The position numbers and the translations under genes were made by a program. This document shows positions 1 through 64,000 of a stretch of 64,000 nt of DNA, piece after piece (position 1 is the stretch's first letter; every line of letters starts with the position of its first letter). The notes beneath the pieces are model-generated. The model saw only the letters and a program-made list of their open reading frames with translations. It had not been told where the DNA came from and did no database searches. This DNA comes from the human T2T-CHM13v2.0 reference genome, Homo sapiens, in assembly GCF_009914755.1 (NCBI RefSeq), contig NC_060938.1; one strand, written 5' to 3'.

Positions 1-490
1 GTCATCACTTTTGGCTTATCCTTATACTGGTATAATATTGGTATATGGTAATCATGTTAGTAATAATTACAAAATCTATTATACCCTTAGAATGTAATTT
101 TCCCTCCAATCAGAAATGTTAATAATGGAAAAGATTTGTAATGCAACTAATAGTTGCTTTACAGTATCTTATTAATTTAAGTTAAAACATATATCTGAGT
201 ACTTATGTGCTAGGCATCTCCTGGGGAATGAAGGTCATTATACTAGCAGATACTTGTATTCAAGGAGATAGTTTAAGGAAGCAAATGCATTTTTCTTAAA
301 TTTCAGTAGAATAGAGGTTATCCCCAATTAACAGGTACTGGGAGTCAGTGTGTTGTATTGGAAATAGTTTAAGACAGACCCAGATTTATTCTTGGAGGCT
401 GAGGCTTGCTCATTTACTTACTGAGAGACCTTGGGTAAGTTGCTTATCTTCTGTGAGCCCAAGTCCCCTAATGTAAAATGGGAATAAATA

Positions 491-796
491 GGCTGGGCAT
501 AGTGGCTTTCACACTTGTAATCCCAGCAGTTTGAGAGGTCAAGGCAGGAAGATCAGTTGAGCCCAGGAATTCGAGACTAGCCTGGGCAATATAGCGAGAC
601 CCTGTCTCTACAAAAAAATTTAAGAAATTATCCAGGAATGGTGGCTTGTGCCTGTTTTTTGGCTACCTGGGAGGCTGAGGTGGGAGGATCGCTTGCGCTC
701 AGGAGTTTGAGCCTGCAGGAAGCCACGAGTGTGCCACTGAACTCCAGCCTGGGCAACAGTGTGAGACCCTGTCTCAAAACAAACAAAAAAAATAAA
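491..796 (+). mobile_element. AluJ-like SINE inserted into a MIR (MIR pieces about 345-490 and 800-900)
   Basis: ggctgggcatagtggc start, dimeric structure, A-tail; flanks carry MIR core motifs. Confidence 0.85.
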
Positions 797-1069
797 ATGA
801 AAATAATAATATCTTCATTGCAGGATTGTTGAGAAGATGAGAGGAAATGTATGTATAGGGCACAGTGCTTGGTACAGGGTAGTGTTCAGTAAAGGATAGT
901 TGTTGCTGCCCTTTTAAATCATCTGTTTGGGATTAGGAACATATTTTACTTTGGATATATAGGAAACATCCCATTTGGAAACATCCCATTTAGAAACTTC
1001 TTGTGTTACAAAGTTTCCTCTCTAGATCAGTTTTCTAGATTGGGCACCAAATTCCCCCATCTCCATTTT

Positions 1070-3680
<2,611 letters not shown>

Positions 3681-5315
3681 TTGATTGTATTTTATGAAGA
3701 TGACCCTACAATCAAAATGCCTTGTATTCTGTTACACTGCTTAGTTTCTTCATTATTACTACATAAATAGCATATGGACCTAGTCTTTGGACAACATATT
3801 GAAATCTTGACAGGGATATGTCTATCTTGCCTAATATATATATATGTGTGTATACACACACACACACTTATATAAACATTTATATCTTGATATAGTACCT
3901 AAATTATTTGCTGTTGAATTACATATGTTGTAATTAATAATTATATTTCCTTAGACATTTGTATAGTTGAAATTTGCTAAGAGAGTAGATCTTAAGTATT
4001 CTCACCACAAAAAGTCAGTATGTGAGGTGATGGACATGTTGATTAGCTTTACTGTAGTAATCATTTTACAATGTATACATATAGCAAAATATCATAATCA
4101 CTTTGTAGCCTGTAAATACATAATTTATTTTTTCTCAATTTACAATTAAAAAGGGTTAAAAAATCCCATCACATTGTATATCTTGAATATGCAGCATTTT
4201 TGTCAGTTATGCCTCAATAAAACTCAAAAAATTATTTTAGAATAACTAGAGGACTGATAATTCATATATTGTTGAATGATAAGTATGTCTAAAACAATTA
4301 CCATAAGAGAAATCAGGGAGAAAATTGACTTTTTTTCTCTTAGAGAAGAAAATATACATATGTAAAATTTATTTAAATGAATAGTTATTTAGGAACCCAT
4401 GAGAGAGATTATAGGATCAATAGTTTTTAAAAATTTGCTCTTGCTTTGTGGAGATGACATTTTGACCCTGATAGTAACTAGCTGGTTGACCTAAGTTCCA
4501 TAATCTCTGTAGATGTTGGTTTCTTCATTGTCACAATGTGAAGGAGATGTATTTTATTTCCAAGACCCCCTTTTAGTTTGAACATTTCATTGTATTCTAT
4601 CTTATCCTGTCCTTATTATTAGAGAACAGAAATAATTATTTCACGTAGCTTTTACAGATTGATTTTGGATTGACTGATGAGTTTTTAAATATTATAATTG
4701 ATTTGTTTGTATTACATTTCTTCTGATTCAGTGCCCCATTTACAGTGATAATCAGTCAAATGAACAGACAGGAGCCACTGTATATTATTTGGGACTCTCT
4801 TTCTGGGTCAGATTATGCACTCTGGATTTCAGTCATCATTTCCATGGCATGATTTCCAAATGTGGCTGTAGCCTTGGCCTTTCCTTCTCAACTTTGGATC
4901 ATTTCTGTTTGCTGGGCACCTCCACCAGGGTGTCTCCACCAGAATGTCTTGCTGGCTTTTCAAACTCAATGTGCTCGAAACTGCATTTATCACTTTTTAT
5001 CTAAATATGCCTCTGCTTGTTATTGAAGCCTGACCATCTTTCTATATCATACTGGAGGGAAACCTGGGAGTAATTTTATACTCTTTTTCTCTCAGTACTC
5101 TTGACAGTCTTTATTGTCTGACACATTCTGTGCTAGGCATAAAGCATTATTGGATTGTGTTGGAGAATCCAGAACCAGTGCCTGGCACCCAGCAGTTCCT
5201 GAATGATTGAACATGTCACTTTACCTATTTAGGTTAGTTAATTGGGTCTCTTCTCCTTCCTGTAATACTTGTCACCCCTTCTTCCTGTAGGTGCCAGGGA
5301 TTTGGCTTGCTTTTA

Positions 5316-5445
5316 TCTTTTTTTTTTTTTTGAGATAGGGTCTTGCTATATTGCCCAGCTGGTCTCAAACTCCTGGCCTCAAGCAATCTTCCTGACTTAG
5401 CCTCTCTAGTAGCTGGGATTACAGGCAGTGTGCCACCACACCTGG
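5316..5445 (-). mobile_element. Alu monomer (FLAM-like)
   Basis: T-tract followed by gagatagggtcttgctatattgccc...gctgggattacaggc. Confidence 0.8.
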
Positions 5446-5594
5446 TTTGTTTGTTTGTTTATTTTTAATAACTGTCGGCTACTATTCTGTTTTCTGAGTT
5501 TGTCTTACTGGCTGGGTTGGCAGTATGTTATCTTAGCTAGCCCTTTTCCCCTGCTATGTCTTAACATATCTGTATATTTTTAAAAAGTATTTTA

Positions 5595-6008
<414 letters not shown>

Positions 6009-7164
6009 TTATGTAGTTATTCCTGAACTAATGTTTTGCATACCTTTCAATATTCCTGCTATAGCTCATATATTTAGGACAGACTTTGATAATATTCCCT
6101 TTTACTCTATGCAAAATACTGTAGAGCAGTGATTTCCAACTTTTTTTTTTTTTTTTACTATGACCTTATCATGTAAGGAATACATTTCAAACTGTGACCC
6201 TACATATACAGACACGTTTGTGTGCATGTGTATTAATATAGATAACTGAAACTAAAATTTAACAATTATTCTTCCATGTATAATACAATAAAACATATCA
6301 AAGTTAATATCAAATGTAATCTTTGTATTGCAGTATAATATGGAACAAATCCAAGATAAACAATACAAAAAACCAAGGATTTATTAATGCCACAGGTGTA
6401 CTTGCACCTTAATAAGTTCTTTTCACTCCAGAACAATTGGGAGTCATACACATCTTGTTATACTGTTTTGAAATGTGCTGTGGGGTGTGAGGAGAAAGGG
6501 AAGGTTGAAATAATTCTAAACTGTATCCTAAGGAATCAGAGGGCTGTTTGTACCCTCGTTGGTATAAAGAGGGAGGGGAAAAATAAGCTCATCTGTTTTT
6601 TTCAGGCAAATTTTGAGCCTTTATTTATTTTTTCGTTTAAGTTGACATGTAATAATTGTATGTATTTATGGGATACAGAGCATATTTCAATACATGTATG
6701 CAGTGTGTAATGATCAAATCAGAGTAGTTAGCATTCATCACCTTGAACATTTATCATTCCTTTGTGTTGTGAACATTCAGAATTCTCTCTTCTAGCTATT
6801 TGAAAATATACACTAAATTGTTGTTAATCGTATTCACCTTACACTGGTACAGAACAGCAGAACTTATTCCTCCTATCTTGCTGTATAAATTGTTGAAGAG
6901 CCACTCAAAAGGCAGTGTTCTCTATATCATTGATGATAAAGGTTTAAGCTAAAGAGGAGTTTATCTCTTCGCAAGGAACATGAAACTTTCGTATGCTGTT
7001 TTGACATGGCATTGATAATAAAGGATACATAGTGGACTTTATTAGTAAAATACCTTATTGTAACATAAATATTAAATCATGAACATAACTCTTACAAAAT
7101 TATCAACTTAGAAATCCTTTTAGGCTGTCATTTCAGCCAGTTCTTATGATGGGACTATGACCTG

Positions 7165-7375
7165 AGATGGTATGATGGCTATAGGCTATGGACTGAGAAA
7201 TCATAGGTTGGAATACTAGCTCTAATCTTTACTAGTCACATGACTTTGGGTGAATCCCATTTTTTTTCCTGAGCATCAGTAAGGATAGAAATATACCGCT
7301 CATATATTGTGATGATTAATGTGATTATGTATGTAAAGTGCCTTGTATAGCACATAGTAGGCCCTTAAATGTTAA
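7165..7375 (+). mobile_element. MIR
   Basis: MIR core (gactttgggtgaatc... gtaaagtgcctt...catagtagg). Confidence 0.6.
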
Positions 7376-8584
7376 CTTTTCTGTTACTCTTTCTTTGGTC
7401 CTACTAAAAAATATTATTTGTTTCTCTATGGTCTTAAGCATGAAGACTATAATCAGGTTTGAATGGTTTTCTACATAAACCTTTTAAGGCAATGTTTTAA
7501 AGATTTAACATTATTAAGAATTTCATTTTACAGGACTAACATATGGAAATATGCTATATTTGAAAAATTACTGATGTTAGGGATTGGTATTCAATATCTT
7601 CTGCTTAAGCTTCTTGTGTCCCTCTATCAGTCATCTTTGCCTTACAAGAAGGTTTTGTCTTTCTTGGAAGGTTAATTCTCTAAGGTAATCATTTAATTTA
7701 TTTTGTTCTATTCATTAAAACAAACTGTTTAATAATTTAATTTGAGTAAGGAAATAATTAACTATCAACTATGTAAAGTTTAGTTTTTATTGTGAACTCA
7801 AAGCAAGGCTTTGTGGCATCTGCTTTATTGTTATAAATTCAAGCACAGTATCAGCAGCTTATGAGTTATATTTTGGATTTTAAGTGAGAGCTGCTAGGAG
7901 TAGGATCACTGGCTCTCTATAACTACAAACATTTGATATCCTGCACATAGTTGAACAGTAGCAAAGCTGGAGTTCTCAGATATAGTACTGACTGATTATG
8001 TCACGTCATCATTTTTGGATAGCATCTGCTCATCTCCTCTCTCTTGTCTAAGTGGTTTAGGATTAAACAAATTATGAGGGTGTCCAGGCTAGGAAAAGAG
8101 GACTTTGTGCTATGTAGCCAAAATTTTTAGTGTGTGAATCTATCTTCCTTATTAGATTTTAAGTTCTTAGAGGTAGGAGCAAGGTACAAGAATAGATGAA
8201 GATAATATTGTTAGTACCTGGATTTATTCTAACATGTGGCTTATTCTTCGTGGAGGAGGGCAAGGATTTCATAAACTAGCACAGGTAGCCTCATTTTGAG
8301 AGATCAAAGATGTTTCTGAAAATGCTTTAGGCAATATCGTAAACTAAGAATTTCTGGTTCCTTTCTTGATTGCAACAAATTGGTTATCATTTTGTGTTTT
8401 TGTCTAGCATCATTGATCATTGAGGACAAACTTTTTTTTTTAACCATATGTTTTTTAAAAGCATTAAGCAGCAAAGTTACACAGTTTTCTCTAGCAGTGC
8501 TGCATAGCTTAGGAGCAGGAGTGGGATAGGAAAAGCTGATAGATGTGTTTGGTATTGTCTGGATGCACAGTTTGGACAGGAGTC

Positions 8585-8800
8585 AGTGTAGTATAGTGGT
8601 TGGTATGAGTTTTGGAGTAGTACAGGCTGCATAACTTTAGGCAAGTACCTTAATTTCTCTAAGCTCTAATTTCCCCATCTACAACATGGGATAATAATAA
8701 TATCTACCTACCTTATAAAATTAGTATGATAATTAAATAAGATGAATGCAAGTAAGGTGCTTATTTATTAGCACAATGCCTGGCTTATAGTATATTAGAT
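8585..8800 (+). mobile_element. MIR
   Basis: actttaggcaagtaccttaatttctctaagc...catggggataataata. Confidence 0.7.
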
Positions 8801-9884
8801 GCTATTTTTATTTTGTTGTGATTAGAAGGAGGTTATTAAAGTAAGGTTATTGGCGAGAATCTAATTGAAATAATAGGGAGGTTCAGGCTGGCAAGGAGGA
8901 AAGTGAAACTAGGAAGAATGTTAGGTACTGGAGAATAAGAAGGTTAATAGGTTAGAAATGTGATGAGGGTGAAATGTAGGCTTAGCAATAGAAAAGTAGA
9001 AAAATAAGAGTTAATGGCCAATAAGTGAGATCACAGCTTGAGATTCTAGAGATGGAATATTTCCAGATAATATCCAGCCTTTGACAAAAGGAATGGGTTG
9101 CTGATATGAAGTGAAGATGAATTCATTTTAACAAATATTTATGAAGCCTTTACCGTGTGCTGCTTTGCTAGGCACTGGGGAATGTCACATTTGGGTAAAA
9201 CATCCTTGGATTACAGGAAATCAGAAACCAGCTGTTGGTCACTCACCTGAATGAAAAAGTTTACCATGACAATGGCAGAAGCTGGGACAACAAGAAAGAC
9301 TATAAAACTTATTGTATCTAAGAATACTTCAGTGGATTGACTTGTTTTTCATTGGCATAAGATTTTACTATAAATGGCTCTAAAATAGGTGCATCTCCCA
9401 GTAGGGATAAAATAATTAGTAACATTAATTTAGAGTTTAAAAGATAGGTGTCCTAAATTCATTTATTTAACTAGTCTTGTTTTTTTCAGCTTTCCTTTTT
9501 AGCCACTAGTGTACAGATTAGATGATTAACCCAATTCTTTTTAGTTTTAGAGGAATGGTTTGTTGAGTGGGCTTGTGTTCATTTTGTTTCTGAGTAAGTA
9601 TCCTAGAAAAGGAGCATGTCCCAAAGAATAGCACAACTGGGGCAAAAAGGAGCAGCTCAAGTTGTAACCATGATGATTGTTTCCTGTGCCGGCTTTTCAA
9701 TAGGAAGTTGTAGATTTTAAAATCTGGGAAGCTGGGAAGCTTACTTTGAAACAAAAAGAATAATGTTGATCAAATATTTAAAAATTACATGTGTGCTATA
9801 AAGCAGCAAGAAAGTGAAATCCTGTATGCCATTTTTTTGGGTTTCTTCTAGTCAGTGATGGTAGCATAGATCCACACATACTTG

Positions 9885-10040
9885 TTTTTTTTGTTTTCTT
9901 TTGTTTGTTTTTTTCTTAAGAGATAGAGTCTGGCTGTGCTGGTCAGGCTGGACTTGAATGCCTGGGCCTGAGCTGGAGTGATCTTCCTCTCTTAGTCTCT
10001 TGACTAGCTGGGACTATAGGCGCAGTACCCCACACCGGGC
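9885..10040 (-). mobile_element. Alu monomer (FLAM-like)
   Basis: T-rich tail followed by a diverged antisense Alu left arm. Confidence 0.7.
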
Positions 10041-10477
10041 AATACTTGGTTCATTTATACTGATTATGACTAAAGTCAGCAGAACAAAACAACATGTTCA
10101 CAGCCCCAAGAAATTCCCAGGCATGCAAGTTAAGAACTCCCATTTTAATGCAAGCCAAGTCTAGTCAGTGACCCTTTTGTCTGATACACAACCTTTTCAC
10201 AAACTCCTTATACTTTTCTCTAATGTACATTTAAGTAGACTTACATGTTATTCCATCTCTGCTATTTTTTTTCCATATTACTTTTAACATCATTATGAGG
10301 AGCCCAGTAGCCAGGACTAACAGAAGTTGTGAACATATGCAGTCTACTGTCAGATGGACCTTCCGCTTCATTTGGGCAAACTGCTACTGTGCACTTGGCT
10401 CATTTCACTCACATCTAAAAAATGTTAAGATTCTGCAGTCTCCTTTTCCTCTTTTTTGTTTTTGACTGTCCTTCTAC

Positions 10478-10666
10478 CATAGTGACTCTCACTGTGTGAT
10501 CCCCAGTAGTATCACCTGGAAACTTCTTAGAAACTTCTTAGAAATCAAGTTCCCAGGCCTAAACAAGACCAACTGAACCAGAATCTCTGGGGGTGGGACC
10601 CAGTTTTAACAAGCCCTGTACAAGTGGATTCCGACACATGCTGAAGTTTGAGAACCGCTGCTCTAG
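10478..10666. mobile_element. MER5A-like hAT DNA transposon
   Basis: atcacctggaaactt...agaatctctgggggtgggacccag...ttgagaaccgctg. Confidence 0.75.
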
Positions 10667-10811
10667 CATGTTGTAGTTACCAACCTGTATACATTTTCTT
10701 GATGTCACTGACTTAATATATTTCTGCTAAGCTCAACATATATGTTGAACTGTGGCCAGTAATTAATGTTGGTGGTTTCATGTGGCTCAACTAATATTTG
10801 CTTTGTCTAAA

Positions 10812-11020
10812 CCAGGATTTCTTAGACATATTTTGTTGAGATATTGACATTCTTTGTTGTAGGCAGCTGTCTTGTGCATTGTAGGATGTTTAGTGTCATC
10901 TCTGGCTTCTACCTACTAGATTACAGTAGTATTTCCTAAATGATGATTAAAAAAAAATGTCCCTAGACCATGAGTAGAGGGGAGGGGAAGGGGGAGATCA
11001 CTCCTGGTTGAGAACCACTA
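10812..11020. mobile_element. MER20-like hAT DNA transposon
   Basis: ctgtcttgtgcattgtaggatgtttag...ctggttgagaaccact. Confidence 0.75.
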
Positions 11021-11512
11021 GCTAACCCAGTTTCTTTTCCTTCAAACTCATAATACCCAATGTACTACCCATAATGTATCAGTTTTTCTCCCTGGGTAGG
11101 AAAAGGGCCAGATATAAATTAATTATAGAAATTAAAGATTATGGTGATTATAATTTTTTATAATTTTACAAAATTTATATTTCTTTTTATGTTTTTTCAT
11201 GTCCTATTTATAGTGAGCAATATCACCCTATAGACTAGTATTATTTGCTTTCCTTGTATCTTATTGCTGTGAAAGTCTAATGATAATTTGCTTTTCTTTT
11301 TGTTCCTAAGTAACTTGCTTATTTTGCTTGGATGCCCAAAGGATTTTTCTTTTTCTTTAAGATTCAACAGTAAATCTCAGTATTGGTTATATTGGATTGA
11401 TTTTCTCAGGTTTGTGGTATGTGCTTTTGAATCTTTTTTTTTTTTTTTTGACTTAAAAAAAATTCCTTCCCTTGCTTTGGTTTTGGTTTTCTTCTTCAGG
11501 AACTCCTATTGA

Positions 11513-11902
<390 letters not shown>

Positions 11903-14523
11903 TAAAAATTTTTCTTCTTTTCACCTTTTATTTCTCTTGAAGTATTATTGTGTTTATTCATCTTTTTCTTCTTTCTAATTTAGTCTTTTTTGAAATATTT
12001 TCTTCTAATTCTTTCCTGAGTTCTATCACTTCATTTCTGAGTTTTCATAATTACGATTCATGTGTTTTTTCATATCTTACACATTAAAAATTTCTTTGCT
12101 TGTGGAGAAATAGTAGGTTATAGTTACCTGTAGTTTGCGTATGTCTTTCATGGTCTTTGGGAATATTAGTCTGCTCCTTATTCTCTCTTTAAAAATTAAC
12201 TATCCGTGTAATTTAATCATGATCCTTATTTTTCATTTTTATGTGAAATTAGTTTTCATAAACCTTAGGAGGTGTGGTTCAGGATAGCTTTTCTAATTTC
12301 AGGGCTCTAGAGCTCCCTTTTTTGTTGTTTTGTATAGTGTTCGAATTAGGATACCTTACTTTGTGAGGTTTCTCGGTTCTGTTTCTCTCCTGTACTTTTA
12401 TGTGGACCTTCTTGTTGTTCCTCTGCTGCTCAATTTGGATTCTGTTTCCCAGAATTTTTCTTCATCTTGGGTCTTTGTTCTAGAAGTTTTGAAAGTTCAT
12501 GGGGATAAGACTGCTTGGTCCTCTCAGATGTTACTATGGACTTGAATTCATCAGCTGTTGGAGGATACAAAACCATTTGCAGTTTTAGCTGCCATTCACA
12601 CGTGGCATGCATTTTTGGTTTGTGTGGGAAATCTTATCACGTAGTTATGGTGTAGATGTTATGCATGGTTTATTTTATTTATTTTGTTTAATTTTATTAT
12701 TTTTGTCCTAGTTGCTCTGTTTTTAATGAGGGATTCAGGAAATTTTAAAAAATGATGTGTTCACTGCTGCCATCTTCATAGGGGTACTTTCATCAGTCTT
12801 TTTGTATTTATATACTTTATTTTGCACCAGTTTATTGAGGTATTGATGTACAGTAAACTACATATATTTAAAATGGGGAATTTGATGACTTTTCACATAT
12901 GTGTATTCCCATGAAACCCTCACCATGATCAAGATAATAAGCATATCCACCTCCGAAAATTTCCCCATGTCCCTTTTGTAACCCAGCTTTCATTCTCCTT
13001 TCCTCATTCCCAGGCAAAAACTGCTTTCTGCCACTATAGTTCAGTTTGTATTTTCTGTGATTTTCTGTAAGTGAAAACATACAGTAGTATTATTTTTTTT
13101 GTATGGCTTCTTTCATTCAGTGTAATTGTTTTGAAGTTTATCCATGATTTTGTTCATTTCTTTTTATTGCTATATGGATATATCACTGTATGGAATATAA
13201 TAATTTGATTATCCACTTGTTAGTGAACATCTGGATTGTTTTATGTATTACAAACAAAGCTGCTATAAATATTTACATTAAAGTGTTTATGTGAACATAT
13301 GCTGTTATTTCCCTTGGATAAATGTCTAAGTATGGAATATCTGGGTGGTTTGGTAGGTGTATGTGTATCCTTTAAAGAAATTGTCAAACTTTTCCAAAAT
13401 GATCGTATTATTTTATATTCCATCAGTAGTATGTGAAAGGACCATTACTCCTCATCCTTGCCAACATTTGGCACGTTGAGTCCTTATAATTTTAGTTATT
13501 TTAGTGAATGTGTAGTGATATCTCATTGTGGTTGTAATGTAATTTTACCTAACAATTAAAATTTTGTTGAGCATTTTAAGATGTATTTATTTGCCATTTT
13601 TATATTTTCTTTGGTGAGGTGTTCAAATCTTTTGTCTGCTTTTTATTGGATGTTCTTACTCTTGTAGTTAAGAATTCTGTATATATTCTAGATACAAGTT
13701 GTTTGCTAAATATTTATTTTGCAAATATTTTATGCCAGTCTATGGCTTACATTTTCATTTTTGTAACAGTGCCTTTGAAAAACAAACATTTTTAATTGTG
13801 ATGAAGTTTATTTGGTTGATTTTTAAATTTTTTATACTTTACCTTTTGTGTTTTCTTCAAGAAATCTTGTCAAACCCAAGGTCACTAAGATTTTCTGCTG
13901 TTTTCTTCTAGAAGTTTTACATTATTGGCTCTTAAATTCAGGCCTGTGATCCACTTTGAATTAAATTCTGTTTATTGTTTCAGGTTGAGGAGAGACTCAT
14001 TGTGTTTGTATACGGCTATTTAATTGTCCCACCACCACTTGTTGAAAAGATTATCATCTCCTCATTGAGTTGTCGTTTCACCTTTTTAAAAACTCAATTG
14101 CGCATTTATGTTTGGGTCTATTTCTGGACTTTCTGTTCTTTTCCATTGATCATATGCCAGTATTGCACGACATTGTCTGTTGTAGCTCTACTGTTGTAGC
14201 TCTGTGATAGGTTTTAAAATCAAACCTGCTAGTATTAGCCCTACAACTTTGTTTTTGTCAGATTTGTTTTAGCTATTCTATATCCTTTGCATTTCCATAT
14301 AGATTTTAGAATAAGCTTGTTCATTTCTGCAGAAAGCCTACTGGGTTTTAGAAGGGGATCATATTGAATCTGTCTTCAATTTGTGAGATTGACATCTTAA
14401 CAGTATTGAGTCTTTGATACTTGAATATATTTAGTTCTTCTTTATTTCTCTCAGCATGTTCTGTAATTTTTGGTCTACAAATCTTAAACATCTTTTGTCA
14501 AGTTTTCTAAATATATTTCATAT

Positions 14524-15361
14524 TGAAATAGGAAAAGTTCCCCAGACCGCTCGCAGGGCGTGCAGTGGGGGAGTGGCGTGCTTCTTTGGTGCCCCACTGC
14601 TCAAACCTCTAGGGGGAGCATGCAGACGGGCAGGTTGTGGGGCTCTGACCCCATGGCAGTGTCTAGAGGTAGATGTTTAGAGCTCCCGAAGTCCCAGTGG
14701 GCATGTGTTACAGGGTGCTCTTTCAGTTTTGCTGTCCGTAGGCGGCTTGTGTTAGTCAGCTCAATTAGACCCTTGCCTTATTGCAAGGTCAGAGGGCTTT
14801 CTGTATCTCGGGGTTTCTTGCCTTGGTGTACTGGAAGAATCGGATCACACGTGGACTTGGAGAATAAGTGCAAGGTTGTATTGAGTAGAAGTAGCTCTCA
14901 GCAGATGGGGGAGCCAGAAGAGAGACAGAGTGGAAAGGTAGTTTTCCCCTGGAGTCGGGCTGCTTAGCAGCCCGTGCTCTCCTCTGACTGCCCCAGCCAA
15001 ACTCCACCTCATTCCAGGGGTTGATGGCTTGCGGACCTGCCAGTGCCTGTTATTGTGCTCTTATGCGGATGCGCTCCTCTTGACGGCCTCTTAACATCTA
15101 GCTGCGTGTGTTTTCTTCCGCTGGAGTGTTCCTTTCCACGTCCAGCCACTTGCGTCTCTGCCTGCTAGGGTCTTGGGGTTTTTATAGGCACAGGATGAGG
15201 GTGTGGTGGGCCAGGGTGGTCTTGGGAAATGGCAGAATTTGGACGTGAAGGCAGGAGTTCCTGTCCTCACCTAGGTCCGTGGGCACAGGCCCAGGGGTGG
15301 TACCCTAGTCAGGGAACAGCCCTTCCCTTCCCGGCACTTCCCTGCACCCCCTCCCATATCA
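14524..15361 (-). mobile_element. Solo ERV1 LTR, LTR1/LTR28/MER52-like, 838 bp, TG...CA ends, 4-bp TSD ATAT
   Basis: minus strand starts tgatatgggagggggtgcagggaagtgccggg; ATAT on both sides; GC-rich. Confidence 0.8.
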
Positions 15362-15663
15362 ATATTGTTATGTTAATGTAAATTAGATTACTTTTAAAAT
15401 TATAATTTATATTTCTTTTCTATTATATGGAGAATATAATATATAAAAGTAGAGATACTTTTATATATTGACCTTGTATTCTGCATACTGCTAGACTCAC
15501 TTATTCTAGCCATTTTGTAGATTATTTAGGATATTCACCATAGACAACTATGTTGTTTGTGAATAAAGATAATTAAACTTCTAATCTGTAAGTCCTTTAT
15601 TTCCTTTTCTTGCCTTATTGCACTGGCTCAGAGCTCCAACACAGTGTTGGATAGTGGTAATGG

Positions 15664-17709
15664 CCTAGTTTCAATAGGTTGGTACCAATTCTTCTTTGAA
15701 TGTCTGATAGAATTCAGCTGTGAATCTGTCTAGTCCTGGATTTCTCTTTGTTGGCAATTTTTAAATTACAATTTCAATCTTGCTGCTTGTTATTGGTCTG
15801 TTCAGAGTTTCTATTTCTTCCTGGTTTAATCTAGGAGGGTTGTATACTTCCAAGAATGTATCCATCTTCTCTAGGTTTTCTACTTTGTGTGCATAAAGGT
15901 GTTCCCAGTAGCCTTGAATGATCTTTTGTATTTCTGTGGTATTGGTTGTGATATCTCCCGTTTCATTTCTAATTGAGCTTATTTGGATCTTCTCTCTTCT
16001 TGGTTAATCTCGCTAGTGGTCTATCAATGTTGTTTATCTTTTCAAAGAACCAGCTTTTTGTTTCACTTATCTTTTGTATTTTTTTTTTGTTTCCCTTTCA
16101 TTTAGTCCTGTTCTGATCTTTGTTACTTCTTTTCTTCTGCTGGGTTTGGGTTTGGTTTGTTGTTTCTCTAGTTCCTTGAGGTGCGACCTCAGCTAGTCTA
16201 TTTGTGCTCTTTCAGACTTTTTGATGTAGACATTTAATGCTATGAACTCTCCTCTTAGCACCGCTTTTGCTCTATCCCAGTGATTTTGGTAAGTTGTGTC
16301 ACTATTATTCAGTTGAAAGAATTTTTTAATTTCCATCTTGATTTCATTGTTGACTCAATGATCATTCAGGAACACATTATTAAATTTCCATGTATTTGCA
16401 TGGTTTTGAGGGTTCCTTTTGGAGTTGATTTCCAATTTTATTCCACTGTGGTCTCAGAGAGTACTTAATGTAATTTTGATTTTCTTAAATTTATTGAGAC
16501 TTGTTTTGTGGCCTATCATATGGTCTTTCTTGGAGAATATTCCATGTGCTGATGAATAGAAAGTGTGTTCTTCAGTTGTTGGGTAGCATGTTCTGTAGAT
16601 CATCTGTTAAGTTCATTTGTTCTAGGGTATAGTTTAAGTCCATTGTTGCCTTGTTGACTTTCTGTCTTGATGACCTTTCTAGTACTGTCAGTGAGGTATT
16701 GAAGTCCCCCACTATTATTGTGCTGCTGTCTTAGGTCTAGTAGTAATTGTTTTATAAATTTGGGAGCTCCAGTGTTAGGTGTATATATATTTAGGATTGT
16801 GATATTTCACTGTTGGACAAGTCCTTTTTATCATTATGTAATGCCCCTCTTTGTCTTTTTAAACTGCTGTTGCTTTAAAGTTTGTTTTGTCTGATGTAAG
16901 AATAGCTACTCCTGCTCACTTTTGGTGACCGTTTGCATGGAATATCTTTTTCTACCCCTTTACCTTAAGTTTATGTGAGTCCTTATGTGTGTTTGGTGAG
17001 TCTCTTGAAGACAGCAGCTGGTTGGTGAATTCTTATCCATTCTGTGATTCTGTACCTACTAGGTGTCTACCCAGAGGAAAAGAAGTCATTATATGAAAAA
17101 GATGCTTGCAAATGCATGTTTGTAGCAGTACAATTTGCAGTTGCTAAAATATGGAACCAGCCCAAATGCCCATCAGTCAATGAGTAGATAAAGAAAATGT
17201 GTGTGTGTATATATATAAATATATATATATACATATATATACACACTCACCATAAAAAGGAACAAAATATTGGCATTTGCAGCAACCTTGATGGAGACTA
17301 TTATTCTAAGTGAAGTAACTCAGGAATGGAAAAGCAAACATCGTATGTTCTCACTTATAAGCAGGAGCTAAGCTATGAGGACGCAAAGGCATAAGAATGA
17401 TACAGTGGACTTTGGGGACCCTGGGGAAAGGGTGTGAGGGGTGTGAGGGGTAAAAGACTACACACTGGGTACAGTGTACACTGCTTGGGTGATAGGTGCA
17501 CCAAAATCTCAGAAATCACCGCTGAAGAACTTATTCATATAACCAAACACCACCTGTTCCCCAAAAACCTATAGAAATAAAGTGCTTAGATACGAATCTA
17601 AGAAAATGTGTGTAAGATCTGTTTGTTAAAAATTACATAAAACTGAATAAATTATTCAAAGATATAAATAAACAAAGATAAATATTGTGTTTATGGATTA
17701 AAATAAAGA
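15664..17709. mobile_element. 5'-inverted L1 (L1PB/old L1PA-like): antisense ORF2 15664-~17055, sense 3' end ~17056-17580, extra 3' segment; TSD agtggtaatgg
   Basis: orientation switch at about 17056; 11-bp duplication at 15653-15663 and 17710-17720. Confidence 0.8.
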
Positions 17710-17969
17710 AGTGGTAATGGTCAACATCCCTGCCTTGTTCCTGACTTGGGGGAAAGTATTCTTTCTTTCACCATTAAGTATGATGCTAGCTCTAAGTTTG
17801 TCGTAGATATTCTTTATCTGGTTGAAGAAGTTCCCTTCTATTTGTAGTTTGCTGATAGTTTTAAATCATGGGTACATACTGGATTTCTCAGATTTCCACA
17901 TGCAGTGAGGTATCCATGTGTTTTTTGAAAATTCTGTTACATTAACTGATTTCAAAAATTAACCCTTTT

Positions 17970-18268
<299 letters not shown>

Positions 18269-21200
18269 TCTTTTTATTTTGAGAAAACTATAGATTCACA
18301 TACAGTTGTAAGAAATAATACAGAAATACCCATGTTCTCTTTATCCAGTTTTCCCCTATAGTAACATCTTGACAGGATGTTGACATTGATAAAATCAGGA
18401 TACATAAGATTTCTATCACCATGGGATCTCTCACATTACACTTGTGTAGTCACACCTATTTCCCTCCTGCTCCTGTATCTCTCCTTAGCCCCTGGAATTC
18501 ACTAACCTGTTCTCTATTTGCATAACTTTGTCATTTCAAGAATGCTATATAAGTGGAATCATACGGTATGTAACCTTTTGGGATTGAATTTTTTTCACTT
18601 AGCATAATTTCTGGAGATTCTTCAGGTGGATACACATATAAATAGTTCTTTTTTTTTCCTTTTTATTGCTGAGTAGCATTCCACAGTATGGTGTACTACA
18701 GTTCATTTATCCGTTTCTTCACTTAAGGACATATCATTGTTTTCATATCTTTTTTTTGTTGTTGTTTTGTTCAAATAAAGGTGTTATAAACATTCATCCA
18801 CAAGTTTTTATGTGAACAGAAATTTTTATTTCTTTGGGATAAATGCCCCAGAGTACAATTGCTGGCTTGTATGGTGTTGCATATTTAATATTTTAAGAAA
18901 CTTCCAAAGTGTTTTCCAGAGTGGCTATACCGGCTTACATTCCTAGCAGCAATGAGTCATCCAGTTTTTTTGCTTTTGGTAGTGTTTTTAAAATTTTAGC
19001 CATTCTGATAAGTGTGTAGTGATATCTCATTGTCCTTTTACTTTGTGTTTGCCTGATGGTTAATGAATTAAGCATCTTTTAGTGGGCTTATTTGCAATCT
19101 GTATATCATCCTCAGTAAAATGTTCCCTCATGTCTTTTACCCATTTTTGAATTGGATTGTGTATTTTATTACTATTGAGTTTTGAGAGTTCTTTATATGG
19201 TCTCGACACTAGCCCTTTTTCAAACATTCATTTGCAAATATTTTCTCCCAGTCTGTGGCTTGTCTTTTCATCCTTTTACAGGGTCTTTCACAATGCAAAA
19301 GTTTTAAATTTTGATGAAGTCTAACTTTTCTTTCTTGTGGATCATGCTTTTACTGTCAAGTTTAAGAATTCTTTGTCTAGCCCTAGATCTAGAAGCTATT
19401 TGCCCATGTTTTTCCTGACAGGTCTATTGTTATATGTTTCACACTTGATCTTAGTGAAAAGGTTGAGAAGTGATTAGTTTTATGTTTTAAGTATAAGTCT
19501 GTGATTTACTTTGAGTTAGTGTGAGGCATAGGTCATGTCAGTTTTTTTTTGTTTTTAATTTTAAACACCTGTGGATATCTAGTTGCTTCAGTGCCGTTTG
19601 ATGAAAAGGCTGTCTTTTGTCTACTGGATTGTCTCTGCACTGTTGCCAAAAATCAGTTGGGCATATGTGTGGGGGTCTATTTCTGGGTTCTCTCTTCTGT
19701 TCTGTGGATCTGTGTCTCTCTCCTTCCACCAATACTGTGCAGTGTTGGTTACTATAGCTATATAATAAGTCTTAACAGTGGGTGGACACAATTCCTCCTA
19801 CTTCATTCCTCTTTTTCAAAATTGTTTCAGCTATGCTCATTCCTTTGGTTTTTCATACAAATTTAGAAAAAATATAATCTATGTCTCCCGAAATCTTGTT
19901 GGTATTTTGATAGGAATTGTGTTAAAGCTGTATACCACTTTGGGGAGAATCGCCATATTTACCATGCTGAATTTCCTAGTGTGTGCCTCTCTGATTGCTT
20001 AGATATCCTTTGATTTCTTTCAGCATTGTGTATTTTCAGCCTACAACTTCTGTACATATTTTGTTAGTTTTTTGGAGTGATTATAAATTATATTGAATTT
20101 GTAATTTCAGTGTTCATGTGTTGACTTTTGTCACATGTTTTTTCTGAATTGGTATGATCATGTGATATTTTTCTTCTTTAGCCTGTTAATGTGATGGAGT
20201 ACATTGATTTTTAATATTGAACCAGCGTTGCATCCCTGCAATAAACTTCATTTGATCATGGTATATAATTCTTGCTAAAATTTTGTTAAATATTTTTGTA
20301 TCTATATATATGAGGTATACTGCTTTGCAGTTTTTCTTCATGAAGTGATTTAGGAAGTGCCACCTCCTCTTCTCTTTTCTGGAAGAGATTGTGTAGAATA
20401 GTGTTAATTTTTCATTAAATGGTAGTATTCTCCATTGAAACCATCTGGGCCTGGACAATTTTTTAAGACTTTGAAAATATTAATTCAATTTCTCTAATAG
20501 TTGTAGGAGCATTCAGATTATCTCTTTCATATTGGATAAGTTGTGACTATGTTTATCAAAGAATTGGACCATTTTGTCTAAGTTTTCAAATTTATATGTA
20601 TAGAAGTATTCATAGCATTCACTTATTATCCTTTTGATTTCTGCAGTCTGTAGAGATACCTACCGTTTCAATCCTGTTGTTGGTAATTCATGTCTTGTCT
20701 TGTTCTTTTGTCATTCTTGCTGAGATTAGTTGATTTTTATCGATCTTTAAAACAACTAGGTCTTTGTTTCCTTCCTTTTATTTTTTCTATTTTTATTATT
20801 AATCTCATCTCTTTGTTTCTTCTGCTTGTATTGTGATTATTTTGTTCTAGGTTCTTGAAGTGGAAAGTTAGATTATTGATTTGAGATGTTCCATTTTTTT
20901 CTAATGGTTACATTTCCCTCTTTGAATATGTTACCTGTATCCCACAAATGTTGATTTTTTATTTTCATTAGTTCAGTGTATTTTTTGATTTCCCGTGAGA
21001 CCTTTCTCTTTGATTCATGGGAAAATACAGAAGTTTGTTGTTTAGTTTCCAAGAGTTGGGAGATTTTTCTGTTACCTTTCTTTTACTAACTTCTAGTTTG
21101 ATTCCATTGTGGTTAGAGAAAATTCTGTATTATTTAAATTTTCAAAAATTTGTTGAGGTTTGTTTTGTGGTCTGTCTTGATATATATTCTTCGGGCACTT

Positions 21201-22061
21201 GAATGGAATGTGTATTCTGCTGTTGGATAGAGTGTTCTATAAATGTCTACTAAATCTTGGTTGATGGTATTCTTGAGTTCTTCTATATCTTTGCTGATTC
21301 CCTGTGTAGTTCTGTCAGTTGTTGAGAGATGGGTTCTGAAATCTCCAGCTGCACCTGTGTATTTTTGTCTGTTTTTCTTTTCAGTCTCATCAGTTTTTGC
21401 ATCACATATTTTGCAACTCAGTTTGTTGTATACACACTTAGGTTTGCTATTTCTTGGTGGATTCATCTCTTTTATCATTTTATAATGTCCCTGTCTGTCT
21501 CTGGTGATTTTCTCTTCTCTGAGATTTACTTTACTTGATATTCATATAGCCACTCCTGCTTTCTTTTGATTCACATTTCTATGATACATTATTTTCCATT
21601 CTTTATTTTCAACCACTGATACTGTTATATTTGAAGTGAGTTTCTTGTAGACAGTATATAGTCGAATCATTTTTAAAATCCACTCTGCCAATTCCGGTCT
21701 TAAATTGATATATTTAGACCACTTATATTTAATGTAATTGTTGATATTTTAAGGCTAAAGTGTATCATTTTATTTTTTATTTGTTCTTTTTTTGCTTCTG
21801 TTTTCTTTTTCTTGCCTTCCTGTGAAAAGTTTTGTTTTCACCTCCATGAGGTATTAGAGATTATACCCTTTTTTATCTTAATTGCAAATTAGTGAATAAA
21901 ATTCACTGAACATTCAATATTTAATGTTCCTGACATCTGTTCATCTAGTTAGCCATCTATTCATTCATGTTTTCAAGAGATATTTATTGAACCTCTACCC
22001 TGGGCCAGGCATTGTCATTTTCTTTTTCTTTCAGATTATTCTCTTTCAGTTCTTTAGCAGT

Positions 22062-22483
22062 GTAGTAAATTTATTTCCTCTGGTTGTTGTAACAAATTAC
22101 CGCAAACCAGGTGGCTTAAAAATAATAGAAATTTATTCTGTCACAGTTCTAGAAAACAGAAGTCTGAAGTCAAGATGTCAGCAGGGATCTAGAGGAGAAT
22201 CCATTCTTGCCTATTCCAACTTTTGGTGGTTGTCACCATTCCCTGACTTGTGGCTGTATTGCTCAAATTTCTGCATCTGTGGTCAAATGGCCATCTATTG
22301 TGTTTTATTCTCTGAGTTTTTCTTTTAAGGACACTTGCTATTGGATTTAGGGCCTAGATAGTTTGGATAACCCAGGATAATCTCTTTATCTCAAGAGCCC
22401 TTTAAAAATTAAGACAATAATCGCAGGTTCTAGGATTAAGATGTAGACATATCTTTTAGGGGGCCACCATTCAGTTCACTACA
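22062..22483 (-). mobile_element. MLT1-type MaLR LTR
   Basis: tgtaacaaattaccgcaaaccaggtggcttaaa...gaagtctgaagtcaagatgtcagcaggg. Confidence 0.75.
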
Positions 22484-22957
22484 AATAGTATTTTTCTGTG
22501 CAACTTTGATTTCTCTTTTTTTGATCCTCTCTCCATTTGGCATGGGTTCTCTATTTCACACCCTTTGCTATTCCTTCTGAATTTTGTCTATTAAAGGATT
22601 CTCCTAGAGAGTGATGAGAACAGTGGAATGATTATGATGTCCTGTATTTCATAGCTTACCGTATAGCAACAGAAAAAGCCTTTCTTCATGGCAGGGCAGC
22701 TTCATTTAGAATCAGAATATGTTTCTTTCTAATAGAACTTACTCTAAAGCAAAAATAATATTATTTTAAAAACTATGTAAAACATGTATTAAAGTCTTAT
22801 GTACGTATAACTACAAATCCATTTGAAGAGATAAGTAAAAATAATTCTAATCAATAAGTAAATATTATGGAATCAGCTATCAATATTTAAATTGGTGTCA
22901 GTTAAGAACAGGTGGAATTTCCCTCTGAGGTGATGCCATGTTTATTAGCATCTTTTT

Positions 22958-23001
22958 GATATATATATCTATATCTATCTATCTATATATATATATGTAT
23001 A
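22958..23001. repeat. (TA)n/(TCTA)n microsatellite
   Basis: directly visible. Confidence 0.8.
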
Positions 23002-23736
23002 TTTCAAGTACTTTCAGAACTTAGGCCACTTTGGTTATATTTGAAAACAGTTTTTTGCTGTTTGTGGAAATGGTTTTTTTGGGAAGAATCTGAACATTTT
23101 TTTCAAGGTATTTAGGCCACTAGAGTATTGCTGAGATTATTTTGATAACTCCTTAATGAATGTTAATTTAAAAAGGAGTTATGTAAATATACCCTGCTGA
23201 TCTTTAAGAGTATTGAGTGTATCTTTAAGAAGTTTCTGACATGGAGTCAAATCTAGTGTAACAAGTGATTTCACTGTACCAAGAGAAAGTTGTATGATTT
23301 TGCTGTAGTTGATTTTATTGCTGTCCCTGTTGCTATGACTATTAATGTTTTACCGTAATAAAATGTTACCATTTATATATTTTTATAAAGTATGGCAAAC
23401 TGGCAGGTCACAGGAAAAAATGAGGTAGAATTAAAAAATATGTATTTAATAATAGTCTCGAAACTTTTAGACTTAAGACATATAAAACAATAGACAATCT
23501 TGTTTCAGCACAAGCATAATTAATATCTTCATGTATTTGTTATAAGATTTGCTTAATAAAATTTCAGTTTTGGTTTTAATTTTATATCTAAATGATGTAT
23601 TTCTGGCTTAAAACTTAGAAGTCTGAGTGCTTAACATTCAAAGCAGTCATTTTTCCAATTAGTCCATACTTTTTATAACTGTGCAGAGGAATTCAGCTTA
23701 TAATTATAAATTTTAAATTTGTGTTTTCTTTGTAAG

Positions 23737-23839
23737 TGCTGGTCAAGATGTCCAAGGAACAAGTGTGATTGCAAATCTCCCATTTTTGATGCGACAGAAT
23801 CCCACTGAGACGCTTCGGAGAGTGTTGCCAAAAGTCAGA
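23737..23839 (+). CDS. PPP4R4: PPP4R4 coding exon (exon 3): (S)AGQDVQGTSVIANLPFLMRQNPTETLRRVLPKVR
   Basis: ttttctttgtaag| acceptor (AAG) and AGA|gtaagt donor; 103 nt, ends phase 0; translation matches the recalled PPP4R4 N-terminus. Confidence 0.93.
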
Positions 23840-25374
23840 GTAAGTTGGTATGAAATAAGATTGGAGTTTCCCATTTTTTCCCAGTAGCATGTTGTCATTG
23901 TTGAAAGGATTTTGGAGCTTTGATGGCTGATCTTTTGCACCTAAAAATTGAGTGGAGGAAGTGTTATTATATACATTTTGAATTATAATGAAAATATTTA
24001 GGGAAATTAGCTGATGGAAATGGAGAAATCCAGATCTTAAGTTGTAAAATTTCTTTAGTCATTTTCTCAGTAGAGACATTTTACTAAAGGTAGTTTTTAG
24101 TAGCTCAAAAACACCTCTTAATTATTCTTAAAAAAAGTATTTAGTATTCTGTTGACTTAAATCTATATTAATAGTATTTGTATAACATTGATAATATAAT
24201 TGAGCTGATATTCCTAATAATTGACCCTATGATGACTTCTGAAGAATCATCAGATAAAGATTGAATTATAGCCATCACAATTTTAGATGTGTATGTAATT
24301 TATTGCTTTATAAATTTCTTCAGAATTAGTTTTTCTGCTATGAACAAAAATGTTTGATCTATTACATTCTTTCTTCTGACTAATATTTATTGATTATTAA
24401 TATAAAATTAAATAATTTCAACTATTAAATATTTAGTAATTATTTATTTGTACTTATGTGCAAAGTGCTTTTCTTTATAAGAACTTGAATGAATAAAACA
24501 GACACCAGTGTGTGTGTCCTCCAAGAGTTTACCTACTAATGGGGTCAGTGAGGTTACATACTAATGAGGATTATGTTTGCTAATAGAGGTTGGTAGATTT
24601 TGCTTTGTTTTTTTATTTGGATATAGCTCTTGTCATAATTTTTAATTTATGTGTTTAAAATACTGAAGTTATTATTGAGTCCTTGAGTTTTATTTTTAGG
24701 CATGTGTAGCATGGTTCTAGTTACTGTGATTTAGATCAGGGACATACCATGTTATTTTCATGAGATGCCCACCTATGCAGGCACTGTGAACATTTTGACT
24801 GATTACAATGGTGAATTAAGATGATATTTATTTTGGCATTGCATGTGATTCAAAAGTAAATCAAGCTTTTTTATATCTGTTTTTCCCAGAATCATGCCAT
24901 GTTTCAAAGGAATTAGGCCCACACAGACCAGGTTTATTTTTACGTTCAATTTCAGTGATACTAACTGACCTACACTTGTCAGCATGACACCTGGAAGTGC
25001 CAGTTAAACAATAGCAGAAAGGAACAGGTATTTAGGTCCTCTTGGCTACAGAGTTAATGTAAGTAAGCAAATTAGATTTATAGCTAAGAATACTGCATGC
25101 TGCACACTTTGCATTGAGCAGGTAAAATCTGGTCCACAGAAAGCATATTAGATATCCAAAGTTTCATATGCAAGAATAAAAGATGAAAGAGAGCAGTGAA
25201 CTTTAGAGGTCTCTAAATTACTTTGCAAAATTCCTTTTGTTGAGTTCACAATAAAGGAAGTTAAGTAACAGCTCCCCCAAAACCTTAATTTCATGGGAGT
25301 ATATAAAGAATATTATACACTTTTTTTTATTTTCTTACTTTCTATTTAAAATATTCTAAAGAAAATTTTATACA

Positions 25375-25721
25375 AATTTTCATTACTTTTAAAGCTTATT
25401 AAAACCATATCTTCTATAACTCAGGCATACCTTACAGTTTCAAAAGATACATTTGATTCTTTGTATAAATATGCTATATATATGAGTGTATAATACAAAG
25501 AATCAAATGTATCATATTTATACAAAGAATCAAAGTGTATAAAGAATATTATACACTCATGTATAACATATTTATACAAAGAATCAAAGTGTATAAAGAA
25601 TATTATACACTCATATGTATAGCGTATTTATACAAAGAATCAAATGTATCTTTTGAAACTGTAAGGTATGCCTGAGTTTTAGAAGATATGGTTTTAATAA
25701 GCTTTAAAAGTAATGAAAATT
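25375..25721. repeat. 121-bp inverted repeat (25375-25495 / 25601-25721) with a 105-bp loop of short direct repeats
   Basis: arms are reverse-complementary with 3 mismatches. Confidence 0.93.
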
Positions 25722-26371
25722 AATCCATAAAACAGAGTATATTAACTGAATAATGGATACAAAGGTAGTATATACTAATGAACATGTACTAAGGAAACCT
25801 TTATTTATATGTGAATGATTTCACTCATTTATTTTACTAATCAACATGCAACCGTTTATTTAGGACCATCGTCTTGCTGTACTCCGTTTAAAAGAGATGC
25901 CGAAAAGGTAGAAGAGTCCAGATTAGACTGTATATTAGGAAGGTCTAGTGACCATGGAAAACAATGAGAGAACAAGTATAATAGAGTATTGTGTGCTTGT
26001 GACTTGATGTAAAAATGCTGAAGAATAAGGCAAATGAGAAGGGCTTTATGGGGGTAACTCCAGTAATAATGACTTTTATCGATAGTCTAATATATAATGT
26101 AGACAGCCAAACATTTAATCACTCCCATTTCAAATGATAAAATCTGTGTTTCTGTGCATATTATTTTAAATTCATTGTATTCAGATTTTGTTATGACTTA
26201 TTGGTACTCCTGGTTAGCACCTTTGTCAATTCCACCTCACTTCTGTGAGTGTCTACTTTCCAGTGATGAAATGCTGACAGCATCTCGGGTAACTGCTTTA
26301 TTTACTTTTGCTTGGCCATGATTTCTCAATTTTTTAAAAGAAAGTAATCTTGAGCATTTAGTAATAATGGC

Positions 26372-27180
26372 ATTCTCATTCATTCATAAATATTTACTGA
26401 GTCCTTTTATAAGGCAGGCACTGTTCGAAGCACTGGGAAAATAGAAGTGAACAAAAGATGGGGGACTTGCCCTCAAGGAGGAGGCTACAGTCCAGATGGA
26501 GAAACAGACATTAAACAAGTAAATCCCTCCTCACCCAAGAAAGGTATAATGGTCATTTGTGATAAGCACTCTGAGTGTACAGAACATGAGTTGATGAGAT
26601 AAAGTAATATAGTAACGAGGGCACCTGCTGTGCATTGGGATGGCAAGGAATGCCTTTCTGAGGAGCAGAAAACTGAAGGGATGGAAAGAAGCAGCCATTT
26701 GAGAGTCAGGACCAAGTAGTTCAGGTGGAGAGAACGGTAGTTAGCCCTAAGGTGAAAGAGCTGGGTGGGACTGAGAGAGACAGGTGTGTTTTGGACCCAG
26801 TGGATGGGGTGGGGTGTGATTGAGAAGAGGTTAGAGAAATGGTTGATGAAAGAGCATGCAAATGTTGGTTTTCATTCTTAGGACAGTGAAAAGTCGTTGA
26901 AGTCTTTAAAGCAGGCAGTGACTTAATTGTGTTTCTATTTCACAGTGATCATTTTGGTTATTGTATGGAGAATAGATTGGAGTGGGATAGTTAGGAAGCT
27001 TCAGTTCTGGCCCTCATAGCTAGTATGAGGACAACTAATTAAGACAGTAGAGAGCAGTAGACATATCTGAGATACATGGGTTAAGGTAGAATGAGCAGAA
27101 TTTCGTAACAGATTGGGTTTGTGAAGTGAGAGATGACTTCCAGATTTCTGGCTTGACCATGCATATGGTTCTGCTGGTTT
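26372..27180 (-). mobile_element. L2 fragment, 3' end
   Basis: cattcattcataaatatttactgag...ggcactgt followed by antisense L2 body. Confidence 0.7.
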
Positions 27181-28706
27181 TCAGTTATAGTTGATAGTCT
27201 GTTAAATTCATAAGGAAAATAATTTGTGTACTTGATAATACTAGTCTTTTGTGAATGATTTACTTTTAGATAATTTAAAGATATGAACAATACATATTTT
27301 ATGCAAGAAGTTAATCAATACCAAGATTTTTACCACATTTATAACAGTGGTGTGTGCAGCTTTTAGAGCTCACTTTTTACCTTGTCTTTACCTTTAAGAA
27401 TATCAGATGAAGTAATGGAGATTTTGCTGGCCTTATGTATTATAAACTTTCACCAGTGATATTTTTGTTTTATTGCATTTGCATTTTGTTCTTATGATAA
27501 TGGATTAATTGAAAAGTGATTTAAAAAATAGGTTGCTTTCACTGTTTTAGAGATAAAGGAATTTAATGTTTAAAAATAAAATGTCAGAAACAGAGTTAGT
27601 GTTACAATTGAGCTAATCCATCAGATTGAGGTTGCTGTCTAGAATAACTAACAAAGAAGAAAAATAGAAAGTAAGAAAAATAGAATTAAGCCAATCCATA
27701 GTATTTCCCCAATTTATTTTCTAAATTGTGTGCTAAGTGGGCAATGAATGGTAGTGCAGTTAGGCCACTCATCTGAAGGTTAAATTTAGCTAGAAATTTA
27801 GAAAGGAAATATTTTGACCTCCAATTTAAATTTCTTAAATGTGGAGACATTTTAAAATATAGTTTTTACCATATATTCATGTTACATGATTTAATCCTAG
27901 GGTATCTATTGAATAATTTTTTTCCTGTGATTTTATTAAGTTTTAATTCTTTTTCCACAGTATATTAAATTGAAATCTTAGATGTTTGTTAGACTTCAAT
28001 ATTTGCTTTGAACTTCTCATTATCTAGAAGTGAAAGAATTTGATTGTCAAGATAAATATCCAAAATATTATACCATGGTCTTTTATAAAATTCAGAATAA
28101 TAGCGATATAATTACACCACATAACGAAGGTGATTCCATTACAATCCAATGCAAAAAACACTCTCTACTTATCGAGGTATTAAATTTATTTAGTTGTTTT
28201 TACACTTACATTTTGGCAACCATAAATTTGTCATAAAATTATATAAAAGAAATCGAGCAATTCCAGGCACAGATAAAAATAATGTAGCCAATATTTATTG
28301 AGGTCTTACTATGTGTCAGGCACTGTATTCTGTCAGATATTCTACACATTTTAATCTGAATACTCATAGCAGTTCTATAATGATCACTTGACAGTGGAAG
28401 AAACAACTTAGTTAAGTAACTTGCTCAACGTCACAAAGCTTGCAAGTGGTATAATTAGGTTTAAACAGGAAGTCTGAGCCCTGAGTCCTCACTCTTTACT
28501 ACTCATTAGCTGATCATGACTGTAACAGATATAAAATGTGTAATTTAATGTCTCAAGCCTTAGTCATCTCCTGTCTGTACTACAGCAGCCTCCTCACTGA
28601 GTCTGTTGCTTCCATTTTGCCTCCTAGAGCAAACTCACCCAGAGAAATCTTTTAAAAAGCATCAATCATATCTTGTCTCCCACTTGCATGAAAATTACTT
28701 AAGTGG

Positions 28707-29187
28707 TGTGGTAGGTAGAATCATGCTCCTTCCCAAAAGATATTGGGCCCTAATCCCTAGAAATTGTAAATGTTACCTTATTTGGAAAAGGGGTCTTTAC
28801 AGATACAGTTAAGGATCTTGAGATTGGGAGATTATCCTGGATTATTGGGGTGGTGGTCTAAATGCCATCACATGTGTCCTTATAAGAAGGCAGACGAGAG
28901 TTGACGTATACATGTAGAAGAATGCAATGTGAAGATGGAGGTAGAGATTGGAGTGATGTGGCCACAAGCCAAGGAATGATAGCAACCACCAAAAGCTGAA
29001 AGAAGCAAAAAGCAGATTCTACCCCAGAGCCTCTAGATGGAATGTGGCCTTGCCAACACTTTGATTTTGACCAGGTGATACTGACTTTGAAATTCTGGCC
29101 TCCAGACCTGTGAGAGAAGAAATAGCTGTTGTTTTAAGCCACTCAGTTTGTGGTAATTTGTTACAGCAGCCACAGGAAACTAATGAA
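28707..29187 (+). mobile_element. MLT1C/D-type MaLR LTR inserted in an L2
   Basis: ends ttgttacagcagccacaggaaactaat; L2 pieces about 28540-28700 and 29190-29400. Confidence 0.8.
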
Positions 29188-29659
29188 AGTAACTTCCCAT
29201 TTCAGATATAATACAACCCCCTACCGTGTCCTTAAATCACCCCCATCTACCTTTGTGACCTCATCATCTGCCAGTCTTTTCCCTTTCTTTCATAAGGGCA
29301 GAATATTTGTCAGTCTAGTTTCTCACTATACCCCCGGAACCTAGAATAGTGCCTGGCAGATAATAGGCACTCAAAAAAATTTTGTAAATGAGTGTTCATT
29401 GAACTTAACATTTAGAGACAATATAAATATCTACCTGAAAGACCAAGGGAACATTGGCCTGATCCACTGATGGCATTCTTGGATGAGAAGTAGGAACAGA
29501 ATTTGTTTGGAAATTTGACACTTACATGTAGAATGGTATATAACGCTGATTTATGTTCGAGAGAGACTTTTTGGGGGTTTGGAGAGGATTCGGGAAATAT
29601 ATAATAAAGAAAGGATAAAAGGGACATAATCAATGTGAAATGTGATTTCCTTTTATTTC

Positions 29660-29812
29660 GGTGCATGCCCATAGTCTCAGCTGCTCAGGAGGCTGGGGCC
29701 CAGGAGTTTGAGGCTGCAGTGAATAGTTACTGACTGCACTCCAGCTAGGGCGGCATAGCAAGACCTTGCCTCTAAAAAACAAAAAAAAAACAGAAAAAAA
29801 AAGAAAGAAATA
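29660..29812 (+). mobile_element. Partial Alu (right arm)
   Basis: cccaggagtttgaggctgcagtga...A-tail. Confidence 0.75.
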
Positions 29813-30016
29813 ATAGGAAAAAATAATAATTTCTCCTAATATGATTATTTATTATAGAATTTTATGTCTCCTGTATATGGGTAGATTTTTTTAACATCTT
29901 ATTCTAGAGTTTTTACAGAAAGCATTCACTTTATAAATACATTTGTAAATAGAAAGCTTAACTTTACTTTTTTAAAAGTCCTATTTCAAGTAGCATAGTT
30001 AAGTGAACAAACAACA

Positions 30017-30380
30017 CAGATTGAGCATTCCTAATCCTCAAATCCAAAATCAAAATGCTCCAAAATTTGAAGCTTTTTGAGCATAAATATGATGCTACAA
30101 GTAGAAAACTCCCCATCTGACCTCATGCGATGAGGTGCAGTTAAAGTCAAAATGCAGTCAAAACTTAGTTTCATGCACAAAATTATTTAAAATATTGTAT
30201 AAAATTACATTCAGCCTATGTGTATAAAATGTATATGAAACAAATGAATTTCATATTTAGACTTGGGTCCTATCCCCAAGGTATTTCATTATGAATATGC
30301 AAATATTCCAAAATCGCAAAACATTCAAAATCTGAAACACTTCTGGTTACAAGCATTTGGGATAAGGGATACTCAAGCTG
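30017..30380. mobile_element. Tigger4/MER46-like TcMar DNA transposon
   Basis: terminal inverted repeats cagattgagcattcctaatcc / ggataagggatactcaagctg followed by TA. Confidence 0.8.
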
Positions 30381-32984
30381 TAATAATGTGTGGAACACTG
30401 TAGGCCAGGCACTATGCTTAATGCTTTAGATATATCCTTAAAAAAATCCTCCTAACAGCTCCGTGTGATGTATTTATACTCATTTTACAGTTCGGAAAAT
30501 CTAGGCTTAAAAAATTCAGTGTTTATGAATATTTTATTGGGAGATTTCTAGGAAGCATGAAAGTATGTAATTTATTCTTACAGTTCACCAAGAAAAAGAA
30601 ATAGTTTTGACTAAAGGAATTAAAGAGCATAAACAAATGATACAGATTGCTTTCTTCTTTGGTTTGCAGCTAAGAAAACAGGGATCTGTCTTCCTCACTG
30701 AAGATGATGTGTTCTGAGATAAGCATAATAAGCAGATCATGATGTTCCAGACCCTTACAGATCATAAAAAGCCCACAATATAGTATTCTTTAGACAGGCT
30801 AAACATTTAGGGACACTGATAGGAAGGAATGTAAATAAGAAAGTGAAATAATTCCTATAATGTAAGGTTGATAGAAGATAATCATCAGGGTCAGAATTAA
30901 GAGGTCTTGTGGTTTAGGAAGCATAAAATTATGTAACTTATTGTTTATTTCACTCAGAAAATAAAAGTATTAATGAAAGGAGTTAGAGATGAACAGATTG
31001 ATACAAACTGTTCTATGGTTTACAGCTTAAAAAATAAAGGTACATTTAATGCTATGCATTTTGAGAATAATGTCTTTTATGCTTTTTCTTTTTACATATG
31101 TATCTATTTGTATTTAAGGACAAAATAGATTGACATTACTAATTACTTCACTATTAATAATTAAAGTTCTGTGAAACATTTACTGAGTATATAGTTTTTC
31201 TGGGTATATATAGTTATATTAGCTGGTATGCATTATAGACCTAAAAATATTGCCTTTCAGTAAATTCCTAGTGGACACCAGTGTTTTCACATATGCTTCC
31301 TAGTCATTCAGTCATTTGTTATTTTTACCCTATCTGCAATAAAAACGAACAGAAACTTCTGAAATTACTTTAAATGTGTAGTTAAGCTTGTAAGTGAGTA
31401 AGGAATGATACTAGGGCTCAAAAACAAAGCAATCCGTTTCACTTCCATTTAGGATATAGAAAGCTGCAAGAGAACATCACTCTTATTCTAATAACAGTAG
31501 GTTATCCACAAAATCCACACAGTCATAACTTCTTGAGCACATCAGAGTTGGTCACCAGGCAGCCAAGTGAGCTGAATTCTCAAGAGTAACAAACCCCTCT
31601 TAGGATAGATGGGACACAGGAACATTGACTTGGCAGAGCATAGGAGGAAGAGGTGCCCACCACATAAAGTAGTTAGCAGTATCAGCTAAGATTTTAACAC
31701 ATTTTTAAAGGGTGAATGTGCGCTCGCACAGTTTATGTGTTTAGGATAACTTGTAGCTTAGACACAGAGGAGCTTTGCATCCATTTGCAAGCTCTTTTCC
31801 ATACGTTTCCACTGTTTGATCTGTGAGAAAGACTAGGGGACAAGGCAGGAGATTGGAGAGCATCTCCCTTGGTGATAAAGGTGTGGTGGTGATGAGCTGT
31901 TGCTGAGGGACAGGAGCCAACTCTGCCCATTTCCTGAAAACCTTCTCCTTTATGAAGCAAGAGTCTAAGCTGCAGAGGGAGAAGCAGTGAACTTTCCTGC
32001 TTTTACAGCCCAGGTGAAGTGCCATTGCTTTGATGAGTTTGGTAGGAGCAAAACCCACTTGCTTCTGGAAGAGAGGTAGAAAACCCTCACTCCTCCAGGA
32101 CCATGCAAAGATCACTTACTTCTGGGAGAAAGGTGGGAGCATAAGCCTTTTGACACTAGGGGCTGGGTGTGGAAGGCAGGAGATGTTAGAACTAGGACCC
32201 TGCACTGATAAAAAGCAGAGGTCTGCCACCAGTGGGGATAGGGCAAGAAACTTGACCCTGGCAAAGGTCCCCCTCCCGCACCCCAAGATACAAAGTTATA
32301 GGACAGGAACACTGAAAAAGTTACATTCCTGAGGCCCAGGCTCAAAGACCCCCTACCTAAGATGAGGCTGCACCAAGATATCTGAGAATACTCTACATCC
32401 ACCATTAGCCTAGTGTGTAGTAACAAGCAACAGTTGTCTACTACTAGAGAAGGGACAAGAGTGTGGAGAGAGACCGCCTGCTGAAAACTGAGGGTGGAGC
32501 AGGAACACTGAGGCAAACCCTTTGGCATCTGAGGCTGCACGTTAAACAAAAGGTAATAGTGGCCCACTATTGGAGGTCTGAAACCTGTTGTGCTGTGATT
32601 GCCATAGCAACAAAAAGCCTGAAACCCAGCTCAACTGCTAACTAGACTGGTTATTCAACCCCCTGGACTTAACAGCCTAGCAGAGGTGGAATGTTCATTT
32701 CTGAGCATAAATACTGTTGCCCCTATCATCACTGAATATCCAGCATTCAACATTTCAAAATCAAAAATTTCTGGGCACACAAAATAGGAAAACTTACCAA
32801 AACATAAAGCAACAACAGGTCTAGTGTCAGAGATGACCCAGATATTGGAAGTATTAGAGAATTTAAAGTAACTGTGATTTATATGGTAAAAAAAAATCCA
32901 CTGAAAAAACAACATGCCTGGATGTATAGGGCATTTCAACAGAGAGAGGATCTATAAAATAATCAAATGAAGATGCTAGAAATA

Positions 32985-33279
<295 letters not shown>

Positions 33280-33592
33280 ATGCTAGAAATAAAAAAGATG
33301 ATATCTGAGATGACGCATTTCTTCAATGGGCTTATCAGGAGTTTGAACATGTCTGGTGAAAGAATCAGTGAACTTGAAAATAGAAACTATCCAAACTGAA
33401 ACATAGAGATAGAAAAGAGTGAAAAATGAGAACATCCAATGGCTTTGAGACAGCATAAAAAGAGATCTAATATATATGCAATCGGCATCTCAGAAAGAGA
33501 AAGGAGAAATGGGAAGGAAGAATTATTTAAAGAAATACTAGCCAGGACAAAGCATAGATCTAAGAAGACCAGAGGACTCAGAGCAGGATAAA

Positions 33593-34050
33593 TGCGTGCG
33601 AGCGCACACACACACACATACACACACACCCTCACCCCTAGACACCGCACGCGCGTGCACACACACACACACACCTCCTCACCCCTAGACACCGCACGCG
33701 CGCGCACACACACACACCCTCACCCCTAGACACCGCACGCGCACACACACACACCCTCACCCCTAGACACCGCACGCGCGCACACACACACCCCCCTCAC
33801 CTCTAGACACTGCGCGCGCGCACACACACACACTCACCCCTAGACACTGCACGCGCACACACACACACCCTCACCCCTAGACACCGCACGCGCGCACACA
33901 CACACCCCCCTCACCTCTAGACACTGCGCGCGCGCACACACACACACTCACCCCTAGACACTGCACGCGCGCGCGCACACACACCCTCACCCCTAGACAC
34001 CGCACGTGCGCGCGCGCACACACACACACACACCCTCACCCCTAGATACC
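33593..34050. repeat. Minisatellite/VNTR, about 11 units of ~40 bp: (CA)n-CCCTCACCCCTAGACACCGCA-(CG)n
   Basis: 11 ctagac/tac cores counted; sits inside an old L1. Confidence 0.93.
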
Positions 34051-34268
34051 TCATAAACTGCTGAAAATAAAAAGGATAATCTTGGAAGTAGCCAGAGACA
34101 AAGGTGACAATTGAACAGGCTTCTGATCAGAAACTATGTAGTCTAGAGGACAAAAGAATATCATATTAAAAGTACTGAAAGTAAAAAGCAAAAATTAAAA
34201 AGTCAACTGAAATATATACCCAGTTAAAATACCTTTCCAGGATGAAGACAAAGTAGCTTTTTAGATAA

Positions 34269-34638
<370 letters not shown>

Positions 34639-35088
34639 TGTAAAGGAAATTATTTAGGTAAAAGTAATGTGATACCAGATGGAAATTGATTTACATGAAT
34701 AAATGAGCACTGGAAATGGTAAAAATTAGGGTAAATGTAAAGGAAATAACAATTCTACACAAATTCTTTCAGAAAATAGAGGAGGAGGTAAGAACTTCCT
34801 GATAAACTTTCAGGCCCAGCATTACCCTGATGTATATATACTCATGAGCGTAGATGCAAACACCCAAAAAATGAGAAATCAAATCCAACAATATATCAGA
34901 AGGATAATAATACATTATGACTAGTCAGGGTTTATCTCAGGAATTCAAGATTGTTTCAAAATTTAAAAACTAGTCAGTATAAATCTTGTCAGAAACCTAA
35001 AAAAGGAACACCACCATCTAATCATCTCAGTAGATTTAGAAAAAGTATATGACAAAATCCAACAACTATTTCTGGAAAAAAAAATCTT

Positions 35089-35518
35089 AGCCAGGTGTGA
35101 TGACACACACCTGTAATCCCAGCTATTAGGAGGCTGAGGCTGGAGAATCTCTTGAGCCCAACAGTTTTAGTCTAGTCTAGGCAAGATAGTGAGACCCTGT
35201 CTTAAAATAAAATAAGGCCTGGCATGGTGGCTCACGCCTGTAATCCTAGCACTTTCGGAGGCCGAGGCAGGTGGATCATGAAGTCAGGAGTTCGAGGCCA
35301 GCCTGGCCAACATGGTGAAACCCCATCCCTACTAAAAATACAAAAATTAGCCAGGCGTGGTGGCAGGCATCTGTAATCCCAGCTACTCAGGAAGCTGAGG
35401 CAGGAGAATTGCTTGAACCTGGGAGGCAGAGTTGCAGTGAGCCGAGATTGTGCCACTGTATTCCAGCTTGGGCAGCAGAGCGAGACTCCATCTCATAAAT
35501 AAATAAATAAATAAATAA
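35089..35518 (+). mobile_element. Alu monomer (35089-35215) followed by a full AluS (35216-35518)
   Basis: Alu consensus, (TAAA)n tail. Confidence 0.88.
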
Positions 35519-38500
35519 CCTCACAACTCAGTAAACTAGAAATAGATGGGAGCTTCCTCTGTGAGAAACCTACATGTTCAGTTAAAGGTGAAAGACTTTT
35601 TCCTAAGATCAGGAAAAGGCCAAAAGTGTCTGCTCTTAACCACTTTTGTTTAACAGTATACTGGACATTCTAGCCAGTACAGTAAGGCAACAAAAAGAAA
35701 AAGCATTCACATTGCAGAGAAAGAAGTAAAGCTGTCTTTTTTTTTTCTCAGATAACATTATCATATGTAGGAACCTGCAAAAGAAAAATGCTGGAACTTC
35801 CAAGCGAGTATAGAAAGGTTATGGGATATAAGATCAATATACAAAAATCAGCTGTGTTTCTACAAACCAGCAACCAACAATTGGAAACTGAAGTTTTTCT
35901 TAAACTATCAAAATAGCATTAAAATAAGTGATACTTAGAGATAAATCTGGTAAATGTTACATAAGATCTATAAACTGAAAACTATAGAACATTTCTGAGA
36001 GGAAATAATGAGAGAACTAAGTGAACTGAAATATAGATCATATTCGTGGATCAGAAGACTCAATATTGTGAAGATGTCAGTTTGCCCCAGATCAATGCGT
36101 ATATTTAATGCAAAATAATCAAAATTCAAGTAGGTTAGGTTTTTGTAGGAAATGACAAACTAATTCTAAGATTCGTATGAGAATGTAAAGGACCTAGAAT
36201 AGCCAAAACAACTTTGAAAAATAGGAACAAAATTGGAGGACTTGCATTACCTGATTTCAAGACATAATATATAGCCACAGCAGTTAATACTGTATGATTG
36301 GTGTAAAGACAGATAAAGTAATCAATGAGACATAGAGAAAGTTTAAGAAAACTCACACCTACCCCACAAATTGTCAGTTTGTTTTTGACACGGGGCAAAG
36401 GCAATTCATTATAGAGAGGATAGACTTTTCAACAAATGATGCTCAAACAGTTTGAAAAATAAATCCATACCTTGCTCCATATGCAAAAGATAAAATAGAT
36501 CATAGACCTAAATGTTAAAGACTGAAATTATTAAAACTTCTAGAGGAAACCATAAGAGAAAATTTTTGTGACCTTGGGTTAGGTAAAAGTTTCTTACATA
36601 TGACTCTAGAAGCATGATCCTTAGAAGAAAAATTTGATAAATTAGATCTGTTCTTCAGAAGACACTATTAAGTGAATGAAAAGACAAGTCAGAATGGGAG
36701 AAAATATTTGTAAATCACATAGATGACAAAGGACTGTGTTCAGAATTCATAAAGAACTTCTCAAAACACAATAATAAAACAACCCAATTTTTAGAAATAT
36801 GGAAAAATTTTTAAGATGCTTCACCAAAGAACATTGGCAGATGGCCAGTAAACATAAGAAAAGATGTTCAACATCATTAGTCATTAGGACAATGTGAGTA
36901 AATCTCCAATACACTTGTTAAAATATCTGTACTAAAAATAACAAAAAACAAACAAACAAAAAAACAGCAATTGACCATACGAAGTATTGTGGAAGACTGT
37001 AGAGCAACTCAAACTCCCTTACACTGTTGGTGGGAATATAAAATGGTACAACAACTTTAGAAAACAGGTTCTCAAAAATTTAAATATACATCTACTATAT
37101 TACTCAGCTATTTAATTCCTAAGGATTAAGAGAAAATGAAGCATCTTTTCATATAAAGTCTTATACATGAATGTTCATTGCAGCTTTACTTGTTATAGCT
37201 AAAACTGGAAACAACCCAAATATCAGTCAACTGTTGATGGATAAGTCAATTGTGGTATAACCATTCAATGATATAATACTCTTTACATATTCTGGTTATG
37301 TGTTGAAATTTCTTCTTTGACTCTGTGGCTTCTCCTGATGTTTTAGATTTTATTTTGTAAACAACATGATTGGGTTTTATTTTTTAATCCAATCTCACAC
37401 TGTATTTTAATTAGAATATTTTTCCCATTTACATTTAATGTAATTGCATAGGTCATCTTACAATTTGCTTTTTCTTTTTGCCAACTGCTCTATGTTTCTA
37501 TTTCTCTTATTTATTTTATTTGAATTGATTAAGTAGTTTTATTATTTCACTTTCCCCCTCATCTATTAGCTTGGAAGTTACAGACTCTTTTACTTTTCTT
37601 GTGTTAGTGAGCTTAGACATTACAAAAAGGACATATTATCAAAGTCGAATTTCATTGGTATTTTTACCCTTTTCCTAGATAATAATATAATTATTATTTA
37701 ATCCTCTTCTGACTTATATGTTACTGTTGTTAGCTATTTTATTTATATATTTCAGGTCTCCTAGATATTGTTTTATCTAACCAATATCTATTTAGATTTA
37801 CCCACATAGCTATCATTTTTTATTACCTGTAGTATTTCCATTTGGAATCTTTTTTTTTTTTCTGCCTGAAGAACACCTTTTAGTATTCAGTACAAGTCTG
37901 CTGGTAACAAATTATCTTTGTTTTTGTCTGTTTGAAAATGTCTTCCACATGCATTTTAAATAGATGTTTTTATTAGCATAGGATTTTACACTGTATATCT
38001 GTAGATTTCTAGAAATATGGAGGCATATTTATGGCTTTTTGACTCTGTGGCTTATTTTCTTTGGCCAGTTTTGGAAAATTCTCAGGTATCTTTTTACATG
38101 TGCCTCTGCCTAATCTTCTCTCTCTCCTCCTTCTAAGACTCCAATTTTATGTATATTAGATCTTTTAATAGTATTTCCATGTCCTTTATCTTCTTTTCTT
38201 TCTTTTCCATCCTTTTTTCTGTTTGTGATTCATTGGTGTTTTATTCTAATACACCTTCTGTCTCACTAATTCATCTGTATCTAACCTGATTTTTATTTTG
38301 ATTATTGTATTTATCTAGTCTAGAATTTCCATTTAGCTTTTTAAAATCTGCCATTTTTTATATCTTAGAGAATTCTCTGTTGAAATCCTCAATTGTATCT
38401 TTTATCCTCTTGAACCATGTATGTATCATATAGCACTAGTATCTGGAGCTCCTTTTGGCATGTTTATATTTTGTATTGTTTCTGCTTATTATCTTATCTC

Positions 38501-38619
38501 CTTATATATGTTGATATTATTGATTATGTGCTTGGTCTTGTATTTGACAAATTATTTGTAGAAATAGTTTGAGGCCTAGGATGATATCTTTCTCATGGAA
38601 GGAATATATTTTCTTCTGG

Positions 38620-39315
38620 CAGACACCTAACTGCACTAGCAATAGAGTCTTACTTAACCTGATTTCAGGTACTGGATGATTTGAAGCTGGGCTGTCCTCC
38701 CCTGCAAAGGACAGTCTATTCAGGACTGCCCTTATTCCCTACTGCAGAGGGGCTTACCAGGGACTCTGCAAGGCTGTCAGAGAAGTCACTTAGGCTCTCA
38801 GTCCCTCAAGACCCTCTTCTAGAATCAGCAAATACCCCCAGGCCCAAAGCAGGCCCCAAATTACATGCTCACTTTTCTGGATATTTGTTGTCTCTTAGAT
38901 CTTGGAAGGGTAATTTTTTACTACCCTGTTAGTTTCCATAGGCCTGTATGCAGATGATTTTTATGTTTTGTTCAGCTTTAAAAATTATCCTTGCCAAGAG
39001 GGTTGATTAGAGTTACCTAGTCTGCCTTTATTGAAAGAGGAAGTTCCCTTTCCTGTTATTATTCCTTCTTGATTTAATCTTAGAATGAGATTAACCCCAA
39101 CGTTTCTATTTATATACCTGCATAGGTTCTCTGTGCACATATATCCCTCTACCATACCCTGTTCACCATCTCCACATCCACACAGATCAACTGATTGTTT
39201 TCTAACAATACGTTAGAAGTAATCAAGAACCTAAAATTAAATATTTTGCCAAAACCCTTGTGATATATGTCCTTAATTTACACTTCTAGTTCTTAAGCTT
39301 CCTTATTTTGTTGGT
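38620..39315 (+). repeat. Left arm of ~695-bp inverted duplication
   Basis: reverse complement of 40153-40847 with about 9 substitutions and 1 indel by manual alignment. Confidence 0.95.
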
Positions 39316-40152
39316 ATGACATTACATGTATGAAGAGAAGTAATTAGATGAAGGGCAAGATAAGGGGAGATAGGAAAGCAAACATTCCCAGCATTGAGAA
39401 GGAAAGAGAAGCATGCAGATTGAATGTAGATTCAAAGAACTGAGAGAAAATCAGTGTGCCTAGAGCATAAAGCAAAAGGAGTTGCCGAGACAGTGAAAAA
39501 GCCCAAATTATGCAGATCCTTAGGTGCATTATGCAAGAGAATATTCAAATTATAGTTTTAAATGCTTTGAAATCTCATGCTGACTGTAAAGTCGAAAATG
39601 AATCAGAAGAGAGTGATGTAGGATGGAATGGAAGGGATGTAGTGGGTGAGGATCACTTGGAATCTGTTACCCTTACCTGAGCAAACCTTCAAAGTAGCTT
39701 GGACTATGGTGGAAGTAGCCTGGTTGGAGAGGTGGATGGATTAAAGAAATAGACAACAAAGCAAAACCAGGACTATATGAGCAATAAAAAACCAATAGTA
39801 TCAACGATAACTCCTGAAATCCTGGTTTGTAAACCAGGTGGGTAACAGTGGCACACACTAAGATAGGAGACTAGAGAAAGCCCACATTAGGACAAGAGAC
39901 TGGAGGAGGCCCAGGTGTTACAGGAAATACTGTGAGCTCAATTTTGGACTTGTTACCTTTGAGATACCTTTGAGACATCCGAAGTAGAGTTTGCAGAGAG
40001 TTGTATATACGGATGTGATACTCTGAACAGGTCTGCCAATAAAAAAGTAAAATTTATACAGATTACATTTAAAGTCGTTGGTGTGGAGGAGATTGTCTAC
40101 AGAGAAAATGAAGACCAAAAGTGGAGAACTGCTATTGGAAACATAATTTTAC
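39316..40152 (-). mobile_element. Diverged L2 fragment forming the spacer of the inverted duplication
   Basis: antisense L2-like motifs (caaacattcccagca; caattttggacttgttacctttgagatacctttgagacatcc). Confidence 0.6.
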
Positions 40153-40847
40153 ACCAAGAAAATAAGGAAGCTTAAGAACTAGAAGTGTAAATTAAGGACA
40201 TATATCACAAGGGTTTTGGCAAAATATTTAATTTTAGGTTCTTGATTACTTCTAACGTATTGTTAGAAAACAATCAGTTGATCTGTGTGGATGTGGAGAT
40301 GGTGAACAGGGTATGGTAGAGGGATATATGTGCACAGAGAACCTATGCAGGTATATAAATAGAAAGGTTGGGGTTAATCTCATTCTAAGATTAAATCAAG
40401 AAGGAATAATAACAGGAAAGGGAACTTCCTCTTTCAATAAAGGCAGACGAGGTAACTCTAATCAACTCTCTTGGCAAGGATAATTTTTAAAGCTGAACAA
40501 AACATAAAAATCATCTGCATACAGGCCTATGGAAACTAACAGGGTAGTAAAAAATTACCCTTCCAAGATCTAAGAGACAACAAATATCCAGAAAAGTGAG
40601 CATGTAATTTGGGGCCTGCTTTGGGCCTGGGGGTGTTTGCTGATTCTAGAAGAGGGTCTTGAGGGACTGAGAGCCTAAGTGACTTCTCTGACAGCCTTGC
40701 GGAGTCCCTGATAAGCCCCTCTGCAGTAGGAATAAGGGCAGTCCTGAATAGACTGTCCTTTGCAGGGGAGGACAGCCCAGCTTCAAATCATCCAGTACCT
40801 GAAATCAGGTTAAGTAAGACTCTACTGCCAGTGCAGTTAGGTGTCTG
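40153..40847 (-). repeat. Right arm of ~695-bp inverted duplication
   Basis: for example gtgcagttaggtgtctg (ends 40847) is the reverse complement of cagacacctaactgcac (starts 38620). Confidence 0.95.
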
Positions 40848-42560
40848 TACATTGTTAGTCCTGCTCATTGCTGGGTCTCTAGGTCTCTAGCACCTAGCAG
40901 CACAGTGCCTTGAACATAATTGAGCATTTGAGTGAGTGTATATAGTCAACAGGAATCACTGAAAGGTAGAGATCCTTATCTTTGACTTCTTTCCAGTTTC
41001 CCAGAATACGTAGTATGATGCTGGGACTTGAATGAAATTAAAATGATATTATCTTCAGAATTAGATTTTCTTTGGGCTACTTTTGAGAGAGATTAGGATA
41101 GAAGGTGAAAGTATTATGACTGACTTGGGAGAAAAAAAGCCCTGTTTCCTCTTTCTTATAGATATTTGCTAGACTTTCCATGGCTGCTTTTTTTTCTAAG
41201 AGAACTGTGTATAATTTTTGGAAAAAAATATTGAATTAATTAAATATTGCTATAGTGAATCATTCAGAAGGAATGGTTCTTTATCATTCACATCCATTAA
41301 CAAGATTATTTCTTTGAAAAGCACATCCTTTCTTTGCAAAGTTTTGAATTGCTGCTTATTTACATTTTAAGCCTAAATTATGAAATTCCTGTGATTCTAA
41401 TTTATTACGTTTAAAAATGACTTAGCAGAGTACTGCAGCTGGAAGGCTCAGTTGCAAAACTATGGTCTTTAAATTGATTTGTTTGTTTTGATGTTCTTAT
41501 GATTTGCATGGCAGCATATTTTATTGTATATTTACAATAGTCATATGATACTTGTATTTCCTTTATGGAAAGAGTTCTTAAGGATATTTTTATGTGTACC
41601 TCCTCATGAATCTTGCTAATCACTGAAATACAGACTTAGGAATGGTAAAACATATCTCCCTTTGTTATTTCTGTTTATTGTCTTCACTTCATTTTTCCCT
41701 CTCAGATTTTGATTTTCAGTGATCTCATCTAGTCCTTTACACCCTTTATTTTAGTGGTGGAATGTGGCAATCAGGGATAGGGAAAATGATGAGGTATAAT
41801 CATTAAAGGTATCTTAGAACCTGGCATATTTCAATTATTCATATTTAACCTATTTGAAAGTCTTTTATAAATATCATGATTTTATAATGAAGAGGGCTAT
41901 TACACTATTATGTTAATTACTAAAACCTCCCACATTTATGATCTTTAATAGCCCAGATATTTTATATGTCCCTGATCTTCAGTGTTTTAATATAGAAGTC
42001 CCTATTATTTAATTTCAAAATAATCAATGCTATCTCTAAAAATACACAGATATTTTGTAATTTTAGAGTTCCTTTACCTTTTACTAGCATTATTCATGAT
42101 AAATATATTTTTCAGTTTTATTCAATAAGATTCTTTTCAGAATTTGTGAAACTTAAACACTTGCTCTTTTGGAGTAAGCCAATGATTTATTTAATGCTTT
42201 TCTATATTGTGTATTTTAAGGAGAAATATCTTCCTGATGGATATAATACAGGCTTGTTGGAGACAGCTATTTCCCTCTCTGCAAGGAGTGTATTATGTTG
42301 TTTTACAAAATGCTTTCTTGCACCACTCATGTTAACTAAAGAGCGAATTTAAACACAGACGTGTCTACTGCACTTTCCTTCCTTGAATGGGTACAGTTTT
42401 TAAAACTTGGAAACGTGCCATTAACTCTTAATGTCTCATTTCATTTTTGAGGAATTCAAGTTGGGATGCCAGCCGTACAATAGTAATGTAAGAGGAATGG
42501 TAACTGGCTTAAGGCATGCACTTAAGCAATAGAGGAATTTACTTTTCAGTGTCTTCCAAG

Positions 42561-42653
42561 GTCCATGAGGATGCACACTTATTTATCCAGAGAGTATGGA
42601 TCTCACATATGTTTGTCCAGAGGGTGTGACTCTGTGGAGGAGAACACTTACTG
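42561..42653 (+). CDS. PPP4R4: Candidate alternative PPP4R4 exon in intron 3 (VHEDAHLFIQRVWISHMFVQRV-stop), for a short isoform
   Basis: ttttcagtgtcttccaag| acceptor, strong CTG|gtaagt donor; in frame with exon 3; TGA at 42627-42629. Confidence 0.6.
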
Positions 42654-42760
42654 GTAAGTATTGAACTCTTATTGTATTATGTTTCAGAAAAATATGTTTA
42701 GAAAATCAGTTGATTTTTAGCAGTGATGAAATCTCTTAGTCTGTGCTGGTTTCTTAACAG

Positions 42761-43120
42761 TGGACAGTCCCAGATGTTGAAGTCAGCACAACAAGAGAAA
42801 AACCCAAATCCTGATAAGACTTGAGGATTTTTCGAAAATTAAATGCAAAATAGTTGGGGCAAATGTTGCTGCGGGAGTCAAGACTAAGTAATACAGTAAG
42901 AAGATATGAAGTTGGAGAGCTTCTCATGTTCTTCCTTTGTATAAAGTTTGCATACGTACAAAACCCAGGACTTTAATGACTTTAAGAGGGGGCAGAATTG
43001 CATCTCTTGGAAGTTAACAGACTCATGTGAACTGGAATGTACGTTGTGGCCCTCACAATTGATTTTAATATTTATTTGCAAAGTCCTTTCTGTTTCTAAA
43101 TAAAAGCTGTGCCTTCTGAA
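42761..43120 (+). other. PPP4R4: Candidate alternative terminal (3' UTR) exon with AATAAA at 43099-43104
   Basis: tttcttaacag| acceptor 107 nt after the donor at 42654; downstream AATAAA; 3' end is approximate. Confidence 0.45.
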
Positions 43121-44004
43121 ACCTGTAAGTGATGTATACTGGCCACATCAAATCTTTTAAAAGTGTTTTCCAAACCCCAAATTGTTAGTGTGGAAGAAAT
43201 GTTTCTTTTGGGAACACTAAAACAAAGGGGTATGGGAGGATTGATTTCAGAGACCACTTGCTGCTTCTGCTTTATACTTTAACATTCTTTCCCTCTTTCT
43301 CTCAGCCAAGAACTCTCATGATATGTAACTGACTTTTGGTTGAAAAAACATGTAAAATAATGTTTTTGTGTATGATACAAAAGTTTAGAATAAAACAAAA
43401 ATCAGCCACTCTAATATGTGGTAGGTTTTCTGGCAATTAACCATAGCACATAGACATTTGCCACAGGAAATGCCACTGCCAGATCTCCCACACCGCCACA
43501 TGAAGGCTTAGCATTGCTTTAAGTCATGCCTTAATAAATGATGAATGGAAGTGCAGAGTCCGTGAGGAAGAATTCAGTGCATAGGAGTGTTTTGGCATCT
43601 GGTAGACAATTGTTTGTTAGAGTTGCCAGTTATTAGCTTGCTGGCCTTTATCAAAGTGCTTTACTATTCTGTTTCTTCTGCTGTAGAAATCCCTGTGTTA
43701 TCCCCTATTGTGATGACTGACAGTGTCCCACTGTGCTGAATCAAGAAGACTGGGTATATAGGTCCAAATCATGGTTATGGAGATGTTAGGGTAGAAGACA
43801 GCAGTATGGACATGATAGAAAGAGGATTGAGAATACATTTCTATGTGATCCATTTTTGCTTTGCCTTCTATCTAATTCTGCCAATTCCTAATCTTTAGGA
43901 CTCACCTCAAAATCTCTTGAAGCCACTTTTTGGGAGATGTGCAAAATGTGTGTGAAGGGAGAGAGCATCAAGAGCAGAAAGCGTAGGTGAGAGGGTAAGA
44001 GACA

Positions 44005-44820
44005 TTTAGTCACCCGGCAGCTGCTTACTGAATGCCTGCTGTGTGCTAGGAGGTGGGGACACATGAAGCTTGTGTCCAGTTTTGAAAGATAGGCCATAAA
44101 CAAATAAATATGTTGTGTATTGGATGATGGTAATGAATAAACTGGTAAAGGGGGGTAGTGAGAACTGGGATAAGGAGGTGACTTTCAGCTCGAAGTAGGG
44201 TCATCAGGGAAGGCCTCATTGACAAGGTGGTATTTGAGTAGAGGCTTGAAAGAGGTAGGGGAGCCAGCCATATGGAAATCCAGGAAAAGTGGAACTGAGA
44301 ACACATACTGTAAGTCATTAAAAGGACTTTGACATTTCCTTTGAGTGAGATGGAAGCCCATTGGAGAGTTTTGAGCAGAAAAGTGACATTATCTGACTTA
44401 TTTCTTAAAATAATTCCTCAGGCTACAGTATAGAGAATGGATAGTAGAGGAACAGTGATGGAATCAGGGACTGGTTAAAGGTTTTTTGAGTAATTGAGGC
44501 TGGAGAAGATGGTGACTTGGACTAGGGTGGCAACAGGAGAGGTGATTAGTGTTCAGATTCTGGATTTGTTTTGAAGGTAGACCCTTCAGGATTTATTGGT
44601 CTTTTGACTGTGGGGAGTGAGGGAATGAGAGGAGTTAAGGATGACCCCACAGTTTTTGGGCTGAGCAGCTGGAATGGCAGAGATGACATTTACTATTTAT
44701 CAGGATGAGGAAGATTACAGGAGGAGCAGGTTTTAGGGAGAGATCAGTGAAGGTGCGAGCAACTGAGATTCCAACTAGATATCCAAAGGTAACATAGACA
44801 GAAGACAGTGGATATACAAT
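44005..44820 (-). mobile_element. L2 fragment
   Basis: cttactgaatgcctgctgtgtgctagg; gagtgagatggaagcccattggagagttttgagcag. Confidence 0.75.
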
Positions 44821-45100
44821 AGTAATTATTTAAACGTTCATTTTGCACAAGTTGATAAATCACAAAAGTTCTGTTTAAATGATTTAAATCTTCATGAAGA
44901 TGTTGCTATAATTCACATTTTATAGATTAGGAAATAATGCAGAAGGATTAATATTCCTAAGATCACTGATATGAAACTTTATTTTATGACTAAGTTCCAG
45001 GTTGTTCTACTGACTTTATTATATTATAAAATAGGCATATAAGGGAAATTTTCATTATTGCCATAATTGAGCAAGTAATACTTCTTGTTGCCTTTACATT

Positions 45101-45145
45101 ACACACACAAACACACACACTTTCTCTCTCTATCTCTCTCTCTCA
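45101..45145. repeat. (CA)n/(CT)n compound microsatellite
   Basis: directly visible. Confidence 0.75.
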
Positions 45146-45863
45146 TAGAGAAGTACAGTAATATCTTTGAGGCTTACGTAGAAAGATAGTTTTTTTGACC
45201 CTTTGGTGTGTTGAAAACATACTATAATATAGGCTTTAATTTTGGATATGCATTTTAAAATTCTTTAAATGGTGAATGGAGATGACTATGAATATAATTA
45301 ATTTTTAAAAGCATATTCTTAAGAAATTTTCTTTTGAAAACAGTTTACTTCATGGTAATTTGTGTTCTCTTCAGTTGTTTAAAGGGGAAATATTTTGCAT
45401 ACTCTTAAGTGTATTCTTTTTTATAGTAGAATGTATGATGTTTATTTTTTGAAACACAAATACAAATAATGGAAACACATGTGATTGTCTGAGCTTTGAC
45501 ATTGTTCTAGGTAGGATGACAAACTGTCACAATCCAAACAGGAAAACAGAAATTAAAACCTCTCTAAAGTTTCTACTCTGTTGCTTAAAGGTTTATGTAC
45601 TGTTTATAATTTTTATTCAATAAAGCGATGGCAAGTTACTTTATCTTATAAAATCCTAAGACACTTAAATTTTATGTAGTGTAATGAGTTAAATGATCAG
45701 GAGCAGATTAATATAGTTCTCTGAAATAAGTACATATCCTTAAAGGTCATATGTCTTAATTTTGTGGAATATGACTATTTAGTTTCTACAACCTTGGATT
45801 TTTAAAAATTATAATTTGTGATCTCTCATCTATGTAAATAGCAAACTCTTTCTGATTATACAG

Positions 45864-46011
45864 GAAGCCCTGCATGTTGCAGGAGTGGAAATGCAGTTAA
45901 CGGCTGCGATGTCATTTCTGACCATTCTGCAGGACGAATCAGTGTCAATTCATGCATATACCCACTCATTCCTCCAAGTCATTCTCCTGCATCTGGAGCA
46001 CAGGGACACAG
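45864..46011 (+). CDS. PPP4R4: PPP4R4 coding exon (exon 4): EALHVAGVEMQLTAAMSFLTILQDESVSIHAYTHSFLQVILLHLEHRDT(G)
   Basis: tacag| acceptor, CAG|gtcagg donor; 148 nt; overlaps ORF 45885..46082; frame continues from the previous exon. Confidence 0.95.
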
Positions 46012-46518
46012 GTCAGGGGCCTGGCATGCTTAATTATATACTTGTTTATTGTTTTTTTGTGTATGGCCATGATATTATATAAATACTGTTAGCCTGATGA
46101 GGATAACTGAGTAAGGCCATGCTGCCTAGGAGTTGAGCAGTGGAATGACTTAAAATAGCTATGGCTGTCTTATAAAACCCACAAAATTTAATATCCTTGA
46201 AAGCTGAAGATCCATTAATTCATCTTATGATTTATACTTTCTTGTTACTTTTTTTCCTTTTCTAGCAGTCATGTTTATAGTATTGTACAATAAAAGAGCA
46301 AACCTTGGTTTAAAGATATCTCACCAATACTATTTTTAAAAATATAAAAATTTTCTAGATGTTGACTGAGACAAAATAATAGAGAAACTTTTTAGAATAG
46401 TAATGAAAATAATTATTTCCATTTTATCATTAAGTGCTATTGTAACTATTAATGGCTGAGTTGAAACTGAATTTGAAGTGAGACGTTTAATTTAGTATGT
46501 TTTATCTCTGTCAACCAG

Positions 46519-46592
46519 GTGTCAGCAATGCATGGCTGGAAACTCTTCTGTCTGTTATAGAAGTATTGCCAAAAGAAACCCTACGGCATGAG
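46519..46592 (+). CDS. PPP4R4: PPP4R4 coding exon (exon 5): (G)VSNAWLETLLSVIEVLPKETLRHE
   Basis: accag| acceptor, GAG|gtaata donor; 74 nt, phase-compatible. Confidence 0.95.
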
Positions 46593-48053
46593 GTAATACT
46601 TTCATGGGGGCAAATACTAATAAGTAAGTCACTCTAAGGTTTTTTTTTAAAAGGTTTCTTGTCAAAAATGGTTTTTAAAAAAGAAAGTTGTTTTTCATTT
46701 TGAATGTAACACGTGCACATTGGAGGAAATTTGAGAAATATAAAATATAGAAGGAAGAAAAAAGAATTCATAGCTCTGTACTTGTCCACTTTTAAGGTCC
46801 TGATGTATTTCCTTTCAGATTTTTTTCCTATATATGGTTGCTGCTTGGCTTGCTATATCAGTGATCATACTGAATTTATATATGGTTGTTTTTCACTTAG
46901 CATTACTTTCCTATATTTTTTAAACTCATTTGATAGTAGCTGCAGAATATTTTACTTGTGAAACATTTAAGCCTGTTTTCAGGCTTATATTTTACTATTG
47001 AATAGGACATTAATGAGCATTTCTGTAGAGCTCTTCCTGTTTTTCAGATAATTTAATTGTAGCTTTCAAACAGGAATTAATGGATCAGAGGGCATTAATA
47101 TTCTTAAGCTTTTGACTAACAATATGTGAAGATGCTCTTTTCCTAGACTTTTATCAGCAATAGTGTTTCTGTTACATTTAATGGGCCAAAAATGGAATTA
47201 CATTTTATTGGAATTTTTAAATTATTGTGCTGTTGAATATTTTCTCATATTTATATCAGTTTCTCTTTATTCCTTTGCAATTGTTTGATCCTATCCTTTA
47301 ATCACTATTTATATGTGCTATTTACCTATTATGGTTGCCAATTCTTTGTTATATTTACAAATATTATTCCCAGCATGTTGTTTGCCTATTAATTTTCAAC
47401 ATTGAACAGCATACTCTTCTCTAAAGACTTTAAATAAATTACAATGACAGAAGAAGAAAAATGGAAAGAAAAGTATCCACTAATGAAAAGATTTTGTATT
47501 CTTTGAACATTATTCCTATATACATTTCTTTCCAAATATGTCATGATTGAAAAAAAGAGTCATCAGCCAATGAAATGTCCTCTACTGACTTCATTAAGTG
47601 TCTTTGTCCTTTCTTTGTCTTCATACAGTTTATGGTCCTGTCACAACGCTTAAATACTGGCTTGAAAATGGGAAGATTTTCTAGTTATAAGGATGTTTGC
47701 ATACTTGATGCCAAACATCTAGATGATTATGCATATTTAAGTGCTGAATGTAATATAGACATGTGATTTTTATATTTTTTTGAAAAGCAATATGCTGTAT
47801 AATGCAATTTTTACTCTAGAATACCATATTATTTAACATGTGGTTTCAAAGATTTTAGATATGTAATTTATTCTAAACTTTTCACTTCTAAATTATCAAT
47901 GCATATTCAGTAATTCCAGCTACTTTGAGAGGAAACAAGCCAGTTGACTATAGAGTCATAGAATTTTAGAAATTAAAGAGATCTTAGTAGGACATATTCT
48001 TGTTTCCATTTTAAATAGATGAGAAACTGGAGATTAGAAATAGCGAGATTATG

Positions 48054-48408
<355 letters not shown>

Positions 48409-48929
48409 TCATAGTGTTTTATGGTCTGTCAGGCTGTTGTAGTATTTGAGTGTCCAGTATATACATAATGCAATATCAGACTTGGCTTATTGTACTCAAA
48501 TGACAGAATTATTTAATAGGATTTATTTGAAGCTATAATGTTTTTCATCCCATTAGGATACATATAAAAATTAATCTATATGGAATAAAAATACATTTCA
48601 AGGTATTTAGTCATTATTTGCTCTTTTCTTTTTAAAATATGTATTTCAAAATTCTACTTTTATCTGTGCATACAGAGCATTGTAAAATCACCATAAACTT
48701 TACTTCAGTTTTTTCCTAATTGTTTTAATTGCATAATTTGTAATTATCTTTACCTTAATAACTCAGAAGACAAATAAGATAATCCAAGTTATTGAGTCAT
48801 GAACCTCAAATCGTAATTCAGGTTCTTTAAAAACATTTAGAACTTTAAAATACTCTGAAGGAATAGCTGACATGAGTGGCATGAATGTATAAAATTTTGT
48901 GAATTTTTTTCTCTAAATTTTCTCTTTAG

Positions 48930-49036
48930 ATTTTGAATCCACTTGTTTCCAAGGCACAACTTTCCCAAACAGTCCAGTCTCGTTTAGTTAGTTGTAAAAT
49001 TTTAGGAAAATTGACCAACAAATTTGATGCCCACAC
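48930..49036 (+). CDS. PPP4R4: PPP4R4 coding exon (exon 6): ILNPLVSKAQLSQTVQSRLVSCKILGKLTNKFDAH(T)
   Basis: ttctctttag| acceptor, CAC|gtgagt donor; 107 nt. Confidence 0.95.
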
Positions 49037-49838
49037 GTGAGTATTTGTATGTAATTTTCGGTCTACTTTATTACATTGGTTTAAAATGTATAATGACTGT
49101 GTAACAATATATTTGTGTTATTTCATACTGCATACAAATTTAGTTATCTTAACTATTTTAACTTTATGGAATTCTCATGACGAATTTACTTATTCAGATG
49201 CCTTTCTTTTCAATCTCATAACTTTTCAGAATTGGTAAGGTTAACTTTTTTCCTACTTCCTATCTTAATCTTCCCTATCTCATACCAAATATAGTTTTGA
49301 GGATAAAATAGCGTTATCTTATTGACTTTCAAAATTGGCAGCGGCATAAAGATAGAATTGCTGCTTTTTTACACTGTTGTTATGAATTTGTTATTTTGAA
49401 TAATTTAACTTATTGTGAGGTTTTATGGAGCATGTTTATAATTCATGTGCTACTTCTTGCCTGCTTATTAAATACCAAATGAAAAGAATGGAATGTTTTA
49501 TAATTATGATACAAGAGTAAAGCTGAAGAGTATTTTGGTTGATGGTTGCTAGACTCAGATATTCTACTGCTACAGCCTTTTATCTTAGCTATAGACATTT
49601 CAACTGCCAATCCAAAATTAACCATTATTTTAAAAAGACTGTGTGATATACATAATTTACAAGTAGCTAATAACATCCAAATTTAATAACATGTAAAATA
49701 CCTTGTAAACTATTATTTTTTTTCTATTAAAGTACATTTGTTATTATTAAGGTGAGTTAAGATTTTAATGATAATTGTTTGGGAATATTATTCTGAAACA
49801 CTCATTCATTTGCATGTTTCTTTTCTCCCCACCTTCAG

Positions 49839-49946
49839 CATTAAGCGAGAAATACTTCCTCTGGTAAAATCACTCTGTCAAGATGTAGAATATGAAGTTC
49901 GATCTTGTATGTGTCGGCAATTAGAAAATATAGCCCAGGGCATTGG
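49839..49946 (+). CDS. PPP4R4: PPP4R4 coding exon (exon 7): (T)IKREILPLVKSLCQDVEYEVRSCMCRQLENIAQGI(G), HEAT repeat
   Basis: ccttcag| acceptor, TGG|gtaggt donor; 108 nt; HEAT-type LP..L..D....VR motif; ORF 49768..49950. Confidence 0.95.
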
Positions 49947-50258
49947 GTAGGTATACTTTGAATTCCTTATGCCATTTCCATGAAAACATGCCATTGAAAG
50001 GCTGTATTTGATCTTTAAAAATGATCATAACAAGTACCTCCTCTATGTCTGGATTAAAAGAGATAAAGAGGAATGTGCTTAGCATGGTGGTAGGCGTTTG
50101 ATTAATGTTAATTTCTTTTTTTCTCACCTTAGTTGCTTAGTTATCATTCCAGACACCTAGATTCAGGAAAGAAAAGATAGCCCAATATAAACCATACTTG
50201 GAATATGTTTGACTGGCTATTCTTTGACTATATTATTGGGTCATTTCAGATGGGATTG

Positions 50259-50589
50259 CAGTTGTCCCTCCATATCCTTGGGAACTTGGTTCCAGGACCT
50301 CTTTTGGATACCAAAATCTGAGGATGCTCAAGTCTCTGATATAAAAGAGTGTAGTATTTCCATATGACTTGCTTATATCCTTCCACATGTTTAAAATCAT
50401 CTCTAGATGCTAATAGTACCTAATACAATATAAATGCTATGTAAATAGTTATGCTGTATTGTTCAGGAAATATTGACAAGAAAAAAGTCTGTACATGTTC
50501 AGTAAAGAAGAAATTTTTTTCTGAATATTTTCTATTCATGGTTGGTTAAATCCACAGATGTGGAACCTGCAGATGTTGAGGGCCGACTA
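50259..50589. mobile_element. MER2-like TcMar-Tigger DNA transposon
   Basis: cagttgtccctccatatcc...ggttccaggacc...gagggccgact. Confidence 0.75.
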
Positions 50590-50597
50590 CACTCTAA

Positions 50598-50972
<375 letters not shown>

Positions 50973-51302
50973 TGTTGCTCCCCTTGTTCTATGGGTGCCT
51001 GAAGCTCCAGGAGAGGCATAGCAGCCAATCTCTTCACCCATAAGAACTGATCTCATTTCAATCTTAGAAGTGTGATATTAAAGGGAGTCTTACCTAAAAA
51101 CCATCTTGGGAAATCTTTTCTTTTAAAAACAAGATTCAAAATTGGTACAAAAATCATTGGAACCTCTCATTTTTAGCAGAAGTTGCACTGATTTCATCTG
51201 GTTCTTTGTTGCACAAGCTAGGACAATCAGATTGTGGTCATTGGTACCTTTGTTAATTTTTTAAAAATCTGGGCCAATATTTAAGGCTCCGAAAAGGCTT
51301 TT

Positions 51303-51368
51303 GAATGTCACACAGGGTATGGTAGAGTGTCACACAGGGTATGGTGGAATGTCACACAGGGTATGGTA
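51303..51368. repeat. 22-bp tandem repeat x3 (gaatgtcacacagggtatggta)
   Basis: directly visible. Confidence 0.9.
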
Positions 51369-51864
51369 GTGTACTCTGTCCTGTGTCCACTGTTGCTAAA
51401 TAGTATTTAAGTGTCGTGTTGGAAGTTTAACACAATTAATGAAAGAGTTATCTGTTATGATTATTTTCTTTTTTAATGCCCAGAGATAATTAAGTTGAAT
51501 TTGCATCACTGTCACATGTTTTTGAAAAAAAGAGAACTCTGTTTAAAGATTGAATGGAAATAACTTTTACTATAGAGATGAAATTATTTTTCTTAAACTA
51601 TTTTCTTTCATTGTTAATAAATTCAAGGATTTCAGTAGGTATACAAATATATTCTGAGCAAAATTTATATGAAATAAATTTTTATGAACTTTGGATTTGT
51701 TCTATCACATTTTACTCTTCTACCTCCTCTGTCTATATCCTGTATTTGCTGAATGTTTGTGAAGTACTGGTAATGTTAACATCTCTATCTGTATGATCTA
51801 GATCAATCTCTTAGAAAAACATGTTTTTTTGTGGCTCTTCAATTGCTTAAGTCCTTGTCATTGT

Positions 51865-52042
51865 GGTATGCTGCCTAATATGGTAGCCCCTAGTCACATG
51901 TGGCTATTTTAGTTTAAAATAAGGAAAATTAAAGAAAATTAGAGCTTTAGTTCCTCATTCATAATAAACTTATTTTAAAAAATGCTCAATAGTACCCTAC
52001 TGAAGAGTACAAATGATAAACATTTCCATCATTGGAGAAAGT
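51865..52042. mobile_element. MER3/MER33-like hAT fragment
   Basis: aatatggtagcccctagtcacatgtggcta...agaaagttctacttgacagc. Confidence 0.6.
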
Positions 52043-52839
52043 TCTACTTGACAGCATTGTCTTAGAGTCTTTGAGATTTGCGCTGAAATTTTTAAAAGTT
52101 TTCTACAACTCTTAATAACTTTCTTGGACTCTATCAACATCTTATGTCAATTATAATTGATGCTGTTTTCCATCTTGTACCCAAGAAAGCTAACCACATC
52201 ACAAGGCTCTCCTTGATCAGAGTGTTTGTCATTACAGTGACACCTTATCATGAGGAATAAGCAGAAACAAAATGTTGAATACAAACTATTTGTGATTGTA
52301 TTATAAATATTGTATACTCCCTAAAAGTATTTATATTATGTTTCATTCTGCTAGGTAGGACACCTAGAGTGATATATCATCTTCTATATAGAAATTAGTT
52401 ACCATAATTTCATGTATTAGGTGAATGGAAAATAATTTATACCCTGAAATCTAGATAGAAATATATTATTTAGGTTTCTGCAGTTACTACTGATAAGTTT
52501 TTCTAATTAGTCCAGATTTTTGCTGAAGTTGCTTAAAATGGAAAACTATATTATAATTTATAAAGTTTGATATAAACTCTTAGTTATTAAGATTTCTGTA
52601 GGTAACAATATTATGCTGGAGGAAGTGGGATTGATTGAAATCATTATGAAATTACTATTAATGTTTCTTATATGTATGGTGTGCTTTCCCAATAAGACTG
52701 AAAGCTTCTGGAGAGCAGGAACAGTATCTTTATGATTTTTCATATTTTCTGCAGCAACTAGCCCAGTCACTGGTTTTTAGTAAGTTCCTGCTACACATTT
52801 ATTGATTTGATTTATTTTCTTCTATTGCTTATTGTGCAG

Positions 52840-52961
52840 GACAGAACTTACAAAAAGTGTGGTGCTCCCTGAATTAATAGAACTTTCTAGGGATGAAGGC
52901 AGCAGTGTACGACTTGCAGCTTTTGAAACTTTGGTTAATCTGCTTGATATATTTGATACAG
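52840..52961 (+). CDS. PPP4R4: PPP4R4 coding exon (exon 8): (G)TELTKSVVLPELIELSRDEGSSVRLAAFETLVNLLDIFDT(D), HEAT repeat
   Basis: tgtgcag| acceptor, CAG|gtaaat donor; 122 nt; ORF 52832..53026. Confidence 0.95.
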
Positions 52962-53138
52962 GTAAATCATGTGGCTACATCTTTGCTTCTGAAAACAGTG
53001 TTTTTCTACATGTTTTATGTCACTAATAAGGAATAAAAGTAGATTTAGAATTTCCTATGTTAAGCCTCCCTTCCTCTCCCTCTTTTTATGATTCATTCTG
53101 TTTTCGTGTCTTCTTGGCTTTCACTTTTACCCTCATGG

Positions 53139-53590
53139 TGTCGTAGTCCATTTTGTGTTGCTGTAACAGAATACCTGAGACCAGGTAATTTATAAAGGAA
53201 TTTATTTTGGCCCACATTTCTAGAGGCTGGGAAGTTCAAGATCAGGCAGCCCCATCTGACCTGTTTCTGATGAGGGCCTCATGCCACCTCGTAATCTGGC
53301 AGAGAAGTGGAAGGTGAAGCAGGCCTGCAAAAGGGAGAGGGAACAAAAGAAGCTGACTTTGTAACAACCTGCTCTCCAGAGAACTAACCCAGTCCCACGA
53401 GAGCTAACCCAGTCACTTGTGAAGGAGATCTCAATACCACAGGAACTTCACCAGTCAACCCACGAGGGTGGAGCCAGTGGGTGGACCCATGCGGCCCCAC
53501 CTCTTAAAGATTTCACCTTCCAGTATTGCTGCACTGGGGCCAAGCCTTGACAGGCATTTTGATGGAGACAAACCATATTAAAACCAGTAC
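53139..53590 (-). mobile_element. MST-type MaLR LTR
   Basis: tgttgctgtaacagaatacctgagaccaggtaatttataaag...ggctgggaagttcaagatc. Confidence 0.8.
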
Positions 53591-54474
53591 CCTATGGCAT
53601 ACAGTGTTGCTACATATTCCATCTCTCTTTTCTCCCATCAAAACTTAACTGACTTGTGTGTGTATAGGGCTAAGAATTTGACTTTAACTTTTTCACCTAA
53701 TTGACATTAAGACAGATCCTGAGACATTGTCTACATGAGTTTCCTCTCCTTAATAATATTTTAATGCTAGAGATCTCATGGCCATTGGGGGAGAAATTTG
53801 GGATGGGGTATTTGAGTGGGAGAGGGTAAAGAGATATTCCTTAGTGTTATGTAAATCATGTCACAAAGACAGTTAACTGCTCTACTGAATGTATGGCTAG
53901 ACTCTTGACTAATGCTGGATATTAGTTATCAGTAAACATTAACTATTTTGATAAAGAGAAATTTGGAGGAGTAAATGTCAAGTACTTAGGTACAGAATTC
54001 AATCGTATAATTATAGTATTACATTTACTTGGATTACCAACATTTTATCTGAACTCTAGGAAGCCTCTTAAAGATTATTGCAATATGGACAATAATTGTG
54101 TTTGGAAATTCCAGAACAGTCATTTAGACAATATGACAAACCAGAGGAGTAAAACTGCAGTACATGATAAGTGAATGAATAAATCTTTTTTCCTCTAATA
54201 ATGGGGCATCCCCAGGCTCCAAACTAGAACCTTGCCATCATCTTTGATCTTTTCTCTTTTACTGCCCACACCCATTTATCACAGAGCTGGGCCTAACCTG
54301 TGTTTGTGGCTTTATTTCCTACCATTCTTTCCCACTCCTCTTGTGTCTGATGCTCCAGTCCCACTTCCTTAGCATACCAGATTCTTTCACACCTCTAGTC
54401 TTCTCTCATACTTTTTCTTTCTCTATTGTTTCCTTCCCTCTATTTTTGTCCTAGCCAACTCCTTCTGCTTCTTT

Positions 54475-54762
54475 TTTTTTTTTATTATTATAGTTTAAGT
54501 TCTAGGGTACATGGGCACGACGTGCAGGTTTGTTACATATGTATACATGTGCCATGTTGGTGTGCTGCACCCATTAACTCGTCATTTACATTAGGTATAT
54601 CTCCTAATGCTATCCCTCCCCCCTCCCCCCACCCCACGACAGGCCCCGGTGTTCGATGTTCCCCACCCTGTGTCCAAGTGTTCTCATTGTTCAATTCCCA
54701 CCTATGAGTGAGAACTTGCGGTGTTTGGTTTTTTTGTCCTTGCAATAGTTTGCTGAGAATGA
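54475..54762 (-). mobile_element. Strongly 5'-truncated young L1PA 3' UTR (about 290 bp) with TSD tccttctgcttcttt
   Basis: ttaagttctagggtacatg...cctaatgctatccctcccc; TSD 54460-54474 / 54763-54777. Confidence 0.9.
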
Positions 54763-54831
54763 TCCTTCTGCTTCTTTAGTTCCCAGTTTAAATACAGTTT
54801 CCTCCCTGACATCTTTCTAAATCCTTTACAC

Positions 54832-55030
54832 CAGGGGTTGGCAAACTATGGCCCTTAGACCAAATCTGGCCCACCGCCTGTTTTTGTGAATAAAGTTTAT
54901 TGGGACAGAGCCACACTTATTTGTTCACATATTGTCTGTGGCTGTTTTTGTGATGCAAGAACAGAGCTGAGTAGTTGAGACAGAGCCTGCAAAGCCTAGA
55001 ATATTTACAAAAAAAGTTTATAGATCCCTG
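54832..55030. mobile_element. MER58A-like hAT DNA transposon
   Basis: caggggttggcaaactatggccc...aaatctggcccaccgcctgtttttgt. Confidence 0.8.
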
Positions 55031-55947
55031 CCTTATACCAGCTATTAAGACAGTGATCACATTGTCTTATATTTTTTGTGTTTGGCTTTTTTGCTGGTTT
55101 ACATTTCTCAAAATCAGAGACCATTTATTATTCATATTTCTACTTCTACTTAGTTACAAGGCTTGTTCTGTAAGAAATACAGTGTGTTGAATGAATGTCA
55201 TTTAACAAAAATAGTAGATATGGCACCGAAATGTAATGATAATAGTAATAATAATACTCATAAGCCTGTTATAGCATTTTATTTAGTATTTCTAGATAAT
55301 AAAGAAGTGATTCATTTCTGAAATTTAAGAAAACTGTGAGAAATTTGGAGAGCATTTAGAATTGAGACTTAAAAATCACCAGTATGTCAGATACTTATGA
55401 CCTAAGCAGATGTACTCAAATAATTGATTAATTTTTTAAAGAAGAGCCATCTAAGAAGTAAAAGTGATGAAATTCAATACATAGAACATATTATAAGCTA
55501 ATGTAATTTTAGTAATAAATGAAATGATAAAATGGGCTTAAGCTGTAGCATGGTATGAGATGTGTGTAAAAGAGAATAAGAAAAGTTTCCTTTGCTTACT
55601 GTTTATCTATTTATGTTAATGGTGTTAGAATTCTTTTAGTTATTCAGGCTCAAATCCTCAATCATCTTAGCTTTTTAATTCATAATCACTCTTTATATTC
55701 TGTTCCCAATGGCCTGCAGTATGAAGTCCAAACCCCTTAACCTGACATTAAAGTTTTTGATCATTTCAAGCCTCCTCTTACCCCTTTTTCACCACCCACC
55801 TCCATCGTTGTTGCTTTCAGGTATTTTCTATTACTATGAGGCTAACATAGTAATTTTTCTTTCTGGAATTTGTGTGTGTATTAGTTTCCACATGTGCAAT
55901 GTGGACGACTGAATTTAAAGTATGTATTATTTTGTTTTGTTTTCCAG

Positions 55948-56070
55948 ATGACAGAAGTCAAACTATACTTCCCTTAGTGAAATCATTTTGTGAAAAATCT
56001 TTCAAAGCAGATGAATCAATTCTTATTTCTTTATCTTTCCATTTAGGAAAACTATGTCATGGACTATATG
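55948..56070 (+). CDS. PPP4R4: PPP4R4 coding exon (exon 9): (D)DRSQTILPLVKSFCEKSFKADESILISLSFHLGKLCHGLY(G)
   Basis: ttttccag| acceptor, ATG|gtatga donor; 123 nt; ORF 55872..56171. Confidence 0.95.
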
Positions 56071-57062
56071 GTATGATATATCCTAAGAATTTTGAGACTG
56101 TAGATAATTTTTCCCTTTTTTTTCTACCTCAGTCATTAAACTTTGGCTCTTCAGTTAATTGTAAAGCCTAACTCTTAAGTATATAAAAATCTTATGAGAT
56201 CTTAGAATTTTGATAGCATCATTTAGAGCACATTTAGGAATGACTTTTTCACCAATAGAACCTATTTGAAAGAACAGTGACAGAATGAAGTAAGCATAGC
56301 TCTTTAAATCTCTGAATATTTTATAATTATGTATTATTTGGTATGTGATAATAGAAGCTCAGGCTTATTAACTATTTGTACGTAGTAAGTATACACTTAT
56401 TAACCATTTATTGAATAATTTATTATATCATTAGAGAAGTTCAGCTTGGGATGTAGAATAATGCCATAACTCTTGGCATTTTGAACACATAGTTCTTAGC
56501 TTTCCGTATCGATGTGAGATAGACTGTTTAATAATGAACTCGTAACAATATATTATGAGTTTCTAGCTCCTTGAGATAGTTAATGAAGTGGAACCATTCC
56601 ATTGATTAAAAATATTTTGAATTTATTTGCTGTCTTTCAGATTCAATTTTTAAGCTCCTTCCCTGCAGAGACACATACACACATGCATGTGTCTTTTCTG
56701 TCAGCAATTTTAGAACATTTACTATAATAGCAGATGTATAAATAGCCACAATGTTACTATTAGTGACTTTTTAGTGGCCTACAATATGATACATGCTGCA
56801 GCAATTAATGCAGCTACAGTTCCTGCGTTATGTAAGTTATACTTTTGAAATTAAAATATTACTGGTATTAACATGAGGTAAAATAATGTGATCTGTTAGA
56901 TTCCTAACAGATACTCTTTTCATGTTCCTTTTATTTATAAAGTATCTGTAACCATTTATTTAAGTATTTGGCTCCAATTATATTTTTATTGTACTTTGAT
57001 TTTCCCTTTTTAAATTTTGTTTTCAATTGAAATGTTGAGCTAGTTTTTTATATTTGTTTTAG

Positions 57063-57232
57063 GAATTTTCACTCCAGATCAGCACTTGAGATTTTTGGAA
57101 TTTTATAAGAAACTTTGTACATTGGGTTTGCAACAAGAAAATGGACACAATGAAAACCAGATTCCACCCCAAATCCTAGAGCAGGAGAAGAAATATATTT
57201 CAGTACGGAAGAACTGTGCTTATAACTTTCCG
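57063..57232 (+). CDS. PPP4R4: PPP4R4 coding exon (exon 10): (G)IFTPDQHLRFLEFYKKLCTLGLQQENGHNENQIPPQILEQEKKYISVRKNCAYNFP
   Basis: tgttttag| acceptor, CCG|gtaata donor; 170 nt; ORF 57086..57322. Confidence 0.95.
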
Positions 57233-57563
57233 GTAATAAATATGTATTTATATTTACTGAGGATTTTTATTATAACTTTAAAATATGTGCATAGATGGCA
57301 TTCAAAATATTGCCATTTTTGACACTTGCTGCTTGCATTATGTCTAGCATACATAGTATGTGCAGAGTAAATATTTGTGAAATTTATATCTCTACGTATA
57401 AATCAGAATAATAGACACATATTTGGATCTTCCAAATATGATTTTTAGTTAAATTACAATTCAGAGAACATGATTTCAATTTAAGTGAAACGATTATAAT
57501 ATTAGGTATTGATGCATGTTTTTCTTTCCTTCCCACTCATCTCCTCCCTTCCACCTCCACCAG

Positions 57564-57683
57564 GCCATGATTGTTTTTGTTGATCCTAAAAACTTCCACA
57601 TGGAACTCTATTCTACATTCTTCTGCCTTTGCCATGACCCTGAAGTACCAGTCAGATACACTATTGCTATTTGCTTTTATGAA
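57564..57683 (+). CDS. PPP4R4: PPP4R4 coding exon (exon 11): AMIVFVDPKNFHMELYSTFFCLCHDPEVPVRYTIAICFYE
   Basis: C-rich pyrimidine tract ending ccaccag|, GAA|gtaagt donor; 120 nt; ORF 57516..57701. Confidence 0.95.
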
Positions 57684-59909
57684 GTAAGTCTGAAGACTTG
57701 ATATCACTTTACGTTTGTTGTTAATTCTACCTATGTATACTAGATGATTTTGTGCTTATAGATTATAAGATATAGACTGGATATCTCTTTCATGTTCTAG
57801 TCTTAAATCTTGTTTAAAAATTTCCTTAATTTTCTTCTTTTTTAGTATGTTTACTGAATCATTTCCATAAATACATTATATTTGTGTATTCTTTTATTAA
57901 CCCATTCATTCAGCATATCTATACCAAGTGTTTAAACCAGACATTGTGGTAGATATGGGTGATGCGGATTTTAAAGTAAAATCAGTTTTTATATGCTTTA
58001 TAATATTTACAGTTAACTTTGCACCTAAACTTAAGCACTTGAGAACCAATAGAAAATTGAGACACATTAATTATTTTTACTACAAATGGATGGTGTTTCG
58101 TGAGCATGGCTTTTAGATTCTGCTATTATGACTATAAAGTAAGAGCAAAAATAAATTGAAACTTTTATGATGAATTTAACTTTTTAACCCTTGAAGTTGA
58201 AATTTGGGGCATGTTTCTTGAATGACAGCAAGAAGTGCACGTATGCCGTGGTTGCAATAAATACGGATAAGCTATAACTTTCAACTTCAAAACTGACACA
58301 TAAAAGCCTCTGGATAAGTGGTACAAGTTCTTATTCTCAGTGAGAATATTTCACCCCCTTCCTTGCACTGTGTTCCTATGTCAGAGCACTTTGATGATCT
58401 GCAAGTGTGCAGGATATCCATCCATAGCATCATTATTAATGTTGCTTAGATTTTTTTTTGGCTATTGGGTGATAGTTTTGCTTTTTTAAAAGAACGCTTT
58501 TTCTGGTATGAAAATATATATGCATTATACAAAATCCTGGACATCTTCTCTTTAAATTAATTTCAGTGCTGCACAATTATATCATCTTTGTAAAACACAC
58601 CTGTAGAACTCTGCTTTCGGAGGAGCGGGGATAGGGCAGAAAGCACTGGCCAGCTGAGCAGAATATTCACCTCCAAGATGCATTAAATGGTCACTTAGGC
58701 TTGGTTACCATGTCCACATGTACTTGTTAGATCAGTGGTCTCCAGAGAGGGTTGTACAAGTTTGGAGTCTGAGAATGCAGTATTTATGCAATTTTAGACT
58801 TTCTATTTTTTTCTCATCAGTTTAATATTTAATTTTATTTATGTTTTATAGTAGACATAACATAGCACCATATAATTAAACATATGGAAATGTACATGTG
58901 TATACAAATATGTTTCACTGGTGGAAGTGAGTTTGATAATCATTGATCTATATTTGCTGGGTGGCTAGTTTCCATATTCTACCACAATCATACCATGTAG
59001 GTAGGGTAAGAATGATGTGCCTCTCCATAAAATGAGGGGCTAGTGTAAATTTTTTTTTTTTTTAAAGTAATGAAAATCCACTGGTGGATTTAAATTTTTC
59101 TAACAGTGTCAATGCTAGAGTCTGATAATTGCTTTTGTATTCTTTGTTCTCATTTTTCAGAATAATAACACTTTGGAAATATTTTTGACAAGTCAAAAAC
59201 AACCCTGTTAGAGCAAAGAATTTTAAAACACTTTCTTTATCCAGGGACCATTTTTTTTTTCAAATAAAACTTTATTCAAGCCCAGTGTGTTTTAGAAAGA
59301 ATAAGGTGAAATAGAAACTGGTAAATTCACCATTGTGGGCTCCGAGTTTATAAGGAGGAGACAAAAAAACTACTGTCTACAAGGGGAACTGTATTATTCT
59401 GGACTCTCCCAACTCCTCTCATGCTGGTTAAAGTCTTTGATGGGGAAAAGTAAAGTTGGTTTGCTTTCTTAGGAGTTATAACTACCCCGACATCACTGTA
59501 GGCCTTCAGTAGAAGTTACCCTTTGGGAAGTTCTGAACTGGTATGAACACTTGTATGCCTAGGATATCCTTTAAGACCCTGTTGGCTCCTCTAAGACTTT
59601 AAAATGTGAACTAGAGGCCCCTGTGGGCTTGTTATTGCTGTTGATGTGAAAGTAATGACTCTGGTAAATCCCATTCTTTTGTATTTCCTCACCCCATGTG
59701 TGTCTGCACATTCCAGCATGTCACGAGGCAGACTAGAAAGCTGGTTATTTGTGCCACTAATTTTTATAGAATCTAATTTTATATTTGTGTTATAACATGG
59801 CTTTATTTTAGAAGAAATATATAACAAGGATGTATTTTTAAAAATTATTATTGTAACCTGTATCTGTCTAGTACTCTCAAATCTGAGAGACTTTATTGCT
59901 ATATTTTAG

Positions 59910-59987
59910 GTATCTAAGCTTCTGAATTCTGGAGTATATTTAATACATAAAGAACTAATAACATTATTACAAGATGAATCACTGGAG
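59910..59987 (+). CDS. PPP4R4: PPP4R4 coding exon (exon 12): VSKLLNSGVYLIHKELITLLQDESLE
   Basis: attttag| acceptor, GAG|gtaata donor; 78 nt, phase 0-0. Confidence 0.93.
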
Positions 59988-60860
59988 GTAATATTTTCTT
60001 ACTCTTTGATTTTTAATTCTTTTATGTTTGGTCCAAATATACCAATGCCTTTTCTCCCCTTCTTCTTGGAATCGTGTCAACTCTTTCAGCTGACTAGCCC
60101 CAGAAGCTTCAAATTGTTGTACCACTATATCATAAATAGGATATTGGGAAGATAGTTTAAAAAATAAGGTTTTAAAATATATTCAGTTTTAAAACTTAGT
60201 ATATGTATATTTGTTTATTAAGAAAAATTTAGGAAGTGCCAAAAAACAGACAAAAGAATGCCTTTAATTTCAATTACTGTTACTATTTGTTTTCTTTTTC
60301 TTTTTTATATGAATATTCTTTTCTATATAAAGGTTTTTATTTTACTCAATTGTAATCATATATCACATTTTATAACTTGTTTCTCTTGCCATTGTGTAGT
60401 ATTTTACCACTTAATATGTACTTATGAAGACTTTGAAATACTTTATTTTGATGCTATATTTAGATATTCCTTTCACCTAAATGACTGTTAGTTTGCCAAA
60501 GCGCAGCTCATGAATATTTTGATATCACTGAGAATATTATCCAATTTAAACAACGTTTCGAAAGTTTGGAGGCAGTTTTTGAACATGTTAGTTTTGTAGA
60601 AGTAGCTGTCTCAGATTTAGACTATTTGGACAATGTCAAGAGGCAGGTACACTAATCTCTTTTTGAAGGTTGGCCAAGGCAGTTGATCATGTTTCTAAGA
60701 CTTTTCAGCAAGAAGATGGCAGAGTAAGAAAATACAAATCCTCAAAATGTTATTTGGGGGAAAAAAAAAACCACTACTACTATATAGAAATTGACATGTA
60801 GAATTAATCTAGCAAAAACATAGTAATCACTATAACAGTAATCAATATCTCTGTTAAAAG

Positions 60861-60944
60861 GTACTAGATGCTCTTATAGATCATCTTCCAGAAATCTTGG
60901 AACTTATGTCTACTGGTGGAGAAAGCAGTGTTCAAGAAAATAAG
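60861..60944 (+). CDS. PPP4R4: PPP4R4 coding exon (exon 13): VLDALIDHLPEILELMSTGGESSVQENK
   Basis: weak ctctgttaaaag| acceptor, AAG|gtaaac donor; 84 nt, phase 0-0; matches the recalled protein. Confidence 0.9.
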
Positions 60945-61630
60945 GTAAACTTCATCTTTCAGAAACATTCTGAGTTGTGTAAATATTATCCTACTCTACA
61001 GGGTGTTTTGAGGCATCAATGAAAGAATGTTTGGAAAACTTGTAAAATAGTGCATGCCACATAGCAGGTGGTCAGTAAAAGCCTATTAGAGTTTGAACAG
61101 CTTGAATTTCCTCTATCTTTCTTACATTAATAATTTTAAATTACCATGATTGTTGTCTATTGTCTTTGGAGTTTATGTTCATATTTTCATTTTTCATTAG
61201 CATTAATGATTATTCCAAGAATAGCAAATAGGACAAAAGGGTAGAAATTTATTCTTTATTATTATTTTTTAAGCCTCTGTGTAACCTAAGAAAAGGGTAG
61301 GATTTAGGAGGTCAAAGCTTATTGACAGTAATAATATGTAATACATTTTACTGTAGTTGGAAGAGTTGCTATGATAATCTGACAGGAAGAAGAATGAGTT
61401 GTAGTTTTTATTTCAAAATTTGGTTCCCAGGAATCATACTTTTTACTTAATGATTTCTTTTAAAAGTGTTTGATTTAACCAGATAATTATCTCCTTGTGA
61501 CAACTAAGATGTCTCCTAAACTCTGAAATGAGAAGGAGTATTCTCTTCCCCAATGTGTTATAAGACTGAGTAATTTTACTGAGTGCTGCAATTTATTTAT
61601 AATTGATTTTTTGATGCGTTTCATTTTCAG

Positions 61631-61813
61631 TTATCTTCTCTGCCTGACTTGATTCCAGCACTCACAGCTGCTGAACAGCGAGCTGCAGCCTCTTTAAAAT
61701 GGAGAACTCATGAGAAGCTACTTCAGAAATATGCCTGCCTGCCACATGTCATATCAAGCGATCAGATTTATTACCGTTTCTTACAAAGAATGTTCACAAT
61801 CATGATGACAAAT
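61631..61813 (+). CDS. PPP4R4: PPP4R4 coding exon (exon 14): LSSLPDLIPALTAAEQRAAASLKWRTHEKLLQKYACLPHVISSDQIYYRFLQRMFTIMMTN
   Basis: cattttcag| acceptor, AAT|gtgagc donor; 183 nt; ORF 61649..61846. Confidence 0.95.
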
Positions 61814-62774
61814 GTGAGCTCAGTACCTTTCATCTTATTCTTTTGAACTCATGGTTGGTTCTGGAATTACCAAAACTCTTCATATTTTCAAAATAGTAGA
61901 ACAAACTCAGTTCATTCCATTCTACCTAGGAGGATGTCAGCTTCGTAGGTCCAGAAGAGGGGACTCAGGTTTCCCTTTGCCTCCCCACTAGGTCTCCCTC
62001 TGAGAATCTTCTCTCTAGCTGGAGAGAGGAACGACTAGGTGGCACTTTCACCTACCCTTTGTTTATATACTGCCAAGAACAGAGTAGACTCACTTCAAAC
62101 TTGAAATAGTTCTTCTTAAGAGGAAGGTTGACAGGACTCAGTGACCTTGACTGCAAAGGACCTTCTTCTGTTCTGATGTGCACCTCTGATGCATCCACAA
62201 CCTTAGTGTTTGACCCCAGCTATGCTGTTTTGCCAAGGCACCCCTTAAGCTTCCTACTATAAGTTTGGTTACTTTTAGAGTGTGGCAATGGAACAGAGAA
62301 AGCTTATACAAATACATGGATGCCCTACTATTGATAACCTTATAATTAGTGTTAAAAGAAAAAGACTCCTCCCTCAAAACAAGGTGGCACTCAAGCCTCC
62401 CCACAAAGTTAATTGTCTACTTTTTTCACAGAAATTTCCAAGGGGATTATTTAACTCATAATTCACTGTACATTTAACATGACATCCTATTGCAATTTTT
62501 TGAAATATAGAAACATTCCATGGCTCTGTGATCTCGGCACAGAAGGCTTGGGACAAGCCCAACTGGTCAGGCCTGCCTCTGGGGCAGATGCTGAGTTGGG
62601 GTAGTGCAAGCTGGGTGGGCCCCACACTCATCTGCTGGGCTGAAAACCCTGGGCTGCATGTGCCTACCTGGTTGTATACCAGTTGTACCACTGCCCTGCC
62701 CAGGGATCTCCCATCTTTGACCCACTGCACTGCCAGACTACCAGCAGACATACCTTGCAAGCTCCTCTGAGCTG

Positions 62775-63868
62775 GAATCAATCCTACTGAAACTATTCAA
62801 AAAATTGAGGAGGAAGTGTTCCTGTTTAACTCATTCTACAAAGCCACCATCACCCTGATACCAAAATCTGGCAAAGACACAAGAAAAGAAAACTGCAAGT
62901 CAGTATTCCTGACGAACATCAACATAAAAATCCTCAAGAAAATACTAGCAAACCAAATCCAGTAGCACATCAAAAAGTTAATTCACCACAATCAAGTGGG
63001 CTTCATTCCTGCAATGTGAGGTTAGTTCAACATAAGCAAATCAATAAATGTTATTTGCCACATAAACAGGATTAAAAGCAAAAATTACATGATCATCTCA
63101 ATGGATGCAGAAAAGGCTTTTGATAAAGTCCAGTGTCTCTTTGTGTTAAAAACCCTCAGCAAACTAGGCATTGAAGGAACATACCTCAAAATAATAATAG
63201 CTGTCTATGACAAACCCACTGCCAACATCAAACTGATTGGGCAAAAGCTGGAAGCCATCCCCTTGAGAATTGGAACAAGACAAGGATGCCCACTCATACC
63301 ACTCCTATTAAACATAGTACTAGAAGTCCTAGGCAGAGCAATCAGGCAAAAGAAAGAAATTGAAGGCATCCAAATAGGAAAAGAGGAAGTCAAATGATCT
63401 CTCTTTGCTGATGATATGATTCTATACCTAGAAAACCCTAAGGATCTTGTCAGAAGGCTCCTAGACCTGATAAACCACTGCAGTAAAGTTTCAGGTTGCA
63501 AAACCAGTGTACAAAAATCAGTAGCATTTCTATACACCAATAATGTTCAAGCTGAGAGCCAAATCAAGAATGCAATCCCAATTTTAATAGCCACAAAAAA
63601 AATATCCAGTAACACATCTAACCAAGGAGGCGAAAGAGCTCTGCAAGGGGAGCTATAAAACACTGCTGAAAGAAATCATAGATGACATAAACAAATGGAA
63701 AAACATTCCTTACTCATGGATTAGAAGAATTAATATTGTTAAAATGACCATATTGCCCAAAGCAATCTACAGATTCAACACATTCCTATCAAACTACCAA
63801 TGTCATTTTTCACAGAATTAAAAAAATTATTTTAAAATTACTCTTGAATAGCCAGCGCAATCTTCAGC
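62775..63868 (+). mobile_element. L1 ORF2 (reverse transcriptase) fragment, degenerate
   Basis: ORFs 63089..63397 and 63416..63658 read [13 protein letters not shown]...GTRQGCPL...[10 protein letters not shown], with stops. Confidence 0.92.
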
Positions 63869-64000
63869 TGCTATTTCAGCCCTCTGTTTACCCAGTGTCC
63901 TATCAGCCTTTTACCTGTTAGTTGTAGAATCCATTGATGATCCTTGCTTGAATTGGTGATTTCATTATAACTTGAAAAATAATTTTAAAATTCCATCATT

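What the first reader, a model, noticed from the sequence alone, without database searches (positions are those of the whole stretch)
38620..40847. Near-perfect 695-bp inverted duplication in PPP4R4 intron 3, with an 837-bp spacer
Seen: 38620-39315 is the reverse complement of 40153-40847, with about 9 substitutions and a 1-nt indel (about 98.5% identity). The arms are ancient, decayed sequence, not a pair of young transposons, so the high identity needs a recent duplication or ongoing gene conversion. Inference: close inverted repeats like this are substrates for recurrent NAHR inversion of the spacer, which short reads largely cannot see, and for fork-stalling hairpins.
Basis: partly seen in the sequence, partly recalled or inferred. 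Interest (0 to 1): 0.85.

Follow-up and report, generated by a model that had tools for sequence, protein, structure and literature searches.

The report
Small inverted duplication in PPP4R4 intron
A 0.7-kb piece of a PPP4R4 intron was copied backwards about 0.8 kb downstream some millions of years ago, leaving a real but ordinary kind of inverted repeat that could let the stretch in between flip and would make the intron RNA fold into a long double strand.

Summary
Window 38620-39315 is the reverse complement of 40153-40847, with 9 substitutions and one 1-nt indel (98.6%), around an 837-nt single-copy spacer. In T2T-CHM13 the arm has only these two copies and the spacer is unique, so this is a locus-specific inverted duplication and not a transposon pair.

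New here: an ancient interspersed repeat (copies 60-74% identical) runs from the left flank across the outer edge at 38620 into the left arm. The right flank shows nothing comparable. The left arm is therefore the parent and the right arm the derived inverted copy.

The layout of parent, single-copy spacer and inverted copy, with a 5-nt inverted microhomology at the inner junction and a blunt outer junction, fits a fold-back or template-switch origin. The differences are evenly spread. At recalled mutation rates, 1.3% divergence gives about 6-13 My, so ongoing gene conversion is not needed, though it is not excluded.

Spacer inversion by NAHR is plausible but could not be tested here. Hairpin-driven fork stalling is weakly supported. 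The sense pre-mRNA is predicted to form a roughly 700-bp duplex.

The finding is real and modestly interesting, a new member of a known kind.

The parts
38620..39315 (+). Left arm, the parental copy, sitting in its ancestral context
   Evidence: Inverted pair. Homology to copies of an ancient repeat runs from the left flank through 38620 into this arm.
39316..40152 (.). Single-copy spacer of 837 nt (819 nt by the tool's looser arm edges, 39325-40143). This is the stretch that would flip if the arms recombine.
   Evidence: Unique in the genome apart from one 48-nt 88% match. No inverted or direct homology to arms or flanks above shuffled controls. No Rfam match.
40153..40847 (-). Right arm, the derived inverted copy of 38620-39315
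   Evidence: 98.6% reverse-complementary to the left arm. Homology to the ancient repeat is confined to the arm and does not continue into the right flank.
39311..39315 (.). Inner-junction microhomology (TTGGT), left member. It is followed by about 14 nt of imperfect similarity (39316-39329).
   Evidence: Alignment printed. Anchored-extension score 7 against a null mean of 2.6, P about 0.03.
40153..40157 (.). Inner-junction microhomology (ACCAA), right member. It is preceded by imperfect similarity (40139-40152).
37999..39028 (.). Ancient interspersed repeat (family not named here) that spans the left outer edge of the duplication
   Evidence: Pairwise blastn against 14 genomic copies. L012 covers 37999-38641, L011 covers 38035-38694, L006 covers 38470-38674. 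L007 covers 38180-38592 plus a collinear 38817-39028. L019 covers 38023-38585 plus a collinear 38764-38880.

Best explanation
This is a locus-specific inverted duplication of about 0.7 kb of ordinary intronic sequence.

Shown: the two arms are the only copies in the genome. The left arm (38620-39315) lies in its original context, because an ancient repeat continues unbroken from the left flank into it. The right arm (40153-40847) is therefore the derived, inverted copy, placed 837 nt downstream.

Inferred origin: one break or stalled fork at the present spacer/right-flank boundary. The free 3' end folded back, or switched template, onto the same region at a short inverted microhomology (ACCAA/TTGGT). 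It copied about 0.7 kb leftwards, then was released and joined bluntly to the right flank. This left the arrangement parent, single-copy loop (spacer), inverted copy.

Inferred age: 1.3% arm divergence, evenly spread, corresponds to roughly 6-13 million years at recalled mutation rates, with no gene conversion needed.

Inferred consequences: (i) the arms are a possible substrate for intrachromatid NAHR that would flip the 837-nt spacer without gain or loss. The rate is probably low, because the longest perfectly identical tract is only 207 nt. (ii) The arms can exchange sequence by gene conversion. (iii) PPP4R4 pre-mRNA, which contains both arms in one intron, can fold into a roughly 700-bp near-perfect duplex. 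That is the kind of structure ADAR enzymes edit. It is removed with the intron, so no effect on the mature mRNA is expected.
For: Structure and identity.

Uniqueness: the arm matches only itself, its partner and one 113-nt 74% stretch on chr3. The spacer is unique.

Direction of copying:
- Of the 14 copies of the flank repeat fetched and compared pairwise, 3 (L006, L011, L012) have one alignment running 55, 75 and 22 nt past 38620. Identity inside the arm (60%, 65%, 73%) is like that outside it (73%, 62%, 62%).
- Two more (L007, L019) have separate, same-strand, collinear matches in the flank and in the arm, with similar gaps (233 vs 252 nt; 179 vs 250 nt). Their arm matches are significant on their own (E 3e-6 and 8e-17).
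- Mirror control (5 of the 14 loci): on the right side homology exists only inside the arm (L007 at 40440-40643, L019 at 40588-40704). Nothing significant adjoins it beyond 40847.

Other support:
- No decayed homology beyond the arms.
- Even spread of differences.
- Divergence 9/695 = 1.29%, Poisson 95% interval 0.59-2.46%.
- Junctions: a 5-nt inverted microhomology within 14/18 imperfect similarity at the inner junction (P about 0.03), and a blunt outer junction (P 0.84).
- Literature (passages read): all 21 sequenced human inverted-duplication junctions had a single-copy spacer of 766-70,466 bp, and 13 had 2-8 bp of inverted microhomology, interpreted as fold-back (PMC3907307). The MMBIR model predicts inverted segments from switches in inverted orientation and needs a second switch (PMC2621351).
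- RNA: MFE -1517.8 kcal/mol for 38600-40867 on the sense strand, against -554 to -579 for 5 shuffles. There are 696 inter-arm pairs and the longest unbroken helix is 261 bp.
Against: - No outgroup or second haplotype could be examined. The empty site, the age and the absence of conversion are inferred from one sequence.
- The three alignments that run through the edge are not significant on their arm parts alone. An arm-only query found matches in 2 of 14 loci and none in 12 of 14 at E <= 0.05. 9 of the 14 copies end before the edge.
- The inner-junction similarity is only marginally above chance (P about 0.03, one test chosen after looking).
- The exact junction is ambiguous: 5 nt of microhomology if it lies at 39310/39311, none if at 39315/39316. 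In the latter case a 3-nt direct repeat (TAC) abuts the copy.
- Any later flip of the spacer would have swapped the inner junctions, so only the outer-junction argument is robust.
- Fold-back was documented for megabase terminal duplications, not for 0.7-kb interstitial ones.
- The dates rest on recalled mutation rates.
- No expression or editing data were available.
Confidence: 0.65

Rival explanations
1. The duplication is much older than 1.3% suggests, and the arms are kept alike by recurrent gene conversion, with or without repeated flipping of the spacer, as in the large sex-chromosome palindromes.
For: Arms of about 700 nt at high identity, only 837 nt apart, are able to convert each other (established knowledge, recalled). 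Inverted-repeat-flanked human inversions show shared variants and recurrence (passages of 10.1101/501981). Differences are slightly denser near both arm ends: 2 in the first 23 nt, and 39310 plus three more within 39316-39320.
Against: The spread of differences does not depart from uniform (max tract P = 0.30, KS P = 0.30). There is no mosaic of long identical and divergent blocks. A single event at 1.3% explains everything seen. This cannot be excluded from one haplotype.
Confidence: 0.2
2. The structure is a mobile element: either a DNA transposon with about 700-nt terminal inverted repeats, or two insertions of one young element in opposite orientation.
For: The outer termini read CAG...CTG, and the overall layout of inverted ends around a core looks like a transposon at first sight.
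Against: There are only two copies of the arm and one of the core in 3.1 Gb. No target-site duplication flanks the unit, and the 25-nt flanks share no word of 4 nt or more. The left arm is continuous with an older repeat in the flank, so it was not inserted. No ORF above 83 aa. Caveat: the genome search skips very common words and scores only the best candidates.
Confidence: 0.02
3. The second arm is an assembly or sequencing artefact (a chimeric palindromic read).
For: None from the sequence.
Against: The arms differ at 9 substitutions (6 transitions, 3 of the 9 touching a CpG) and one indel, and they enclose an 837-nt unique spacer. Artefactual fold-back reads give identical arms without a spacer (recalled). 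The whole structure is 2.2 kb, far shorter than the long reads behind this assembly (recalled). Reads were not available here.
Confidence: 0.02
4. The hairpin is a selected RNA element. It might be an intronic duplex that tunes splicing or 3'-end choice around exon 42550-42653 and the short-isoform terminal exon 42761-43128, or it might be a source of small RNAs.
For: The predicted duplex is very stable and lies on the sense strand, 1.7 kb upstream of the next exon. Long near-perfect duplexes are rare in genes: 2,018 in the genome, 88% of them intergenic (section 10 of PMC11838218).
Against: No Rfam family matches. There is no compensatory pattern to examine with only two arms. The differences include ordinary mismatches. 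The arm is a copy of decayed repeat sequence. Long duplexes in genes are reported as selected against rather than for (passages of PMC7006430).
Confidence: 0.05

Closest known systems
Inverted repeats that flank human NAHR-mediated polymorphic inversions (InvFEST 'HsInv' set; Aguado 2014, Giner-Delgado 2019)
   Same: Two highly identical inverted copies bracket a short single-copy segment. The arm length (696 nt) is inside the reported range (654 bp to 24.2 kb, >90% identity). The ratio of repeat length to inverted length is high, which that study found to be the main correlate of inversion frequency.
   Different: No second orientation has been seen here. The locus is not among the chr14 inversions of PMC3961182, which lie at 34 and 60 Mb in that paper's coordinates. 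The arms are below the 1-kb floor used to pick inverted segmental duplications as candidates. The longest perfect tract is only 207 nt.
Fold-back inverted duplications with a single-copy ('disomic') spacer (Hermetz et al. 2014, PMC3907307) and MMBIR/FoSTeS template-switch products (Hastings et al. 2009, PMC2621351)
   Same: The order is parent, single-copy spacer, inverted copy. The 819-837 nt spacer lies within the reported 766-70,466 bp. There is short inverted microhomology at the junction between spacer and inverted copy (5 nt here, 2-8 bp there).
   Different: Those cases are megabase, usually terminal, pathogenic and recent. This one is 0.7 kb, interstitial, fixed in the reference and millions of years old. 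It needed a second join back to the same chromosome, and that join is blunt here.
Long, nearly perfect intramolecular dsRNAs of human transcripts (Barak et al. 2020, PMC7006430; dsRNAscan preprint, PMC11838218)
   Same: It passes their criteria by prediction, being longer than 300 bp and more than 96% paired. It is intronic, so it is removed by splicing.
   Different: Most of the 2,018 catalogued cases form between inverted LINE elements and 88% are intergenic. This one is made of unique sequence inside a gene. Whether it is listed in their tables could not be checked, because supplements are closed.
Large primate X/Y palindromes maintained by arm-to-arm gene conversion
   Same: Inverted arms of very high identity around a short unique spacer.
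   Different: Those arms are tens of kilobases to megabases long, carry genes and are conserved across species (recalled). Here the arms are 0.7 kb of decayed repeat, and nothing shows conversion.

Membership tests
Locus-specific inverted low-copy repeat capable of NAHR inversion | Two copies in inverted orientation on one chromosome, >90% identical | tested here: met
   98.6% over 696 columns.
Locus-specific inverted low-copy repeat capable of NAHR inversion | Not simply two members of a dispersed repeat family | tested here: met
   Only two copies of the arm in the genome. Caveat: the search skips very common words.
Locus-specific inverted low-copy repeat capable of NAHR inversion | Formal segmental-duplication size (at least 1 kb) | tested here: not met
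   The arms are 696-705 nt. The 1-kb floor is as used in PMC13629690.
Locus-specific inverted low-copy repeat capable of NAHR inversion | Both orientations of the spacer observed among haplotypes or species | not testable with these tools
   Only CHM13 is reachable. PPP4R4 with 'inversion' or 'inverted' gave 5 and 8 papers, none on this. Catalogue tables are in closed supplements.
Fold-back / template-switch inverted duplication | Single-copy spacer between parent and inverted copy | tested here: met
   The 837-nt spacer is unique and has no homology to the arms. The reported range is 766-70,466 bp.
Fold-back / template-switch inverted duplication | Short inverted microhomology at the junction between spacer and inverted copy | tested here: inconclusive
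   5 nt perfect within 14/18 imperfect similarity, P about 0.03. The junction position is ambiguous.
Fold-back / template-switch inverted duplication | One arm in ancestral context, the other a novel insertion | tested here: met
   The ancient repeat crosses the left outer edge (5 of 14 copies) but not the right one.
Fold-back / template-switch inverted duplication | Empty site (no right arm) in an outgroup | not testable with these tools
DNA transposon with long terminal inverted repeats, or inverted pair of one transposon family | Target-site duplication at the ends | tested here: not met
   The 25-nt flanks share no word of 4 nt or more.
DNA transposon with long terminal inverted repeats, or inverted pair of one transposon family | Multiple dispersed copies | tested here: not met
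Conversion-maintained palindrome | Arm-to-arm identity higher than expected from the age of the duplication (paralogues cluster within species) | not testable with these tools
   This needs orthologues. The within-sequence proxy (patchiness or an edge gradient) is not significant.
Long near-perfect intramolecular dsRNA (ADAR/MDA5-type substrate) | More than 300 bp and more than 96% paired on the transcribed strand, both arms in one transcript | tested here: met
   696 inter-arm pairs and MFE -1517.8 kcal/mol. Both arms lie in one PPP4R4 intron on the + strand. This is a prediction only.
Long near-perfect intramolecular dsRNA (ADAR/MDA5-type substrate) | A-to-I editing clusters or dsRNA capture in vivo | not testable with these tools
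   No RNA data. PPP4R4 with 'A-to-I' gave 0 papers, and with 'dsRNA' gave 5 unrelated ones.
Cruciform or hairpin-forming fragile palindrome (PATRR-like) | Arms adjacent or separated by a very short spacer | tested here: not met
   The spacer is 837 nt. Fragility falls steeply with spacer length in duplex DNA.

The most novel reading that the evidence does not exclude
The 837-nt spacer toggles between orientations in living humans and apes, as a sub-kilobase-armed recurrent micro-inversion missed by SD-based candidate lists. The same great-ape-era duplication gave PPP4R4 pre-mRNA a roughly 700-bp near-perfect duplex of unique sequence that is heavily ADAR-edited. Together with the second unique inverted repeat 13 kb upstream in the same intron, it would mark this intron as a local hotspot of template-switch duplication.
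Probability: 0.15. Interest if true: 0.45.

Novelty: new member of a known kind. Interest (0 to 1): 0.3.

Why it matters
Inverted duplications of this size fall between the usual catalogues. They are too short for the segmental-duplication track (1-kb floor). They are not transposons, so repeat annotation does not flag them. Their arms are longer than short reads, so a flip of the spacer would go unseen without long reads.

This case is unusually readable. An old repeat that crosses one edge shows which arm is the parent without any outgroup, and the junctions fit a fold-back or template-switch origin.

If the spacer proves polymorphic, it would add a data point at the low end of arm length for NAHR inversions. 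If the intronic duplex is edited, it would be one of the few long near-perfect duplexes in a human gene built from unique sequence.

No effect on PPP4R4 protein is expected, because everything lies within one intron.

Tried and rejected
- **Wider, decayed homology around the arms.** Local alignments of the 1-kb outer flanks (inverted and direct), the spacer halves, spacer against flanks and arm against flanks or spacer were all within 200 shuffles. The best was the outer flanks in direct orientation, score 34, reached by 5 of 200 shuffles. I take that as low-complexity chance.
- **Known RNA family.** None at E <= 1 in 37600-41900.
- **Coding content.** The largest ORF is 83 aa. I did not scan ORFs against Pfam, and I did not name the ancient repeat's family. 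No repeat library is available here, so 'ancient repeat' rests only on 60-74% identity to dispersed copies.
- **RefSeq masked-repeat track.** No masked stretch of 100 nt or more lies in the arms or spacer. However, only 9.5% of the window is masked in such pieces, so this track misses old repeats and says little.
- **Ancestral contiguity of spacer and right flank.** I could not test it through a repeat spanning them, because neither has dispersed matches.
- **Literature.** PPP4R4 was paired with 'inversion' (5 papers), 'inverted' (8), 'A-to-I' (0) and 'dsRNA' (5). None concerns this structure, judged from titles and abstract starts. One broad search was too loose to be useful. The chr14 inversions in PMC3961182 are elsewhere.
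- **Closed supplements.** Inversion and dsRNA catalogues keep their coordinates in supplementary tables: Table S1 of PMC13629690, Table S2 of the Porubsky preprint and Table S5 of PMC11838218.
- **What I read of each paper.** Passages only (find mode) of PMC3961182, 10.1101/501981, PMC7006430, PMC3907307, PMC2621351, PMC10164571, 10.1101/2021.12.20.472354 and PMC13629690. For PMC11838218 I read section 10 in full plus passages.
- **Recalled, from no call.** Mutation rates of 0.5e-9 and 1e-9 per site per year, human-chimpanzee divergence of about 1.2%, minimal identical-tract sizes for NAHR, the look of palindromic read artefacts, and the sizes of the sex-chromosome palindromes.
Full report
**1. 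The observation**

The repeat finder gives 38738-39324/40144-40730 (587 nt, 98%) and 38620-38738/40729-40847 (119 nt, 98%). This is one repeat split by a 1-nt indel. A global alignment of 38620-39315 with the reverse complement of 40153-40847 has 9 substitutions and one 1-nt indel, 686 of 696 columns. Six substitutions are transitions, and 3 of the 9 touch a CpG in one arm.

The outer edge is abrupt. The inner edge fades over about 20 nt. In the whole 64-kb window this is the longest and most similar inverted pair. The next is a 299-nt pair at 92% that looks like two Alu elements, a name I recall and did not test. The structure lies in intron 3 of the NM transcripts of PPP4R4, 1.7 kb upstream of exon 42550-42653.

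**2. What the arms are**

A search of the whole T2T-CHM13 genome with the left arm finds itself, its partner (98%, 1210 bits) and one 113-nt, 74% match on chr3. The spacer finds only itself and a 48-nt, 88% match. So this is neither a pair of young transposons nor a transposon with long terminal repeats. There is also no target-site duplication and no ORF above 83 aa. Rfam has nothing at E <= 1.

The RefSeq masked-repeat track shows nothing in the arms. That track covers only 9.5% of the window, so it cannot speak to old repeats.

**3. Which arm is the original**

A 4.3-kb query around the structure brought up 40 distinct dispersed places. All match the left flank, except the chr3 place, which matches the arm. 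A sensitive pairwise comparison showed that the chr3 locus matches the left flank and the left arm collinearly.

I fetched 14 of the 40 places with 2-kb margins and compared each with 36600-39800.
- Three copies give one alignment that runs through the edge at 38620: L006 at 38470-38674, L011 at 38035-38694 and L012 at 37999-38641. Identity inside the arm (60%, 65%, 73%) is similar to that outside it (73%, 62%, 62%).
- Two copies give separate, same-strand, collinear matches on both sides with similar gaps: L007 at 38180-38592 then 38817-39028, and L019 at 38023-38585 then 38764-38880. Their arm matches stand on their own (E 3e-6 and 8e-17).
- Nine copies end at or before 38592.
- With the arm alone as query, 12 of 14 give nothing at E <= 0.05. 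The run-through alignments are therefore supportive, not independent, evidence.

In the mirror test on the right side (5 of the 14 loci), homology appears only inside the right arm. Nothing significant follows beyond 40847.

The left flank and left arm are thus parts of one ancient element, whose copies are 60-74% identical. The left arm is the parent and the right arm is the derived inverted copy. This argument uses the outer junctions, which a later flip of the spacer would not disturb.

**4. How it probably arose (inference)**

The layout of parent, single-copy spacer and inverted copy is the one found at all 21 sequenced human inverted-duplication junctions in PMC3907307. There the spacers were 766-70,466 bp, and 13 junctions had 2-8 bp of inverted microhomology. 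The authors explained this by a resected end folding back on itself and priming synthesis (passages). The MMBIR model likewise yields inverted segments from a switch in inverted orientation, followed by a second switch (passages of PMC2621351).

Here the inner junction carries a 5-nt inverted microhomology (TTGGT at 39311-39315, ACCAA at 40153-40157). It sits within 14/18 imperfect similarity. The anchored-extension score is 7 against a null mean of 2.6, P about 0.03. The outer junction is blunt (P 0.84).

The exact junction is ambiguous. If it lies after 39315, there is no microhomology, and instead a 3-nt direct repeat abuts the copy. No decayed homology extends beyond the arms, so the event copied a discrete segment of about 0.7 kb.

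**5. Age and conversion**

Divergence is 9/695 = 1.29% (Jukes-Cantor 1.31%; Poisson 95% interval 0.59-2.46%). That gives 6.5 My (3-12) at 1e-9 per site per year, or 13 My (6-25) at 0.5e-9. Both rates are recalled. This is about the recalled human-chimpanzee divergence.

The 10 differences are evenly spread. The longest identical tract is 207 nt against a simulated mean of 189 (P = 0.30), and the KS test gives P = 0.30. A single duplication therefore suffices. Conversion is neither needed nor excluded.

**6. Consequences**

- **Inversion.** Validated NAHR inversions have inverted repeats of 654 bp to 24.2 kb at >90% identity. The ratio of repeat to inversion length was the main correlate of frequency (passages of 10.1101/501981). 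A 2026 catalogue spans repeats of 140 bp to 190 kb, but it picked untested candidates only from duplications of 1-50 kb (passages of PMC13629690). In 41 genomes, about 85% of inversions under 2 kbp were internal to L1 insertions (abstract and passages of 10.1101/2021.12.20.472354). This locus is a fair candidate, but nothing here shows a second orientation. The longest perfect tract, 207 nt, argues for a low rate.
- **Hairpins in DNA.** With an 837-nt spacer this is unlikely in duplex DNA. In yeast, going from 12 to 100 bp cut inverted-repeat-induced recombination 300-fold, and a 1.5-kb spacer cut rearrangements 31-fold. Widely spaced repeats did still interact inside long single-stranded DNA (passages of PMC10164571).
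- **RNA.** The sense transcript of 38600-40867 folds with 696 inter-arm pairs at -1517.8 kcal/mol, against -554 to -579 for 5 shuffles. Such long, more than 96% paired duplexes number 2,018 in the human genome. They are mostly between inverted LINEs, and 88% are intergenic (section 10 of PMC11838218). They are depleted from transcripts (passages of PMC7006430). This one is spliced out with the intron. Editing is expected but untested.

**7. Known or new**

No paper in the searchable library links PPP4R4 with an inversion, an inverted repeat, dsRNA or A-to-I editing in its main text. The chr14 inversions of PMC3961182 lie elsewhere. Catalogue tables are in closed supplements, so the locus may be listed there. 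In kind it is a small inverted duplication of a well-known type, so I file it as a new member of a known kind.

**8. Verdict**

Interest is 0.3.

Noticed in passing
window 25375-25721: A second locus-specific near-perfect inverted repeat lies in the same PPP4R4 intron. The arms are 25375-25495 and 25601-25721 (121 nt, 98% complementary). They surround a 105-nt AT-rich centre that itself holds a roughly 50-nt tandem duplication. It is unique in the genome: only itself and its own reverse complement (83% over 347 nt) match. With so short a spacer it is a better candidate for DNA hairpin formation than the main finding.
   Followed up: partly
window 33610-34078: A tandem array with a unit of about 37-40 nt. 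11 overlapping 114-nt copies were reported, 61-97% identical to the reference copy (family D1).
   Followed up: no
window 48055-48353 and 50674-50972: An inverted pair of 299 nt at 92% complementarity, 2,320 nt apart, flanking exons 48930-49036 and 49839-49946. From their size and many partial copies in the window they are probably two Alu elements, a name I recall and did not test. Such pairs across exons are the usual setting for back-splicing (pair I2).
   Followed up: no
window 37694-38592 and L019 (G000:C3:181634102-181640214): The left flank is built of several segments of ancient dispersed repeats: query segments 167-372, 433-671, 691-748 and 864-993. The chr3 locus carries them in the same order over about 1.4 kb. 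The family could not be named without a repeat library.
   Followed up: partly
window 1-64000: Only 9.5% of the window is covered by masked-repeat stretches of 100 nt or more in the supplied annotation. That is far less than dispersed-repeat content usually is in human DNA (recalled). Absence from that track is therefore not evidence of unique sequence.
   Followed up: no
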